Shown piece after piece: positions 1 through 64,000 of a stretch of DNA of 64,000 nt. The notes under the pieces are model-generated. The model was not told where the DNA came from and did not search any database. It saw nothing but the letters and a program-made list of their open reading frames with translations. A program made the position numbers and the translations under genes. The DNA lies in the IMG/VR virus record IMGVR_UViG_3300038701_002786, positions 15,101-79,100 of that record. One strand, given 5' to 3'. How positions within the stretch are numbered: the first letter of the stretch is position 1; every line of letters begins with the position of its first letter. Source of the stretch: a virus.

Positions 1-168
1 GGTCGATGAACAACTGCGCATCGTCCGTGTACTGGATTATACCATGAAACACAGGCACATGCGTCAAGTTATGTACGTCAAATCTGTACGAATCATCGTT
101 GCATGGTTTGCCAAAATACAGTGTATTGGCGCTCCAGTTGACCTTGCGTCGACCTCTTAAAAATAACG

Positions 169-1038
169 TCATAGAGGAATCCGTGTGTGTGTTACTTCAG
201 ACTGAAGAATGCTCGCCAATCGATCCAGCTGCTTGAGCTTGAACCGAGAAGACAAAAGCAAAGACCAGAGCGATGGCACGCTGCCAAATCGGCCTCCTGG
301 ATGCGGTGTTTGAAACCGTACCTTCAGTGCTTGCGTGAAATACGCTTGAGCAACCTCAACAGGCAAGGCTTCAAACAACTCCTGACACTTGCGCCACAGA
401 CTCGACTGTCTTGAGGCGGGTAGTTCGCCGAAATGGTCTTGTATCACATGCTGGTATTCAGCCTTACGCAGACACGAGAAAATGCACCAGTTTTGCGTGT
501 TTGCCGTATTGTCTTGCGCATCCCTATGCATATCAAGGCTCATATCGTCGCACAACTCAATGATACCGACATGGTCGGGTGCCCGCTCAAACGCCTCGAT
601 GAGCTTCGATTTTGGCACCACAAGGTTGACCTTGCCAAATACCTTCGAGTAGTCCGCCAATTGGCAGTCAAGGCGATCAAAGGAGTCGTATTCAGATTTG
701 ATCTCATATGCAACTGTCGTATCACCGACCATCACCACATCAGCAATAGAAGTGAGCGCTCTGAACTCTTGGGTATATGCTGAATCAGCGTGTTGAGATT
801 GCATGCGGCAAAACTCAAGTGCCAGCGTGTTCTTGTACACGTATTCACCACGCCAGGTGGCATGAAGATAGGCATAACAACTTTCAAACACATCACCCCA
901 TGCCTCGCCGTCGAGCCAGCCAACTTCCAAACCATCAAGGAAGCGAATCACCAACTTGCTCGAACCAGTCGCAGCAAGTTCTATGAGAACCTTTTTCGAA
1001 AACATGGAGTTTATGAGTTTAAGTTGGCTCGCGTCCAT
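169..1038 (-). CDS. sce7726-family protein (PD-(D/E)xK nuclease-like)
   Basis: EYVYKN, IADVV...YEIKSEYDSFDRLDCQLADYSKVF motifs; start taken at MDASQ, just after the upstream stop at 1041. Confidence 0.72.
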   Translation of the reverse strand: MDASQLKLINSMFSKKVLIELAATGSSKLVIRFLDGLEVGWLDGEAWGDVFESCYAYLHATWRGEYVYKNTLALEFCRMQSQHADSAYTQEFRALTSIADVVMVGDTTVAYEIKSEYDSFDRLDCQLADYSKVFGKVNLVVPKSKLIEAFERAPDHVGIIELCDDMSLDMHRDAQDNTANTQNWCIFSCLRKAEYQHVIQDHFGELPASRQSSLWRKCQELFEALPVEVAQAYFTQALKVRFQTPHPGGRFGSVPSLWSLLLSSRFKLKQLDRLASILQSEVTHTRIPL

Positions 1039-1040
1039 AC

Positions 1041-1484
1041 TCACAACCACCAGGGCAAAGAAATTTGAGTGTAAAAGACCATAGCCAAAAATGAGCAAAA
1101 CAAGTGAATAGAGTTATCCACAACAATCACCGACCACGGCGACATGTGCTCTTTAAACCCATGCTGGCCAAACAGTTTCATCCAAACCGTTGCCAACCTG
1201 TAGCGATCCATCAACACGTGGGTCACAAACACAAACACAAGACCGATCAGCCCAAAAGGACGGGGCGATGCGACCAATCCCACAACTGCCACGCACAAGG
1301 TGTAAATAAGACAATGCACAAGGCAATTCAGCAAACCACGCGTTGCTAAGAGACTTTCGCCGTCTTTGACGGTTTTATGCTGCGCCATCCAATCATTTTG
1401 AAACAAGTAATCGCCCATCATATGAGCCACAATCAACAACCCCATATCCATACTTTTAACCCTCATAGCTTCCCGTGTAATCAA
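1041..1484 (-). CDS. DUF3307-domain membrane protein
   Basis: AHMMGDYLFQNDWMAQHK, HCLIY, THVLMD, DNSIH motifs with hydrophobic helices. Confidence 0.78.
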   Translation of the reverse strand: MITREAMRVKSMDMGLLIVAHMMGDYLFQNDWMAQHKTVKDGESLLATRGLLNCLVHCLIYTLCVAVVGLVASPRPFGLIGLVFVFVTHVLMDRYRLATVWMKLFGQHGFKEHMSPWSVIVVDNSIHLFCSFLAMVFYTQISLPWWL

Positions 1485-1647
1485 CGGGGTTCATTTGTCC
1501 TAGCCTTATGGCCAATTCCTGCTCGGCTTGTGTGAGAAAGGATTCCCACGACTCCAACACGCCAGCATAGAGACCTTCCGTGTGACGTAACGCAATGACG
1601 CGACGCTTCGTCGACTTCATGAGTTTTTCAACTCGCGTATCTGTCAT
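1456..1647 (-). CDS. Hypothetical protein
   Basis: Fits the tightly packed leftward gene string; start inferred at MTDTR. Confidence 0.45.
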   Translation of the reverse strand: MTDTRVEKLMKSTKRRVIALRHTEGLYAGVLESWESFLTQAEQELAIRLGQMNPVDYTGSYEG

Positions 1648-1664
1648 GTGTTCCAATCGACGCT

Positions 1665-2192
1665 TCATATTAAATGTGTAGTCCACAGTGAGCACGGGCG
1701 ACAAAGTACACCATTACCAACAGCATAAGGGTCTTCGCACCGCATACACCATTTTGGTGGTGAATCTGAACGTTCCCAATGGTCGATAACATACTGAACC
1801 GCCATCAATTCCACATGTTCTGTGTGCATGATTTTAGCACAATGCCATGCTCTTTTGTACTCACCACGCGCGACCCGTTCGCGCACATCACCAAAGGCTT
1901 TCATGTCATGTTCTTCGTTCTCAATGCGAAGCAAAGTCTGTTGCTTCAATTCCTTTTCAATGCGCTCCGCTTGGATGAACTTGAGGTATGCGCATTGCCA
2001 TTTATAGGCCCGCCATACGATTGGCCCGTAATGTAGCATCGCCAGCGAGTACAGCGCGAAGAGCAGTGACCATGACAACCAAATATCCAAGACCAAAATC
2101 AGAACCAACAACACAATTTGCTCGTATGATTTGCGCATTATATATGGCGATTTTGTATAGAGATACGCCATTACCATGACCAGCTTTTTCAT
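1665..2192 (-). CDS. Hypothetical protein with N-terminal membrane segments
   Basis: Hydrophobic stretch followed by a charged region; C-terminal CxxC pairs. Confidence 0.5.
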   Translation of the reverse strand: MKKLVMVMAYLYTKSPYIMRKSYEQIVLLVLILVLDIWLSWSLLFALYSLAMLHYGPIVWRAYKWQCAYLKFIQAERIEKELKQQTLLRIENEEHDMKAFGDVRERVARGEYKRAWHCAKIMHTEHVELMAVQYVIDHWERSDSPPKWCMRCEDPYAVGNGVLCRPCSLWTTHLI

Positions 2193-2386
2193 ATCGTATG
2201 ACCATCTTTACGTGACCGATTCCAGATCGCGCGAGCATAACTCACGACCTCCGCAGTGTTCATGCGCTCAACTTGTAACCATGACACCACTGTATTGACC
2301 TGGCGCTTGTTCATGTCGGTTTCGTGTAACAGTATGATCTTTGCTTCACCGGCCTTTGGTTTGATGTCTTTAACCGGTGGACTCAT
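2189..2386 (-). CDS. Hypothetical protein
   Basis: ATGA-type overlaps with both neighbours (start MSPPV). Confidence 0.45.
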   Translation of the reverse strand: MSPPVKDIKPKAGEAKIILLHETDMNKRQVNTVVSWLQVERMNTAEVVSYARAIWNRSRKDGHTI

Positions 2387-2754
2387 TGCTTGCCCGTGCC
2401 TTCGCACAAGTCACATGTATCTTTGACCACCCCGAAAAGCCAACCACGCGGATCATCGCGCATTGTCGTCCCCGAACCATTGCACTGCTCACATTGTGTT
2501 TGCATATGATGAAATTCGACCTCGACCATATACACATAAAAGCTCATGGCATCTGGGTCTTCCTCTTCACCTCCACGGTCATACACAATGTGAAACAGAA
2601 ATGGTTCATCGGATGAACCGCGTATTTTTTGGACATATGCACCATCGCTTTCATATCTGCGTCGCAATGCTTTGGGGCTTTCGTATACACCATCAATCGC
2701 ACCGTTTTCATCAACTGATTCATCGCCATAGAAGCCCGCCCAAACATTAATCAT
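2383..2754 (-). CDS. Hypothetical protein with C-terminal DnaJ-type Cys-rich zinc finger
   Basis: CEQCNGSG...CDLCEGTG (CxxCxGxG x2). Confidence 0.6.
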   Translation of the reverse strand: MINVWAGFYGDESVDENGAIDGVYESPKALRRRYESDGAYVQKIRGSSDEPFLFHIVYDRGGEEEDPDAMSFYVYMVEVEFHHMQTQCEQCNGSGTTMRDDPRGWLFGVVKDTCDLCEGTGKQ

Positions 2755-3152
2755 GGCTCATCTCCTGACTGTGTCGATTCATCGATCGAAAAGTTTGCTC
2801 GCACATACCAACCACCTTCGTCATAACCGCCAGCAGTAATACATAGCCCAAGAACCAACCCAGTGCCTTCAAGATCGAGCTTGAGCCAGGACTTGAACAT
2901 TTCCATGTCCAAATCATCTATATGGCCCTCATCTTGATGACCGCTCAAATCCGCGACCACTGACCATTGCGTATCGTGCGGTCTTTCGTTGATGCGTTCG
3001 ATGGCCTTTTTGCGCATCTTTTGGTACGCGCATGAGGTCGTGTGCTTGACTCTTTCTTGCTTTTTCTTCTCCGCTTCGCGTGCTTGAGCCGCCAGTTGAC
3101 GACGTTTTTCTTGAAGTTGAGCGACTGTTGGGAATTGTGTCGTGTCTGACAT
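2751..3152 (-). CDS. Hypothetical protein, FPT paralog B
   Basis: Start MSDTTQFPT preceded by GAGG; similar along its length to 3154-3540. Confidence 0.65.
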   Translation of the reverse strand: MSDTTQFPTVAQLQEKRRQLAAQAREAEKKKQERVKHTTSCAYQKMRKKAIERINERPHDTQWSVVADLSGHQDEGHIDDLDMEMFKSWLKLDLEGTGLVLGLCITAGGYDEGGWYVRANFSIDESTQSGDEP

Positions 3153-3153
3153 T

Positions 3154-3540
3154 TCAACCTCTTGTTGGTCTTGGTTTTGAACCCTTTCTATCGATGCGAG
3201 AAAATCCACAACTGATTGACCAGCGAGGACCGTCAAGGAGTTCAAAAATTTGAAACTCCATACCTGTTTCTTTGATTTTATCCTGTACATTTGACTGAAT
3301 AATGTCTCTGTCAACAAGCTCAGCTTTGAGGTTATATGGGGCATCGACAATCACTCTGAGAGACCACTTGCTGTTGTCAAAACGGTCTCGAATACACTTC
3401 GCTGCCTCTTCCAAAATTTGTTCACACGCAACATCGTGCATCTTAAAGCGAGCCTCTTCTCGAAGCTTATCTTCTTCAGCTTCCATCTGTGCCTTCTTTT
3501 CTAACATTTGGTCGAGTTCTTTTGTTGTCGGAAAATCCAT
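3154..3540 (-). CDS. Hypothetical protein, FPT paralog A
   Basis: Start MDFPTTKEL preceded by GGAGG; similar to 2751-3152. Confidence 0.65.
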   Translation of the reverse strand: MDFPTTKELDQMLEKKAQMEAEEDKLREEARFKMHDVACEQILEEAAKCIRDRFDNSKWSLRVIVDAPYNLKAELVDRDIIQSNVQDKIKETGMEFQIFELLDGPRWSISCGFSRIDRKGSKPRPTRG

Positions 3541-3572
3541 TGGTTCCTCCATGGATGTAGGTTATCTATCGT

Positions 3573-3887
3573 TCACTCGAATCGTTGCGGGTTGTGTATG
3601 ATAGGCATCAATGCCACCTCGATCATCGGACTCTCCCTCGGATCTCCGCTATCGTAAGACAGTTCTTTGTATTGTACCCTCCATTGGTATTCTTCGAGCA
3701 ACCGAACCACTGTTGGCATAAGGCGCATATTCGATGCGTGGACATGAACCACATGTGATCTATTATGGGGGTTCTTTGTGGCCTCACGAATCAATGAGGT
3801 TTTGATTTGCTCAATGACCTCACGCGCAAGCTTAATTTGCTTCGGTTCAACCAATTCGTTCAATTCACCTGGTGTTGGGAAGTTCAT
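3573..3887 (-). CDS. Hypothetical protein, divergent FPT paralog C
   Basis: Start MNFPTPGEL overlaps the upstream stop (ATGA). Confidence 0.6.
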   Translation of the reverse strand: MNFPTPGELNELVEPKQIKLAREVIEQIKTSLIREATKNPHNRSHVVHVHASNMRLMPTVVRLLEEYQWRVQYKELSYDSGDPRESPMIEVALMPIIHNPQRFE

Positions 3888-4303
3888 TTCACCGTCCTTT
3901 TGTTTTTGTAGTTTTCGATCTGCTTGTTGATATATGTGGCGTCTGGATACATTGGTCGTTGAAGTTGCCGAGCGCCATGCCGATACCCGGCTGTACGCCG
4001 AAAGCCCAACGCATATTGCTTGATTTGCCAAATGACCACATTTTCGCGGCGGTTTGCGCTGTACGGTTGCTCGTGCGTCACATGGTGCCACACCTGTCTT
4101 GCGACTTCATAAAAAACGGGAGCATTCACGCCATCAGGCTCTTGCATGGCCACGCGAACACATTCGCGCAACAGCCAATCCAACTTGCCCATCGCAAAAC
4201 CCTCAACACACACGCATTTCTCTTCTTCGATTATAGCAAAATCCGTGCACTTTTGCATGGCCTTATGCTTCCCAAGCGCGCAAATCGAGTTCTTGTTGTT
4301 CAT
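3884..4303 (-). CDS. Hypothetical protein
   Basis: Co-oriented ORF filling the gap; start uncertain. Confidence 0.45.
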   Translation of the reverse strand: MNNKNSICALGKHKAMQKCTDFAIIEEEKCVCVEGFAMGKLDWLLRECVRVAMQEPDGVNAPVFYEVARQVWHHVTHEQPYSANRRENVVIWQIKQYALGFRRTAGYRHGARQLQRPMYPDATYINKQIENYKNKRTVK

Positions 4304-5102
4304 ATCCGACCAACTCCTTACCAGTTGATGTCACAGCGTAGTATCTTGGCGCTGTGCGTGAGCTGCGCGCACAACTTGCATCATAGTTCAGACCAACCAA
4401 TAGACCGGCCATGGCCATCTGCTGTGTGTGTGTCCATACAGGATCAATGCTGGGCACCACGATGAGATTTCGATAACTGTCTTCTGTGCGATTCATTCCC
4501 AAGGCATGGCGAAGTAGTTCAAGATGAACCCCCTCGACATCCATGGGATCACCTGTACATCTCATGTTGGCCTTGATGCGCTTACTGGTAGAACGACGCC
4601 ACCTTTGAGCCGCATTGCAGGAAGACTGGTAACGCCATTGCCGAGTGTTCTGCCACAGCGCATCATCAATTGCAGGCATTCGCCAACCCAACGACATGGC
4701 ATCACAAACAAACGATGCGTAGTGCTGTCTTTCTGGTAATTGCCACACCTCACGCTGTGCGCGCTCAAGGTGCTTGAGATATTCGACGCCGTACAGAATC
4801 GCGTGTGAAACACCCATCCATTTTTCGTAGAAATAAAATGTCTCCTTGCAACGCTCTTCTGCGCTCAATGAAGGCCACAAAACCCTGCCCACGGCAGCGC
4901 GTACAGCACGAAACGTGCAAGGTGCATACAACTCAAACCGATGAAGTTCATCGCGAAAACTCTCCCACGATGCTTGCTCTTTGAACAGGTAGCGCACCAG
5001 CGTCATGTGATCCCATGGTAAGTCAGGGTCAACATCAATCTCTGTCAACGACTGCAATTGTTGCTGATCTTCTGATGGTCGAAACTGCAAGATGTTGTCC
5101 AT
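4263..5102 (-). CDS. Hypothetical protein with C-terminal 'HALG..YRN' (winged-helix-like) domain
   Basis: C-terminal LRHALG...SYRN...YAVTSTGKELVG is shared with 8366-8614 and 12830-13348. Confidence 0.65.
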   Translation of the reverse strand: MDNILQFRPSEDQQQLQSLTEIDVDPDLPWDHMTLVRYLFKEQASWESFRDELHRFELYAPCTFRAVRAAVGRVLWPSLSAEERCKETFYFYEKWMGVSHAILYGVEYLKHLERAQREVWQLPERQHYASFVCDAMSLGWRMPAIDDALWQNTRQWRYQSSCNAAQRWRRSTSKRIKANMRCTGDPMDVEGVHLELLRHALGMNRTEDSYRNLIVVPSIDPVWTHTQQMAMAGLLVGLNYDASCARSSRTAPRYYAVTSTGKELVGYEQQELDLRAWEA

Positions 5103-5106
5103 CGTT

Positions 5107-5346
5107 TCACCCTTCTTTGTATCGTTTGTCATACAGGGGCAGGCACTCGCCGCAACAGTCACTACGGTATAGTTTTCGCTCTTCATCATCACACTGATTA
5201 CACAGCAACAACATTCGCGTGCACCCGCACTTAAGTTCGATAAGCGTATCGATCATCGGCTGGTTGCAGCCATGGCAATCATAAACGATATGTCGCCTTG
5301 GTCGATAGATTTCCAGCGCAATGGTTCCTTTTGCTTGCTCACTCAT
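5107..5346 (-). CDS. Small Cys-rich zinc-finger-like protein (CGC family)
   Basis: CxxC...CGC...CxxC...CxxC. Confidence 0.6.
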   Translation of the reverse strand: MSEQAKGTIALEIYRPRRHIVYDCHGCNQPMIDTLIELKCGCTRMLLLCNQCDDEERKLYRSDCCGECLPLYDKRYKEG

Positions 5347-5355
5347 GATTTTGCT

Positions 5356-5715
5356 TCAATTGTTTCGTTTTCGATCTGCCCATTCCTTAAACCCTTCCGG
5401 CAAGGGCCGCCTGTTTTTCTCCGCCCACTCTCTCATTCGTCGGCGGTAAAGAGCGGATTGTTCATATTGCTTTTGCGCGTTTCGGCCACATTCAAACCAG
5501 GGGTATTGGTCACCCCGTGGCCGCCAACTGTATTGACAACCGTAGCAGGTAGCCGTGAACTTTCCGGTGTGTTCAACGTCATCACCATTAATACCGATAC
5601 CGTCTTCTGTTTGCGTATAAGTGAAGACGCCTATCAAGTGCTCATCAATTCTAATATGAGTCGATTTGCATTTCGGGCATTTCTTCGGCTTCCATTTCTG
5701 TGATTTTTCACCCAA
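5356..5715 (-). CDS. Hypothetical zinc-ribbon protein
   Basis: CPKC...CYGC; TTG start inferred after GAGG. Confidence 0.5.
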   Translation of the reverse strand: MGEKSQKWKPKKCPKCKSTHIRIDEHLIGVFTYTQTEDGIGINGDDVEHTGKFTATCYGCQYSWRPRGDQYPWFECGRNAQKQYEQSALYRRRMREWAEKNRRPLPEGFKEWADRKRNN

Positions 5716-5795
5716 AACGAACCTCTTTGATTGTATAGGTCTAAATAGCGATAAATGGGTACTATCATTAGTTAGACCTGATTTACTGCTCAATC

Positions 5796-6023
5796 CTAAC
5801 CGTTCACTTTCAATACGGTTTGATGTTCTTTTCGTCTCTTTTCTGTAGCAATCCTTCGATCGACGCTGAAGCATTCCACGCATCGAGGTTTCATCCTCGA
5901 CATGCACTCAAACATCACGACGTTGCACTTCGGACACGCGGTGCTTTTTTGGCACCCACACGCGTATGGCTTGAACTCTTCCATGGTGCCACACTTGAGA
6001 CAGGCTGGCGATTTGTTGTTCAT
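5796..6023 (-). CDS. Small Cys-rich zinc-finger-like protein (CGC family)
   Basis: CLKC...CGC...CPKC...CVEC. Confidence 0.6.
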   Translation of the reverse strand: MNNKSPACLKCGTMEEFKPYACGCQKSTACPKCNVVMFECMSRMKPRCVECFSVDRRIATEKRRKEHQTVLKVNG

Positions 6024-6033
6024 CGCCCGCTTC

Positions 6034-6327
6034 CTATCGCAATTCCAACAGATCGCGATCCAGCGCAACAAACGCATCCTCTATCGCGATCTCGCAATCC
6101 CACCCAATGTCGCGCGCAGAATTAATAGCCCTGCGCCACAACACATCCGTACCTTGCGTGCCCCTGTGCAACACCCACTCATGGCCGATGTGAGACAACG
6201 TGGCAACCACGACGCCACCGTGGATATAAGCGCAGCCATCCACCCCATGGTGTTCAATGTGCACGCATTCGCCGGTTTTTGATTTGATTTTGCTCACGTC
6301 ATTCATCCCGTCCATCGCTTCCTCCAT
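6034..6327 (-). CDS. Hypothetical protein
   Basis: Co-oriented ORF with a plausible SD. Confidence 0.55.
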   Translation of the reverse strand: MEEAMDGMNDVSKIKSKTGECVHIEHHGVDGCAYIHGGVVVATLSHIGHEWVLHRGTQGTDVLWRRAINSARDIGWDCEIAIEDAFVALDRDLLELR

Positions 6328-6401
6328 TTCTCATCACAACAAAACCAGTTTACGAACATGGGCAATGCCACACCATTGGCAGAAAGGCAGTGCGAACTTG
6401 T

Positions 6402-6614
6402 TCATCGGCATACTCCACACCATCGAACACCATCCTTTTCGCGATGATGAGTCATTGCACATTTTTGGCACATCTTCAGCCTTTTCACACAACCACACTC
6501 AAATCGACGTGTTGTGTTCACAATCCACTTGCGCGCATAACACCATTGGCAGCATTGCCTCAAATATTTGGGTGCAACCTGCTGCGTATCGATCGGTTTA
6601 GTTGCACCGCTCAC
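6402..6614 (-). CDS. Small Cys-rich zinc-finger-like protein (CGC family)
   Basis: CQWC...CGC...CQKC...CGVC. Confidence 0.6.
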   Translation of the reverse strand: MSGATKPIDTQQVAPKYLRQCCQWCYARKWIVNTTRRFECGCVKRLKMCQKCAMTHHREKDGVRWCGVCR

Positions 6615-7384
6615 AAATGCCCCAATCTAATCTTAGTCTGCTTCAGTGCTTGAGAGATTTCAATCCTGTCAGTTGCATAAAAACACCTTACAGTCTCCGC
6701 TTTTGCGGTGCTTTGAATAGCCCCATACCTTTCGACATCCAAAACAATCATTTCCCATGCGTGTTCATCCATACTCCAATCTTGGCATGCGCATGATTCA
6801 ACGCATTCGCACGATTCATGTTTTTCAATAACATCCTCAAAGTAACTTTCATCAGAATCGCCCGCGTAAGGTCGACACAGAGGCAATCTGAACGATGTTT
6901 CAATACTGATTGTAGGACTAGCTCCCCAGGAATCTCCCCAGGAACACGGACTGCGCCGCAACTCAATTGCAGCAAAAATTGCCAAAAACTCAACTACCAA
7001 TAACCATTCACATTCATAACCAGCGTCCAAAATACGTTGATGGAGTTCGTTGGCCGCGCTACACATCCACCATACGACATCGCCTGCATTTGAATGGTCG
7101 TTGTCGCACAGGTTTAGCGAGGCCATAGAGTACCGCATCCAGTGCTCTCTATGTTCATTGGATGCCAAAAGGACGATGCAAACCACAGCGGCAATCTTGA
7201 ACCATTGGTCCTGCTGCACATCAACCAACGCATCATGCAGATAACCAAAACCATCCGGCTTCATCCACGGACACTTTGCAAACAACCATGGCTGATACTT
7301 GCCAGCAAGCCTAGGATAGATACCAAGCATACGGTGGTAATCACCAGACTCGACATCGCTTCTTATTTCTCCGAAATCACTCAT
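6611..7384 (-). CDS. Hypothetical protein
   Basis: 257-aa ORF abutting both neighbours. Confidence 0.6.
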   Translation of the reverse strand: MSDFGEIRSDVESGDYHRMLGIYPRLAGKYQPWLFAKCPWMKPDGFGYLHDALVDVQQDQWFKIAAVVCIVLLASNEHREHWMRYSMASLNLCDNDHSNAGDVVWWMCSAANELHQRILDAGYECEWLLVVEFLAIFAAIELRRSPCSWGDSWGASPTISIETSFRLPLCRPYAGDSDESYFEDVIEKHESCECVESCACQDWSMDEHAWEMIVLDVERYGAIQSTAKAETVRCFYATDRIEISQALKQTKIRLGHL

Positions 7385-7387
7385 TGA

Positions 7388-7768
7388 TTATACCATATTT
7401 GAAGGATCTTCGTATGCCCAATCAATCCATTTTTTCAAATCAGCAACGGCACATAGCAACGTTCCAATCACATAGATGCGCATGAAAATCTGTTCAGCAC
7501 ACTCATGTACATAGACCTCAATCACTTCCTCAAACAGATCAACTTGTATAAAGCGCCTACCATCAGAACTGACCCACTCAAGAGTTACACCACACCCAAT
7601 GGGATACACATTAGGATACGGCCTTGCGTTGCAGGTGAGCGGCAACATCTCAAGCGAGCGTCTAATAGCAAATGGAGACACTGCGCCCGCATCATAGTAC
7701 CAACCATCTTTCAACCCATAGAACCCCTTGAGCCTCTTTTCCACTTCTTGGTTCATCTCAATACTCAT
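7388..7768 (-). CDS. Hypothetical protein
   Basis: Co-oriented ORF; start inferred at MSIEM. Confidence 0.55.
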   Translation of the reverse strand: MSIEMNQEVEKRLKGFYGLKDGWYYDAGAVSPFAIRRSLEMLPLTCNARPYPNVYPIGCGVTLEWVSSDGRRFIQVDLFEEVIEVYVHECAEQIFMRIYVIGTLLCAVADLKKWIDWAYEDPSNMV

Positions 7769-7973
7769 CAGCACCACGCGTCCATTTCTCCGCACAGTCT
7801 TCACAAAACCCATACTGATGGATGCCGCCAAACTCACTTACACAATAAGAACAGATCAACATTCGTCTGGAGCAACCACATTCATATGTGATGCGACGAA
7901 TCGTTGCGGTGCTGATGCAAAACTCACACGTGGATGACGACGCTTCTGATTCATGCTCTTCAAAATCAGCCAT
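7758..7973 (-). CDS. Small Cys-rich zinc-finger-like protein (CGC family)
   Basis: CEFC...CGC...CSYC...CEDC; start MADFE after GGAAGG. Confidence 0.6.
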   Translation of the reverse strand: MADFEEHESEASSSTCEFCISTATIRRITYECGCSRRMLICSYCVSEFGGIHQYGFCEDCAEKWTRGADEY

Positions 7974-8364
7974 CTTGCCTTCCTGTCCACTCGATAATTT
8001 CCCACGGAAAGTCATCGGATGATGGGTTCATCGACAAATCACCAGGACCATTGATAAAATCCAAATTGTGTTTGTTATTATACTTGAACAACGTTTCTAC
8101 ACGACACACCACGTATCGCATCAATTTGCACATTTCTTCGACGCCACCAAGCGAACCACTTGTTTCAAGAAATCCCCTTGGGTCGCTCCACACAAACCCT
8201 TCATCGTAGTGACCACGGAACTCAAACATCAAATCCCAACCAAAACCCTGTACAGTAGATATTGCATAGTCAACACAATATACACTCCCGCTTTGGCCAT
8301 CTTCATTGATAACAATTCTGTAATCACTCCTATCAATTCGACATACCAAGCTTTCTTCTGCCAT
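7966..8364 (-). CDS. Hypothetical protein
   Basis: Start MAEES directly after the upstream stop, with GAGGAG SD. Confidence 0.6.
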   Translation of the reverse strand: MAEESLVCRIDRSDYRIVINEDGQSGSVYCVDYAISTVQGFGWDLMFEFRGHYDEGFVWSDPRGFLETSGSLGGVEEMCKLMRYVVCRVETLFKYNNKHNLDFINGPGDLSMNPSSDDFPWEIIEWTGRQDG

Positions 8365-8365
8365 C

Positions 8366-8614
8366 TCACTTCTCCTCATGCAATGCCGGAGCACCAACCA
8401 ACTCGCGCCCCTCGGGGGTTGCTCGCCAAATTGCACTGCCACCAAAAAACGATGAACTCTTCACCCTCAATGCCACCAATCCAGACTCTTGCATCTCAAG
8501 CATCAAAGGTTCATCTTCTGGGCACACGAAAATATTACGCCACCCTGGGCGCTCTGTATTCATGCCGAGCATATGGTTGAGCCTGTCGATATGTTCTTTA
8601 TTTGCATCTGCCAT
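8366..8614 (-). CDS. Stand-alone 'HALG..YRN' (winged-helix-like) domain protein
   Basis: LNHMLG...GWRN...WRATPEGRELVG. Confidence 0.6.
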   Translation of the reverse strand: MADANKEHIDRLNHMLGMNTERPGWRNIFVCPEDEPLMLEMQESGLVALRVKSSSFFGGSAIWRATPEGRELVGAPALHEEK

Positions 8615-8626
8615 GTGTGCTCCATT

Positions 8627-9454
8627 TCACGCCACGTTGTTGTACGGCACATATTCGGGTTGCTCGATCGACGTTGGGTATGACAACCCACCATCGATGC
8701 GATGTTTTTTGTCCAGCGACCACACATAACAGTGGTTGCCGGGATGTTTGAACTTCCTCGCACCGATCGTGGCCAACGCGTGCTTGATATAATCGACCCG
8801 GTTGCCACCACCATACTCCGGTGCGCCAAGTTGCTCCAGCGCAACACGAGCGGCATCAGCGCCAGATTCATCGTTGCGAAACTTTGAGAGCATCCTGGGC
8901 GAGATGACGCGCCCATCAGGGGTGATACAGTGGGTGCGTGATGCACTTCGACCGAGATACAGCGCATTGTGCGCTTTGTAGATGGTGCCTACATGTCCGG
9001 GCAGGATAACCTTGCCATCGTGTGTGTGTCGCATCATCGGATCACTGTACGCCATGATCGCGCGCCAGCCCTTGTGTGACTTGACCAGGTCGAATGCTCG
9101 TTTGAGGAACCATGTCTCTGCATTATAGCCAACCTCATCCAATAAGACAAATCGACCAAGCTCCGCAGATTCATCCGCGCCAAGGCCCGTCCATTTGGGC
9201 AACACGCGGTTGTTCATCGGCATCGAGAAGACAGCACACCCAACAAGGCGACCGTGCTGATACAAACCAACGCGAGCGCGCGCAGCTGGATAAGAGCCGC
9301 TGTAGTGATGAGTGGCGATGAAGTCACGCGCCGTGGTGTCATCGTCGATAAGCACGGCTTCCAGCGTGGATGTGTCGACCACATGGCGAGGCTTCACCCA
9401 TCGGCTTTTGCCCTCATTCCAGCGCTGTGACTCATTCCATAGGCTAAGTTGCAT
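8627..9454 (-). CDS. Mom-like GNAT DNA-modification protein (adenine modification, anti-restriction)
   Basis: ARDFIATHHYS, LVGCAVF, ELGRFVL, NAETWFL, AYSD and GHVGTIYKAHNALYLG match the phage Mu Mom motif order. Confidence 0.75.
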   Translation of the reverse strand: MQLSLWNESQRWNEGKSRWVKPRHVVDTSTLEAVLIDDDTTARDFIATHHYSGSYPAARARVGLYQHGRLVGCAVFSMPMNNRVLPKWTGLGADESAELGRFVLLDEVGYNAETWFLKRAFDLVKSHKGWRAIMAYSDPMMRHTHDGKVILPGHVGTIYKAHNALYLGRSASRTHCITPDGRVISPRMLSKFRNDESGADAARVALEQLGAPEYGGGNRVDYIKHALATIGARKFKHPGNHCYVWSLDKKHRIDGGLSYPTSIEQPEYVPYNNVA

Positions 9455-9461
9455 TGTATCC

Positions 9462-9713
9462 TCAATAGTTCTTATCAACCGCTTTGATCCAAAAATAAAA
9501 ATGGCGAGGGACCGATTCATTGATAATTTTCGATTCATTGATGATTTTCAATGTGCACGCACGAGGCAACATATGGTCCATCATGTACACATACTTGTCG
9601 TACTGCTCTTGCTTGGTCTTGGCTTGCTTTATGCGCTGACTGATACGCACGACACACACACAATCCCATTCACCACAAACATTGCAATCACACGGCAAAC
9701 TGATAGCGTTCAT
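9462..9713 (-). CDS. Hypothetical protein
   Basis: Small co-oriented ORF with stop/start overlap. Confidence 0.5.
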   Translation of the reverse strand: MNAISLPCDCNVCGEWDCVCVVRISQRIKQAKTKQEQYDKYVYMMDHMLPRACTLKIINESKIINESVPRHFYFWIKAVDKNY

Positions 9714-10468
9714 GGGTTCGCCTCGATGCGTTGCATCTGTTTGTGGTGGATGTAAAACGTGGTGTATAGCGCTCGACAGTAGGCATCCTTATATCCTTCA
9801 CAACTCAATCCATCCAAACACACAGTCAATAAGCGTTGTGATTCTCTCGGCGTCCACTCCATGTGGATAGGTGATGCTCTTGGGCCTTCGTACAACACAA
9901 AGCCCCCAACCATATTGACACTTGCAAATACAAACATCCCCCTCTGGTTATTAAGCACTCTCGGGTCCGGCATAAGACCACTGGCAACAGAAACAACATC
10001 CTTAAATCCCGCACTCTCAAGATGTGGGCATGGCTTTCTATCCAAAATTGAAGGTGTTTTACCCTCTAAAGTCGGGGGTGAAATACCCTCACTCCATGTG
10101 GAGGGTTTTCGTATTTTGGTGCCGTGCATCCTCACCATCATGGGCAAACAATGATCAAGCAACCAACGGTTGCGGGTATTGCAGTCGCAATCGTGAGAGT
10201 GCCAACCTTGGTCCCGTATGATCGATGTCAATGCTGCAACCGATCCACGTACATCCAAATCCATGCGGTGCATGACGTAGATGTATTGCCTGTGAAGACG
10301 GTCGGGCATCGAAATGCCCTTTGTGTCTTTGATGTATTGCCACACTTCATCAGCCAAAGGCTTGTCTCGATCCACCCGAGCCAACCACTGAAATAAGCCA
10401 CCAAGACCTTGCTGATGGCAAGCGCTTCTAAGTTCGCCAAAATCAACCACACTCAACCTCCACGCCAT
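9710..10468 (-). CDS. Hypothetical protein
   Basis: 252-aa co-oriented ORF. Confidence 0.6.
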   Translation of the reverse strand: MAWRLSVVDFGELRSACHQQGLGGLFQWLARVDRDKPLADEVWQYIKDTKGISMPDRLHRQYIYVMHRMDLDVRGSVAALTSIIRDQGWHSHDCDCNTRNRWLLDHCLPMMVRMHGTKIRKPSTWSEGISPPTLEGKTPSILDRKPCPHLESAGFKDVVSVASGLMPDPRVLNNQRGMFVFASVNMVGGFVLYEGPRASPIHMEWTPRESQRLLTVCLDGLSCEGYKDAYCRALYTTFYIHHKQMQRIEANP

Positions 10469-11063
10469 CCACCATCAAAGTCGACTTCATCACAGTCACA
10501 TCTCGATCCTTAATCACCACAGTGAGCGCTGTATTGAGTCGTTGGATCTCATGTATTGCAGATGACTCAAAATACTCAGCCATTTGCGCCTTGAGCGCTT
10601 CATCCTCACAGGATTCAACGATCAATGATGCAGTTTCCCATCTGTGGAGTTGGACGGCTTCACGAAGCGCGCCAAATTCACCGTGCTCTTCAACACACTG
10701 CATATCCATGCGTCGCAAAACCTCTTGACTGAACCTCACCCAATAATGACGCACTGTAGCCTTGTCTACACCCTTGCGTGATGGGACGATTTTCCTCGTC
10801 ATTTTGTTGATGTAAAATGACCTCTCATAAGGCAATTCAATTGGCGCAAATCGCTCATCAGACAGGTTGAGGTATCGATAGAAATATTGTTCTTGAGAGT
10901 TTCTGGGGGCATCAACGCGCTCCACCAAATACACATCGCCATCAATGACAAAGCGTTGCTGACTCTCTTTCATCTCTTGCAGTTCATGGCCCGACACCCC
11001 GAGCCGCTGCGCAACTGTGGTTGCCTTCATTGGCCTGGAGCGCTCTGCTTTTTCATCATTCAC
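10443..11063 (-). CDS. Hypothetical protein with N-terminal excisionase-like HTH
   Basis: MKATTVAQRLGVSGHELQEM. Confidence 0.55.
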   Translation of the reverse strand: MNDEKAERSRPMKATTVAQRLGVSGHELQEMKESQQRFVIDGDVYLVERVDAPRNSQEQYFYRYLNLSDERFAPIELPYERSFYINKMTRKIVPSRKGVDKATVRHYWVRFSQEVLRRMDMQCVEEHGEFGALREAVQLHRWETASLIVESCEDEALKAQMAEYFESSAIHEIQRLNTALTVVIKDRDVTVMKSTLMVDGVEVECG

Positions 11064-11078
11064 AACACACCCTCTTAT

Positions 11079-11282
11079 TCAACAAAACAGTCCGTCAATA
11101 TAAAGTTGTAACGCCATGATGCGCGTAAGCTCTCGAAACGCCAGATTTGGCTTCGAGCTTCTGGACACATGCCAAATCAACCACTTTCGCTTAACAGTCA
11201 GCCCGATGTTGACCTTCGCCATAGATGGTGAAGCACACAACGCTCGGTGTCGCATTTGTTTTTTCACGTCTTCACTGAGCAT
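11079..11282 (-). CDS. Hypothetical protein
   Basis: Fills the gap in the leftward string. Confidence 0.35.
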   Translation of the reverse strand: MLSEDVKKQMRHRALCASPSMAKVNIGLTVKRKWLIWHVSRSSKPNLAFRELTRIMALQLYIDGLFC

Positions 11283-11529
11283 TGGTCTCCTCACATTTGG
11301 TACACATCACCAACGAGTCATCGCCAGCGGTGTCAAACCACTCTCCGCACACTTCACAATGCTTCGCTTCACCACCGAGGATCGCGTGAGCGAGTGGATG
11401 AAGGTAAATCTCGGCATCTTCACGACATGTTGTGCACGTTGTCAGCCCATCATCACCGTCGCCCTCAGACCTTGGCACAAGGCGCTCACAACACCCACAC
11501 ACACTCATTGTTTCACCCTGCTCTGGCAT
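11272..11529 (-). CDS. Small Cys-rich protein (four CxxC)
   Basis: CGCC, CTTC, CEVC, CTKC. Confidence 0.55.
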   Translation of the reverse strand: MPEQGETMSVCGCCERLVPRSEGDGDDGLTTCTTCREDAEIYLHPLAHAILGGEAKHCEVCGEWFDTAGDDSLVMCTKCEETNAQ

Positions 11530-11532
11530 GGC

Positions 11533-12090
11533 TTAAAACTCACTGGACGCAATGTAAGCCGTAGATACCAAATCCTCCACAAGCGAAAGCGCAAGGTGTA
11601 CAGGACGCCCGTTTTCATCGTGGAATTGAAAATCTTTGATGTCTTGAGGGGTCAATCGCTCGACACTGACTGGTTCAATATCCATTTCTGCCATGGTTGC
11701 GCCAATTGCTCGCTCAACTACCTTGACCGCCAGATTGGGATCGTCCGCCCACACCCAGTGGTATGCCCCATCATCAACGCGGTAGATTTTGAGTTGTTGC
11801 ATGAGACGATTGAGTCTCTTGTTGCTCAACTCATCATGAGTCAACAGCAAAGACATTTCCTTGGCAATTTCCTCTCGAAGCCAGTGCTGGTTTACATCCA
11901 GTTCTTCGACAGGAACACCCAACTCTTCACCAGGGCCACACTTGCCTTTGTGTGTGCATACATCATCGGCAAACATGAACCTGTTCCACTCATTCCAGAT
12001 CGGTTCCCCGCATGATTCACAAATGCTAATGTACTCACGATCGCGCAACTCAACTTCTCGCTCAATCTCTTGTTTGTCCATCCTATCCAT
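11533..12090 (-). CDS. Hypothetical protein with C-terminal 'IYRxDDGxYHWVWA' domain
   Basis: C-terminal ~95 aa are paralogous to 14684-15277. Confidence 0.65.
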   Translation of the reverse strand: MDRMDKQEIEREVELRDREYISICESCGEPIWNEWNRFMFADDVCTHKGKCGPGEELGVPVEELDVNQHWLREEIAKEMSLLLTHDELSNKRLNRLMQQLKIYRVDDGAYHWVWADDPNLAVKVVERAIGATMAEMDIEPVSVERLTPQDIKDFQFHDENGRPVHLALSLVEDLVSTAYIASSEF

Positions 12091-12167
12091 AGTCTTTTCT
12101 CACTGTGTTTGTTGTTTTATTCACTGTGCTTCGCACCGACGAAGCTCTCTTTCGATGCCTACGCCGT

Positions 12168-12872
12168 TCACCATTCACTCCATTCATCAAAACACTCATC
12201 CAAAAATTCATCATGGTGCCCATCACCAGTTGGCGTGTCTTCCGGTTCGGGCACATCGGTCCAAGTGACATTCAGAACCAATGACTCACCTGTGCAGGGC
12301 GTGCGTCCTCCGTGCGAGGATCGAATCACATCACCATCTTTACTCGGCTCTGACATCACGCTGAAGTCACTGTCATGCTCGTCACCGCACGCGGGGCAAT
12401 TGTGATAGTAAAAGCACATTTGGTCGAACACATGGTCAGGGTTACCGTCATACCAATCCCATTCCTTAGTCAGTTCGTGTGTGTGTTGCTCACCCTCATA
12501 ATACATGAAGCCTCGCGTCAGTTTCGTCTTTGGCCGTGGGTTTTTGAGCATCAGGACTTCCTCACACTCCCAAAACAAATGACAACCGCTAAACACCTTG
12601 CCGGTGGTCTCACACTCGGTCAAACCCACCACAATTGAATCACACATTGCCACAGCGACGATCTGGCCTTCGATCTGGAACCAGATGCGATCACCCCGTC
12701 GAAACCCCTTCGGTGCATATTGCAACGTCCAGAACGCAAATCCATCGCCTTTGAGCTTGTCTTCCAGTGTGTGCTTGGCTTGTGCCTTTGGTACAGCAAT
12801 CAGTATATCAGTCACAGGTTCTCCTGGGTTTACTTCCGTGCAAATTCGCGTCCACATTCGGTCACTGACCAA
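12168..12872 (-). CDS. ASCH/PUA-like domain protein with acidic Cys-containing tail
   Basis: W..APK..RGDRIWF..G.IVA..RGFMY; similar to 33968-34288. Confidence 0.5.
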   Translation of the reverse strand: MVSDRMWTRICTEVNPGEPVTDILIAVPKAQAKHTLEDKLKGDGFAFWTLQYAPKGFRRGDRIWFQIEGQIVAVAMCDSIVVGLTECETTGKVFSGCHLFWECEEVLMLKNPRPKTKLTRGFMYYEGEQHTHELTKEWDWYDGNPDHVFDQMCFYYHNCPACGDEHDSDFSVMSEPSKDGDVIRSSHGGRTPCTGESLVLNVTWTDVPEPEDTPTGDGHHDEFLDECFDEWSEW

Positions 12873-13348
12873 ATCTCCGCATCCGTTGTTTCTCGATCCT
12901 CATGACGCAGCATCAAACCCCATGCAGCAAGTTCATGTACAAACCTTTGGGTCTTTTGCCTGGGACCAGTGGTGTAATTGTTGCGATATGACTCGCCCTC
13001 CCCCGCAGTGTTAAGGCCCAGAGCATGGCGAAGAATAGCGAGATGCTGCATGGTCACTTCATCAAAAGAGGTGATGTCCAACTCATTGTCGATGACCAGG
13101 CGCACAACAACATGTTCGATATTTTCAACCACAAACGGATAGTTAGGATCATCAGGCTCTTCAAGCAACACATCAGTCAAATGACCCAACCGCACATCAG
13201 CGCGCAAACTCAAAGAAGGCTCAATGCTCTCAAGCTCATATCCAGCCAGTTCAACAGCTTCCTTCAGCGCGCCCTGTCTGGTTGTTGAATCACATTCCCA
13301 GAAGTATTCGTCATCGGTACTACAGCACCATTTAATTCCATCGGTCAT
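12830..13348 (-). CDS. Hypothetical protein with C-terminal 'HALG..YRN' domain
   Basis: ILRHALG...SYRNNY...WSVTECGREFA. Confidence 0.65.
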   Translation of the reverse strand: MTDGIKWCCSTDDEYFWECDSTTRQGALKEAVELAGYELESIEPSLSLRADVRLGHLTDVLLEEPDDPNYPFVVENIEHVVVRLVIDNELDITSFDEVTMQHLAILRHALGLNTAGEGESYRNNYTTGPRQKTQRFVHELAAWGLMLRHEDRETTDAEIWSVTECGREFARK

Positions 13349-13359
13349 TGTCTATTCCT

Positions 13360-13378
13360 GCTGTAAACTGTTTACAGC
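13360..13378. promoter_or_regulatory. Palindrome motif A (GCTGTAAAC-T-GTTTACAGC)
   Basis: Perfect 9+1+9 inverted repeat in the gap upstream of the 13348 start. Confidence 0.75.
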
Positions 13379-13386
13379 TTCTCTTG

Positions 13387-14331
13387 TTAACTAAAGTTTA
13401 GATTTACGACACAAGGGTCCAAAATCACGGGCTCTTTACATTCAACAGACATCTGCTCCGGCAAAGGAACCGATGGCAATTTGGTTCCAATTGGTTGACG
13501 TAACAACTCGGTCAATACATGTTCACATGCCTGCAAAACATCACGCCAAACCGCTCTTTCGACTGCATCAGTTGTTAGCACAGGATCATATGCGGTCCAT
13601 TCAGCGACACCAATGTTGTCCATTTTCCAGAAACCTAAAACTACAGGGTACGGAGTCGTTGGTCGCGATAGTTCCGCGCACACCCCAAAACTACTTGATA
13701 CAGCAGAATTACCGTGATGATCGCGACCCTCAACAACCAAGTTTAAGACGAACGCCTCAGCGGCCTGTTCATGTTCAATGACATAACGCCGGTGTGCAGC
13801 AATTGGCGCTCCGTGGAGCACGCCATTACCACCAAGGGTCTGATGGTAAAAACCGACGTTATATTGGCTAATGTGATCCCACTTTAAAAAGTCAATATCT
13901 TTGCCCTGTCGCCAACAATACTGAGCTGCGCGTATCAACATGGAAACATCTGAAAACCAACAAAACAACCGGGTCAAAACAACCAACGCATCAAAACGGT
14001 CCAGCACATGCCAGTGGGCACACTCGCGGGGCAAGGCATTGTCCTGGTGTGTGTAACTCGTTATATGACATGGTATTCTTGGTTCATTAGCGCACAATTC
14101 AAAAGACAGACAAAAACCCCAATAGCCGATACCACCAATATGAATAATCTCTTCAACAACCAGTGAATCTGCAACATACGGGAAGCATTTATCCAAAAAC
14201 CAATCCCAATCGTCGAGTTCAAAGTTGCACTGACACAACACCGCAGACAAACTTTGTACGGTCTTCAACTTGTTGTTCGCATTGGCCCAACTACGGACCT
14301 CTGCCATCAAATGTAGTTTGGCTAAACTCAT
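13387..14331 (-). CDS. Hypothetical protein
   Basis: Long co-oriented ORF; start MSLAK overlaps the upstream stop. Confidence 0.6.
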   Translation of the reverse strand: MSLAKLHLMAEVRSWANANNKLKTVQSLSAVLCQCNFELDDWDWFLDKCFPYVADSLVVEEIIHIGGIGYWGFCLSFELCANEPRIPCHITSYTHQDNALPRECAHWHVLDRFDALVVLTRLFCWFSDVSMLIRAAQYCWRQGKDIDFLKWDHISQYNVGFYHQTLGGNGVLHGAPIAAHRRYVIEHEQAAEAFVLNLVVEGRDHHGNSAVSSSFGVCAELSRPTTPYPVVLGFWKMDNIGVAEWTAYDPVLTTDAVERAVWRDVLQACEHVLTELLRQPIGTKLPSVPLPEQMSVECKEPVILDPCVVNLNFS

Positions 14332-14582
14332 TCTGTTTTCGCTGAGCGAGAGCTCACAACAAACGAAACGGTGAAGTCCCAATTAATTTCAATTGGCTGA
14401 AAACAAGAATCGCAGGTCGTCTTCAGTGAACATGTATTGTAGCGCAACACATCCTCCAAGCACTCCGTAATGTGGCCGCAATGCGGACACATGAACATAT
14501 CGTCAGACGACGTTGCACCATCTTCTTGGATGTGCACGTCGTGTGTTTTGGCAATCGCTTCTAATTCAATCTTCGTTTTCAT
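14328..14582 (-). CDS. Zinc-ribbon protein
   Basis: CPHC...CDSC. Confidence 0.55.
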   Translation of the reverse strand: MKTKIELEAIAKTHDVHIQEDGATSSDDMFMCPHCGHITECLEDVLRYNTCSLKTTCDSCFQPIEINWDFTVSFVVSSRSAKTE

Positions 14583-14683
14583 GAACACATCCACCAATAT
14601 AAGGAACACACCAGTTCCTGAGACACAAGTAAGACACCAAAGACTTCCAATACAGAATGAAACTCAGTCAAAACAAACATTAC

Positions 14684-15277
14684 TCACCATGAACTTGAGC
14701 AGATATAAAGCCAAATAGCGCCGCAACGAGCCACTTGAAATGCACAAGGGACAGATTGTCTTGTCAACGCATCGATCGAACTGAATTCAACAACTTCATC
14801 TGGAGTAAGTTGATAGACCTCATCAGAATATTCGACATCCGCCATATACCCAATAGATGAATCAAGACACATGCGCGCCATTGTTTCATTTTCGGCCCAC
14901 ACCCAATGATATTCGCCATCATCGAAACGGTAAATGTTTAGAGCTCTGGTCAAGCGTCGATATTCATTTCTCGAATGTTGTTCGCGTTGGGTCAACTTGA
15001 TCAGTTCGGTCAATAATGCGTCACGTATTTGCACCTGAGACATAGCCTCGGACAACCCGCCTACGTGGCCATCAACCATATCCAACTCTCCACCATTACC
15101 CTGAGCCAACGATAATTGGCCATCTTGTGTACTGGAGGGTTTAGATATTTCAGCAATGGGATGTTCATTTTCTTTTGCGACACCAACTGCATCAATTCGC
15201 GCCTGCAAACGTTCAACAAACGCCGTCAAGCTCATGAAAATCAACATACACACCGTGAAAAGCATAAATTCACTCAT
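14684..15277 (-). CDS. Hypothetical protein with N-terminal membrane anchor and C-terminal 'IYRxDDGxYHWVWA' domain
   Basis: Paralogous to 11533-12090. Confidence 0.65.
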   Translation of the reverse strand: MSEFMLFTVCMLIFMSLTAFVERLQARIDAVGVAKENEHPIAEISKPSSTQDGQLSLAQGNGGELDMVDGHVGGLSEAMSQVQIRDALLTELIKLTQREQHSRNEYRRLTRALNIYRFDDGEYHWVWAENETMARMCLDSSIGYMADVEYSDEVYQLTPDEVVEFSSIDALTRQSVPCAFQVARCGAIWLYICSSSW

Positions 15278-15963
15278 TGCTCATTATCCTCATTGGAGTT
15301 CACCAAGTGCCAGGATTTCGACTCAACATCAATGTGCACAACAACCGATTCAACTATTGGCCCATCAGGAACGAATGGGTGTGACCACTCATGACCTCGC
15401 GCCATACAATATCCGTCGATCACATCGCCGATCAGCTCAGACAACTCGTTCAGATCGGCACCATGCCACACTGCATCTAAATCATCATCCTGCTGCCAGT
15501 CCGCATATGCAGACCACGCTTTTTCGAGCATCGACTTGATCTCACTTGCCGCAAGACAATCCCCTGTGCGCGCTGGTTTGGTCATGCGAACTTCGAGTTC
15601 ATAGCGCTGCTCAGTCCATCCGCGCTCCAAAACACGATTAACATACGCGTCGATAGCACCCATACGCGATGCGGCAAAACCCCATTCATATCCAGCATCA
15701 GTCACACACAGCATAGGCTTTACGCCCCATACTCGACGTTGAATATCAAGATGACGCTCAACGCTCTCAAAATGTGCCCATGCAAGGCTAGCGAGCCTCA
15801 CAAGAAGGCTCTGACGCCTTTGATGGTGGCGAACATGAAGCACTTCTGTGCATTGACGTAACAAGCCCGCCCAACCATGCGGACCCAGTTGGTCATCGTG
15901 CTCCTGGCTGTACTTCTGACGGGATTTGTACTTGGAAATAATCAGCGCGGTGAGAAATTTCAT
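15274..15963 (-). CDS. Hypothetical protein, N-terminus possibly a degenerate MazG-like helical domain
   Basis: EHDDQ...W...LVRLASLAWAHFESVER pattern; acidic catalytic residues poorly kept. Confidence 0.45.
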   Translation of the reverse strand: MKFLTALIISKYKSRQKYSQEHDDQLGPHGWAGLLRQCTEVLHVRHHQRRQSLLVRLASLAWAHFESVERHLDIQRRVWGVKPMLCVTDAGYEWGFAASRMGAIDAYVNRVLERGWTEQRYELEVRMTKPARTGDCLAASEIKSMLEKAWSAYADWQQDDDLDAVWHGADLNELSELIGDVIDGYCMARGHEWSHPFVPDGPIVESVVVHIDVESKSWHLVNSNEDNEQ

Positions 15964-16023
15964 GGTTGGACCCTCTTTGTTGAATCCATTTGCATAGAAT
16001 GTTCAGTTACTTTACAGAATTAT

Positions 16024-16056
16024 TGTTATCGGCTGTTATGTTATCGGCTGTTATGT
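16024..16056. repeat. 15-bp tandem duplication (TGTTATCGGCTGTTA x2.2)
   Basis: Read directly from the sequence; begins at the stop of 16051-16620. Confidence 0.9.
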
Positions 16057-16620
16057 CTTGGCGAGTTTTCCGCCAGGACAAAGGGTTTTGCTCAACAGAA
16101 ACAAAACCTGTTCGAACTTTTGATTGATGTTGTCATTGGGATTGACACCATTTGCTCTCAGTACTGCATCGAAACGCCTACCAAATTGCAGAAAACCATT
16201 CCGAGCAATCAATGCACGTTGCAACGTCTGGCGCACCAGTCTGAAGTCCGATTGCGTCGTCCAGCCCAAATCCTTGTACAGCAATTTCAATTGATGACAG
16301 GCCTCTTCGTACTGCGTCTTTGATGCAGCAATATCTCGACATGCCTGTGTGAATTGAGTTGAATCAGTCGATTCTGGCAAACCCAACGCTCGAAGTGACT
16401 CAATCCAAACCTGTTGAATATCACCATGTCGAATGACAGATGATTCCATCCGGAAATACTTGTCATTTAACTCAACAGATCGAATTTTCAGTGCAACCGT
16501 CTCCGCGCCTTGCCTGGAGAGCAAGACCAACCCCTGCTCGAAGCCTTGGACTTCGTAAACAAAGTCTGTGCGTCTGCTTCGATAGATATCACCGATTGAA
16601 ATATCAGTCATCACATTCAC
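16051..16620 (-). CDS. Hypothetical protein (SH3/KOW-like N-terminus, coiled coil)
   Basis: IGDIYRS...YEV N-terminus; GGAG SD favours the ATG at 16611. Confidence 0.55.
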   Translation of the reverse strand: MNVMTDISIGDIYRSRRTDFVYEVQGFEQGLVLLSRQGAETVALKIRSVELNDKYFRMESSVIRHGDIQQVWIESLRALGLPESTDSTQFTQACRDIAASKTQYEEACHQLKLLYKDLGWTTQSDFRLVRQTLQRALIARNGFLQFGRRFDAVLRANGVNPNDNINQKFEQVLFLLSKTLCPGGKLAKT

Positions 16621-16625
16621 TCCGC

Positions 16626-16646
16626 AGGTGTAAACAGTTTACACCT
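16626..16646. promoter_or_regulatory. Palindrome motif A (AGGTGTAAAC-A-GTTTACACCT)
   Basis: Perfect 10+1+10 inverted repeat between the promoter and the SD. Confidence 0.85.
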
Positions 16647-16662
16647 AGTTTGTTTTGTATAA

Positions 16663-16695
16663 AATGAGTCTACATTTAAGACTCATTGTTTTCAA
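16663..16695 (-). promoter_or_regulatory. sigma70-like promoter TTGAAA-17-TAGACT with embedded motif B operator
   Basis: -35 at 16695-16690, -10 at 16672-16667; AATGAGTCT-ACATTTA-AGACTCATT at 16663-16687. Confidence 0.8.
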
Positions 16696-17402
16696 TAGTG
16701 TTTTTGTTTTTCTTCAGATGGAAAAAGATTCTGGATTTGCTTCAACCGGTCACGCATAGATCTGAGTTCTCGGACCAAAGACACTTCCATCATCGCACGT
16801 TGGTCGACATTCGTTTCATCCTTGATGATCTGGATTGCTTTCATCCACAAACGGTTGTTGGTGGCAACGCGAAAATGCTCCAGTGAAGACATGTTTTGTG
16901 TGTGTGACTGAACAATGGGATGCCGTTGGCAAAAATCATTGAGTTCCCTCATGAACACAATCTTGTCGCATGTATCCATCTCATCTGTGTACCTCCGAAC
17001 ATCCCATTGAGCAGCGGTATCAACTTCGTCCTCTTCCACTTCCTTCAAATAAGCGATTCGACTGGCGTTGAGTTTTTCAAGACATTCCGGTCCATCATCA
17101 ACGCCTTCGACATAAAGACCCATGATACGCTCTGGCCCATCTCTTTGAAGCAGATCGCGCGAATCCCACCAGCCATGCAACTTATAAAGTTCCACAGGCC
17201 GATTAATGTACGAGACCAAGGGCATGTATAACGTCCCATTCGGTCGAAATGAAATAGAACTTCGCGAAGTACGCATGATGCCAGTTGGAGTAATTCTGGT
17301 GATTTGAATTGGATATCCACCCCGAACCCAATCAATAAACACCCAAACCACATCACCCGGTCGAATCTCCAACATATTGCCAGTGCGTTTATCTACTGAC
17401 AT
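16692..17402 (-). CDS. Hypothetical protein
   Basis: 236-aa ORF; IRPGDVVWV N-terminus. Confidence 0.6.
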   Translation of the reverse strand: MSVDKRTGNMLEIRPGDVVWVFIDWVRGGYPIQITRITPTGIMRTSRSSISFRPNGTLYMPLVSYINRPVELYKLHGWWDSRDLLQRDGPERIMGLYVEGVDDGPECLEKLNASRIAYLKEVEEDEVDTAAQWDVRRYTDEMDTCDKIVFMRELNDFCQRHPIVQSHTQNMSSLEHFRVATNNRLWMKAIQIIKDETNVDQRAMMEVSLVRELRSMRDRLKQIQNLFPSEEKQKHY

Positions 17403-17886
17403 GACTTATCCTTTTTTTTGTACCCAACACGTCGAGTAGATCTGAAACTCTTTGTGCAATTTGGCCCATACTCCATTCCGTCCAGTTTTCGTACAATCCG
17501 CGACTCAATCTTCCCGTGTTGGTGTATCCAAACTCCGTTGAAATTTGACATTCATGGAGATGAAGCATCAACGTGAAATCGTCTATCCTGTATACAGCAA
17601 TAAGCCCATGATTGGGTCCGCGCTTGAAGTACGGTATTGTCGCATTCATTTTTGAAATGCCCACAATAATTGCTCGCGAATCAGAATTGGCCAAATCAAG
17701 GTTTTCCAAGAATGAATCGAGTCGTTCCAATGCATCTGGAAAACCAATAGGGTTGCACTTCACACAACGCAATTCATCTTGGATGATCAAGTTGTCTGAG
17801 CTAGAAAACCCACAAATAGTACATTCGTGGTCATCGATGTAAAACGGTTCAATCACATCAACCTCCCGACTTGTTGGTCGACCCAA
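17389..17886 (-). CDS. Hypothetical protein with N-terminal zinc ribbon
   Basis: CTIC...CVKC. Confidence 0.55.
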   Translation of the reverse strand: MGRPTSREVDVIEPFYIDDHECTICGFSSSDNLIIQDELRCVKCNPIGFPDALERLDSFLENLDLANSDSRAIIVGISKMNATIPYFKRGPNHGLIAVYRIDDFTLMLHLHECQISTEFGYTNTGRLSRGLYENWTEWSMGQIAQRVSDLLDVLGTKKRISHVSR

Positions 17887-19337
17887 ACGTTGCTCGCGCT
17901 CATCAAAAACTTGGCATTATCTGAAGCATCCAGTGTTCGCAACATCTCGTGCGCAATCGCTTCTGCCGAATCAGGAGGCACAGCGTTACCAATTCGTTTG
18001 ACCCAATCCTGTTTGTTATTGCCACACAAGTCGACATCGGTGGGTAACGACTGGAGCGCCGCCAATTCCATGGGCGTCAATGGCCGATGCCACGTTCCGT
18101 CCAGCGCCCTGATAACCATCAACGAACGCTTGTGTGGGTTACTGAAATCCATCGCAGGACCGATGAGCACCACACCATCGTCAGCACGTACAAGGTGATG
18201 AGTGGGCTCGGGCCATCGACGTGCATCTGCAACTGAAACAGCACTATTGTCATGAGATGCAGCTGCGACAATCGTTCCAATATGTTCAGACCAACCAACT
18301 ACACCATAAGCGCCCGCTCTTGGCTTGCATGTAATCCTTGGGTCCGCTGTGTTTTGTCCATGGTAGGAGTTCGCACACGCAATGATCGTGTTCTGCGCCG
18401 AGTCCCAACCACTGACGCCCAATGCCCCTGCCTGTTGTTGATAGGCAATGCGAGGATCTGCAATTTGCATCCCGGTATTTTGAATACTAGCCCAGGCGAT
18501 GATGGCATGTACTTGCTCATCCCATCCCGTAACACCAAATCCCTCTTGTAACGCACAGGTGTATCGGGGATCGAGGGATTCTTCAGTTTCGATCACTGTC
18601 ACCCTCTCTGGCAAATCGCGCCAATCACCCCCAGCGGGGATCAAAGCAAGCCTCAGCCAATTCATCGGTGAAAGTTGTGTCAGAACATGCAACCGGTTGC
18701 CACTATCATCCCACGGGCCAGGCACAGGATGATGGCCAATCACATCACCAACGCCCTTCATTGCCCTCCTGGGGGGTTCGTAGAGGTACTCTGGTGTACT
18801 CGCCATGTGGCGCGCCACACCGAGGAATCTGCGCCGATTCTGAGCCAACCCGCCAAGTTCTCCGCAGTTGTGTGTGGATTGACGCCACGCATACCCATAG
18901 TTGGCCATTAACAACTTGATCTCTTCGAGCCACTTACGACCACGAGACAAGATCTTCGGCACGTTTTCCATAATGATCAGTCTTGGTGGGTTGTCAGGCC
19001 ACGCCTCAAGAGCCAGCCATATCCCCCGTTCGGCCCATGCGCACATTTCGACATACTTGTCTGTTTTGGCCAAGGCTTCGGGCAGACAACCTGAGAAGCC
19101 CTTACATGGAGGACTTGTAAAGACAACATCAGGCGCTTGCTCTCCGAAAATTCGGACGAGGTCTTGGGGCTGCGCTGTACCCAAGTCCAACACATGAGCC
19201 TCATGGCCCGTAATGCGCTTGTAATCAGCAACAGCTGATGGATCAAAATCGATCCCTACAGTGTCGAACCCGGCCCGAGCAAAACCCAACGAACCGCCAC
19301 CCAGGCCACAAAACAAACTCAAGCAGCGCCGTTGCAT
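17853..19337 (-). CDS. dcm: DNA (cytosine-5)-methyltransferase
   Basis: LFCGLGG (motif I), SPPCKGFS (IV), MENVP (VI), QNRRR (VIII), RPLT (IX), IGNAVPP (X). Confidence 0.93.
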   Translation of the reverse strand: MQRRCLSLFCGLGGGSLGFARAGFDTVGIDFDPSAVADYKRITGHEAHVLDLGTAQPQDLVRIFGEQAPDVVFTSPPCKGFSGCLPEALAKTDKYVEMCAWAERGIWLALEAWPDNPPRLIIMENVPKILSRGRKWLEEIKLLMANYGYAWRQSTHNCGELGGLAQNRRRFLGVARHMASTPEYLYEPPRRAMKGVGDVIGHHPVPGPWDDSGNRLHVLTQLSPMNWLRLALIPAGGDWRDLPERVTVIETEESLDPRYTCALQEGFGVTGWDEQVHAIIAWASIQNTGMQIADPRIAYQQQAGALGVSGWDSAQNTIIACANSYHGQNTADPRITCKPRAGAYGVVGWSEHIGTIVAAASHDNSAVSVADARRWPEPTHHLVRADDGVVLIGPAMDFSNPHKRSLMVIRALDGTWHRPLTPMELAALQSLPTDVDLCGNNKQDWVKRIGNAVPPDSAEAIAHEMLRTLDASDNAKFLMSASNVWVDQQVGRLM

Positions 19338-20314
19338 GTGAACTCCTGAAGCAAACCTTTGACTGTTTCGTAGCGAATTTCTGCATCATGCAATTTGCTT
19401 TCGAGGCGTTCTTTTTCTATGAGCAAGGAAGCGTATTGATGCAAACGATCGCATACCGACATGGTTACAATGTCCAGAGACTTCTCGTCCAAATGACCAA
19501 CTTTGGCGATTTTTTCGAGATACACCGCCCAACCACCAACAGCCTCCACTGCGGCTTTGACATTCGTTGTGCCGGTCAAATTCAACAAAACGCTCAAGGC
19601 TTCACTTGCCTCTCGAATCAACTTTTTCTTTTTCAACTTCGGTACGCCGAATGACTCAGATAAACGCTGCCATTGCTTACGATATGTATCATTGGATGCT
19701 TTGAGTGCCTTGACCTCATCAACCAATTGTTTGTCAGATTCAGCACATTGAAGGATGTGAGCGAGTTGCTTCCGTAGAACTCCATTTGGACGCAGCACGT
19801 CCAAAGCCAATCTTGGCGGCACAAGAGTAACAAACGTTTGGCCCATCTTTATTACGCTCAATTTGAGTCGCACAATGTTCATGGCAGCATGAGGATGAAG
19901 GCCCAAAGCGATTTTGATTTCGCAAAGGTCAGCCTCCTGTTGACGTGCACTTTTCTCAACCTCCCGAACCTGTTCTTTGTACTCGTCACGTTTACCGATG
20001 ACTTCTTTGGCTTTTCTCACCAACCCCTCCCTCAGTGCAACTGTCCCAAGAGCACTAGCCACATCAGAGAGACACTCCTCTGACTTGCAAAGCTCAACAG
20101 CCAGGTCTCCAAGGCGCTCGTGAATACGGGGCACATCAGGTTCACGCGTCCAATCGTTTGTCACTGGAAACCACTGTTTACCTTCAATTTCCTTGGCATA
20201 AAAAATCAATTCGTCGCCATCATTATGATACGCAACCACCTCGTACAAGGCGGTATCCTTAGAGCTTTCTGGTCGGCGGAGAACATCTCCAATTCTTGGT
20301 GTTCGTTCAAGCAT
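19319..20314 (-). CDS. Hypothetical coiled-coil protein
   Basis: 331-aa ORF; RIGDVL..LYEVV N-terminus then heptad-rich. Confidence 0.6.
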   Translation of the reverse strand: MLERTPRIGDVLRRPESSKDTALYEVVAYHNDGDELIFYAKEIEGKQWFPVTNDWTREPDVPRIHERLGDLAVELCKSEECLSDVASALGTVALREGLVRKAKEVIGKRDEYKEQVREVEKSARQQEADLCEIKIALGLHPHAAMNIVRLKLSVIKMGQTFVTLVPPRLALDVLRPNGVLRKQLAHILQCAESDKQLVDEVKALKASNDTYRKQWQRLSESFGVPKLKKKKLIREASEALSVLLNLTGTTNVKAAVEAVGGWAVYLEKIAKVGHLDEKSLDIVTMSVCDRLHQYASLLIEKERLESKLHDAEIRYETVKGLLQEFTCNGAA

Positions 20315-20323
20315 AGTCTGGTC

Positions 20324-20671
20324 CTATTGATTTTGAGATTTGATGGCTTTGATTGCATAATTGACGATAGAAAACGGACTTTGAAAGCGACTATAGGGCA
20401 CAACTTTTTTCAAACGCTTGTATGCCATTCTAATGAAAAAAGAACCTTTAGACCCATTAGCCTTCAGCGCTTGATTCGCCAATGTCTCTGCGTTGTGTAC
20501 CAATCGTTCTTGCACCCAGTTTTCGCCAACTATACGAACTCTGAATGTGTCTTGAGAAATCAGAACATACTCGATTTCATCCTTTTGATTTTTGCTTCGA
20601 TGAACGATCTCGAAGCGCTCAAGATTATCACCAACGAAAACATCGCCAGGTAAAAAAATTTGAGGTTTCAA
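20324..20671 (-). CDS. Hypothetical protein
   Basis: FLPGDVF..FEIV N-terminus. Confidence 0.55.
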   Translation of the reverse strand: MKPQIFLPGDVFVGDNLERFEIVHRSKNQKDEIEYVLISQDTFRVRIVGENWVQERLVHNAETLANQALKANGSKGSFFIRMAYKRLKKVVPYSRFQSPFSIVNYAIKAIKSQNQ

Positions 20672-20700
20672 TGTATTAGCCTTGTTGTAAGTTTTATGGT

Positions 20701-20931
20701 CTAGCCTTCAAACTTCTGGCCGCCAAAAAACTTGGCAGCCAGAGCCATATCACTATCACTGGGGTGGATTGGCTCAAGCTCAACAAAGCCAGAGATCTTG
20801 CGAGCCTCTTCTGGTGTCAACGCGCCAGAACCTTCACATGTGTCGCAGTCACTTTGCGCCACAAAGCCCTGCCCATTGCAATGTTTGCATACGACAAAAT
20901 CCATGGGTGTCTCCTGTGGTATTGGACCCAA
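20701..20931 (-). CDS. Small DnaJ-type zinc-finger protein
   Basis: CKHCNGQG...CDTCEGSG. Confidence 0.6.
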   Translation of the reverse strand: MGPIPQETPMDFVVCKHCNGQGFVAQSDCDTCEGSGALTPEEARKISGFVELEPIHPSDSDMALAAKFFGGQKFEG

Positions 20932-20961
20932 TTTTGTACAAGATCAACATCTTGTGTGTGT

Positions 20962-21002
20962 TTGATGACAATGAGTCTATATATAAAACTCATTGTCATC
21001 AA
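20962..21002 (-). promoter_or_regulatory. sigma70-like promoter TTGATG-17-TAGACT with extended motif B operator
   Basis: 15-bp perfect arms TTGATGACAATGAGT / ACTCATTGTCATCAA; -35 at 21002-20997, -10 at 20979-20974. Confidence 0.8.
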
Positions 21003-21039
21003 GTCCAATATTTTGACTTTTCAACCCTGAAGCCATTCA

Positions 21040-21092
21040 AACAATAAAATAACGAGCAACGCCGCGAACAAATAGAACGCGGCGTTGCTCGT
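21040..21092 (-). terminator. Rho-independent terminator after nrdJ
   Basis: 15-bp stem ACGAGCAACGCCGCG / CGCGGCGTTGCTCGT (21052-21092) followed on the minus strand by TATTTTATTGTTT. Confidence 0.85.
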
Positions 21093-21142
21093 CGTGGGCA
21101 CCTTATCACCAAGGTGCAAACTTCCTGCTATTTGATACGCCA

Positions 21143-23746
21143 TCAACCACATCCAGTACTTGCCCCACAATCATGGCACAAATAACAGGAACCGCTGGGA
21201 TAGGCCTGGCCACCACAGTTGGAGCACGACTGCATCGGCATCCCCACCTTTGCGGCAATAGTTCCCAAATTCGACACCTCCCGATGGGTGATGATACCAT
21301 CGGCTTTGTCGCCATCTCCCTTGGCGGTCAAAAAGGTGTTTTCAAGCCACTGAGCTACGAAATCAACAATTGAGGTGCAACTCTTGATCTCGCTATCCAC
21401 AATAAACCCTGAAGGCTCAAAGCGCTGAAACCGAGACTTTTCAACGATTGTTTGCAGTGGAACGCCATACTGCAACGCCAGCGAAACCATCTGGGACCAT
21501 TGATCCGCAAAACCTGATATCATGCTGCCTTGCTTCGAGAGCGTGATAAAGATCTCACCAGGAGTACCATCTTCATACAAACCAACATGGATGTAGCCCT
21601 CATGACCTTGAATATCAAACTTTTTCCGTATCGATCTTGTTTGGTTAGGTAACTTGCGTCTTGTTGGCACTTGCTCCCAAACAAGAGATATCACAGCCCC
21701 AGCGGCTCCTTTGATGTTGTCGAGTTCCTTTTTGACAACAGATTCGCCACCTTGATCTTCAAACTCCTCTAAGAGTTCCAGAGGCTGAGAGCCTTTGGAC
21801 CCATTCCGATACAGCGCAAGGCACTTGATGCCACTTTCCCAGGCATATAAAATGGCTTCTTTGATGTCTGCACGAGTAGCTGTTGTGGGCATGTTGATGG
21901 TTTTGCTGATTGCGCCTGAAACGAACGGTTGAAGTGCTGCCATCATATCAATATGGGCACGCCAACTTAAACAACGCTCTGACCCGAATGATGTATCAAA
22001 CACACTCAGATGCTCTTCAGATAAATACGGAGCCCCAACAACATGACCATGTTGCAACACGTAGCCAGCAATTGCCTCACGTTCGTCTTCGGGATACCCC
22101 AAGGCTTCCAGCCCCTTTTCAAAGACATGACACACGATCTTCTCATGGCCACCACCAACGAGTGTTTTCATTGTCACCAAACCGAGAGCAGGTTCGGCAC
22201 CTGTTGTATCACAATCCATCATGAAACTAATCGTGCCAGTCGGCGCGATAACCGTCATCTGCGCATTGCGAAGCATTGGATCTTGTTGATAGTCACCCAA
22301 AACTGCCACCCATGTCTTATGCAACAAATCTTGAGAATTCAACGCCTCAGACACCTCAAAGTGCTGTGACAGGATTCTTTCAACGTGTCCGCTGTTGTTT
22401 TGATAAGCGCCAAAAGAGCCAAGTTCTTTAGCCAAGTCATACGATGTGCTATATGCAAAACAGTGTATGTACGACATGAGTTTTTGGCCAAGACATCTTC
22501 CCTGTTCGCTGTCATATGGAACGCCCATCGACATCAACAGCGCTCCTAGGTTTGTCATACCCAGCCCAATTGTCCGATAACGTTTAGTTGTTTTGCCGAT
22601 TTGTTCCGTTGGATAATCAGCCATATCAACCAAAATATCTTGCATCACAAAAATATCGCGCACCTGACTATACAATTGCATACCATTTTCATACGTACCA
22701 TTGTCCAACAAATTACGCCAAAATATGGCATTCAAACTGGCCAGATTACATGCAGTATTGTTCAAAAAGAGGTATTCACTGCAGGGGTTCGAGGCATCAA
22801 TGTTACCGTCGGAAGCGCAGGTGTGCCATCGATTGATCGTGTCAGTAAATTGGACTCCAGGGTCACCACAAACCCAACACGCATCGGCGACCTCATCAAG
22901 CAAATATTGTGACTCCATCTGTTTATCCGTATATCGGATTGAGTGGTTGGCATTCTGAAAGTTGATCGAGTCGTATGCAGAATGCTCTTCAACAAATGAG
23001 TTCGAATACCCCTGACGCATCAACGCTTGGGCTTTCTTTTCCTCGATAGCTTTGCATTCGATAAATTCTTTGGCATCAGGATGCGAGGCGTCCAGGCAAA
23101 CCATTTTGGCGGCTCGACGTTTTTTGCCGCCACTTTTGATGGCGCCAGCGCTTGCATCAAATGCTCGCATGAACGAAACCACACCACTGGCACACCCACC
23201 ACCTGAGATGGGCGCTCCCTTGTGCCTGATATTGGACAGGTTGACCCCTGCACCACTGCCTTGCTTAAAGATAAACATCTCATCTCGTTGCAATTGACAG
23301 ATCGACTCCAGCGAATCTTCGACTTCATTGATAAAGCAAGCCGATGCTTGCTGAACCTTTTCCGGCGTCCCAATGTTAAACCAAACAGGTGAGTTAAACG
23401 CCCATTTTTGCTCCAACAGCGAACGAATCGTGCGCTCTCGAAACGACACACCATTCCTTTCCTCAAAGAACGATTGATACCCATTGGCACTGCCGTATTC
23501 CATGATCGCGTCGATGACCCGTTCAAAAACCTGGACGATGCTGTGTTCGCGCTCTTCTGTCTCCAACTGACCCCAAAAATATCGGGAGGCACAAATATTG
23601 ACAGCACGCTGGGACCAAGATGCGGGAAACAGCACGTCATCTTGTTCAAACGTGATTTGGCCAGTGGTATGATCTTTGATTTCCGCTCGGCGCAGTGCCA
23701 TTGGCACACCATAGGCGGTTTCCACTTGAATTGTGTCGATGCCCAT
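21143..23746 (-). CDS. nrdJ: Class II (adenosylcobalamin-dependent) ribonucleotide reductase with C-terminal TSCPD domain
   Basis: FNSPVWFN, SACF, KSGGKKRRAAKM, SNPCSE, CNLASLN, APTGTISF, ISKTIN, C-terminal CxxC zinc ribbon. Confidence 0.93.
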   Translation of the reverse strand: MGIDTIQVETAYGVPMALRRAEIKDHTTGQITFEQDDVLFPASWSQRAVNICASRYFWGQLETEEREHSIVQVFERVIDAIMEYGSANGYQSFFEERNGVSFRERTIRSLLEQKWAFNSPVWFNIGTPEKVQQASACFINEVEDSLESICQLQRDEMFIFKQGSGAGVNLSNIRHKGAPISGGGCASGVVSFMRAFDASAGAIKSGGKKRRAAKMVCLDASHPDAKEFIECKAIEEKKAQALMRQGYSNSFVEEHSAYDSINFQNANHSIRYTDKQMESQYLLDEVADACWVCGDPGVQFTDTINRWHTCASDGNIDASNPCSEYLFLNNTACNLASLNAIFWRNLLDNGTYENGMQLYSQVRDIFVMQDILVDMADYPTEQIGKTTKRYRTIGLGMTNLGALLMSMGVPYDSEQGRCLGQKLMSYIHCFAYSTSYDLAKELGSFGAYQNNSGHVERILSQHFEVSEALNSQDLLHKTWVAVLGDYQQDPMLRNAQMTVIAPTGTISFMMDCDTTGAEPALGLVTMKTLVGGGHEKIVCHVFEKGLEALGYPEDEREAIAGYVLQHGHVVGAPYLSEEHLSVFDTSFGSERCLSWRAHIDMMAALQPFVSGAISKTINMPTTATRADIKEAILYAWESGIKCLALYRNGSKGSQPLELLEEFEDQGGESVVKKELDNIKGAAGAVISLVWEQVPTRRKLPNQTRSIRKKFDIQGHEGYIHVGLYEDGTPGEIFITLSKQGSMISGFADQWSQMVSLALQYGVPLQTIVEKSRFQRFEPSGFIVDSEIKSCTSIVDFVAQWLENTFLTAKGDGDKADGIITHREVSNLGTIAAKVGMPMQSCSNCGGQAYPSGSCYLCHDCGASTGCG

Positions 23747-23764
23747 ATCGACTCCTATTTTTTA

Positions 23765-23782
23765 AGGTGTAAACAGTTTACA
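23765..23782. promoter_or_regulatory. Palindrome motif A (AGGTGTAAAC-A-GTTTACA)
   Basis: Core TGTAAAC-A-GTTTACA just upstream of the nrdJ SD. Confidence 0.75.
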
Positions 23783-23842
23783 GGACAAAACACTCAGTGC
23801 CAGATCTGACTCAACGATGTTTTGCTCTAAGTATTGAAACCA

Positions 23843-23867
23843 TATGATTCCACATTTGAGACTCATT
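23843..23867. promoter_or_regulatory. Motif B operator (degenerate copy)
   Basis: TATGATTCC-ACATTTG-AGACTCATT, overlapping the stop of the DUF5131 gene. Confidence 0.6.
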
Positions 23868-24771
23868 TGAAAGGGAATTCGTGCCGACGCAAATGTATGG
23901 GTATACAGCCAGAACCATTTCCTTGTTGCCCTATCGTCTTTGCATAAACGCTGCCCATTTGCTTTGTAAAACATGCAACACCGTGTTGCTCACAGTCAGT
24001 GACTATCTGTTCCATCCACTCAACTTCCATCGGACGCGCACCCTTTTGAGATTCACCACCGACAATAACCCAGTCAAGTGCAGGCAACCCGTTGGTATAG
24101 GGATTAAGTGCTGAGTAAGGAGTCCCGTTGGAGGTAGCAACACCAAGCAAATCCACAGGCCCAATCAAAGGTTCACATGAAACAAACCGTGTGTGTGCAG
24201 GACAGTGTAACAATGCCTCAATCCGATGGGTGGCCTTTTGGTCCTCCACGCTTGTACCCAACCAGATATTTTGCCCAAATGAATCAACCAAAGAAGGATG
24301 GAGTTTAGGTGCTTTGAAACCGGAGATGCCACGAGCAAACGCCCAACACAATTCAACCATCGAAAGATCACTTTGAGCACACAGGTCGTCGAGCCAGCAA
24401 TAGAACTGCAATGCACGAAATGGTCGCTTCGTCAGCACCTGAAAGGTATGTCGAGGTGCCGCGCACATGATTCCATAAACAGCTGCAATCTGCTCAAACT
24501 CAAAAACTTCAAAAAACAAATCACTCATTGAGTTTACGAAAATCTTTTGCGGCGCCTTGCGGGTGAGCGGTTCATGTAATTTCGATTCAACAAACAAACC
24601 ATTTCCTGTCCATTTCCCATTTTCAGTCATGCCCTGGAATGGACCTGATTCATGGTTAAATCGACTCGCTGTTTTCTCGGCGTAACAGTTGACACATCCC
24701 TGAGAAACGCGCCGACAACCCCTCATTGGGTTCCATGTCGAATCGGTCCATTCAATTTTTGTTTTTTGCAT
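23863..24771 (-). CDS. Phage Gp37/Gp68-family protein (DUF5131, radical-SAM-like Cys motif)
   Basis: TKIEWTDSTWNP, GCRRVSQGCVNCYA, FVNSMSDLF, FQVLTKR, WLGTSVE, SCEPL, WVIVGGES. Confidence 0.9.
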   Translation of the reverse strand: MQKTKIEWTDSTWNPMRGCRRVSQGCVNCYAEKTASRFNHESGPFQGMTENGKWTGNGLFVESKLHEPLTRKAPQKIFVNSMSDLFFEVFEFEQIAAVYGIMCAAPRHTFQVLTKRPFRALQFYCWLDDLCAQSDLSMVELCWAFARGISGFKAPKLHPSLVDSFGQNIWLGTSVEDQKATHRIEALLHCPAHTRFVSCEPLIGPVDLLGVATSNGTPYSALNPYTNGLPALDWVIVGGESQKGARPMEVEWMEQIVTDCEQHGVACFTKQMGSVYAKTIGQQGNGSGCIPIHLRRHEFPFK

Positions 24772-24911
24772 AGAAATCTCCTTCTTTTGGTTGTTATCGG
24801 GCAACCCCAAAAAATGTTGCGCGTAAAACATCAGCATGCGTTAGGCAATCTTTTGTTTGCCAATGCGCTGGTTTGTAAGTTTTTTGGTTTTTCTGTCTGG
24901 CTTGGATGTAT

Positions 24912-24988
24912 TTGAACAAAGTCTTAAACTTTGTTCAAGGGTATTTTCACCAATCTTCTTGATCAAGGCTATCTATTAGATTTATGAT
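24912..24988. promoter_or_regulatory. Divergent promoter pair plus operator-like palindrome
   Basis: Leftward TTGATC-17-TACCCT; rightward TTGATC-18-TATGAT, sharing TTGATCAA at 24959-24966; TTGAACAAAG-N7-CTTTGTTCAA at 24912-24938. Confidence 0.6.
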
Positions 24989-25114
24989 CGGAAAATGATC
25001 TAAGATGTAAATATGTTCAGTATATATAAGCATGCAAGCAATGAAAACGAAATGAACTTTGAACAATTCATATGATTCGTGCCATGCTATGCACACTCAA
25101 CGGAGATATTATCC

Positions 25115-25402
25115 ATGGATTGGAACGCTCAAATTGAACCATTGACCCACGTGGAACGTCAAACAATCATTGATGCCATTCTTGCTTTTTGTCGCGCACA
25201 CAATTTGACTGATGCAGCAATAGCTCAAGCTGTTGACCTGTCAAAAGCGTCGATCTCAACGGCGAGAAACAGCAAGAAGCCCTCGCAAACGACGATCATT
25301 AAACTGTGTCAATTGTTCGAAATACGGTTTGCCTCCACTGTGGCGTGGTATCGCTGGTACGAAGCATACAAGGACGTTATTGGAACCGAGCCTGAATTAT
25401 GA
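25115..25402 (+). CDS. XRE/Cro-family HTH transcriptional regulator
   Basis: TDAAIAQAVDLSKASISTARN...PSQTTIIKLCQLF; first gene right of the divergent promoters. Confidence 0.75.
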   Translation: MDWNAQIEPLTHVERQTIIDAILAFCRAHNLTDAAIAQAVDLSKASISTARNSKKPSQTTIIKLCQLFEIRFASTVAWYRWYEAYKDVIGTEPEL

Positions 25403-26196
25403 CCAAAGAAGCTATTGTAATCACCATTGCCACTCAAAAGGGCGGGGTTGGCAAAACTACCGCAGCTGTCAATATTGCACACGGTTTTGTGCTCCAAGGC
25501 AAGTCAGTGTTGTTGGTTGACCTCGACAGTCAGGGCAACGCTACATTCTATTACGGAGTCGATGACCACAGGCATGGGAAAGACCTCCATGAGGCAATTA
25601 TTTGGGAGGAATTGGGTTTTGAAGATGAACCGCCACCAACATCACCAAGGATCGTCCAAACTGATTTTGGCGTCGACATCATGCCTGGTGGTGCATTTCT
25701 TGCCAAAACAGAAGCCCACCTGCATTCAATGCAATTTAACGCCCAGCAACTCGATCTGATTATCGAAAGAGAGTCGTTGCGCGAAAAATATGATTACATC
25801 ATCTTCGATACAGCTCCATCACTCGGGCCAATGACTTTCAATGCCTTTGTAGCCTCTGACCGCGTGATCATCGCGATCAATTGCGATGCCGCCAGTATCC
25901 TCGGGATGAAGCAAACCATGCGAACGATGAAGAGGGCCAAAGATGCAATGAATCAAAGCCTGAGTCTCTGGGGGATTTTACCCTCCGAATATGACGTGAG
26001 GAACAATCTGGATGTGCAAATCCTGGAGCAAGTACAAGCCTCATACCCCAACCACGTGTTGCCCCTGATCAGAAAAAACATTAAGGTGAGAGAATCTGTA
26101 TCGTTCCAAATGCCTGTTGTGGCCTATGACAAGAATTGTTCTGGCGCGCAGGACTATACAGCCCTTACCAAACATCTGCACGACATGGAGCAATAA
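25399..26196 (+). CDS. parA: ParA-family partition ATPase
   Basis: QKGGVGKTT deviant Walker A, LVDLDSQGNAT, YDYIIFDTAPSLG. Confidence 0.93.
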   Translation: MTKEAIVITIATQKGGVGKTTAAVNIAHGFVLQGKSVLLVDLDSQGNATFYYGVDDHRHGKDLHEAIIWEELGFEDEPPPTSPRIVQTDFGVDIMPGGAFLAKTEAHLHSMQFNAQQLDLIIERESLREKYDYIIFDTAPSLGPMTFNAFVASDRVIIAINCDAASILGMKQTMRTMKRAKDAMNQSLSLWGILPSEYDVRNNLDVQILEQVQASYPNHVLPLIRKNIKVRESVSFQMPVVAYDKNCSGAQDYTALTKHLHDMEQ

Positions 26197-27405
26197 ATGG
26201 CGACACGCAAAATTCGTAAAGCCACCCCTGACAACTTCGTTTCCTCAACTGAGGAGACGGATGAAGTTTTTGACGCGATCACTGGCACACCCAAAGGCGA
26301 AGTGTTCAAGGAAGAACCTCTCGCACTGCACACATTAACTATGAGCAGCTTAACCCAACCCCGTGTACAGTTGCGACAGGATGTTATTGATGATTACGCT
26401 GGCAAGATGCACAAAGAACGAGGGCGTACAGGTTGGGTGATTAACCCAATGACGAAGAAACGATGGGAACCGATCGTTGTGTTCACCGATGGCGACAGTT
26501 TCTGGCTGGCTGATGGATACCATCGAGTTAAAGCAGCTCAAAAACGTGGCCTGCAATTGTTCCAAGCCAAATTCAGAAAAGGAACCAAATTTGATGCTTT
26601 TAAATTTTCATTGAGCGTCAATGAAAACCACGGGCTCAAAAGGTCAAAGGGCGATCAAGCGCATATTGCCCGCAAAGCATTGCTCGACCCACATCTGCGT
26701 CGGCTCTCCAGCAGAGAATTGGGCGACCTCACGTTGATGTCGCACACCTATATTTTAAAAATCAAAAAACAAATGATCGCCGATGGACTCATTCCTGACG
26801 ATGAGACTGTCAAGGGTGGAGACGGCAAAATTTACCCTGCAACAGTCCCCCAGGAACCGACACAGCCAATGGTGCGCAAAGCCGGTAGCAAAGAACTCCC
26901 TGGGGCAACTGAAGAACCCAGGGTGCAAAAGATTGATAGTTCTGGGGGCGATGAAGGCATCGTTGAAGTAAACGTCGAAGAACAGGAAATCGAGTCGACA
27001 AGAACATGGCGCGAAGAACTGGAGACTGTTGCTGATAATATCATCAGTTTTGATGAAGCCGATGATACGCACTGGGCGGTTGAATGCGCAATTGTCGTAC
27101 CGAAAGAAGATAAACAATGGTCCTGGGCGATCGAACATGGCACCAAACTGGAAGGGGCAGATGCGATTTTGCTCATTCCCATGCCACCAAGTCATCTGTT
27201 GTTGGATTTCATGTTGCGTGTAGATCGAGAACAACGAATGAACAACGCGTACAGCCATGTCCATTATTGTATCGTGGGACGCGAAAGTTGGCTGGTGTTG
27301 TCCAAGACAGATATAGACGGCGCCAAGTTTTATGCAGATTTTGATGATCTATTGGCTGCCGTGGGGATAGCGGCCTATCGAACTGTGGAGATAAGAACGA
27401 AATGA
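26197..27405 (+). CDS. ParB/Srx N-terminal domain protein with HTH
   Basis: PIVV..LADGYHRVKAA..N..HG..R; directly follows parA. Confidence 0.75.
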   Translation: MATRKIRKATPDNFVSSTEETDEVFDAITGTPKGEVFKEEPLALHTLTMSSLTQPRVQLRQDVIDDYAGKMHKERGRTGWVINPMTKKRWEPIVVFTDGDSFWLADGYHRVKAAQKRGLQLFQAKFRKGTKFDAFKFSLSVNENHGLKRSKGDQAHIARKALLDPHLRRLSSRELGDLTLMSHTYILKIKKQMIADGLIPDDETVKGGDGKIYPATVPQEPTQPMVRKAGSKELPGATEEPRVQKIDSSGGDEGIVEVNVEEQEIESTRTWREELETVADNIISFDEADDTHWAVECAIVVPKEDKQWSWAIEHGTKLEGADAILLIPMPPSHLLLDFMLRVDREQRMNNAYSHVHYCIVGRESWLVLSKTDIDGAKFYADFDDLLAAVGIAAYRTVEIRTK

Positions 27406-27848
27406 TGGAGATATTCATGGATGACAAGAAAAAAGAATCGCCATTGGGAGTTGGTTATGCTTCCAATGACGATTCCGGTAAAACCTACGTTTTGCGTGCC
27501 TCAGACGATATCCTAAAGCAATGGTATCGTCAAGTTATAACTGATCTGAGCCTAAGTGGGCATGCGGGCCGGATTTTGATCGCATGGAGCGTAGTTTCAA
27601 TGCACGATGATGGTACGATAAGACCAATACATCCCGATTTTTATGACAACTTCAATAAAAACGGGGAGTTAACACAGCCCGGTGCAATCAACATAACAAA
27701 GAGCACCTACTACAATTATCTCAAAGAAGCCCGAGACTCAAAACACGTTCGGAAAATTGGCGAATTCGATGTAGAGTTGTCTCGCTTTGATCAGAAGACC
27801 GACACTAAATCATATGATATCTACGAATTGGTTTTGTTCGGCGAATAG
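27402..27848 (+). CDS. Hypothetical protein (possible winged helix)
   Basis: Co-oriented ORF with overlapping junctions. Confidence 0.55.
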   Translation: MMEIFMDDKKKESPLGVGYASNDDSGKTYVLRASDDILKQWYRQVITDLSLSGHAGRILIAWSVVSMHDDGTIRPIHPDFYDNFNKNGELTQPGAINITKSTYYNYLKEARDSKHVRKIGEFDVELSRFDQKTDTKSYDIYELVLFGE

Positions 27849-27911
27849 ATCCGCAACCACTCGATGGGCTGGTTACCTATCGATTTCATTTCACTATAGG
27901 AAAAACTTACG

Positions 27912-29465
27912 ATGCGTAAAATCAACATGTCGCGATGGAATCGCGAAATGCTCAGGGACATGTCCTTGAGTCCTGCACAGTCACGTGTGTGCCTTTCGAT
28001 CTTTGGCGTATGCGATCTAGATGATGGCACTCATTGGTGCTCGTATGACACATGGGCAGGCGCTCAAAATCAAGCGTCAAAGGCTGTAATCAAACGTCAC
28101 ATTCGCGATGCACCAGTACGTCGCTGGCTGGAGCGCGTTTTGTTATACGAGGATGGGAACCGAAAGCACTTTCTCTATGTATGCTTGTTCCCTAATGAAG
28201 ACCGTGCAGAAGTGTTCCAATCCCTTTTCTCGAAAAAAGGTTGGAACTACCACAAGACCCAAAAATATTGGTTTTGCATCAATCCCATTGACGTTCAACA
28301 CGTAGTTCTGGCAAGGCTCTCTGATACTCCAGCATATCGAGATTGGACGACTCCATATAAGAGCCACACAGCCCCGGGGATCGATATGACCCCCGGGGAG
28401 AACCCCGAGGTCCATATCGATCCCCGGGAAAATAAAGAGGATGAAAATCAATCACTTACGCCGGGGATCGATATGGACCTCGGCGTGCAAAATCCGCCAA
28501 ATCCCGGGGATCAAAACGATCCCCTATCTTTGTTAAAAGAACAAGAAAGTAATAGTGTGTGTGTAGAGTATATAGAAGATCGATGTACGGACACACACAC
28601 TCAAAATTCTTTTTCTTGTTCTCTGAACGAAAACAATCAATGTATTCAGACCGAACCCCTACAGGAAGATGGGGTCTTGCTGGATTGGTTGCTCAAATCA
28701 TCGAATCTTGAGCAAGCGGAGGCAGAGCAACTGTTGGAACCATTGTTGAGATCTTATCGAGGTCTCAACCAAATGACATATCGCAAACGTTTGGCCGAGA
28801 TTTTCAACGGAAAAACGTTGGACCAACAGGGAATCGTCAATCGACTCCAGGTCCATATGACATCTGCAGGCGTAACAAAACTGGATGAAGAGCAGGCGAA
28901 TTCATTGCTGACAGGGACATTTTTGTATCTCAATTTGGGCGAACAATGGTCAGTGCACTGCAACGTTGACAATGTCCAAGCCAAGAAAGTGCTGAAAACG
29001 ATTCCACAGTTGGCTGCTTGTATCCAAATGGTCGACAGTTGGCGAGCCTTTGGCAGTTGGGTTGCAATCCGAAACGAGTTGTACGGCCAATTGTCTGGCC
29101 AATGTGCCAAAATGCCTTGGACCAAGCAAAACTTCAATATTGCTGAAAACTTTGGCAAGGTTTGGTCTTGGATGAGCGTAGATTTTGGGAACAAACAAAC
29201 GGCTAGGCGAGAAGAACATGGGGTAGACTCAGTTCCAACTCGAACGAGTGAGCAAATTGAAAATATTTTGTCGCGATTTGTTCCGATGGACAGAGCCACA
29301 GCATCTGGAGCCCGCATGATGTCGATCCCTGCCACTCATCCGTTGCCCCAGCAATATTGGTTGCTGGGGATGGAGGACCGCGTTTTGGGGCGACTGAATG
29401 CCGAAGAGGCGCGTTTAATTGGCTGGGTTGGTTCGATTCCGGCAAAACTCAATGAGGCAGCATAA
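27912..29465 (+). CDS. Putative replication initiator (lambda-O-like layout)
   Basis: N-terminal HTH-like region, central low-complexity linker encoded by DNA repeats, immediately upstream of helicase and primase. Confidence 0.6.
   Translation: MRKINMSRWNREMLRDMSLSPAQSRVCLSIFGVCDLDDGTHWCSYDTWAGAQNQASKAVIKRHIRDAPVRRWLERVLLYEDGNRKHFLYVCLFPNEDRAEVFQSLFSKKGWNYHKTQKYWFCINPIDVQHVVLARLSDTPAYRDWTTPYKSHTAPGIDMTPGENPEVHIDPRENKEDENQSLTPGIDMDLGVQNPPNPGDQNDPLSLLKEQESNSVCVEYIEDRCTDTHTQNSFSCSLNENNQCIQTEPLQEDGVLLDWLLKSSNLEQAEAEQLLEPLLRSYRGLNQMTYRKRLAEIFNGKTLDQQGIVNRLQVHMTSAGVTKLDEEQANSLLTGTFLYLNLGEQWSVHCNVDNVQAKKVLKTIPQLAACIQMVDSWRAFGSWVAIRNELYGQLSGQCAKMPWTKQNFNIAENFGKVWSWMSVDFGNKQTARREEHGVDSVPTRTSEQIENILSRFVPMDRATASGARMMSIPATHPLPQQYWLLGMEDRVLGRLNAEEARLIGWVGSIPAKLNEAA
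28374..28524. repeat. Iteron-like GGGGATC repeats, putative replication origin
   Basis: Perfect 23-bp inverted repeat at 28405-28427 / 28461-28483; further CCGGGGATC copies at 28374 and 28504; AT-rich tract follows. Confidence 0.7.
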
Positions 29466-31057
29466 TGGAACCAATGGAATTGAGCTTTAAAGATCTGACA
29501 ACGCAACTCCTTGATAAAACCAAATATTCAAAACAACGCCCGGCATCGTTGGAGGCGGAAATTCGTCTCATCACGTGTTGTTTGGCGGATAACATTCGAT
29601 ACGATTCATTGTCTGGCCGCATCCGCGCGGAGCATTTTTATTATGTCGGTTTGCGCCACGTGTGGGATGCAATTGGCGAATTGTTGTCGGGCATGGAATT
29701 GAACATACGAGACAATGACACCCGCCAGGACATCAGCCCGTTTATGCTCAAGGGGCATTTGAAGAAGATGGGGCGTTGGCAATTTATCGAGTTGGAACTT
29801 CAAGAGTATGAAATTGTTTCCTCTGTTGAGGATATCTTCAACTACGACAAGGACGGTGAGCCGACTCATTACGCTAAAATGATTGTTGAGTGTTGGCGCC
29901 TTCGCACCCTGAATGAGTGCGCTGAACTGATGTCTCGAATGATCGCGGAGGGGCGAGATAGCAAAGATGTAGCAAGGGTCATGGGCAATGCAATGACATT
30001 AACATCCAAAAACCAAGCAGGGGACGATGCAGCTTCGCCAGCAATGGTGGCCGCAATAACAAAGAAGGAAATTTACGATGAGCTTGATGGTGATGGCTAC
30101 AGTATCTGCGTTGAGATGCAACAAACAGTTCTGAACGCAGCGTTCTGTGGTGCGTTAAGATTTCGCGAGTGTTCCATGTGTTGCGGTTTGACTGGCCATG
30201 GCAAGACTTCTACAGCGCTTGCGGTTATTCAGGAAGCGTCTCGGATTGGGGCTATGACTTTGATGTTCTTCGCTGAAGGGTCTATCCGAGATATGGTCAT
30301 TCGATCGTTGGTCGCGCGGTTTAGCCACCGTGATGAAAATCGGCAACTTCGTCGGGAGTATCCGTTGCTGAATCCAAAATGGCTAGAGAGTCCAAGTTTG
30401 GTGCCGGAGCGACATCGACCTGCGTTTAAAGAACAATTGGACCGAGCGCTGGATTGGTATGCTGAAGAGTCCGGCTTGTATCTCAAACAGGACATCAATC
30501 TCGTTGCTGAAGATATTCAACGATATATTCAGATGCGACGAGCGATGGAGCCCAAGCGTCCGATGGTGGTCATTGTTGACTATGCTCAATATTGTTCAGT
30601 TGAAGACCCATTCGTTCGTGGCGAAACCGAAAACATCTCTGGTGCGGTGAAGCTTCTTAGCGCATGCGCAGCCAATTACGATTGTGCCATGATCATCTTG
30701 GCCCAACACAATGAAGTTGATGACCAGATGCCCTATGCGTGTCCCCGCCCCAATGATGTTCGGCAGAGCAAAGACCTGCATAAGGTGCCAGCTAACTTTA
30801 CGACGGTACACAAACCCTACGATGGTCATAGTTCGTCGCACCTGAACTCATTGGTGGTCTTTGACGTGGGTAAAAATCGCAAGGGGAAGCAGTATTATGT
30901 GATGGCGACGATCGATTACGAGACAGGGGCGTATGGGTGGTTTGATGGCGAATTGGATGCACAGGATATTGCCAAGATCGGATTGCAACATCGAAAACGC
31001 CTGTACTCTCACAACTGGCGTGAGTTTATCAATGGGCCACCAGAGCAGGACTCATGA
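29465..31057 (+). CDS. DnaB-like replicative helicase (divergent)
   Basis: GLTGHGKTS Walker A, FFAEG, VIVDYAQ, ILAQ, DVRQSKDL, VGKNRKG. Confidence 0.85.
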   Translation: MEPMELSFKDLTTQLLDKTKYSKQRPASLEAEIRLITCCLADNIRYDSLSGRIRAEHFYYVGLRHVWDAIGELLSGMELNIRDNDTRQDISPFMLKGHLKKMGRWQFIELELQEYEIVSSVEDIFNYDKDGEPTHYAKMIVECWRLRTLNECAELMSRMIAEGRDSKDVARVMGNAMTLTSKNQAGDDAASPAMVAAITKKEIYDELDGDGYSICVEMQQTVLNAAFCGALRFRECSMCCGLTGHGKTSTALAVIQEASRIGAMTLMFFAEGSIRDMVIRSLVARFSHRDENRQLRREYPLLNPKWLESPSLVPERHRPAFKEQLDRALDWYAEESGLYLKQDINLVAEDIQRYIQMRRAMEPKRPMVVIVDYAQYCSVEDPFVRGETENISGAVKLLSACAANYDCAMIILAQHNEVDDQMPYACPRPNDVRQSKDLHKVPANFTTVHKPYDGHSSSHLNSLVVFDVGKNRKGKQYYVMATIDYETGAYGWFDGELDAQDIAKIGLQHRKRLYSHNWREFINGPPEQDS

Positions 31058-32244
31058 ACGATTTAACCAAGACTGAATTGAGCAATCAGGTGAAGGCGCT
31101 CGATACTCGCGATGTTGCTGAATGGTTGGGATTGCGCAAACACAGACAAAAACACAAGTGGGGCTGTCCATCGTGCGGAATTGATGGTGATGGCGAAGGC
31201 GACAATCTCAATATTAACGTTGATTCAAAAGGGCCAGGCGCACGTTGTTGGGCATGTGATGCGGTGTTTTCTAATCAGGATCTTGCAATGCATGTGCATG
31301 GCATTGATTTTATGGATGCAACCATGACTATTGCTGATGCGTTTGGCATGCAATATCCAGAGGTTTGGCGCGAGACGTTTGTGCCAAAGCAACTGCCAAA
31401 GGCGACGCCCCGTGTCCACCAGCGTTCAGAGAAACAAGTGCGCGAGGAACCGGATGCTGAAACTGTTGAGCGTTTGTGGTCAAGTCGTCAACAGGTGTTG
31501 GAGCATATGTATTTTGGATGTGAATTGGGTGAACGAGCCAGTGACTATTTGGTAAGCCGCAATCTCGATCCAGGCATGTGCTCGCAATACTCCGGGCTTG
31601 TGAGTGTCGAGAATATCGAACAATGGCAGGCTTTGGCGCGTGAATTTGACAACGACCAGTTGAGCGTTGCTGGTTTGAAGAAGTTGCACTGGTCCAATGT
31701 GTATCCATTTGATGCGCCCTTTTTGGTGTTTCCCTACCTGAATGAACAAGGGCAATTGAATGCGATGCGGTTTGGGGGATTTGCTGAAGGTCGAAAAGAG
31801 GGGCGCCCGAAATATATTGGCCAGGTCTTTGGATGGAATGTACCACAGTACCCATTTGGACTTTCGATGGCCAGTTTTGCAAGGGAGCATGGTCGTGTGT
31901 TGTTTGTCGTTGAAGGGGAGGTCAATACTCTCTCGGTAGCTCAGGTAGGCGAGTGTTGCATCGGTGGATGTGGTGCTGGCAGTTGGTTGAAGGACTGGGG
32001 CAAATATCTTAAAGGGGTACAAGTGGTTGTGCTCGTTGATCCAGACAAGGCTGGGTTGATGTTTGCCAAGAGTGTTTTGGAGTCGATGTTGGAGCATTGC
32101 CCTGAATATATCGAAACGAGGTTCAAGGCGTTTGACTTCCCGCGACCTGGAGGCAAATCCTTGGACGCGAATGATTTATTACAAGATGGTCGATTGGTCG
32201 AAGCGCTGGCCCACTTCAAGCAAAGGTTGGTGTTTGAGGTGTAA
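31054..32244 (+). CDS. DNA primase (zinc finger + TOPRIM)
   Basis: GCPSC...CWACD, VVEGE, LVDPDKAG, DANDLL. Confidence 0.85.
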   Translation: MNDLTKTELSNQVKALDTRDVAEWLGLRKHRQKHKWGCPSCGIDGDGEGDNLNINVDSKGPGARCWACDAVFSNQDLAMHVHGIDFMDATMTIADAFGMQYPEVWRETFVPKQLPKATPRVHQRSEKQVREEPDAETVERLWSSRQQVLEHMYFGCELGERASDYLVSRNLDPGMCSQYSGLVSVENIEQWQALAREFDNDQLSVAGLKKLHWSNVYPFDAPFLVFPYLNEQGQLNAMRFGGFAEGRKEGRPKYIGQVFGWNVPQYPFGLSMASFAREHGRVLFVVEGEVNTLSVAQVGECCIGGCGAGSWLKDWGKYLKGVQVVVLVDPDKAGLMFAKSVLESMLEHCPEYIETRFKAFDFPRPGGKSLDANDLLQDGRLVEALAHFKQRLVFEV

Positions 32245-32257
32245 ACTGTTTACACCT
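32237..32257. promoter_or_regulatory. Palindrome motif A (AGGTGTAAAC-T-GTTTACACCT)
   Basis: Perfect inverted repeat overlapping the primase stop codon. Confidence 0.85.
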
Positions 32258-32309
32258 TCAATTGATAAAAAGTGATAAATGCCTTGCGTGTGTGTGTGGA
32301 CATGTTTAT

Positions 32310-32334
32310 CATGAGTTTACATTTGAGACTCATA
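32310..32334. promoter_or_regulatory. Motif B operator
   Basis: CATGAGTTT-ACATTTG-AGACTCATA just upstream of the Dda-like helicase start. Confidence 0.7.
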
Positions 32335-32343
32335 GAGAAATTC

Positions 32344-33612
32344 ATGCAACTGACTCAAGATCAACAACACGCTGTTGAGCAGGCACATCGTTTCATTCGA
32401 TCCGATGAACAGGCTTTTGGCATCTACGGTGCAGCTGGAACAGGTAAGTCAACGGTAATCCAACGCGTCGTCGACTATCTGCTCAAGCAAAAACAAGAGG
32501 TGTACCTCTGTGCGCCGACACACAAGGCCGTGTCTGTGTTATCGGAAAAGGCACAGGAAGCGGGCCTGAGTGTGTGTACGGAAACGGTGCATAGCATGTT
32601 GAACATGATTTGTTGTCAGGATGATGACAAGGGCGAAGAGTACTTCGCGCCAAATAAGGGCTTCGATGCACCTATCTCTAATGCTGATTGGATCATCATC
32701 GATGAATGTTCGATGCTCGATAGTTTTATTTGGTCGAAAGTCTTGGAGGAAAGTCATCTCAACAAAGTTCGTCTTTTTGTGATGGGCGATAAGTTTCAGT
32801 TACCTCCAGTCCAAGAGTCAACTTCTCCAGCGTTTGAAGTCAATGGAGTTGAGTTGCTAGAGGTGGTTAGGCATACGGGTTATTTGGCGTCTCAAGTGAT
32901 ACAGATTCGAGAGCATATCAATGACCGGAATCCCCCTCTCGCCGCCAATGGTACGGACCCATATGGCGAGGTATTGAATATGACCAAGCCACAGTGGAGA
33001 GACCGATTCTTGGATGATTTGCGGGCTGGCAAAGATGTTATCGCGCTGGCGTGGCGGAACAAAACTGTCAACGCGATCAACGATTACATCCGCGGCAAAC
33101 TCCACGGTGAGGATGCGCCACCATTTTTGCCGGGCGAACCCATTGTGTTTAACTCGCCATACGAACATCCCGAGCTTGAGCGGATGTATCGAAACTCAGA
33201 GAGGCTAGAGATCCTCACTGCAGAATGGACGCAATACAAGTCAACACCTTGCTGGCGCCTTCAACTCAGTGGTGATTGTGATGAGTCGGAAGATGACTCT
33301 TATGTGTACGCGCTGGCACCTGACCAGGAGGCCTATTATCGCGAACAGTGCGATCGTCGCCACAAGATGTACCGGGAATCAGTGAGGCATGGTCGTCAGG
33401 CCGCTAAGAATGCCGCAAAGTTGTACTGGGAGTACAAGAAAGCATTTGCTTTTGTCCGCGTAGACTACGCCACTACCGTGCATAAGAGTCAGGGGTCAAC
33501 CTATGATGCTGTGTATGTTCATCAAACAGATATCCTTGGGGCCAAGCGCGATCGTTCACGGTTGTTGTATGTGGCGTATTCAAGGGCGCGAAATGGATTG
33601 TATTTGATATGA
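32344..33612 (+). CDS. SF1B (Dda/RecD-like) DNA helicase
   Basis: LTQDQQ, GAAGTGKS, CAPTHKA, IIDECSM, GDKFQLPPV, ATTVHKSQGSTY, YVAYSRA. Confidence 0.92.
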   Translation: MQLTQDQQHAVEQAHRFIRSDEQAFGIYGAAGTGKSTVIQRVVDYLLKQKQEVYLCAPTHKAVSVLSEKAQEAGLSVCTETVHSMLNMICCQDDDKGEEYFAPNKGFDAPISNADWIIIDECSMLDSFIWSKVLEESHLNKVRLFVMGDKFQLPPVQESTSPAFEVNGVELLEVVRHTGYLASQVIQIREHINDRNPPLAANGTDPYGEVLNMTKPQWRDRFLDDLRAGKDVIALAWRNKTVNAINDYIRGKLHGEDAPPFLPGEPIVFNSPYEHPELERMYRNSERLEILTAEWTQYKSTPCWRLQLSGDCDESEDDSYVYALAPDQEAYYREQCDRRHKMYRESVRHGRQAAKNAAKLYWEYKKAFAFVRVDYATTVHKSQGSTYDAVYVHQTDILGAKRDRSRLLYVAYSRARNGLYLI

Positions 33613-33971
33613 ATTTTCAAACGTTTGGATTGGATTTGGATTTTGCAACGCTCGCGACCTTGCTTCAGTTTTTCAAGGAATCAAAGCAGGCGCCGACAAG
33701 GAAGTCATTGACGACATTCTTCCATCAGCAGGCTCAAGCAAAAAACCGTAAGTTTCGTTCGATCGCGTTTGGTGATCGACTGTGGCAAAAGTGCTTGGCG
33801 TTTGACTACCTTTGTGAGGCTTGGAAGGCATATCATTATCCATGGAAAACCTATACTTATGAGCGAAAACCCATCATCGAATTGGTGCGAATGAGGCCAG
33901 AGGAGCGCGCGTGCTGGGCCTTATCGAATCGACAGATGATGGATTATGAAGAATTTGGAGTGTTAACATGA
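33609..33971 (+). CDS. Hypothetical protein
   Basis: ATGA overlaps on both sides. Confidence 0.55.
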   Translation: MNFQTFGLDLDFATLATLLQFFKESKQAPTRKSLTTFFHQQAQAKNRKFRSIAFGDRLWQKCLAFDYLCEAWKAYHYPWKTYTYERKPIIELVRMRPEERACWALSNRQMMDYEEFGVLT

Positions 33972-34288
33972 ACATTGTTGTGAATGTCTCGGATGAGAAG
34001 ATGTATCGTGTGGTGGACGTTTGTGGCGATGAGTCAGTGTGGCCATTGCCTGCGGCGCCAAAACATACAAAACCAGGTGATCGGATTCATTTTGTTCATG
34101 GCAATGTATTGTTAGGCAGCGCCGAAATTCTCAGGATTGAACTTGATACGAAGAGAGCGTACTTGCCATGGAACGAACCGCCAGTGAATGTAATCTGGTC
34201 CGTCAGTTCGTATGAGAAAGCGAAAGTGATTCAACGGGGTGTACCTGCAAATGGTTTTGCATACATGAGTCCACCCAGCGGAATATAG
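33968..34288 (+). CDS. ASCH/PUA-like domain protein
   Basis: W.LPAAPK..KPGDRIHF..G...GFAY; similar to 12168-12872. Confidence 0.5.
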   Translation: MNIVVNVSDEKMYRVVDVCGDESVWPLPAAPKHTKPGDRIHFVHGNVLLGSAEILRIELDTKRAYLPWNEPPVNVIWSVSSYEKAKVIQRGVPANGFAYMSPPSGI

Positions 34289-34455
34289 AGCCCACCTGCC
34301 CCTCATCCTCAAGAGGGGCAGCCAGGCGATGATGTTTTTGACCCACCTTTTGAGGAACATCATGTGCTGGCACGCCGATCTGCATATTGGGCAGAGACCT
34401 TATTGGGTTCTGAGGTTCGATCCCTCAGCGGTGTTTATTTGCAAAAGGAGCGTTC

Positions 34456-34650
34456 GTGGAACGACAAATTTTTAGAAACGATGAGTGTGTGTGGTTCAAG
34501 CGTGACGGCGACGTTTTCGTTGGATGCGTGCGTGACCGGCAGGGTGACCATTATGCCATTGAGAGTGCCATCGGCATTTTTGTCATTCATCACACGCATC
34601 TTTTCAAGCTGCACAAAGGGCGAGAGCCTCGCATGGAGAAAGTGAAGTGA
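34456..34650 (+). CDS. Small hypothetical beta-rich protein
   Basis: GTG start after AAGGAG; overlaps the next gene. Confidence 0.45.
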   Translation: MERQIFRNDECVWFKRDGDVFVGCVRDRQGDHYAIESAIGIFVIHHTHLFKLHKGREPRMEKVK

Positions 34651-35711
34651 ACAACGACAGATTTCGAGGCGCCTTGGCGAAAATGGATAAGCACGATGTG
34701 CCCGTGGGAGAATACAAGACATGTCTTATCAACGATGAACAACCTGAATGGGGAGTTTTGGTTTATAGCCGTGGCGCATCTTTAACCGTTTTGACTGAAG
34801 TGGCGGAGCTTGTTCCTGATGGTCGACTTCTTCCTGGGTTGGGCCATCCATACGATGCGTTGTTTGTGGTTGTTGGGTTGGAGCATATTGATTCAGTTAC
34901 TGCTCATGTCGAGCAAGAGGTGGCCAAACTGTTTCCCGATGACCCTCGGTCACAATGGGCTTATGGTGGAAACGTGGGGAGATCGTCGTTGGCATTGTTT
35001 AATTGCATAATGCAGTTGCAGCATTCGACTCTCGGTGACGATGATGCACCGAACGATGCCGCTGACTTTGGTCGGTGTCTTCGGATGCTCGAACAAACAG
35101 GTCTATCCATCAAGGATGCCAAATTTGTCGGCTTCAAATGGTCAGTTCTTCTGTCGATGTGGCCAGTGCTTACTCAAATGTATAGACGAGAGCAGTTTGG
35201 ACAACTTGGGGCTGTGCTGAGGGAACCTGACTGTGTTGCCAAGTATCGAGACAACCACTTCAGTTTTGAGTTTGAATTCGATTCGTTTGCTGCTGACCAT
35301 CATGAGCTGATGGTCAAACAAGGCTTCCATTCAACGGAGATGCCCGAGGATGCTTACGATAAGGCCATCTCTATGTGCTACATTGCCCACGACCAGTCAG
35401 TAGATTTGGAAATAGCCCGAGGCGCGAAAGAGACTGAGTGCAACTGGCTCAACATCAGTGAATTGGATGACGCAACGGTCGAACGCCGACGAGCAATTGG
35501 CAAATTTGCGTTGATTCACTCAGAGGTGTCTGAGGCATTCGAGGCATATGTGCGTTCAGGAGAGTCTCAGGAACTTGCCGAAGAGATGGCGGACATCATT
35601 CTTCGGGTGATGGACCTGAGTTCATCGATGAACTTGCCGTTGTCCAAAGCGTTGACGTCCAAAATGGAAAAGAACCACAACAGGCCATACAAACATGGCA
35701 AGGAGTTTTAA
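34647..35711 (+). CDS. Multidomain protein with C-terminal MazG-like NTP pyrophosphohydrolase
   Basis: ALIHSEVSEAFEA...ELAEEMADIILRVMD...KMEKNHNRPYKHGK. Confidence 0.8.
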   Translation: MNNDRFRGALAKMDKHDVPVGEYKTCLINDEQPEWGVLVYSRGASLTVLTEVAELVPDGRLLPGLGHPYDALFVVVGLEHIDSVTAHVEQEVAKLFPDDPRSQWAYGGNVGRSSLALFNCIMQLQHSTLGDDDAPNDAADFGRCLRMLEQTGLSIKDAKFVGFKWSVLLSMWPVLTQMYRREQFGQLGAVLREPDCVAKYRDNHFSFEFEFDSFAADHHELMVKQGFHSTEMPEDAYDKAISMCYIAHDQSVDLEIARGAKETECNWLNISELDDATVERRRAIGKFALIHSEVSEAFEAYVRSGESQELAEEMADIILRVMDLSSSMNLPLSKALTSKMEKNHNRPYKHGKEF

Positions 35712-36385
35712 TGCTTATTGTATTTGAAGGTGTCGATGGTTCAGGTACAACCACTCAGGCCCGGATGCTTGCGGAAGCGCTCAAGGAGAAGGGCTTTGAA
35801 GTTCATCAGACACAACAACCCTCAAGTGGACCAATTGGTGCTATGATTCGCGACATTCTCAAAGGGGAGGTGATTGAGGATTTACAACATGGCTATGACA
35901 AGGATGGTGACAAAAAGGTTTTGGCATTGTTGTTTGCAGCTGATCGTTTGCATCATTGGCACACAGAGATCGTGCCGCATCTTAAACAGAAGCATATCGT
36001 GATTTGTGACAGATACATTCAGTCGAGCTTGGCCTACCAGGCCAGCGAAAACACCTATGGGTGGGTTCTTGGACTGAACGCGCACGTTGGAACATCTGAC
36101 ATTACCATATTCTTGGATGTTGATGTTGATACTGCCATGTCAAGGATTATGCAGCGTCCAAATGTGGACTTTGTAGAGAATGAAGAGTTTCTCACCTCTG
36201 TGATCGAGCAGTATCAACAGATCTTTGAGTCGTCTTATGGTCCTTTGGGTAAGGCCGAAGAAACCCTTGTGATTGACGGCGCTGCTGATGCTCAAAGCAT
36301 TCATCGTAGGGTGCTTAAGTTCTGCATGAAGAACAGAGTATACAAGGATGTCTTCGGTTCATCGGCTTCGAGCCAAGAAGCGTGA
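35711..36385 (+). CDS. tmk: Thymidylate (dTMP) kinase
   Basis: IVFEGVDGSGTTTQ, LLFAADR, VICDRYIQSSLAYQ. Confidence 0.92.
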   Translation: MLIVFEGVDGSGTTTQARMLAEALKEKGFEVHQTQQPSSGPIGAMIRDILKGEVIEDLQHGYDKDGDKKVLALLFAADRLHHWHTEIVPHLKQKHIVICDRYIQSSLAYQASENTYGWVLGLNAHVGTSDITIFLDVDVDTAMSRIMQRPNVDFVENEEFLTSVIEQYQQIFESSYGPLGKAEETLVIDGAADAQSIHRRVLKFCMKNRVYKDVFGSSASSQEA

Positions 36386-36636
36386 GAATGGCCATGAGAC
36401 CACACCTTATGTTTATATCCCCTTCAGACGCTGAGGCTTTGCACGCGAAACCAAAGCGCTTCAAACGCGCGCACTGTCATGAAGCGGGCATGTTTGTTGT
36501 ATGTGTATACACACGTGATGGTGATGGGTTGACCTTATATAAAGCGTACAGGGTTGTGAAAGTAAACAAAGACCATGTGACCGTAGTCAACGATCGGAAT
36601 GACCGTCGAGCCTATGGCCACAAGCGTTTCAAGTGA
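36382..36636 (+). CDS. Hypothetical protein
   Basis: GTGA overlap with tmk. Confidence 0.5.
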   Translation: MRMAMRPHLMFISPSDAEALHAKPKRFKRAHCHEAGMFVVCVYTRDGDGLTLYKAYRVVKVNKDHVTVVNDRNDRRAYGHKRFK

Positions 36637-36642
36637 GCTTGT

Positions 36643-36855
36643 ATGTCCAAGGGTGCACCAGAGCCGCAATGTGAAGAGCCGCAGACAATTGGGTTCATCC
36701 CGCTTGGGCGTTTGCACTGGCCTGGTGAATGGTCAGTGCACCCAGTGCTTCCTCCTGACGAGAGCCAAGGGACTTCTTATCAAAAAGGGGTATACCCAAA
36801 CGATCAATTGGATGCGGTAGTCCAGGTCGTGGATTTGCTTTTGAGTGAAGAATGA
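36643..36855 (+). CDS. Hypothetical protein
   Basis: Fills the gap; ATGA overlap downstream. Confidence 0.4.
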   Translation: MSKGAPEPQCEEPQTIGFIPLGRLHWPGEWSVHPVLPPDESQGTSYQKGVYPNDQLDAVVQVVDLLLSEE

Positions 36856-37709
36856 ACCAGATACAATTCAACGAAATTCTATCCACTGAGTTGGTCGTAC
36901 ACAACAAGCGTTGTGCACATGACTTGTACATTGGCAGGGCAGTGGGGGAACTCAAGGCATCAAAATGGGCCAATCTTGCAAGACTCAGGAAACAACATCT
37001 TCCATGGGAGCGGCTTTTTTGTTTGTTGCAGTTTGCGATGCACATGTGGCGCTCTAATTTGCTCGCTGACGTGTTTGAACTAAAGGGTCTTGCCTTGGGG
37101 TGTTGGTGCTCCCCGAAGTCTTGTCACGGACATATCCTTTACGATTTGTCAGTATCTGAGCATCCTAAGAGGCGTCTTCAGCAATGGATACGTTTTCTGG
37201 CATCCGAACTGCTTGCTGATGTTGACTTTGAATTGACTCAGGTCTGGTTGTCATCAGTTGGTTTGGATGGGCGCCCACATATTGTTGATGCCCAATGGCA
37301 CGGTGTGATGGCATCAAATATACTACAAACCCCGCTGGAACCGTATCGCATCGAAGGTGGCCAAGACCCCACGTACATGTGCGATCTGTTGACTTATCAC
37401 CATAAGCCAGGAGACGAGGCACCATTGCTCAAGTCTCTTCTAGATTCCAAGCAATGGTGTCTTTGGTACGAGAAGGATGAGCATACTGTTTTCTATGGGG
37501 TTCGTCTTTCGACATTGTCTTGGCTTTTGCTTGTGAAGAAACAGTGGTTGGGTGGCTCGATGGAATGCACATGGCAGTGTCGATGCTCAAATACATTCAC
37601 TGCCCGTTGGGATGGTGCCAACGTAAAGTGTCCTCAGTGCAAGTTCGTTCACCAGAGCACTCATCTAAAAAGACAACTCCAAAGAAGGCTCAAGACTTTC
37701 GATACCTAA
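36852..37709 (+). CDS. DUF4326-domain protein
   Basis: VVHNKR..DLYIGR..SKWAN..ELKGLALGCWCSPKSCHGHIL. Confidence 0.8.
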   Translation: MNQIQFNEILSTELVVHNKRCAHDLYIGRAVGELKASKWANLARLRKQHLPWERLFCLLQFAMHMWRSNLLADVFELKGLALGCWCSPKSCHGHILYDLSVSEHPKRRLQQWIRFLASELLADVDFELTQVWLSSVGLDGRPHIVDAQWHGVMASNILQTPLEPYRIEGGQDPTYMCDLLTYHHKPGDEAPLLKSLLDSKQWCLWYEKDEHTVFYGVRLSTLSWLLLVKKQWLGGSMECTWQCRCSNTFTARWDGANVKCPQCKFVHQSTHLKRQLQRRLKTFDT

Positions 37710-37884
37710 AGAGGTCACGATAAGTTGGCTTTGGTTTGAAACCAGGGGTTGGCTTTATGGCGGTGAAGTGGGCTCAGGATGAGATCCAAAAGGGATCGAC
37801 GTTACCGAGGTTCAAATGGTGAAGGAGTGGCTCAGGCAGTTGAGATTTTATTTTAAAAAGTAGTGTGTGTGTTTTGGATAAACA

Positions 37885-38310
37885 ATGTGGTTTGAATGTA
37901 CAGATGCGTGGGGGAACCCGCTGAAGTGTGAAACAACTCCAGATAGGGCGGTCTTTCTCCAGTTGTTGTGGGAAGATATTTACGATCAGCGCGTAGGTTT
38001 TGATGATTTTGTCGACCAAGCACTTGGAGATATGAATCCATGGCTGGGTGGTGGAGAGATCAGCGGACTGGAGCGAAGTCATCCAGCCATGGATGTGGTC
38101 ATGGGCATGGTGGAACATAAGTTGATGCGGACTCAGCAACGTTTGGCTGGCCAGGCTATTTATGATGTGACGTTGGCTGATGCTGGTAGACATTTGGGTG
38201 TTAGTCCGCAGCTCGTTCTTCAATACATCAAAAGGGGCAAACTTGATGGGATGAAAACCTATTGGGGATGGCGAGTTTCAGCCAAGGCGTTGGGGACCGA
38301 AAGAAAATAG
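37885..38310 (+). CDS. Excisionase-like HTH (HTH_17-type) protein
   Basis: VTLADAGRHLGVSPQLVLQYIKRGKLDG.K...WRV. Confidence 0.7.
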   Translation: MWFECTDAWGNPLKCETTPDRAVFLQLLWEDIYDQRVGFDDFVDQALGDMNPWLGGGEISGLERSHPAMDVVMGMVEHKLMRTQQRLAGQAIYDVTLADAGRHLGVSPQLVLQYIKRGKLDGMKTYWGWRVSAKALGTERK

Positions 38311-38330
38311 GCCTTTGAACAAAAAACCGC

Positions 38331-38363
38331 TGGCAATGAATGAGTCTTAAATGTAAACTCATT
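38331..38363 (+). promoter_or_regulatory. sigma70-like promoter TGGCAA-17-TAAACT with embedded motif B
   Basis: AATGAGTCT-TAAATGT-AAACTCATT at 38339-38363. Confidence 0.65.
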
Positions 38364-38399
38364 GGCACAACAAATAGGAAAACAGCGAGGATATACAAT

Positions 38400-39290
38400 A
38401 TGTACCGTATCTTAGGTAAGGCTGCCGATCATCAACAGTGGTTGGAGATGAGGCGTAAAGGCATCGGCGGTTCGGATGCTTCAGCTATTTTGGGTTGCAA
38501 TCCGTTTTCTTCGCATCTCCAAGTTTGGCAGGAGAAACGTTCCACAAGTGTCCCTGTACCGCAAGACACTCCGTATACTCGGTTTGGCTCTTTGGCGGAG
38601 GATTATATTTTAGGGCGTTTGAATGAGCGATACGATGAACTCATTGTAGAGGGCGCTTCACTGGGAACTTTGCAAAGCAAAGCACGACCATGGCAATTGG
38701 CCAACGTGGATGGGAAAGTCCATGAGCAACCAATTGGATTGGAGATCAAAACATGTGACCTATCATCTGCCGAGTGGTGGTCTAATGGTGTTCCTGATTA
38801 TTATTACGCCCAGGTGCAGCACTACATGTCAGTGACGGGTTGGCCGGTCTTTCATGTGTGGCTTATGGTTTGCCCAATGAGCCGCGATAGCGCACTCCAG
38901 ATGTTCGATGAGTTTATCTTGCCGAGTGAGTTTATGGCGAAGTTGGTCGAGGTGAGTGAATTGAGGCAGTTTGTTGTAGATCGGCATGACGACTTCATTT
39001 GCCAACTGAATAGAGCGGAACTCAAATTTTGGGAGTCTGTTTCTGGTGGGTTGACGCCACCAACGCCTCCTAAATGCGTAGATATGCGTTCTGATGATGA
39101 ATTCAAGGGATTGGTTTCATTGTTTATGGCATCGCGCAAACAAGAGCGTGCGCATCGTGACGCAAGAAAGTCTCATCAGGACCAAATCATCAGTTCTCTT
39201 GGGGGCGCCACTAAAGCCTACTTGCCAGATGGTCAGTTAAGTGTCCGCGATGGTGATTGGGGCAAATATATCCAGATCTACAAGTATTGA
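38400..39290 (+). CDS. YqaJ-like viral recombinase / lambda-exonuclease family nuclease
   Basis: WLEMRRKGIGGSDA, ANVDG, LEIKT, YYAQVQHYM. Confidence 0.9.
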   Translation: MYRILGKAADHQQWLEMRRKGIGGSDASAILGCNPFSSHLQVWQEKRSTSVPVPQDTPYTRFGSLAEDYILGRLNERYDELIVEGASLGTLQSKARPWQLANVDGKVHEQPIGLEIKTCDLSSAEWWSNGVPDYYYAQVQHYMSVTGWPVFHVWLMVCPMSRDSALQMFDEFILPSEFMAKLVEVSELRQFVVDRHDDFICQLNRAELKFWESVSGGLTPPTPPKCVDMRSDDEFKGLVSLFMASRKQERAHRDARKSHQDQIISSLGGATKAYLPDGQLSVRDGDWGKYIQIYKY

Positions 39291-39319
39291 CCCTAATGAG
39301 TCTTAAATGTAGACTCATT
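39287..39319 (+). promoter_or_regulatory. sigma70-like promoter TTGACC-17-TAGACT with embedded motif B
   Basis: 39295-39319 is the exact reverse complement of 16663-16687. Confidence 0.8.
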
Positions 39320-39321
39320 CA

Positions 39322-39585
39322 GGACTGAAGCTTTTCTTAGAAGAGGGCGATTGAACGCCCGTTTATTACTTCAGGCGGAGGACAGAACCATGTGACTCCT
39401 TGATTGTTCGGAACCGGGCTTGTTCGATGCCCAATGCCATGTGAAAGGCGATTGTATGATTTATCTGAAACCATTTATCGAGGGCCAAACAATGAAGCGA
39501 TAATAACAAATTTGCCGGGTGCCCGGCGCATAACAATTTAGGAGCAAGGCCCACTCGAAATCGAGTGGGCCTTGCTTGTTGTAGT
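39322..39585 (+). ncRNA. Candidate small RNA / leader (promoter-to-terminator unit without a long ORF)
   Basis: Good promoter, several short hairpins and a strong terminal hairpin; no family recognised. Confidence 0.35.
39543..39585 (+). terminator. Probable intrinsic terminator
   Basis: 16-bp stem AGCAAGGCCCACTCGA / TCGAGTGGGCCTTGCT followed by TGTTGTAGTT (imperfect U tract). Confidence 0.7.
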
Positions 39586-39635
39586 TGCGTTTAATTGGTA
39601 TCAATGCATCAAACTATGAGATAACGAGGTGTAAA

Positions 39636-40445
39636 ATGAAACGTATGTGTGTTGTGTTCTTTGTTTTGTTGGGTGCGTGTTCAGCAGGGACTGACTCGCC
39701 TATGCGGGGGCCAGACATCCCTGTGGCTTTGGACATGGTTGATATGTCCTCAGATCAACCATCGAATCCGGTTGACATGTTGGATATGGTGTCTGATGCA
39801 GATAGCGATATACCAGATGTCGATATGGTTCGCTCTGAAGGGTTTGGTGCGATCAGTGGCCAGTGCGATGTTTTGGGCGTAGAACTAACAGCTGCTTCAG
39901 GGGTTTTGCGCGTTAATTCTATAGATTTTGGGGACGACCCGTATGACGATGAGGACAAGGATCTTTTGACGATGGGTGGTCAGGAAATCATCGATGATGG
40001 CAATGCTGGTGGGTCGTCTGTGTTGAGTGAGGTTTTTTCGTTCGAAGTGCTTCAGCGCTGTGAAGGAGCGACACTGTTGAAAACAGAGACAGAGATCGAA
40101 TACAAAATGCAGGGTAAGATTACTGATCTACTGGTGCAAATTGATGGCGTGAAAATTGGCGTGAGTGTGACTCGGGCCGTTAAGTTCCCGCGAGACCAGG
40201 TGACAATGTTCGAATATTCACGCGCGCGTACTTTACTGGAGAAGAAGTTGGGCGATGTCTTGCTCAGCAGTGCCAATGTAGCAATGGGCGACTTATGGTC
40301 AAAGCAGATATTGCACGTATTGGCATACGATCGACAACATGCCGATGTCATCCAGGATGCCTATAATGACATCGGCGTTGACTTGACTGCGGATACCATT
40401 GTTCTGGTAACCATTACTGATGGGCAGGATGAGTTCATCTATTAG
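39636..40445 (+). CDS. Lipoprotein with acidic linker and conserved 'GGSSxxSE...GVSVTRA' domain
   Basis: Signal peptide with lipobox LGAC; D-rich D(M/I)-type linker. Confidence 0.75.
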   Translation: MKRMCVVFFVLLGACSAGTDSPMRGPDIPVALDMVDMSSDQPSNPVDMLDMVSDADSDIPDVDMVRSEGFGAISGQCDVLGVELTAASGVLRVNSIDFGDDPYDDEDKDLLTMGGQEIIDDGNAGGSSVLSEVFSFEVLQRCEGATLLKTETEIEYKMQGKITDLLVQIDGVKIGVSVTRAVKFPRDQVTMFEYSRARTLLEKKLGDVLLSSANVAMGDLWSKQILHVLAYDRQHADVIQDAYNDIGVDLTADTIVLVTITDGQDEFIY

Positions 40446-40450
40446 ATTCA

Positions 40451-42340
40451 TTACCAAAGGACAACTGGTTGGTCTGCCGGTTCGTTTGTTTCGTCGCCCA
40501 AGGCTTCCAGGGTTGAAACTGGGATGCCTAACCCCAAGCCTCCGTAAGAGTTACTGCCCCAGCAGTACACATTGCCATCTTCTACGAGCGCGCATGTTCT
40601 GTAGAACCCAGCTTCAACCTGAACAACTTTTCCCGGCAGCAGCACTGGAAAGGTGGGGTTTCGAGTGCCGGTTGTGTTGCCAAGGCCCAGTGCCCCATTG
40701 AAATTGTTGCCCCAGCAATACACTCGGCCCGCGAGATCGATTGCGCATGTGTGTTGATAGCCCGCTGACACATCTACAGCACCAAATTGGAGCGGTACTT
40801 CAATTGGCGGCATTTCAGCTGGCCCATCACCAATGTCATTGTTGTTTCCAATGCCAAGTTGTCCAAATTCATTTCTTCCCCAACACTGGACTTTGTCATT
40901 GTTGGTGATGATGCATGTATGTTCATATCCTGCATCAATGGTTTTTGCATTGCTGATACTGATTTGGCCCGTGATGGGTTTGTTGGATAAGCCTATATTG
41001 TCTTGGTGGCCCAGGCCGAGTTCGCCAAACTCGTTTCTGCCCCAACACGTAACATCGCCTGAATTGAATAGAACACACGCATGTTCATCGCCGACTGCCA
41101 ATTCTTTGACATTGCTGGCGAGTACGTTGGGTTGTAGCGGATAATCTTCAGCGTTTCTACCTAGGGTCGGGGTATCTTGGTTGAGTCCTAGTTGTCCATA
41201 TTGATTGGAGCCCCAACATGTGACTTGGCCTGTTGTCAAAAGGGCGCACGTAAATAGTTCGCCTTGTTGGACATCTGTTACTGTGGTCGTCAGTTCAACA
41301 GTTTCAAAGACATCGGAGGTTGAGTCTCCAATTGCTTGCTCACCGTTGACGACGCCTGCTTTGGCTAGTGTATTGGCACCCCAACAGACTGCCTTATCAT
41401 CAGGTGTTACTGCACATGTATTGGCTCCTGTAGATTGGCCCATTCTTTTGCCAAAAACTTTAGCGCTCTTGAGCGGTACGCTCGCCGGAGACTCTCCTTG
41501 TGGGGTAGTGTTCAGCAGAGCAAGTTGACCGGAGTTGTTGCTGCCCCAACACCTTAGTTTGGTGTTGTTCAGGCGTGCGCAGATATGATTGAGGCCCATT
41601 GCGATTTCAATGGCAGCCAGCCTCCATCCTGCGACGTATTCAGTGATGTATGCGTCTTGACCAGGATGTTGAGTGATTTGGGCTCGGTATAGACGTTGTT
41701 CCCCATTTGGAAGCGCAGTAATGTCGGTGGTTGAGGTCAATAACTGCCATTGGTTGCCATTGTCTGAATATTCAAATGATATAGCCATATTGGTTTCAAG
41801 GCGCCCTTCAATCACGTCACTGGTCAGCCCAGGTCGGTCGAACGTGTCGATCGCTCGGACCACATATTGGTGTTTTTTTGGCTCGATGACTTGGATGTTA
41901 TCAAGTCCAATTGCAACATGAGCTCTATATTCACCTTTGGACGCCTTAACCGTTGCTGTTTGAATTGTGCCCAGGTTAGCGTTTTGATCTTTGTATATTG
42001 TATCCAAGCCAAGATCGAGCCATGTGCCGTTGAGACAATCAGGAGAAGCGTCTTTGCAAATTTGATACTTAGTTGCCCCAGGAATTCCGCGCCATGTCAG
42101 TTGTATATGGCTTGTTGTGGCCTCAAGCTCAACGACAGGCGCTTGGAGCGTAGATGGCAATGTGTCTGCGTCCACATCCGATGTGATGTCATTGGCGGCG
42201 TCAGATGGCATATCGACGGCATCAATCATGTCGATTCTTACATCCCACTCCTCATTGTAGTTGTTGGGGTTCTCAAACAAAGTGCAGCCAGACACCAGTA
42301 GAAATAAAATACCAATTGTAAAAAGCTTCATATTCACCAC
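40451..42340 (-). CDS. RCC1-repeat (beta-propeller) lipoprotein with FN3-like region
   Basis: Lipobox VSGC; about 7 repeats of H.CA...G...CWG.N..GQLG. Confidence 0.88.
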   Translation of the reverse strand: MVNMKLFTIGILFLLVSGCTLFENPNNYNEEWDVRIDMIDAVDMPSDAANDITSDVDADTLPSTLQAPVVELEATTSHIQLTWRGIPGATKYQICKDASPDCLNGTWLDLGLDTIYKDQNANLGTIQTATVKASKGEYRAHVAIGLDNIQVIEPKKHQYVVRAIDTFDRPGLTSDVIEGRLETNMAISFEYSDNGNQWQLLTSTTDITALPNGEQRLYRAQITQHPGQDAYITEYVAGWRLAAIEIAMGLNHICARLNNTKLRCWGSNNSGQLALLNTTPQGESPASVPLKSAKVFGKRMGQSTGANTCAVTPDDKAVCWGANTLAKAGVVNGEQAIGDSTSDVFETVELTTTVTDVQQGELFTCALLTTGQVTCWGSNQYGQLGLNQDTPTLGRNAEDYPLQPNVLASNVKELAVGDEHACVLFNSGDVTCWGRNEFGELGLGHQDNIGLSNKPITGQISISNAKTIDAGYEHTCIITNNDKVQCWGRNEFGQLGIGNNNDIGDGPAEMPPIEVPLQFGAVDVSAGYQHTCAIDLAGRVYCWGNNFNGALGLGNTTGTRNPTFPVLLPGKVVQVEAGFYRTCALVEDGNVYCWGSNSYGGLGLGIPVSTLEALGDETNEPADQPVVLW

Positions 42341-43116
42341 CTTGTAATGAATTGTAATGATGTAGGGGTAGCACGTATGGCGACTGAGGTTTCTACAGTC
42401 AACAGATCAGCACTCAACAATAAAACACCACCCACGCCGAACAAGATAGTGCCACCAAGGGCTGTTCGACCACGCCACTGAGCGTTATTGAGTAGCGTTG
42501 CATTGCGTTCGAATTCTGTGGATGAGCGAGAGCTATTAGTTTTTTTCAAGTATTGTTCGACCTCGTTGAGTTCTCGATTCAACCAAAACCCACTCAATAC
42601 ACCGAATCCGATAGACACTATGCCAAGATAACCTGTTGTGCTCATGCGAGATTGCATAGTTTTTGGGCCATGGTTGGTGATAGATACATTTTGTCCAGCG
42701 CAGACGCCTTGCGCGTTTTGACACCTGTTGTCGTTGGTTTGGTTTGTGTTACTGGTTACATTGGGTTTTGTGGGCGCAGTGGTTTGGTCCGAGCCTAGGA
42801 GTTGACGGGCTCGTTTTACACGGGCAGCGCGTTCGGGTGATAGTTTAGTTTGATCGACGAGACCACAAACACGGCGTGCGTCGGTATCGCGTTTGGCATC
42901 GATGAGCATCATACACCATGAGTAGGCCACGATAGGGCGAGGCGTTGACTTCCATGTGCGCTCGAACAACACATCAGATGAGTTGTACTGGCCATCGCGA
43001 GCCTTTTGAAGTGCTTGTTCATATGTTGTGTCTTTCGCCACTGCCAAGGATGGCCAGAGCATCATAATGGCGATGAGCCATCGTATGCTTCTGTTTTTGA
43101 TTTTGTATTGTTCCAT
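42334..43116 (-). CDS. Secreted/membrane TPR-like protein
   Basis: Signal peptide (AVA), helical TPR-like N-domain, linker, C-terminal hydrophobic segments. Confidence 0.65.
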   Translation of the reverse strand: MEQYKIKNRSIRWLIAIMMLWPSLAVAKDTTYEQALQKARDGQYNSSDVLFERTWKSTPRPIVAYSWCMMLIDAKRDTDARRVCGLVDQTKLSPERAARVKRARQLLGSDQTTAPTKPNVTSNTNQTNDNRCQNAQGVCAGQNVSITNHGPKTMQSRMSTTGYLGIVSIGFGVLSGFWLNRELNEVEQYLKKTNSSRSSTEFERNATLLNNAQWRGRTALGGTILFGVGGVLLLSADLLTVETSVAIRATPTSLQFITRW

Positions 43117-44318
43117 TTTAACTTGTTTCCCATTTTAAGTTTTGACGAATTTTGTCTTTTTTTAATTTCTATTGCAAATCGAAGAGTGTGAGCGCTAACC
43201 AAGTCGGCGCGGATATTCGCCTGTGAGTTTGGGTCGCCGTTGAAAGTGAGTTGGGAGTTGTTGACGCTCCGTTTGATTGAAATAATGTGTGCGTGTGTTT
43301 TCGATTGATTATAGATTCTTGTTGCTATCGAGCCTGCTGAGATTTTGCCATTCAGGTTGTTAAGATTTGTTTGGTAGTCAGGCTCCTTTGGTTGATTTTG
43401 TTCACGTTCGTGAATCTCCAAAATCATCAATGCAGTGACCCAGCCAACCACAACCACAAAGGCAATTGTCATTGAAGTGCCCCGATGTTGTTTAGGCACC
43501 ACGATCGGCTTTATCTCTGTTGGTTTCTCAAGCGAATTGAGCAATTGCTTTGAGTTGGCTGCTCGTTCAAAGAGAACTTTTTTCAGCATTAAATTAATGG
43601 CGGATTCTAATTGAGGGTCATGGAGATTAACCTCAAGGGATGGTCCATTGTAGAGATTTGACAGAAATCGCTTGGCCACTGAGTTTTTATGCATCTCCAA
43701 TGTGGCGCCTTTGCACAGCCAGTAGCAAACCATGCCCAGGCTATACAAATCTGATTGGTGCGTGAGCTTGGTTGGGTCGATGTGTTCAGGGGATGAGCAG
43801 TCCAAGGTGCCCAGTGTTGTTTCATCGGTCGTCAACGGTTGTTGATTTCGCCCCCAAGAAGAAGAGCCAAAATCAATAAGAACGGGCCGCGTGATGTTGT
43901 TATCGCTGAGCATGATATTGCCGAGGGATATGTCACGGTGCAAAACCCCATGTTCCTTCAAGGACTGGAGCACCCCGAGCATTGATGTCAAAAAAGATTT
44001 CAGTTGAAGTTCTGTAATCACGTTACCGGATTCAAGCCATTCCCATACACTACAGCCTTCAACGTAATTCGTTACAATGTGTAGTTTGTCGTCTTTATGG
44101 ATAACATCCATAAACCGCAGCATTTGTCCGTTGAGACCTTGTAGTTTTGACAACACCTCAATTTCGCGTTTGGCACGAGCCCGTTTCGTTTCGTTTGAAT
44201 TGAAGTCAATTGTTTTTATAGCAACCAGACGACCTTCATCGTCTGATGCTCGCCAGATTTCACCGTTGGCGCCATGACCGATGCTTTCGTGTATCATGTA
44301 TGGACCAAGGCGATTCAT
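43062..44318 (-). CDS. Hanks-type Ser/Thr protein kinase with transmembrane helix
   Basis: IGHGANGEIW, VAIK, HRDISLGN, DFG, GT..SPE, SDLYSLG; TM IAFVVVVGWVTALMIL. Confidence 0.9.
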   Translation of the reverse strand: MNRLGPYMIHESIGHGANGEIWRASDDEGRLVAIKTIDFNSNETKRARAKREIEVLSKLQGLNGQMLRFMDVIHKDDKLHIVTNYVEGCSVWEWLESGNVITELQLKSFLTSMLGVLQSLKEHGVLHRDISLGNIMLSDNNITRPVLIDFGSSSWGRNQQPLTTDETTLGTLDCSSPEHIDPTKLTHQSDLYSLGMVCYWLCKGATLEMHKNSVAKRFLSNLYNGPSLEVNLHDPQLESAINLMLKKVLFERAANSKQLLNSLEKPTEIKPIVVPKQHRGTSMTIAFVVVVGWVTALMILEIHEREQNQPKEPDYQTNLNNLNGKISAGSIATRIYNQSKTHAHIISIKRSVNNSQLTFNGDPNSQANIRADLVSAHTLRFAIEIKKRQNSSKLKMGNKLKWNNTKSKTEAYDGSSPL

Positions 44319-44674
44319 CGCTGCACTCGTCGCCTTGTAATGGGAGCACCTGATTCGGCCATGTAAGATAAGGCTCCACCATAGTACAGAGTAGTGCGCC
44401 TGACTCCGAATAGAGGAGCCAGTTGGTCCAGCAACTTTATGTCGTCGAGTTCGACATAAAAGTGCATGTAGTTATCAAAGATGCTTTCGATCCCTTCTTT
44501 TGTTGAAAAAGGATGCCAGTATTCGTCTTCAACCTTTTGGTTGATGTGAGCAATTACTTCTTTCGAGAACTGTTTAGAGTCGTCACCGAAGTGTTTGCTT
44601 ATGTAGTCATCGAGTTGTTGTTGTTCGTTTGGTGGGACTTTGATTTTAAGGGACGATGAGTATGATTTTCCCAT
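44315..44674 (-). CDS. Putative tandem ribbon-helix-helix DNA-binding protein
   Basis: Two alternating-hydrophobic strand + helix units (SLKIKVPPNEQQQLDDYI; MHFYVELDDIKLLDQLA). Confidence 0.5.
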   Translation of the reverse strand: MGKSYSSSLKIKVPPNEQQQLDDYISKHFGDDSKQFSKEVIAHINQKVEDEYWHPFSTKEGIESIFDNYMHFYVELDDIKLLDQLAPLFGVRRTTLYYGGALSYMAESGAPITRRRVQR

Positions 44675-44738
44675 GATGTGGTCCTTTGAGTTCGATTGTG
44701 CAAGTTGATCTGTTTATGACGGATCGACGCAATATTTG

Positions 44739-44843
44739 CAACAGTTTCTTGGAAAACTTTTCTTGTACAATTTTGACTGGAAAAAGTTTCTTGGAAAAGT
44801 TTTCCAAGAAACTGTTGACTGGAAAACTTTTCTAAACTAGTCT
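44739..44843. promoter_or_regulatory. Operator array (four GGAAAA.TTT(T)C boxes) with rightward promoter TTGACT-17-TAGTCT
   Basis: Perfect 24-bp inverted repeat 44739-44762 / 44794-44817; 29-bp palindrome 44785-44813; -35 at 44815-44820, -10 at 44838-44843. Confidence 0.8.
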
Positions 44844-44870
44844 CCTAATCAATCGCACAGGAGACCGTCA

Positions 44871-45971
44871 ATGAAAGTGACCGCGCAAAATATGTTTGAA
44901 GCGTTAACACGTGTTCAACACGCCATTTTTCACAAAAATGGGCGCGTCCTTTTGTTTGAACAGAATGGGCAAACCTTTGTATTTGCAAGCAATAATGATT
45001 GGAACGCAAAGTGCTTTGCTCAGGTGTTGACCCCTGTACAAGCATACGCCGAAGAGGGGGAGTGTTATGTTGTGCCAGCTGGGGACTTCAGGGCAACTAT
45101 CAAGATGATTGAGGGCGAAGTCGAACTCAGTGGGAACGGGCCGCATGTTGAGGTGAGTCACGGGCAGGGGACTCATTTTCGGTTTTTGGGTCTCGCTGAA
45201 GAAAGCAGACTTTTGGTTGATTCCTCGAAGAGCATGATTCGGGTTGATGAGCCAATTGCTTCTTTGAAGATGGATGGTGAGAACTTCGTTAAGTCATTGA
45301 AGTTGGCATCAGTTCGTGCTCAAGACGCCGATTTTCCTGTGCAAATCCTATCCAAAAATTCAGCCATTCGTTTTTGTGGTTTAACACGACGACAGGTGTC
45401 AATTGTTTACACCACTGGTCAGGTAGACGGTGTCATTCGTATTCCTCAAACATATTTGAGGGCTATTGAATCGTTTGTTGATACAAGCAAACAAGTTTCC
45501 GTGGTGATGTCAGAATCATACGTCAAAATCACACAAGAACAGTCAGTTTTAACGATTGGGGTCGAGGCAGACCCATTCCCTCAAGTTGAACAAGTGCTCA
45601 GCGCTTTGGAGCGCAATTCAGTATCTTGTCTTGTTCGCAAAGTTGAGGCGGTCAGAGCATTGGAACTTATCCGTCAAGGCGTGCCCCCCAAGATACCAGC
45701 GTTCAAAATTGGTTTTGATGGTGAAGAGCTTCGCCTGGTCGCACCGGATTTGAACGGCAGAATTGTGGTTGAAACACCTCTAAGTTGTACCAACCTCATT
45801 GGCAGTGTCCAATGGTCTACGATGAGATTGCAGCAACCTTTTGTTGCTAATGCGCTCAAAAACATACCAACCAGCAACGTTAAGTTGTTGTTTCCAGATA
45901 ATAAATTAGAGCCTTTGATTATTCAATCCGACGATGGGCTTGTTAGTCAGATCGTCGCACCGATGAGATGA
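44871..45971 (+). CDS. Divergent DNA polymerase III beta sliding-clamp-like protein
   Basis: 366 aa; FPQVEQVL resembles the clamp (Y/F)PxYxxVI motif; C-terminal PLII...IVAPMR. Confidence 0.62.
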   Translation: MKVTAQNMFEALTRVQHAIFHKNGRVLLFEQNGQTFVFASNNDWNAKCFAQVLTPVQAYAEEGECYVVPAGDFRATIKMIEGEVELSGNGPHVEVSHGQGTHFRFLGLAEESRLLVDSSKSMIRVDEPIASLKMDGENFVKSLKLASVRAQDADFPVQILSKNSAIRFCGLTRRQVSIVYTTGQVDGVIRIPQTYLRAIESFVDTSKQVSVVMSESYVKITQEQSVLTIGVEADPFPQVEQVLSALERNSVSCLVRKVEAVRALELIRQGVPPKIPAFKIGFDGEELRLVAPDLNGRIVVETPLSCTNLIGSVQWSTMRLQQPFVANALKNIPTSNVKLLFPDNKLEPLIIQSDDGLVSQIVAPMR

Positions 45972-45975
45972 ATTT

Positions 45976-46245
45976 ATGCAGCGTATTGGTACAGGGCGTA
46001 AGCACGCTCGGCGTCAGAAAAACAAAGTCGAACGTGGTACTTTGGTGAAACTCAACAAAAAAGAGTTGCCCCTTAGAAGGGTTCGTTATCAAAACAATGG
46101 AGGGGTGCCCTTGGCGCTCATGCCATCTTTCTCTCGTTGGGAGTTTCTCGTCCATATGCTTGACCATCAGGCGATTTTGCGGCGGCGAAGAATGGATCGT
46201 GAACACAATGGCCTTTGGTCCAAACGGTACGGTAACGTGCGATGA
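45976..46245 (+). CDS. Hypothetical basic protein
   Basis: Packed between co-oriented genes. Confidence 0.45.
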   Translation: MQRIGTGRKHARRQKNKVERGTLVKLNKKELPLRRVRYQNNGGVPLALMPSFSRWEFLVHMLDHQAILRRRRMDREHNGLWSKRYGNVR

Positions 46246-46844
46246 AAAAGATACAGTCAGTTAAGTTTTCAGGTTTTGCCCTGCTCAATGAACCTCGCCG
46301 TCGGCATGGTCAGCCAACAGTATTGTCCGTCGATCCCATGACTGGCGCACGCCAGATGCGGGATGAGATCGTGTCGTTCAATGCGTTGCCACCAACAGTC
46401 AAGTCGATTGTCATTGAGCCAGGTCAGGCGGTTTTAGCTGTTTGTGATTTGCAGGCGCAGTTTGCAAATGATGAATGTGGTCAGATTCTGCTCGGACATC
46501 AAGCAGGTGCAAACGGGTTGGTTGCATCGACCGTGGCTATCGCACCTGGAAGTTCCTTTGATAAGGACAACCCATTGTGTGTGTGTTTGCGTAACTGTGG
46601 TTCTTCTCGACTGCATCTGGGGGTTGAAAGCACCTATGTGCAAATGTGGACTGAAGCTTGCGTTAGTATGGGACCGTCGAAGACTTTGAGTCGGCAACGT
46701 TTGAGTGAGTTGAGAGCGCTTGTGGGCAACATGGAGTTACATCTCCAACCCAATCTCCCCATACAAATGACGGATACTGACATCGCACTGAACAATCTTG
46801 AGTTATTGAAGTCGGTTCTCGCTGACTTGGAGGATGAACAATGA
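46242..46844 (+). CDS. Hypothetical protein
   Basis: ATGA overlaps on both sides. Confidence 0.6.
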   Translation: MKKIQSVKFSGFALLNEPRRRHGQPTVLSVDPMTGARQMRDEIVSFNALPPTVKSIVIEPGQAVLAVCDLQAQFANDECGQILLGHQAGANGLVASTVAIAPGSSFDKDNPLCVCLRNCGSSRLHLGVESTYVQMWTEACVSMGPSKTLSRQRLSELRALVGNMELHLQPNLPIQMTDTDIALNNLELLKSVLADLEDEQ

Positions 46845-47833
46845 AAGCCTATCAAGACTTGATTCGACACGTTTTGACCAATGGTTGCGAAAAAGAGGGC
46901 CGAAATGGCGGCACTATTTCGGCCTTTGGAGCAGAGATGAAGTTCAATTTGCAAGATGGGTTTCCGATTGTCACGACCAAGGCGATCTTCTTTGGCAAGA
47001 TGCTTGATGAGTTGCTCGCATTTTGTCGTGGCCATATCTATCTGGATGAATTTGGCAGCGCTCGTTCATTCTGGGCACCATTCGCCGATGAACACGGATG
47101 CCTTGGCCCTATCTACGGTTACCAGTGGCGAAGAGGGAAATGGGCGACTGGAGACAATGAGGGCGGCCATAAGGTCGTGGAAATTGACCAACTCAAGCAG
47201 GTGATTGAAAATATCATCGCACACCCATATTCACGTCGACACATTGTGACGTCGTGGAACCCCGGTCAAAACGACGAAATGGGTTTGCCCCCTTGTCACT
47301 CGTTTTTCCAGTTTAATGTGCGCCCCGCGATTAGTTTTATTAATGACGAGCGTCAGATTGCGACCACTCGTGTGTATTTGAATGCGTTGAAGAACCTTAT
47401 GGGCGAAGAGGAGTTCATGGCATTCTACGATGGATGTGCTGGTCCTGGTGGTCAACTGTCTGCCTTGGCCATTGCCGAAGGTGTTCGTGAACGTGGTCTT
47501 CCTGACAAGTTTTTGAGTTGTAAGATGTATCAGCGTTCAGCTGATGTCTTTTTGGGTGTGCCGTATAATATCTCGTCTTATGCAACTTTGACGCATATGG
47601 TCGCGCAGGTGACAAACTGTTTGCCAGGTACGTTGTATCATTCGTTGGGCGATTCGCATTTGTATGACGAACATATCAACCAAGCGCTCGACATCCTGGA
47701 CCGAGACCCTCATCCATTGCCAACATTAAGGCTGGATCGTTCCGTCAAAGATATTGACGAGTTTGAATCAACTCATTTTCATTTGGAAAATTATACCTCT
47801 GAACCGTTTATGCCCGCACCGTTGATCGCGTGA
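46841..47833 (+). CDS. thyA: Thymidylate synthase
   Basis: GPIYGYQWR, SRRHIVTSWNP, LPPCH, YQRSADVFLGVPYNI, GDSHLY. Confidence 0.96.
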   Translation: MKAYQDLIRHVLTNGCEKEGRNGGTISAFGAEMKFNLQDGFPIVTTKAIFFGKMLDELLAFCRGHIYLDEFGSARSFWAPFADEHGCLGPIYGYQWRRGKWATGDNEGGHKVVEIDQLKQVIENIIAHPYSRRHIVTSWNPGQNDEMGLPPCHSFFQFNVRPAISFINDERQIATTRVYLNALKNLMGEEEFMAFYDGCAGPGGQLSALAIAEGVRERGLPDKFLSCKMYQRSADVFLGVPYNISSYATLTHMVAQVTNCLPGTLYHSLGDSHLYDEHINQALDILDRDPHPLPTLRLDRSVKDIDEFESTHFHLENYTSEPFMPAPLIA

Positions 47834-48024
47834 AGCAACTCGAACCTGAGACGCTCAAAGCAATTGCGATAATTCGTTGGATAACACGCCCAGGCCAACT
47901 GACTTATCGTGGCGTTCGCATTTATCGATGGCATGGCTTCACCTACGGGGTGTGGCACAATAGGACTATGCGAACTTACAGCACTTTTTACGGCGCACGT
48001 TGTGCCATAGATGGAATATCGTGA
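47830..48024 (+). CDS. Hypothetical protein
   Basis: GTGA overlaps. Confidence 0.4.
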   Translation: MKQLEPETLKAIAIIRWITRPGQLTYRGVRIYRWHGFTYGVWHNRTMRTYSTFYGARCAIDGIS

Positions 48025-48452
48025 AGAATTTGGATGAAAAAGAAGTGATCGAAAGCGCAAAGCGTTGCGCAAAGCGATATGAGCACGCCAAACTTGGTGA
48101 TTCGACGTGTCCGCATCCCAAGTTGTTGCCCATGGTCTTGCTTAAAGCGAAACAAGAATGTTTTGAAGCGGCCCGAAATCTTGAGTCATTGACATGGGAA
48201 TGCCTTGAAACCGTTCGGAAGTTGCAAAACCAAGATAACGAGCGTTTGTTGAAGGCTGAACGTGATTCGTTGAAAAATGCAGCAATCCGATATTTTGACC
48301 GAGCAAAGCGGTATCGTGCAGTCTTGGAGGGCCAGGTGTTGCCGGTCTTGGGGATTGAAGTGATTCGATACAAATGGCCCAAGATTCGCGTTCAAAACGT
48401 GTTGACGGCCAAAATCCCAAACAAATCCATGAACAATCAATACAGGATTTGA
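48021..48452 (+). CDS. Hypothetical coiled-coil protein
   Basis: Co-oriented; start overlaps the upstream stop. Confidence 0.55.
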   Translation: MKNLDEKEVIESAKRCAKRYEHAKLGDSTCPHPKLLPMVLLKAKQECFEAARNLESLTWECLETVRKLQNQDNERLLKAERDSLKNAAIRYFDRAKRYRAVLEGQVLPVLGIEVIRYKWPKIRVQNVLTAKIPNKSMNNQYRI

Positions 48453-48454
48453 AA

Positions 48455-49093
48455 ATGGAACGCGTAGTTATTGAGTCGCCCTTTGGCAGCGATGATGATG
48501 AGATCATTCGGCGAAATATTTTGTATGCTCGTCTTTGTCTAAATACAGTGTTGCACAAAGGACATGCTTGTTTTGCCTCGCACCTATTGTTCACCCAGCG
48601 ATTGGTTCTTAATGACAATGTGCCAGAGGAGCGTGCGTTGGGTATCACTGCAGGACTTGAGGTTGTACGTGATTTTGAGGCGACTTATGTGTTCTCCGAT
48701 TTTGGTGTTACACCAGGTATGCAAGAAGGCATTGATGCTGCTCATCAGTGCGGTCGAAGGGTTGAAGAGTATCGTTTGTTCCAAGTAGACTGTGCCCATG
48801 TCAAAACAGCTGAAGAACTCTGGCAGATGGTCAAGATTTACTATGATGATGCTGAACTCTGGCACGATATGCTCTTTGACGAAAAAGATGACATGTTGTT
48901 GGCAATGGAACGAGTAGAGCGCAATGCCCAAATTGCATACCGATGGGTAGTTGGTCTTTGTGTGCCCCTCTTTGTCGGCGCATGTAATTTCGTGGACCAG
49001 GGGTACATAATCGCTTGGGTTCTTGTTGGTTGGACTGTCTTTTTGTTTTGGGCATTTGTTTTCAAAATTATCGATTTGCGAGAAGGGGTTTGA
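48455..49093 (+). CDS. Nucleoside-deoxyribosyltransferase-like (DUF4406/DUF7768-type) domain plus C-terminal membrane helices
   Basis: VVIESPF...NILYAR...FASHLLFTQ.L.D..P.ER.LG...G...GM..GI. Confidence 0.6.
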   Translation: MERVVIESPFGSDDDEIIRRNILYARLCLNTVLHKGHACFASHLLFTQRLVLNDNVPEERALGITAGLEVVRDFEATYVFSDFGVTPGMQEGIDAAHQCGRRVEEYRLFQVDCAHVKTAEELWQMVKIYYDDAELWHDMLFDEKDDMLLAMERVERNAQIAYRWVVGLCVPLFVGACNFVDQGYIIAWVLVGWTVFLFWAFVFKIIDLREGV

Positions 49094-49094
49094 A

Positions 49095-50318
49095 GTGAGT
49101 GTGCAAGAAATCAGTATCTCCAAATTGACGCTCGATCCTGAGCGCCAAATGCGCGTCCACGGATGCCGTCGACTTGTTGTTAAGAAATATGCGGATGCTC
49201 TTGAGCAAGGCGCTGAGTTTCCTCCAATTATTGTTGTGAAGATCGACAAAGAGTTTGTTGTGTGTGATGGATTTCATCGCATATCAGCGCACGAATCATT
49301 GGGTCTTAAAAAGATCAAGGCGTCCATTGAAGAGGGCGACGAAGTGTTGGCCATGGAGCGTTCATTTGCTGCAAATGGTGCTCATGGCGAGTCCAGGTCG
49401 AAAGAAGATGAAGAGATGGCGTTGATGAAGATGATTGCGCACCCCGTCATTGGCCAGCGCTCATTGCGCGATCTGGGCAAACTCGTTGGGTTGAGCCACA
49501 CCAAAGTTAGCCAAGTCAGAAGGCAGATGGAAGCATCGGGCCTGATTGAGCCCAAAATACAAACGTTGGGCAAAGACAATAAAATGTATCCTGTTAAAAG
49601 CGTGAATGCCCCCGCGGAGGATGTCAACGATTTGGTTGAAGTTGAACGCCCTCAATTTGCTACTGCAATGCCGCCTGACCAACAGGAGAGAAACACACAC
49701 ACAACAAACATTTTACTCTCAAGCAAAAGCAATGAGTGGTATTCGGGCGATGAGCGTTTGTTGAAGGTTTTACATGGCTTCTTTAAGGATGGGATCGACC
49801 TCGACCCAGCCAGTTGCGCATACGCCAATGAAACCTTCATCAAAGCAGCGCGTTTTTACAGCGAAGAAGATGATGGATTGAGCCAACCATGGGACGCTGA
49901 GCGACTTTGGTGCAACCCACCGTATGGTTTGGATGACGAACATCAATCCAATATGGGCAAGTGGTCGTCGCGTTGGTTGGATTCAGTTGGGAACATTGGA
50001 GAGAGCGTAGAAGACATCCTGGATGCAGGGATGTTTGTTGAGGGTTTACTCCTTGTGAATGCTTTTGTGGGTGCCAAGTGGTTTGAGCGACTTTGGAGTG
50101 AGGCATTCATTTGTTTCCCCAACTTTCGCCTCAAACATAAAAAGGCGCCTTGGATGAAGCAAAAGGACCAACCATCACACTTCAGTGCCATTTCTTATGT
50201 TGGCCCTCGATATGATGAATTCAAACGCGCTTTTTCCGTACTTGGTCGAATTGTGCCCCCTTCTGAGACCTTTTGTGGCCATTCAATCAATCACGAATTG
50301 ATACTTGAAAAGGTGTAA
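49095..50318 (+). CDS. ParB-N/HTH fused to phage DNA N6-adenine methyltransferase
   Basis: N-terminal VCDGFHRISA; C-terminal SNEWY, IDLDPAS, LWCNPPYG. Confidence 0.85.
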   Translation: MSVQEISISKLTLDPERQMRVHGCRRLVVKKYADALEQGAEFPPIIVVKIDKEFVVCDGFHRISAHESLGLKKIKASIEEGDEVLAMERSFAANGAHGESRSKEDEEMALMKMIAHPVIGQRSLRDLGKLVGLSHTKVSQVRRQMEASGLIEPKIQTLGKDNKMYPVKSVNAPAEDVNDLVEVERPQFATAMPPDQQERNTHTTNILLSSKSNEWYSGDERLLKVLHGFFKDGIDLDPASCAYANETFIKAARFYSEEDDGLSQPWDAERLWCNPPYGLDDEHQSNMGKWSSRWLDSVGNIGESVEDILDAGMFVEGLLLVNAFVGAKWFERLWSEAFICFPNFRLKHKKAPWMKQKDQPSHFSAISYVGPRYDEFKRAFSVLGRIVPPSETFCGHSINHELILEKV

Positions 50319-50331
50319 ACTGTTTACACCT
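50311..50331. promoter_or_regulatory. Palindrome motif A (AGGTGTAAAC-T-GTTTACACCT)
   Basis: Perfect inverted repeat overlapping the MTase stop codon, upstream of recU. Confidence 0.85.
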
Positions 50332-50349
50332 CTGATGGGAGAGTAGAAA

Positions 50350-50937
50350 ATGGCGAACAACGGGCTCGGCTTTGAAGAGTATTTGAGCACATTGCATAGC
50401 TTGTATCAGAAACAAGGAAAAGCGCGTTTGTGCAAAACGACCCCACCGGTGAAGGTTTTGGTTAAACCATTGCCTGGTGGGGTGCTTAATGCTCTGAATC
50501 GTTTTTTGATTCGGTGTAAAAAGTATAAGTTTGCCAAGTTTTTTGCAGGTGGAGCAAAGGGTAAGGGGCATTTGTTCGCAGGCTTTTTTGAAGCTATGGG
50601 TGAACCAGACTTCAAAGGTGTTCTCAAGGGGGGCCAGATGGTTTCTTTTGACGCAAAGCATTCAACGCAAGAGCGCTTTCAATTCAAAGCACTACTGAAG
50701 ACTCACCAGACCGAGTCCATGACGCTTGACGTCCGCCTGGGCGCGCTGTGCTTTTATCTCGTCAGACATGGGCGCTCTGATTACTTGCTACCAGTCAATT
50801 CAATAGGGGAGCATCCAGCTGCTCTGTTTGGAAAAGCGTCATGCAAGTGGGCGGATTTGGAGGCTTGGCGTATACCTTCGGGCCAAACATGGTTGGATGT
50901 TGTTCATGAGTTTTGCGAACGTTGGAGAGCTGCGTGA
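50350..50937 (+). CDS. recU: RecU-family Holliday junction resolvase
   Basis: NNGLGFEEYL, KTTPP, PDFKG, SFDAKH. Confidence 0.8.
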   Translation: MANNGLGFEEYLSTLHSLYQKQGKARLCKTTPPVKVLVKPLPGGVLNALNRFLIRCKKYKFAKFFAGGAKGKGHLFAGFFEAMGEPDFKGVLKGGQMVSFDAKHSTQERFQFKALLKTHQTESMTLDVRLGALCFYLVRHGRSDYLLPVNSIGEHPAALFGKASCKWADLEAWRIPSGQTWLDVVHEFCERWRAA

Positions 50938-51725
50938 GGTACAGAGAAACTGCCCCTGATGTGTTGGTGTGTCCTGAAAAACGTTGTCGTTACGTCGAAC
51001 GTGCGCTTAAGTCTCAGATGACGCCCTTTGAGCGCTCGATCTGGGACCATATGTCTGTTTCGGAACGAGTTAAAGCAAACGCATTGGCACTGGGGAAGGT
51101 TCTCACTCAGGATGATATGGGAGCCTTGAGGAGTTTATTTAGTGACAAGTCGTTAAGTATGCAGGTTTTGCATTTTGTCTTTGCCCTGGTTGAGAGTGTT
51201 GATGATGCAGTTTTGCCCTGGTTGTGGAACGCGTTGGTGCGTGATGAGCGTTTTCACACATATCAGGTCATTGATGGCGCAACTTTGCTAAAGCGGCACG
51301 AGAATTGTTACGAAAGCCACTTACTTTTAGTGCTCGCGCTGTTGTGGTTGGATGATTGGACCGATGATGATGAAGTTGTGCGGTTCGAACCTTTAGCCCG
51401 AGTTGGGAAGGTGTTTGTGCCCGGCACAAAAGTGCAAGAGTTCAACTCGGCTTTTGTTTTGGAACTGTTCACACACTGGTTTCTTGATAAATGGTCAAAC
51501 CACAATGATTGTTTTCTTCAGCATGTCGTAGAGGATGACAGGCATGAAATGTGGAGCGATCTCAAAACTTGTTTGGTAAAACAAGACCCATACGATTTTT
51601 TGTTTGAACTCGATTGTTTGAGTGCTCACGTCGCACATGAGCGTTTGTCGGAACTCGACAATTTGTTGGCTCATATCATTTCATCAGCACCAATGGTTGT
51701 TGAAAACAAGGCCGAAACTTCATGA
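50913..51725 (+). CDS. Hypothetical protein
   Basis: 270-aa co-oriented ORF. Confidence 0.6.
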   Translation: MRTLESCVRYRETAPDVLVCPEKRCRYVERALKSQMTPFERSIWDHMSVSERVKANALALGKVLTQDDMGALRSLFSDKSLSMQVLHFVFALVESVDDAVLPWLWNALVRDERFHTYQVIDGATLLKRHENCYESHLLLVLALLWLDDWTDDDEVVRFEPLARVGKVFVPGTKVQEFNSAFVLELFTHWFLDKWSNHNDCFLQHVVEDDRHEMWSDLKTCLVKQDPYDFLFELDCLSAHVAHERLSELDNLLAHIISSAPMVVENKAETS

Positions 51726-51937
51726 CAGCCTATGCCACTTATAACGAAAATGACCTTCAAGATGTGTGTGTGGAGCTTCTCAACGCAACATCTCACTCGT
51801 TCGATAGCGCACCTCCGCGACCCATGTCCATGTGGTGGGAGATGTTTTTAACTCAAGACCAACTGATCAACCGCTTATTGTACAGAACGTGCAATTTGTA
51901 TGGGCTGTACCTATGGAGGGTAGCGTGGAGAGATTGA
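51722..51937 (+). CDS. Hypothetical protein
   Basis: ATGA overlap. Confidence 0.45.
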   Translation: MTAYATYNENDLQDVCVELLNATSHSFDSAPPRPMSMWWEMFLTQDQLINRLLYRTCNLYGLYLWRVAWRD

Positions 51938-52584
51938 AATTTGTTGACTCCAGCGGTCAAAAACACACACGCGAAGAACTCGAAGATGTTTTGATTCTCG
52001 ATCTTTGTAAAAACCTCAAAATAAACAAACAAGATGCTCGGGATAGAGCCCGCCAATGTATCCGGGCATGGGAAGTCACTGCATCAAAACGTGTTCGAGG
52101 CCCGCGACGATATGCGTCCGCTCAATTGGCAATGGAGGCGTATCTTGAATACCAAGGGCGTTACAAATGCGCCACGGCTGGTGTGGACTTACGTGACTTG
52201 TTGGGCGTTGACACTGGTGGTCGTAGCGAGCCACCATTGGCTGATATGGCTGATTTGTACAACGTTTTTTTGGCAGCTGCGCGAAGCGCTGGCAAATTCA
52301 AATGGTATGTTTGGTTGGATAGATTTGGCAATGTTCCAATGAGCGAAGAGTTGTGCCAACAACGTCACAATGACCGGCTTCGTCGAGATAATGAGGCGTT
52401 TGTGCGTTGTGGTGGATTTCTCGGCGCCAACTTGCCTGCAAAGAGAAGCGCCAAGCACATTGGGCGTACATCTGTAGGTCAATGGTTGGCTGATGTGCAA
52501 TGTGCTGTAGAGCGTGAATTGCGCAAGCGAGGCATGTATGCAGACACTGTGAGGACAAATGCAGGAGAACATTCAGATGAATAA
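51913..52584 (+). CDS. Hypothetical protein (position compatible with a late-gene regulator)
   Basis: Located between RecU and the packaging genes; start uncertain. Confidence 0.5.
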   Translation: MEGSVERLKFVDSSGQKHTREELEDVLILDLCKNLKINKQDARDRARQCIRAWEVTASKRVRGPRRYASAQLAMEAYLEYQGRYKCATAGVDLRDLLGVDTGGRSEPPLADMADLYNVFLAAARSAGKFKWYVWLDRFGNVPMSEELCQQRHNDRLRRDNEAFVRCGGFLGANLPAKRSAKHIGRTSVGQWLADVQCAVERELRKRGMYADTVRTNAGEHSDE

Positions 52585-52921
52585 TCATGCCCAACGGATG
52601 AAGGCGTATATTTTTGCGCGTATTTCCAATTGTTCAGATAAAGAAGCTCAAAAGCGTTCCAAACTTGGACATGCACCAGGCCGCAGAGGTCTCGCATTGC
52701 TGAAAAGGGTTCGCATCTGTTTGGAGGATCTTCGTTATATGCGAGAGCATGATATTGATGTTGATGCAACTCTTGAGGCGTACAAGCGACAATGTCAGGC
52801 TCTTGAAGACCGCATCAAATCGGACAAACTTGAACTTGCTCAGGTGAAAAAAACTCTCAAAGCATTTGGCATTGCGATCGAGTACCAAGAGATGTGGGCT
52901 GCAAAAAGTCGAAAGCGTTGA
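52577..52921 (+). CDS. Hypothetical coiled-coil protein
   Basis: GGAGA SD; overlaps the upstream stop. Confidence 0.55.
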   Translation: MNNHAQRMKAYIFARISNCSDKEAQKRSKLGHAPGRRGLALLKRVRICLEDLRYMREHDIDVDATLEAYKRQCQALEDRIKSDKLELAQVKKTLKAFGIAIEYQEMWAAKSRKR

Positions 52922-52966
52922 CTTCTACAAAGACGAGTCGCCAGTTTTTATTTTCGTTTACCCAAG

Positions 52967-52997
52967 CGGGGTTGCCATGATTTGGCAACCCCGTTTC
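52967..52997 (+). terminator. Intrinsic terminator
   Basis: CGGGGTTGCCA-TGATT-TGGCAACCCCG followed by TTT. Confidence 0.75.
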
Positions 52998-53131
52998 CGT
53001 TCATATAGGGTACATAAGGGTGAGGGGAGACGATGCAGATACAAATATATTTGGACATTCACGTTTCCAAAGCGTGAGTCAACATCTGAGCGTTCGTTTC
53101 CCTTTAGGTGGTGCCCATGCCCCACCTTTAT

Positions 53132-53203
53132 TGCGGGGTAGAGTAGTGGTCACTCATCAGGTTCATGTCCTGACACACGCTGGTTCGAATCCAGCCCCCG
53201 CAA
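53132..53203 (+). tRNA. tRNA-Met (CAT), initiator-like
   Basis: Full cloverleaf: acceptor TGCGGGG/CCCCGCA, D stem GAGT/ACTC, anticodon stem TCAGG/CCTGA with loop TTCATGT, T arm GCTGG-TTCGAAT-CCAGC; CCA not encoded. Confidence 0.92.
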
Positions 53204-53213
53204 CTACTACTTT

Positions 53214-53828
53214 TTGAGACAAAACATGTCAGTAAAATCCAATAATCGTGGTGATATTGCCGAACAGGAAATTCTTTACGTTCCCATCGATTCGGTCAAA
53301 CCTCACCCCAAAAACCCAAACAATGGTCGAGTTGATGTCATCGAAGCATCAATTCAGCACCGTAGTTTATACGGTGTGATTATCGTTCAGCGTTCGACTG
53401 GATATATTCTCGCTGGCGAACATCGGTGGCGTGCGCTCAAGAATCGAGGGCTTGCTCGGGAGATTCCAGCATGTTTACTGAATGTCGATGACAAACAAGC
53501 GCTTGAAATTTTGTTGTCTGATAATTCAATCAACCATCTGGGTCGGCTCGATGCTGGAGAGAGCATCGACATCATAAATGAGTTACTTGGACCATCGCCG
53601 GACGATGATGAGTTATTCGATCTGGGGTTCAATGAACGTTCCTACCAAGACTTGATCAATCAACTTGAATATCGACCGCCTGAAATATTGCCTCCAGAAC
53701 CTCCCGTGCCGGACCAGGAATTCAAAGTCATCGTCACATGTGGCACTCAAGAGGACCAGTTGATGATCGCTGAACTGATGGATTCACACGGTTTCCCTTA
53801 CCGATTAACTCCGAGAGACACGACATGA
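53214..53828 (+). CDS. ParB/Srx-like nuclease-domain protein preceding the terminase
   Basis: VPIDSVKPHPKNPN, IIVQRSTGYILAGEHRWRA, LLSDN. Confidence 0.85.
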   Translation: MRQNMSVKSNNRGDIAEQEILYVPIDSVKPHPKNPNNGRVDVIEASIQHRSLYGVIIVQRSTGYILAGEHRWRALKNRGLAREIPACLLNVDDKQALEILLSDNSINHLGRLDAGESIDIINELLGPSPDDDELFDLGFNERSYQDLINQLEYRPPEILPPEPPVPDQEFKVIVTCGTQEDQLMIAELMDSHGFPYRLTPRDTT

Positions 53829-53835
53829 GATAATT

Positions 53836-54393
53836 ATGGCGCTCAAGAAGGAAGATTTAAGCGAACTCCCTTGGGAGAGGCAAAAAGGCGAATCCGTCAA
53901 ACAATACGAAGCCTTTTGCTCCTACAGGGACTTGCCAAAACCACGCTCGCGAGATCGCGCGTATCGCAAATATGCCCAATTGGAAGAAGGAAGCACCAGA
54001 AATGCTACCGGCAAGTTTTGCGAGTATATGCGGGAAAATCTTTGGGTGTATCGCACTGACGAATACGACCTTCACCTTGAACGAATCAAGCGCCATGCTC
54101 TCGAACACAAGCGCGCCCAGAGTCACGCACAGCGGGTCAATGCTTACAATGGAGCATTGGCCCTTGTTTTCAAAAAGCTCAAAGTTTTGGCCGAATCTGA
54201 GGGAGACATCGATATGTCTTTGGCCGAGATGACACGACTACTCAAAGTAGCTGCTGAAGGTTTGCGTCATGAGTACGAACCCAGCAAGTTTGAGATCGAG
54301 CATTCGGGCGAAGTCACTCAGAAATCTGCCAAGGTTCAGTTGTATCAGTTGCCTGACAATGGGCGCCGAAGGAAAAAGAAATCAGATGAGTGA
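53836..54393 (+). CDS. Probable terminase small subunit
   Basis: WERQKGES...YEAF..YRDL motif; directly upstream of TerL. Confidence 0.65.
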   Translation: MALKKEDLSELPWERQKGESVKQYEAFCSYRDLPKPRSRDRAYRKYAQLEEGSTRNATGKFCEYMRENLWVYRTDEYDLHLERIKRHALEHKRAQSHAQRVNAYNGALALVFKKLKVLAESEGDIDMSLAEMTRLLKVAAEGLRHEYEPSKFEIEHSGEVTQKSAKVQLYQLPDNGRRRKKKSDE

Positions 54394-55852
54394 TGACGCG
54401 TTTGAGGTGATACGGCCAAACTCTGAAGCTCAAGAGAAGGCGCTCGCTTCGCCTGCTGATATTTTGATTTACGGTGGCGCCGCTGGCGGTGGAAAGAGTT
54501 GGTACTTGAGGGCATGTGCGATTCCCATGCTTAGCGACGACCATTTTAATGGCATTATCTTTCGCCGGACCACAAAACAACTCCGAGGTGGCGAATCCGG
54601 TTCCATGTGGGGCGATGCAAAAAAGATGTTTCGCCCTTTCGGCCCCAGAATCAACGAACAGGATATGATGCTGCGCTTTGAAGGTGGCGCTTCCCTTCGT
54701 TTCTGGCACATCGAGCATGAAAGCAACCTTGAGGATCATCAGGGGCCAGAATATGCCTATGTCGGCTTTGATGAAATCACACAGTTTCCCGAGAACTTCT
54801 TTTGGTTTCTCTTTGGACGACTGAGGTCTCTTGGCGGATGGGAGCCATTTATTCGAGGCACATGCAACCCTGACCCTGATTCATGGATAAGAGGTTTTCT
54901 CGATTGGTGGATTGGTGAAGATGGATATCCTATTGCCGAACGCGATGGAGTCATTCGTTGGTTCTTTCGTGATGAAGATGATGGTGAAATCATCTGGTTG
55001 GAAGAAGACCAGTTTGACGAACATGGTAATCCGCCCCTTGATTCTGATGGCGATCCGCCAACAAGCGTTACATTTATTGCCGCAAAGTTAGAAGACAATG
55101 CCACATTGATGGAAACAGATCCTGGCTATCGTCGAAAACTCAAGGCGATGAGTAAGGTCGAGCGCGAACGTTTCCTCGGCGGCAATTGGAATGTGGCAAA
55201 CAAAACAGGCACATTCGAACATCATGTTATTGATCCCAAAGGCCAGCACATTGATGACATCCCCAAGGGGTTAAAGTGGGTCAGATATTGGGATCTCGCC
55301 GATACTGAACCGACCAAAGAAATGGCCCAATCTCGCAAGAAAAAGATATGCGAAACAGCTGGCGCCAAGGTGGCTTTGCATTTGGAACCCAATCCTTTGG
55401 GTGGTCCACCAATACAGACGCTGTATATCGGACACGTTGCTGCAAAAAAACTCAGTGGAGGGCGCAAGCAGAAATGGATGCGTGCGACGGCCTTGAGGGA
55501 AGATGATCCAAATGAAGTAATGCAAGCGATTGAGCAGGAACCCGGCGCCACGGGAAAAGAGAGTATTGCCACATACAAAGCTGTTGTTTTTGCTGGCTAC
55601 GTTTTTGCCGCTGACCGACCAAGCGGTAACAAAGCATATCGTGCCTCCAGGTGGGCAGGATTGGCCGAAATACCGGGTAGAGTTGTCTTGGTCCGTAAAG
55701 GCGATGAGCCAGAAGATTGGTTCGCTCCGTTTCTTGCGCAGTTGAACAAGTACCCCAATATGTTGTTGGATAAAGTTGATGCAGTTAGCGGTGGATATGC
55801 AGTTTTAACTAAACCTCGCAAGCGTAAGAAAACAAAAGGGATTTTCTCATGA
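54386..55852 (+). CDS. terL: Terminase large subunit
   Basis: YGGAAGGGKS Walker A, GFDEITQF Walker B, GTCNPD, RYWDLA, DKVDAVS RNase H-like domain. Confidence 0.93.
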   Translation: MSDDAFEVIRPNSEAQEKALASPADILIYGGAAGGGKSWYLRACAIPMLSDDHFNGIIFRRTTKQLRGGESGSMWGDAKKMFRPFGPRINEQDMMLRFEGGASLRFWHIEHESNLEDHQGPEYAYVGFDEITQFPENFFWFLFGRLRSLGGWEPFIRGTCNPDPDSWIRGFLDWWIGEDGYPIAERDGVIRWFFRDEDDGEIIWLEEDQFDEHGNPPLDSDGDPPTSVTFIAAKLEDNATLMETDPGYRRKLKAMSKVERERFLGGNWNVANKTGTFEHHVIDPKGQHIDDIPKGLKWVRYWDLADTEPTKEMAQSRKKKICETAGAKVALHLEPNPLGGPPIQTLYIGHVAAKKLSGGRKQKWMRATALREDDPNEVMQAIEQEPGATGKESIATYKAVVFAGYVFAADRPSGNKAYRASRWAGLAEIPGRVVLVRKGDEPEDWFAPFLAQLNKYPNMLLDKVDAVSGGYAVLTKPRKRKKTKGIFS

Positions 55853-57234
55853 ATCTGTTACAACGGTTCAACGCGGCCCTACGTCGCGAGCCCGACTGGC
55901 AGATGTTGGGTCAAATTGAGCAAAAAGAAGAACCAGACCACGCTCCAGAAGAACAACGTGGTCTGAGTTCGATCAACCAGGATCATATTCCACAAGGGAC
56001 TGTGATTCGGACATTAGCCAGTGGGGGAGTGCAACGCACAAATTGGGACACAAGTCGCGCCATTCGCGATGGCTTGGAAGTTTTGCCCATTATTTATGTG
56101 TGTGTCCACGCAATTGCATCAGCCGTCTCTACGCCCGAATACCGAGTTTATGAGCGCACATCTAAAGGGGTGTTGCAACCCGCGTTTGATAGCGATTTTC
56201 AACGTTTGCTTACCAAGCCGAATAAGTTCCAGCCTCAAGGCAACTTTATTTATCGCACCATGCAGCACCTTTTGCTGGGCGGTAATGGTTTGATGCACAA
56301 AACCCGTCGGGTTACTGGACGCAAGAAGGGGCAGCCCCTTGAGCTTTGGCTCAAAGGGCCAAACGGTATTAAGCCAATTGCTCACCCGCAAAAGTTCATT
56401 TCGGTTTACGAGCATCGTTGTAGTACCGACGGCATCAGCCAAATCAAAACTTATAGCCCCAAAGATATCATCCACCTTCAAATGCCACATCCGAGTGATG
56501 AGCGTTGGGGGATGGCGCCGATGATGGCGGCAGCTGTACCCACAGACGCTGAAATATCGGCGAGCAAATGGCAGCAGTCTAAACTTGACAACCATGCCGC
56601 ACCTTCCGGCATCCTGAATATTTTGCCAGAAGTTGTCGAAGAAGAGTTTCTCGACAACGACGCTGACGTGTTTGAAACCGGGCTCGAATTGATGCCTGGC
56701 ATGACAGAAGACCAAAAGAAGGCGTGGCGCGATATTGTCCGTGAAGAAATGCAGGGCGCCAATAACGCAGGCAAAGTTGCTATCCTTGAAGGGGCAATCG
56801 CAAAGTTCATTCCGATGAGTATGACTCCTGCGGAAATGGATTTCATGGCTTCGCGTAAATTCAACCGAGAGGATATCCTGGCTGTTTTTGGTGTGCCACC
56901 TCCCGTAGCTGGTTATTACGAACGTGCCACGCTCAAGAACATTGACACCGCGTTTTCGATTTTTTGGCAACAAACAGTCCTCGCTTACATCGAGGATCTT
57001 TGCCAAATCCTCACATTGGGGCTGAGACCAGATTTTGGTGAGCAATATGTCGTTGTGCCAAACCTGAGCAACATCAGTCAATTGCTTCCATTGTTGGAGC
57101 GTAAGCTCAAGTGCGCCAAGCTCATGCGCGAACTTGGGTACGAAGTCGACGATATTAATAACCATCTGGGTCTTGGGATGCCCACCATTGGTTCCAAACC
57201 CAACAAAATGGCGCTCACAGGACACAATTCATGA
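55849..57234 (+). CDS. Portal protein (HK97 family)
   Basis: VCVHAIASAVS, HLLLGGN, IIHL...WGMAP, ILAVFGVPP. Confidence 0.9.
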   Translation: MNLLQRFNAALRREPDWQMLGQIEQKEEPDHAPEEQRGLSSINQDHIPQGTVIRTLASGGVQRTNWDTSRAIRDGLEVLPIIYVCVHAIASAVSTPEYRVYERTSKGVLQPAFDSDFQRLLTKPNKFQPQGNFIYRTMQHLLLGGNGLMHKTRRVTGRKKGQPLELWLKGPNGIKPIAHPQKFISVYEHRCSTDGISQIKTYSPKDIIHLQMPHPSDERWGMAPMMAAAVPTDAEISASKWQQSKLDNHAAPSGILNILPEVVEEEFLDNDADVFETGLELMPGMTEDQKKAWRDIVREEMQGANNAGKVAILEGAIAKFIPMSMTPAEMDFMASRKFNREDILAVFGVPPPVAGYYERATLKNIDTAFSIFWQQTVLAYIEDLCQILTLGLRPDFGEQYVVVPNLSNISQLLPLLERKLKCAKLMRELGYEVDDINNHLGLGMPTIGSKPNKMALTGHNS

Positions 57235-58073
57235 TCATCGAACTCAAAGATAGCGAATTTACACAAGAGAATCTGCTTCAAAAAAGCCAACCCCTTGAAT
57301 TGAAGGCTGACGCGACAAGTGTCGAGGACATGTTTCCAGATCGAATGATCAAGGGGTATGGCTCGGTCTTTGATGTTGAAGATTGTTATGGCGACACCAT
57401 TTTGCATGGTGCGTTCACTGAGACCTTGAAACAAGAGTTCGCTACAGGATTTGTGAAATTCCTCTACGCCCATGACACCAAAAGGCCCATCGGTCGGCCA
57501 CTTGTCATGAAAGAAGATGACAAAGGGTTGTGGGGAGAGCGTATTGTGTCGTGTGTGCCTGATGGAGACGCTGCGTTGCAGTTGGCCTATGACAAGGTTA
57601 TGGACGGACTCTCTATCGGTTTTTGGATTCGCAAGAGTAAGTTGATCGATGCTGACGGCAATGAACTGGACGAAACCGCGAGTTGGTGGGACCGGCTCAT
57701 GGCCAAGCGTCACATCATCAAACTTAAGTTGGCGGAAGATTCGATTGTCACGTGGGGAGCCAACCCCAGCGCCAAGATCGACGAGGTTCGATCCATGCGT
57801 GAGTATTCTCGTTCAGTTTCCAAGGGACTGAGCGAAGATGGCTTCTTCGATGCTCGTTTTGAAGAGCTTCTCCTTGAGGTCAAAGCATTGAAGAAAACTA
57901 TGGATATGATGCTCAAAGGGGTTGACCCGCAAATGGCGTTGACCAAGGCGCACCAAACAACTCAAGCACAACCTGAAGTTGTCAAATCCATCCAAGAAGA
58001 TGACGAAGTGCTCAAAAATGCGCGCCACGAGATCAAAGGGATCTTTGACAGGTTCAACGAACAAACCACCTAA
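57231..58073 (+). CDS. Prohead maturation protease (HK97 family)
   Basis: IKGYGSVFD, GDTILHGAF, FLYAHD..PIG, GLSIGF, EDSIVTWGAN. Confidence 0.92.
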   Translation: MIIELKDSEFTQENLLQKSQPLELKADATSVEDMFPDRMIKGYGSVFDVEDCYGDTILHGAFTETLKQEFATGFVKFLYAHDTKRPIGRPLVMKEDDKGLWGERIVSCVPDGDAALQLAYDKVMDGLSIGFWIRKSKLIDADGNELDETASWWDRLMAKRHIIKLKLAEDSIVTWGANPSAKIDEVRSMREYSRSVSKGLSEDGFFDARFEELLLEVKALKKTMDMMLKGVDPQMALTKAHQTTQAQPEVVKSIQEDDEVLKNARHEIKGIFDRFNEQTT

Positions 58074-58106
58074 TTTCAACCAAATTCAATATTACTTCGA
58101 TGCCCC

Positions 58107-58138
58107 AAAGGGACTGTGAATTCACAGTCCCTTTTTTT
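58107..58138 (+). terminator. Hairpin with U tract between protease and capsid genes
   Basis: AAAGGGACTGTGAA/TTCACAGTCCCTTT followed by TTTT. Confidence 0.7.
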
Positions 58139-58192
58139 GTGCCCTTTGTTGGCCACGGCATCAGGATTCAACACAAAAGGGAACAAAAGAGT

Positions 58193-59653
58193 ATGACGAT
58201 TACAATCGAAGACCTCCAAAAGGATCTCACCAAAGGCCTCGACCAAGTTCAAGAAACACAAAAGAAACAATCCGATGAGGTGAAGAACGAACTGGGTGCT
58301 GTCAAAACCGAATTGTCTGGTAAAATCGACGGTGTGGAAAACGAGCTCGATTCGGTCAAGACCTCACTTGAACAGGTCAGCACCGAAGTCAAGAATTCCA
58401 CCGAGTCCCTTGAGGGCCGCATGGACGAACTCGAAAGCGAGATTGTTCGCGATAATCCTGGGCCAGAAGTGGAACTCAGTGCCGGTGAGAAGTTCGTGCG
58501 ACAGGAAGACTATCAAGAAGTCGTGAACAAAAACGGCAAAATCGGCGGCTTGAGAATGACTTTTGAGAACTATTCTCTCAAAACCATCGGTTCGTCTGCA
58601 ACATCCGCCGGTGATACTGCACGTTCAGAACGGGTTGATGGTATTTACCAAAATGCCACTCTCAACCTTCGCGTGCAGGATTTCATCCCTCAACGGCGCA
58701 CTGAACGGGGATCGATTGATTATATTCAGGAAATTCGACCACTGCAGTTGGAGACAGAAGCGTTTGCCAATGCAGCAATTGGGCAGGCCGATCTTCAGGT
58801 GAAACAGTACTCGGGTTTCCGGGTTGGTTCGACTGTCACCATTGGCAATGTTAAGTACGAAATTGACAGTATTGCTCCTGGTGTGGGCGACAACGAACGA
58901 GCCGGTACTTTGACGTTTACTGGCAACCTCACGGTTGCAGTGAACGAGGACGACTTGATCACCGCTGATGATTTTGACTGGACACCCGAGGGTGAGTACA
59001 AGGCTGAACTTGGTGCTCAGTTTGAAGAAGTCACCGAACAGTGCAAAACACTTGCGGCATACGTGCAGATCACCCGTCAGATTTTCGAAGATTCTGCAAT
59101 GTTGCAGAATTACATCGATAACCGGTTGCCGTTGGCGCTGGACATTCAGACGGAAAAAGACATCTTTTATGGCGATGGTGTCAAGCAAATCCATGGCTTG
59201 TTCAACCGCACCGAGATTCCACAATACTCCAAGGCCGTCAATGGAGTGGCAAGCGACACTGAGATTGACAGCATTCGTCGAGCTGCGACGATCGTGGAGT
59301 TGTCGCACTTCATGGCCGACGTTGTCTTTGTGAACCCCAAAGACTGGGAAAAGGTGGATTTGGCCAAGGGTACTGACGAGCACTATGTCAACGTGGTCCG
59401 TTATGATGCCAATGGCGTGCCGTACATGTGGAAGATGTACGTGATCTCTACACCGGCGGTCAAACAGGGCGAGTTCTTGCTCGGTAACCTGCGGATCGCT
59501 TGCGAATTCTGGACTCGCAAAGACATTGTGGTTTACTCCAGCGATTCTCACTCTGACAACTTTGTCAAAAACATCATGGCTATTCTTGCGGAAAAACGCG
59601 CGGCACTGGCTGTGTACCTTCCCAAGAGCTTGGTTCGAGGTTCATTCACCTGA
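58193..59653 (+). CDS. Major capsid protein (HK97 fold) with delta domain and an inserted beta-rich domain
   Basis: Coiled-coil N-terminal scaffold, KTLAAYVQITRQIFED, FVNPKDW, ILAEKRAALAVY. Confidence 0.92.
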   Translation: MTITIEDLQKDLTKGLDQVQETQKKQSDEVKNELGAVKTELSGKIDGVENELDSVKTSLEQVSTEVKNSTESLEGRMDELESEIVRDNPGPEVELSAGEKFVRQEDYQEVVNKNGKIGGLRMTFENYSLKTIGSSATSAGDTARSERVDGIYQNATLNLRVQDFIPQRRTERGSIDYIQEIRPLQLETEAFANAAIGQADLQVKQYSGFRVGSTVTIGNVKYEIDSIAPGVGDNERAGTLTFTGNLTVAVNEDDLITADDFDWTPEGEYKAELGAQFEEVTEQCKTLAAYVQITRQIFEDSAMLQNYIDNRLPLALDIQTEKDIFYGDGVKQIHGLFNRTEIPQYSKAVNGVASDTEIDSIRRAATIVELSHFMADVVFVNPKDWEKVDLAKGTDEHYVNVVRYDANGVPYMWKMYVISTPAVKQGEFLLGNLRIACEFWTRKDIVVYSSDSHSDNFVKNIMAILAEKRAALAVYLPKSLVRGSFT

Positions 59654-59747
59654 TTCATTCGCACCTCATTCGAGGTGCGAGCAGAGTATTTGTATCTCTT
59701 CCAAGTACTCTGCTCGCATTTTGACTTCCATACAGGAGTAAAAACCA

Positions 59748-60266
<519 letters not shown>

Positions 60267-60286
60267 GTGTGTTGAGAAGGTAACCA

Positions 60287-60646
60287 ATGGCTGAAAAAAC
60301 AAAACAATCTCCAAAGCCCAAAACTCCCGACGTCTCGAAGATCAAAGACCCCGAAACGTATATTGTTCTGCCTGCAGGCGCTGGTCGAAACATTGGTGGA
60401 TATGTGAAGGCCAAAGAGGGGGACGAGTTGGTTCTGAGTCAAAAAACGACTCGTGCCATGGTCTTGGCCAGATACATTCAAGACAAAACCTCATACATGG
60501 CCCAAAAAAAGGAAGATGAGGAGAAAGCCAAGTCTCCTCCGAATACTTCTGAACAGGTGCCCACGAACACTCCATCAGTCAAACCACCTGTCACCAAACC
60601 GACCGCGCCTACCACACGCGAAGTGAAACCGCCTGAGACGTCATGA
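60287..60646 (+). CDS. Hypothetical protein with P/T/K-rich tail
   Basis: GAAGG SD; in the head module. Confidence 0.6.
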   Translation: MAEKTKQSPKPKTPDVSKIKDPETYIVLPAGAGRNIGGYVKAKEGDELVLSQKTTRAMVLARYIQDKTSYMAQKKEDEEKAKSPPNTSEQVPTNTPSVKPPVTKPTAPTTREVKPPETS

Positions 60647-61113
60647 TTACCGCAGTAAGAGAACGTCTGACCTTTGACTTGAAGTGGCTCAAGGAACGGC
60701 TGTTCATCCCTTCTGACATTGTTATTTGGGATGAATTTTTGCTGGAGTATTGGGCGTTGGCTTGCGAGCAAATAGACAACAGTATCAACAACCCGTTTTT
60801 GGATGATGATGGAAACGAAGTTGAACTTCCTATGTCCATTAAGTTTGCCGCATTGGAACTTGTTAGGCTGATGTACAGACGCGATTTGGCTCACAAAGAA
60901 GTCGACTTCTTTCGAACAAGCACATCCGATGTAAAGACTGGTCGTCTCTCCAGCGGTCAAACCATCAAATCCATCAAAACTGAAGATGAGAGCGTTACAT
61001 ACAATAACGTGCGTGATTCTTTGCTTCTTTCCAATGGCAAAACGGTTTTAAAACCCAGAGCAATTTTTAGCAAATATCTCAGGTCTCATTGTATGCCAGT
61101 GCGGAGTGAGTGA
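60643..61113 (+). CDS. Head-tail connector (gp6-like)
   Basis: LKERLFI..D..L...A.EQID...P..IKFAALELV..MYRR; position. Confidence 0.65.
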   Translation: MITAVRERLTFDLKWLKERLFIPSDIVIWDEFLLEYWALACEQIDNSINNPFLDDDGNEVELPMSIKFAALELVRLMYRRDLAHKEVDFFRTSTSDVKTGRLSSGQTIKSIKTEDESVTYNNVRDSLLLSNGKTVLKPRAIFSKYLRSHCMPVRSE

Positions 61114-61550
61114 TGACAACGGTTGACTATACAAAGGTCGAAACACATGAAACAACCGCCCAAATGGTGCTTGATAGCTGTAGTTGGGACACTCGCAATA
61201 TTACCGCGAACACCCAGCCGGTTAACACAGTCAAACTCGCCAAATGGATCATTGATAGCGCGGCTACCGTCAACAATGCGCTCGCAGACAACGACATCCC
61301 GATCGAAAAAATCAAAGAGCACATCAACATCAAAACAGAAGTCCAGAACTTAATTGTCATGGGCGCCAGGATTACGGCCAGCACCGTAATGGGTGAAATT
61401 GAAGGTCGTGTTGAGATTTTGCAAGGACGTTGGGATGAGCAAATCAAAACCCAAGCCAGTTTGGTGAAAAAGAAATTTGCCAAACTACGCGCACCCTCTG
61501 ATGAATTGAGACCAGGCGCCTCGCCGGATAAACCTCGCTATGACTTTTGA
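61110..61550 (+). CDS. Putative neck/head-completion protein
   Basis: Position in the neck module; helical composition. Confidence 0.5.
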   Translation: MMTTVDYTKVETHETTAQMVLDSCSWDTRNITANTQPVNTVKLAKWIIDSAATVNNALADNDIPIEKIKEHINIKTEVQNLIVMGARITASTVMGEIEGRVEILQGRWDEQIKTQASLVKKKFAKLRAPSDELRPGASPDKPRYDF

Positions 61551-62058
61551 TCTTTCGGTCTTCATTGACCCCAATGATCTCAAAGAAGCCAAACGTGCAA
61601 CCAAAGCTTTCCAAGTGGTGCTTGGAGATCCTGAAAACACACACCGCGTTGTGTTGCCCGGTTTCTTTTTGGAACACATGAGGTTGCAGTTTGCCACTGA
61701 TGGACGACATGGTGGAAAGCAGTGGGCAAACTACTCCAGCGAGCGCAAATACGCTGCATTTAAAATGGCGGTTGCTGGACACTTGAGGATTCTCGAATTT
61801 GGGTCAGGACCAAACGCCAGACTTAAACGATCTTTGACCGAATCTGGACACCCAGAACATGCCTTTCAGGCTCGGGGTGATTATGCAGTGATCGGTTCGC
61901 GAGTGCCTTATGCTCAAGATGTTACCGAGACACGCACCAATCGGTTTGGTGAGCGAAGTACTGGCCGGGATGTGCTCGCGATGACGTCAAGGCAAGAAGA
62001 GGATTTGTTACGCAAATTCGCTGATGAATATGACCGACGTATGGAGCGATTGTTTTGA
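61540..62058 (+). CDS. Virion morphogenesis protein (Mu gpG-like neck/tail completion)
   Basis: F...G..G.KQW...S...RIL...RLKRSL...AVIGSRVPYA. Confidence 0.7.
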   Translation: MTFDLSVFIDPNDLKEAKRATKAFQVVLGDPENTHRVVLPGFFLEHMRLQFATDGRHGGKQWANYSSERKYAAFKMAVAGHLRILEFGSGPNARLKRSLTESGHPEHAFQARGDYAVIGSRVPYAQDVTETRTNRFGERSTGRDVLAMTSRQEEDLLRKFADEYDRRMERLF

Positions 62059-62705
62059 CACTCAATGCCTATGGATTGCCAAGCGCCACAGAGCGGTGCG
62101 TTGAAGCGCTCGTGAACCATTTCAATGACACCAAAAATACGTTGTTTCATGTCGTTAATGACGCTGATGGACAGCCTTACACGACATTGCCAAATACTGA
62201 TCCACCACATGGGTTGTTGGCTGATATCTATTTGCCCGATTTGGATTTTGTAAAAAGAAATCTGATTCCGGGTGCAATTGCAAAAAATGAAACAGGACAG
62301 GTCGTGGCCTATGTTGGCCCAACCAATGGCTTTGATGATGAAGATTCATTTTATATGGGTACATCAGAGGGGCACAGTTTCGATGCTACATTGCCTTATG
62401 CCGCGAAGATTCTTTTTTCTCGTGCTGCCAACAAGCCGGTGATCGACCCCTTACAGCCAGCAAGACATCTTGAATTGCGCACAATTACGGGGATTCGAGC
62501 GCAGTACTATCTCGGCGCCCTTGTCGCCACTCTTTACAAGCACGTGCACCACATTGAAGGGGCACGTCGACATTCGCCAGTCAAGTCTTTTCCGCTCCAG
62601 AGCGCGGTCAATTATATCAATGATCAAGGCGACTTTCAGCAGGTTCTTGTGGCCGAGGCTTATTACGAATTTGACCTCACCCAGTACCAAAACATTCAAA
62701 TCTGA
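62055..62705 (+). CDS. Putative tail terminator/completion protein
   Basis: Position immediately before the tail tube. Confidence 0.45.
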   Translation: MTLNAYGLPSATERCVEALVNHFNDTKNTLFHVVNDADGQPYTTLPNTDPPHGLLADIYLPDLDFVKRNLIPGAIAKNETGQVVAYVGPTNGFDDEDSFYMGTSEGHSFDATLPYAAKILFSRAANKPVIDPLQPARHLELRTITGIRAQYYLGALVATLYKHVHHIEGARRHSPVKSFPLQSAVNYINDQGDFQQVLVAEAYYEFDLTQYQNIQI

Positions 62706-62722
62706 CAAGAGGATAAGTTTTC

Positions 62723-63715
62723 ATGCCAATCCAAATCCCTTCTGACATTGGTTCCTTGGCCGGTGCTGTTGAGAGTGTCTATGGCGTTGACCCGGGAGCA
62801 ACTCGGGCCGTTGCGTTGACTCAAAGACCGGGTGAAGAGCACAACGATGCCTTTCCTGAAAAGGTCAAATACCGAACCACACGCAACACTCCATCATCTG
62901 ATCGCCAGCATATCGATTTGGGTCTGACCGTCAATGCAGTCGTCACTCAAATGGAAGACGTTGTTGGAGGTTATGGAGACCACCACCCTGTGTTTATCGC
63001 GATGGGGTTGCGCGTCACAGGAAATGGAGTTGCTGCGGGAACCGGTAACTTTATCACCTATGGACCTCAAAGTTCGAACTTTGGGTCTGCGACTTTCATC
63101 AATACAGATATTGCTGACAATGGCCAGTTGTCACAAACAAAATATCTTGGCACACGAGGGTTGGGTGATTTGGCATTTGACCCTGACCAGCCTATCATTG
63201 CCAATCTCAACAGCCGGTCCAAGCATAATTTTGCTGAACCATTTGCAGCTGGGTCTTTGCCCACTGATAGTGGGTTGGATGATGTAGATGCAAAGTGCTT
63301 TGTTTGTACATTTGATGGCAACGTTGTTGAAATCGTTCAGTTTTCAGTCAATTTGAACAACGAACAGGTGACGAGTACCGTTGACATCAGAACATGCAAC
63401 AGCGGCGTGGACGAGATTGAGATCAAAAACGGTACACCCACTGTTGAGATCCGACTCAAGGCGTCAATCGAGCACATTGATGGTTTGGGCGTCAACGATT
63501 GGGTCAAACAAGCTCACGACACAGACCTGGATGTTGCGTTTCAAGCCCGAAGTGATCATGGCGGGCAGCGCTTTCAGTTTTCCGCGCCCAAAATGAGAAT
63601 CGAAGGGTTCACCAAAGAACCAGGTGACGGAGATTACTTGGTTTGGGTGCTTTCTTGTCGTCTTCAAGATGTGTTGGGCGATGACTCCTTTGAAATTCGT
63701 CAAGAAGTCCTTTGA
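62723..63715 (+). CDS. Putative major tail tube protein
   Basis: LAGAVESVYGVD N-terminus, beta-rich G/T/D/N composition, QFSAPK, position. Confidence 0.62.
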   Translation: MPIQIPSDIGSLAGAVESVYGVDPGATRAVALTQRPGEEHNDAFPEKVKYRTTRNTPSSDRQHIDLGLTVNAVVTQMEDVVGGYGDHHPVFIAMGLRVTGNGVAAGTGNFITYGPQSSNFGSATFINTDIADNGQLSQTKYLGTRGLGDLAFDPDQPIIANLNSRSKHNFAEPFAAGSLPTDSGLDDVDAKCFVCTFDGNVVEIVQFSVNLNNEQVTSTVDIRTCNSGVDEIEIKNGTPTVEIRLKASIEHIDGLGVNDWVKQAHDTDLDVAFQARSDHGGQRFQFSAPKMRIEGFTKEPGDGDYLVWVLSCRLQDVLGDDSFEIRQEVL

Positions 63716-63773
63716 TGCTTTTTGACATGGTTCTCAATTTACTCAATAAAAATCTCACCAAAGAGTGTCTGTT

Positions 63774-64000
63774 ATGTTTGAATTCGATCAGAAAAAGTAT
63801 GTCGTTTCGTTGACGAAAGAAGAAAAGGCCATGGAAGACAACGAACGCCGCACTGTCTTCTATGTACCAATGACTGGTAAACAATTCGCCATGTACCAAC
63901 GTCAGGCAAACAAATTGGCTCGCAGGGTCTCAAGGCTTCAAGCCAATTTGTCTGGTCTTCTTGAAGAACGGGACGCGCTGGAGGTAGCGGCTGAAAATGC
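63774..64000 (+). CDS. Probable tail assembly chaperone (truncated by the window edge)
   Basis: Open frame MFEFDQKKYVVSLTKEEKAMEDNERR... running to the end, directly after the tail tube. Confidence 0.5.
   Translation, partial: MFEFDQKKYVVSLTKEEKAMEDNERRTVFYVPMTGKQFAMYQRQANKLARRVSRLQANLSGLLEERDALEVAAEN

Follow-up and report, generated by a model that had tools for sequence, protein, structure and literature searches.

What is the function of a block of four genes, among them a kinase and a lipoprotein gene, that is inverted within the replication and nucleotide module of a phage, and is the block recent cargo or an established part of the phage genome? The 64,000-nucleotide stretch analysed here (the window) belongs to an 81.5-kb IMG/VR record of an uncultured phage, with a completeness of only about 64%. 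The initial annotation of the window described an inverted cargo operon at positions 40451-44674, encoding a tandem-RHH regulator, a membrane Ser/Thr kinase, a TPR-like exported protein and an RCC1 beta-propeller lipoprotein.

Organization and Composition of the Locus

The cassette and its surroundings have the following layout:

38340-39290, plus strand: RecE/YqaJ-like exonuclease, flanking phage gene
40451-42340, minus strand: P0004, RCC1 propeller lipoprotein, 629 aa, start probably at the ATG at 42331
42334-43116, minus strand: P0003, "P3-like" adaptor, 260 aa
43062-44318, minus strand: P0002, Hanks-type membrane Ser/Thr kinase, 418 aa
44315-44674, minus strand: P0001, tandem RHH, 119 aa
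44739-44835, no strand: operator-like repeat array; the 196-nt gap that holds it (44675-44870) separates the cassette from the divergent clamp/ThyA operon
44871-45971, plus strand: clamp-like gene, flanking phage gene
46841-47833, plus strand: ThyA, flanking phage gene

The four tightly packed reading frames lie, as first described, on the strand opposite to that of the flanking phage genes. They overlap by 4, 55 and 7 nt, in gene order; with the start of P0004 at ATG 42331, a 2-nt gap to P0003 replaces the 7-nt overlap. The 4-nt overlap between P0001 and P0002 suggests translational coupling. Internal promoters and terminators showed no excess in the cassette. The terminase, portal and structural genes are distant, at 54-64 kb. 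A second lipoprotein gene (lipobox LLGAC) was indeed present on the plus strand and ended at position 40445, converging to within 5 nt of the RCC1 gene; comparison with the phage relatives placed it outside the conserved unit.

The description of the cassette as visibly A/T-richer was true of its first two genes only. The GC content was low in the RHH gene (0.439), in the kinase gene (0.441) and in the upstream intergenic region (0.378), whereas the P0003 and P0004 genes were at phage level (0.483 and 0.488). The whole cassette, at 0.470, was at the 24th percentile of equal-sized windows (0.4766 +/- 0.0096).

Conservation in Other Phages

The synteny search that the initial annotation had proposed found the cassette kept together in four phage lineages. 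In three other uncultured phage lineages the same four genes were present, at identities of 16-45% and with two different sets of neighbouring genes. The four ORFs are thus real genes and not chance frames, since homologues of every one of them are present in three other phage contigs. In L002, gene order and genome position were identical to those of the window; the cassette identities were 38/34/38/35%, and those of the flanking genes 46% for YqaJ, 51% for ThyA and 22% for the clamp. The phages L003 and L004-L006 showed a different context, with parA directly after the cassette. Between the window/L002 group and the parA-context group, the RCC1 protein was 37% and the P3 protein 31-45% identical, compared to 26-30% for ParA and 24-28% for ParB. 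Within the cassette, no other part was conserved as well as these two proteins. All four reading frames were intact in the four lineages. The occurrence in four lineages, at 16-45% identity and in two contexts, indicates a cassette that is old and under selection. A recent insertion, as the word cargo would imply, is not supported: the GC content was not deviant, and the divergence of the cassette was about that of the flanking core genes.

The Kinase P0002

P0002 matched the Pfam family Pkinase (PF00069) over residues 7-221, with an E-value of 1.7e-35 and 123.1 bits for a cut-off of 31.7. The predicted layout is a cytoplasmic kinase domain (about 7-270), a single transmembrane helix (about 283-302), in line with the membrane kinase first described, and an extracytoplasmic tail of about 115 aa, of low complexity, ending with AYDGSSPL. 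The motifs that had been listed were all read in the protein: the GHGANG G-loop, VAIK (K34), HRDISLGN with HRD at 127-129 and N134, DFG at 149-151, and SPE. E52, D190 and R252 were also present.

The catalytic loop HRDISLGN has a serine at the position of the canonical lysine, the residue in contact with the gamma-phosphate, and departs from the canonical HRDxKxxN pattern. This replacement was found in all four phage copies, whereas 17 of the 19 paired cellular kinases had the canonical lysine. The G-loop, the beta3 lysine and the alphaC glutamate were kept in the window and L002 copies. The L003 and L004 kinases start at the alphaC helix and lack beta1-beta3, the G-loop and the VAIK lysine; with 33% identity to each other they have nevertheless remained intact, HRD/DFG, the transmembrane helix and the tail included. 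Because these kinases devoid of the N-lobe were kept intact, phosphotransfer may not be the conserved activity of the phage kinases. With the Ser-for-Lys loop and the truncated relatives, the kinase competence of P0002 is less secure than was first assumed. The tails of the paired cellular and phage kinases shared a Lys/Pro-rich linker followed by a short hydrophobic-acidic end motif.

The Predicted Envelope Proteins P0003 and P0004

P0003 starts with a signal peptide, followed by a five-helix TPR-like, predicted periplasmic domain (about 30-108), a disordered linker containing Cys, and a helical hairpin with two transmembrane segments (about 160-240). The C-terminus is a strand ending in Trp. 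The AF2 model had a pLDDT of 78-89 for the TPR-like helices (30-108); for the hairpin the value was about 70-75. Although P0003 had no Pfam match of its own and matched PgaA-TPR only weakly (E 3e-4), its Atlas feature scores to Myxococcota TPR families reached 0.96. The full HMMER search returned only 6 relatives. Its cellular homologues matched TPR_2, TPR_16 and TPR_19, in some cases above cut-off, and frequently PEGA. The description as a TPR-like exported protein agrees with the signal peptide and the helical domain, to which the membrane hairpin is added. A complex prediction with P0003 (28-260) and the kinase (276-418), from a single run, gave a score of 0.15.

P0004 has a lipobox and an Asp-rich linker, with two beta-rich domains and an RCC1 propeller of the seven-blade type. 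The protein matched the Pfam profiles WD40_RLD (1.5e-66, 225.6 bits for a cut-off of 150), RCC1_2 (2.3e-65, 6 stretches) and RCC1 (148 bits), and three PHROG families, phrog_4219, phrog_7220 and phrog_16766 (1e-41 to 1e-32). The lipoprotein signal is MKLFTIGILFLLVSGC, with the lipobox LVSGC, and Cys19, predicted to be lipidated, was invariant in the four phage homologues. Profiles and lipobox together bear out the RCC1 beta-propeller lipoprotein. There is neither Lys at +2 nor Ala at +7, which under the lipoprotein sorting rules of M. xanthus (PMC3222651) predicts an outer-membrane anchor, provided that the phage infects a myxobacterium.

The Presumed Regulator P0001 and the Upstream Repeat Array

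The AF2 model of P0001, built from a 4-sequence alignment (pLDDT 80, pTM 0.76), showed by DSSP a strand-helix-helix succession twice, E6-12, H15-29, H33-47 and E69-75, H76-89, H93-107. Together with the Foldseek and Atlas comparisons, the model agrees with a tandem-RHH regulator, having two RHH repeats within one chain. The best 11 Foldseek matches in the PDB were all chains of the F-plasmid relaxosome (TM 0.56-0.68, probability 0.89-1.0). The Atlas model matched the TraY, CopG, NikA and RHH_1 families with TM values of 0.62-0.71, TraY being at 0.65. The Pfam search yielded no family match for P0001.

TraY of the F plasmid, which provides the best structural matches, likewise has two RHH repeats in a chain of about 120 aa. 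P0001 differs from it by the missing PF05509 match in Pfam, by an identity of only 11-14% to the relaxosome chains, and by the surroundings: there is no relaxase/oriT context, and the gene is the first of a signalling operon, adjoins a repeat array and has a kinase gene and a clamp-like gene as neighbours. On the missing profile match, the low identity and the context, P0001 does not qualify as a TraY-family (PF05509) relaxosome accessory. RHH homologues were the first cassette gene in all four phage lineages, and P0001 is presumed to be the transcriptional regulator of the operon.

The repeat array contains a perfect 24-nt inverted repeat (44739-44762 and 44794-44817) and four GGAAAA(C/G)TTTTC-type boxes with a 14-bp phase. 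Different, unrelated repeats occupied the same gap in the related phages. The array (44739-44835) is a candidate site to which P0001 may bind.

Cellular Counterparts in Myxococcota

Kinase-TPR-lipoprotein clusters had been said to be characteristic of myxobacterial signalling, and the cellular loci bear this claim out. A kinase followed by a P3-like gene was found in 18 of 34 Myxococcota loci, compared to at most about 5% expected; kinases occur in these genomes at about 1 per 45 kb. In 6 of 20 loci, plus 12 of the 14 best full-length matches, the kinase gene directly preceded the P3-like gene in the same orientation. Three Myxococcota MAGs, searched with the P3-family profile, contained 14, 2 and 14 paralogues. 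In two loci (L104 and L126) the succession of kinase, P3-like protein and RCC1 lipoprotein was that of the phage, the lipobox and Asp-rich linker included, and two other loci (L064 and L056) encoded kinase-TM-RCC1 fusions. An RCC1 protein was the third gene in a minority of the cellular loci only, the place being otherwise taken by an FG-GAP protein or another gene.

The phage cassette is thus arranged like the cellular pairs and trios, with the same gene order, tightly coupled genes and the same domain logic, and its kinase tail has the same type of hydrophobic-acidic end. The cellular proteins, however, are larger, with PEGA inserts and mostly a canonical HRDxKPxN loop, are 22-33% identical to P0003, and are encoded without an RHH gene. 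The GC content of the cellular loci was 58-71%, with the exception of one locus, compared to 47-48% in the phage. We found no published name for these cellular cassettes, in which a kinase is combined with a TPR(-PEGA)-2TM protein and the third gene varies.

Host and Lifestyle

The P3-like family profile had matches in 30 of 61 Myxococcota genomes and in none of the 5 others. The nearest TerL relatives (39-45% identity) were in Myxococcota bins, and a single partial match was seen among 301 Pseudomonadota genomes. The record encodes ParA (2e-41), a ParB-like protein, an HTH protein and an S24 peptidase, signs of a plasmid-prophage, and no tyrosine integrase was found in it. The phage therefore resembles a temperate phage with a plasmid-type prophage and a host among the Myxococcota, this host being deduced from MAG bins and family distribution and not from an isolate. 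Such a lifestyle implies that the module is most likely produced in the carrier state.

Comparison with Described Kinase Systems

In the threonine-phosphorylation pathway of the P. aeruginosa H1-T6SS, the TagQ/R complex was proposed to dimerise PpkA (PMC13713981, PMC7817224). The phage cassette similarly associates a lipoprotein and a periplasmic partner with a single-pass Hanks-type kinase, and may relay an envelope event to cytoplasmic phosphorylation. The partners are unrelated in sequence, the phage having a TPR-2TM protein and an RCC1 propeller, and the cassette lacks the vWA ectodomain, Fha, PppA, TagST and the T6SS; in addition, it is phage-borne and starts with the gene for an RHH regulator. 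FHA (PF00498) and PP2C_2 (PF13672) had no match in the 81.5-kb record, which excludes membership of the TagQRST-PpkA pathway and limits the likeness to the working logic.

The 933W Stk, Stk2, PD-T4-6 and T7 gp0.7 kinases share with P0002 a eukaryotic-like kinase domain and are phage-encoded or act on phages. To our knowledge they are soluble single proteins, whereas P0002 is predicted to be membrane-anchored, comes with two conserved partners in the envelope and a regulator of its own, and scored below the family cut-offs.

Alternative Explanations

Hanks kinases of prophages or hosts, such as 933W Stk and the staphylococcal Stk2, are able to exclude phages. The cassette could similarly serve superinfection exclusion or abortive infection, an incoming phage triggering the prophage kinase at the envelope or through a phage protein, with the result that host targets are phosphorylated and the cell is stopped or entry blocked. 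The cassette is phage-borne and adjoins partition genes in two lineages, an envelope sensor would be logically placed for detecting adsorption, and the PADLOC models PD-T4-6 and mad6 matched the kinase domain of P0002 (E 1e-32 to 1e-38). These matches, however, were restricted to the generic kinase domain, and no PADLOC model matched P0001, P0003, P0004 or P0005. The NCBIfam scores were 79.8 bits for MAD6 (cut-off 460) and 38.7 for PglW (cut-off 990). P0002 is consequently not placed in PD-T4-6, MADS MAD6 or BREX PglW. The defence kinases that we know of are cytoplasmic, single-gene proteins, the module is most closely related to cellular signalling pairs that reach up to 14 copies in one genome, and a kinase without ATP-binding strands was kept in two phage lineages, all of which makes a role in exclusion unlikely. 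A further alternative is a phosphorylation-independent envelope complex, in which the kinase-like protein would be a membrane scaffold (a pseudokinase) and the trio would remodel or occupy the host envelope, for example by receptor masking or by altering the outer membrane or contact-dependent behaviour. The Ser-for-Lys loop common to all phage copies, the age of the N-lobe-less L003 and L004 copies, still equipped with HRD/DFG, helix and tail, and the higher conservation of RCC1 and P3 would fit such a complex. We consider it quite doubtful, as the window and L002 kinases keep all the other catalytic motifs, including the G-loop, K34, E52, D129, N134 and DFG, and 17 of the 19 paired cellular kinases are canonical.

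The matching order of the cellular counterparts of the three downstream genes would also be expected of passenger DNA, host genes acquired by the phage and devoid of a role for it. This explanation, already disfavoured, is very improbable given the four intact frames across four lineages at 16-45% identity and in two contexts, a GC content that is not foreign to the phage, and the addition of a phage-specific regulator and an operator-like array. The matches of P0004 to three PHROG RCC1 families might point to a propeller acting in the virion or in adsorption, as a receptor-binding or tail-associated protein. This is hardly credible for a protein whose lipobox is kept in all four homologues, whose gene belongs to the same operon as that of a membrane kinase and is distant from the terminase, portal and structural genes, and whose cellular counterparts are chromosomal lipoproteins.

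A Model of the Cassette

We lean, by a little, towards an autonomous phage operon which combines a phage-specific tandem-RHH regulator with a compact, three-part envelope receptor-kinase module of Myxococcota type. In this model, the RCC1 propeller lipoprotein, located on the outer membrane, would bind or sense an envelope or external ligand. The helical hairpin of the P3-like protein would fix it in the inner membrane, and its periplasmic TPR-like domain would bridge to the kinase tail, perhaps by holding on to the hydrophobic-acidic peptide conserved at the C-terminus of that tail. The bridging would alter the oligomeric state or the activity of the cytoplasmic kinase domain, which would then act on host proteins. 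The RHH protein, on the upstream repeat array, would control how strongly the operon is expressed, uncoupled from the lytic genes. Since P0002-P0004 resemble the kinase/P3-like/RCC1 trio of Myxococcota, the host probably gains from the phage an additional channel for sensing or signalling at the envelope.

Organization of the Cassette and of the Surrounding Genome

The cassette consisted of four minus-strand ORFs between the exonuclease and the clamp-like genes, with overlaps of 4, 55, and 7 nt. They encode, in order, the ribbon-helix-helix (RHH) protein P0001, the kinase P0002, the P3-like adaptor P0003, and the RCC1 lipoprotein P0004. The window corresponds to bases 15101-79100 of a linear virus record of 81.5 kb (IMG/VR; CheckV completeness of 64%), which was otherwise organized into two arms.

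Features of the window and of the record
G000:13274-13480, record upstream of the window: S24 peptidase domain
Left arm of the window, minus-strand genes: class II ribonucleotide reductase, Dcm-type methylase, DUF5131 protein
25193-27405, plus strand: HTH_3 gene, ParA (AAA_31, 2e-41), and ParB-like gene, where the two arms diverge
Right arm, plus-strand genes: ParA, ParB-like, DnaB, primase, Dda-like helicase, dTMP kinase, RecE/YqaJ-like exonuclease
Right arm, continued, plus-strand genes: clamp-like, ThyA, resolvase, terminase, portal
39636-40445, plus strand: P0005, lipoprotein with an acidic linker
40451-44674, minus strand: four-gene cassette
44739-44835: repeat array upstream of the cassette

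The ParA, ParB-like, and HTH genes, the S24 domain, and a search of this incomplete record (64%) in which no tyrosine integrase was found together suggest a temperate phage with a plasmid-type prophage. No near-identical DNA was found among the INPHARED phages. With a 9-kb stretch and the RCC1 gene as queries, the DNA was traced to two small "algae metagenome" runs belonging to two studies; the listing contained no RNA runs.

The initial annotation had described the cassette as A/T-richer than its surroundings. This held for the RHH and kinase genes (GC of 0.44) and for the upstream gap (0.38), and not for the cassette as a whole, the GC of which was 0.470 versus 0.4766 +/- 0.0096 in windows of equal size. 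Promoter-like and terminator-like sites within the cassette showed no excess over the shuffled expectation; this would be compatible with a single transcription unit, without proving it. The upstream array combined a perfect inverted repeat of 24 nt with four boxes in a 14-bp phase, and is the obvious candidate operator for P0001.

The convergent lipoprotein gene was found as described: the plus-strand ORF of P0005 bears a lipobox and stops 5 nt from the last cassette ORF. P0005 had no Pfam or NCBIfam match, nor did any of the three contigs from related phages contain a counterpart. Its Atlas model (pLDDT 0.78) resembled three Myxococcota hypothetical families (TM 0.79-0.82), and weakly (TM 0.40-0.45) the PD-(D/E)xK-type nuclease families Mrr_cat, RmuC, and YhcG. 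A 16-bp G+C-rich hairpin resembling a strong terminator was observed at 39542-39577 (plus strand), at the end of a stretch of about 260 nt free of ORFs that runs from the exonuclease gene to P0005.

The Four Proteins

P0001 (119 aa) belonged to no Pfam family, and the tandem RHH structure assigned to it was borne out at the level of the fold. The AlphaFold2 model, built from a four-sequence alignment, had a pLDDT of 80 and showed the strand-helix-helix unit twice; the best eleven Foldseek matches in the PDB were F-plasmid relaxosome chains of 100-120 residues (TM 0.56-0.68), and the Atlas model matched the TraY, CopG, NikA, and RHH_1 families. The support stops at the fold, and membership of P0001 in the TraY family was unsupported. 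The conserved Thr94 was considered as a phosphorylation site and set aside because it occupies a helix N-cap, a position at which RHH proteins usually conserve a Ser, Thr, or Asn.

P0002 (418 aa) was a Hanks-type kinase (123 bits) with a single transmembrane helix at about 283-302, followed by a poorly modeled, low-complexity tail of about 115 residues. Its kinase motifs, including the odd HRDISLGN loop, read as initially reported. P0003 (260 aa) started with a signal peptide and five confident helices (residues 30-108), continued with a disordered linker containing two conserved Cys, and ended in a long helical hairpin made from two Gly-rich hydrophobic segments, with a C-terminal Trp. The predicted layout is a periplasmic TPR-like domain followed by an inner-membrane hairpin, the connecting loop of which was rich in Lys and Arg, a composition that would fit a cytoplasmic loop. 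P0004 (629 aa) carried a lipobox and an Asp-rich linker in addition to two beta-rich domains and the RCC1 propeller.

Conservation of the Cassette in Diverged Phages

Among 5.8 billion clustered proteins, the kinase had a single full-length relative, encoded on L002, a 61-kb Logan contig from a related phage. The four genes recurred there in the same order and position, in inverted orientation between the exonuclease and the clamp/ThyA genes, with identities to the window cassette of 38, 34, 38, and 35%. The flanking core genes were 46% (exonuclease), 22% (clamp-like), and 51% (ThyA) identical. The divergence of the cassette thus tracks that of the phage, which argues against a recent insertion.

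P0003, used as the query of an exhaustive HMMER search, returned six proteins in total, two of them from further related phages, on the contigs L003 (48 kb) and L004-L006 (52 kb). In these the four-gene cassette occupied another context: it diverged from a group of small HTH/LexA-like genes and ran directly into parA and a ParB-like gene, with the small terminase gene farther on. The RCC1 (37%) and P3-like (31-45%) proteins were closer to those of the window than were ParA (26-30%) and ParB (24-28%), and few further genes matched. Other searches were less productive. Tblastn of the kinase in phages gave only generic matches (24-30% identity), viral contigs scanned with P0004 patterns gave no match, a profile scan of genome contigs with the P3 alignment gave no relatives, and word-indexed protein searches (P0003 alone, A1 profile) recovered only the query itself and one relative.

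A Cellular Counterpart in Myxococcota

For the two remaining P0003 matches, the contigs looked cellular, and the gene directly upstream encoded a longer membrane kinase. A profile of the six P3-family proteins then identified P3-like genes in three MAGs of Myxococcota (14, 2, and 14 copies); a kinase was immediately upstream on the same strand in 6 of the 20 P3-like neighborhoods fetched from them. Thirty of the 61 sampled Myxococcota genomes contained P3-family matches (E <= 1e-5; at most 11 copies per genome), and none of five genomes from other phyla did, even at E <= 0.01. For the best full-length matches, the immediate upstream gene was a kinase in 12 cases out of 14. Kinases occurred roughly once per 45 kb in these genomes, and adjacency by chance would, by our estimate, not exceed a few per cent.

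Kinase, P3-like, and RCC1 genes in the phage order were present at two cellular loci, L104 in a Myxococcales MAG and L126 in a complete 5.05-Mb chromosome. The kinase and P3-like genes of L104 shared a 4-nt overlap, and its RCC1 protein was, like that of the phage, a lipoprotein with an Asp-rich linker. On L008, one of the two cellular-looking contigs, an FG-GAP propeller gene (L008:3755-5227) took the place of RCC1 after the kinase and P3-like genes; the module seems to allow exchange among beta-propellers at its third position. The cellular P3-like proteins had recognizable TPR repeats, and often PEGA domains, ahead of the membrane hairpin. The phage version was 1.4 kb shorter than the L104 trio and contained no PEGA inserts.

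An independent set of 79 RCC1 loci, drawn from all phyla, showed adjoining kinases almost only in Myxococcota. Two single ORFs joined kinase, transmembrane segment, and RCC1 domain (L064:6291-9038, Myxococcales MAG; L056:3707-7483, Gemmatimonadales MAG) and represent receptor kinases whose ectodomain is a propeller. Such gene fusions are classical evidence for a joint function of the separate proteins.

The Probable Host

The RCC1 scan of genome contigs gave 575 relatives at 30-38% identity in Actinomycetota, Myxococcota, Pseudomonadota, and Poseidoniales archaea; the propeller alone is uninformative on the host. The bias of the P3-like family to Myxococcota, the structural matches of P0005 to three families of that phylum (TM about 0.8), and the terminase point to a Myxococcota host, an assignment resting on MAG bins. 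Of the 301 Myxococcota genomes searched, two contained near-full-length terminase relatives (39-45% identity) and two more gave weaker matches; one partial match was found in 301 Pseudomonadota genomes. The GC content of the phage, 48%, was far under that of most of these Myxococcota genomes.

A 26-kb contig of 52-55% GC, L140 (G094:C73:1-20000), was binned in a Myxococcota MAG and may be a related phage. Its ORFs at 3071-4105 and 17935-19308 comprise a 345-aa kinase ORF and a terminase 43-45% identical to that of the window; P3-like and RCC1 genes were both missing from it.

Catalysis, Alternative Readings and a Model of a Proposed Relay

The catalytic-loop Lys was replaced by Ser in all four phage kinases, a variant seen in 2 of the 19 paired cellular kinases. 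The homologues of L003 (8958-10001) and L004 (9012-10037) started at the alphaC helix, without beta1-beta3, the G-loop, and the VAIK Lys, and retained HRDISPNN, DFG, the transmembrane helix, and the tail. These copies are only 33% identical to each other and yet intact, so that the N-lobe-less kinase looks like a long-maintained, pseudokinase-like form. Part of the value of the cassette may therefore lie in scaffolding and not in phosphotransfer. In the window, all the other catalytic residues of P0002 were present, and the chances that this kinase is still active appear about even.

Two other identities were considered. An RHH protein encoded next to a kinase recalls a toxin-antitoxin pair of the HipBA type; this reading was set aside because P0001 is of the tandem single-chain form, P0002 is a membrane kinase of the Hanks type, and the two always accompany the two envelope genes. 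Assignment to the defense kinases PD-T4-6, MAD6, or PglW was not supported either, the matches being only to the generic domain and failing the family cut-offs.

The phage module most likely represents the parts of a trans-envelope relay, as the initial annotation had proposed. In M. xanthus lipoproteins, a Lys at position +2 marks the inner membrane and an Ala at +7 the matrix (PMC3222651); P0004 has neither and, by these sorting rules, should reach the outer membrane. The outer-membrane vesicle-specific proteins of M. xanthus include an RCC1 protein (PMC4158809). We propose that the TPR domain of P0003 would grip the C-terminal peptide of the kinase, linking the kinase to the propeller. The tail of P0002 is a Lys/Asn/Ser-rich linker with the terminus AYDGSSPL; the other phage copies ended in VFDGSSPL, VYEGGRN, and RYNGTLF. 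FPALD-type C-termini were found in 7 of the 19 paired cellular kinases, most others having different hydrophobic-acidic ends. The kinases of the cellular loci L123, L124, L125, L127, L128, L129, and L130 shared a conserved FPALD(T/S/G)(L/I)(F/Y) end after a Lys/Pro-rich linker, a terminus that is a candidate docking peptide. A complex prediction of P0003 (28-260) with the transmembrane helix and tail of the kinase (276-418) reached a score of 0.15, the mark being 0.34, and carries no weight either way on binding. A search of the record returned neither FHA nor PP2C genes, and any output would therefore be directed at host proteins. The nearest worked-out analogue of the phage relay is the TagQ/TagR-PpkA sensor of P. 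aeruginosa, in which membrane damage leads to assembly of a complex between a lipoprotein and a periplasmic protein, proposed to dimerize the kinase (PMC13713981).

Significance

Receptor-type Ser/Thr kinase signaling and phage accessory kinases are both known classes, to which the phage-borne form is an addition. To our knowledge, the phage-encoded kinases described so far are soluble enzymes with an intracellular action, whereas the P0002 system has the build of a cell-surface receptor, complete with a regulator of its own and two conserved partners in the envelope. No paper joining a phage kinase to RCC1 or TPR partners was found in the literature, and for myxophage kinases only a genome announcement. 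The receptor-like kinase cassette has been retained by four diverged phage lineages.

In its fullest form, the hypothesis is that of a myxobacterial plasmid-type prophage with its own trans-envelope receptor (outer-membrane propeller, TPR adaptor, and membrane kinase or pseudokinase, all controlled by an RHH switch). The receptor would read the cell exterior (prey or kin contact, envelope damage, or adsorption of a rival phage), and would then either rewire the large Ser/Thr kinase network of the host or feed the decision of the phage between maintenance and induction. We regard this complete scenario as improbable; if true, it would be the first phage-owned sensory system based on a receptor kinase. 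In Myxococcota, the many-copy module of kinase, TPR-2TM adaptor, and variable extracytoplasmic third protein is apparently unnamed and may explain the input to part of the very large myxobacterial kinome. The phage version, small and free of PEGA domains, would be a convenient minimal system for how such modules signal.
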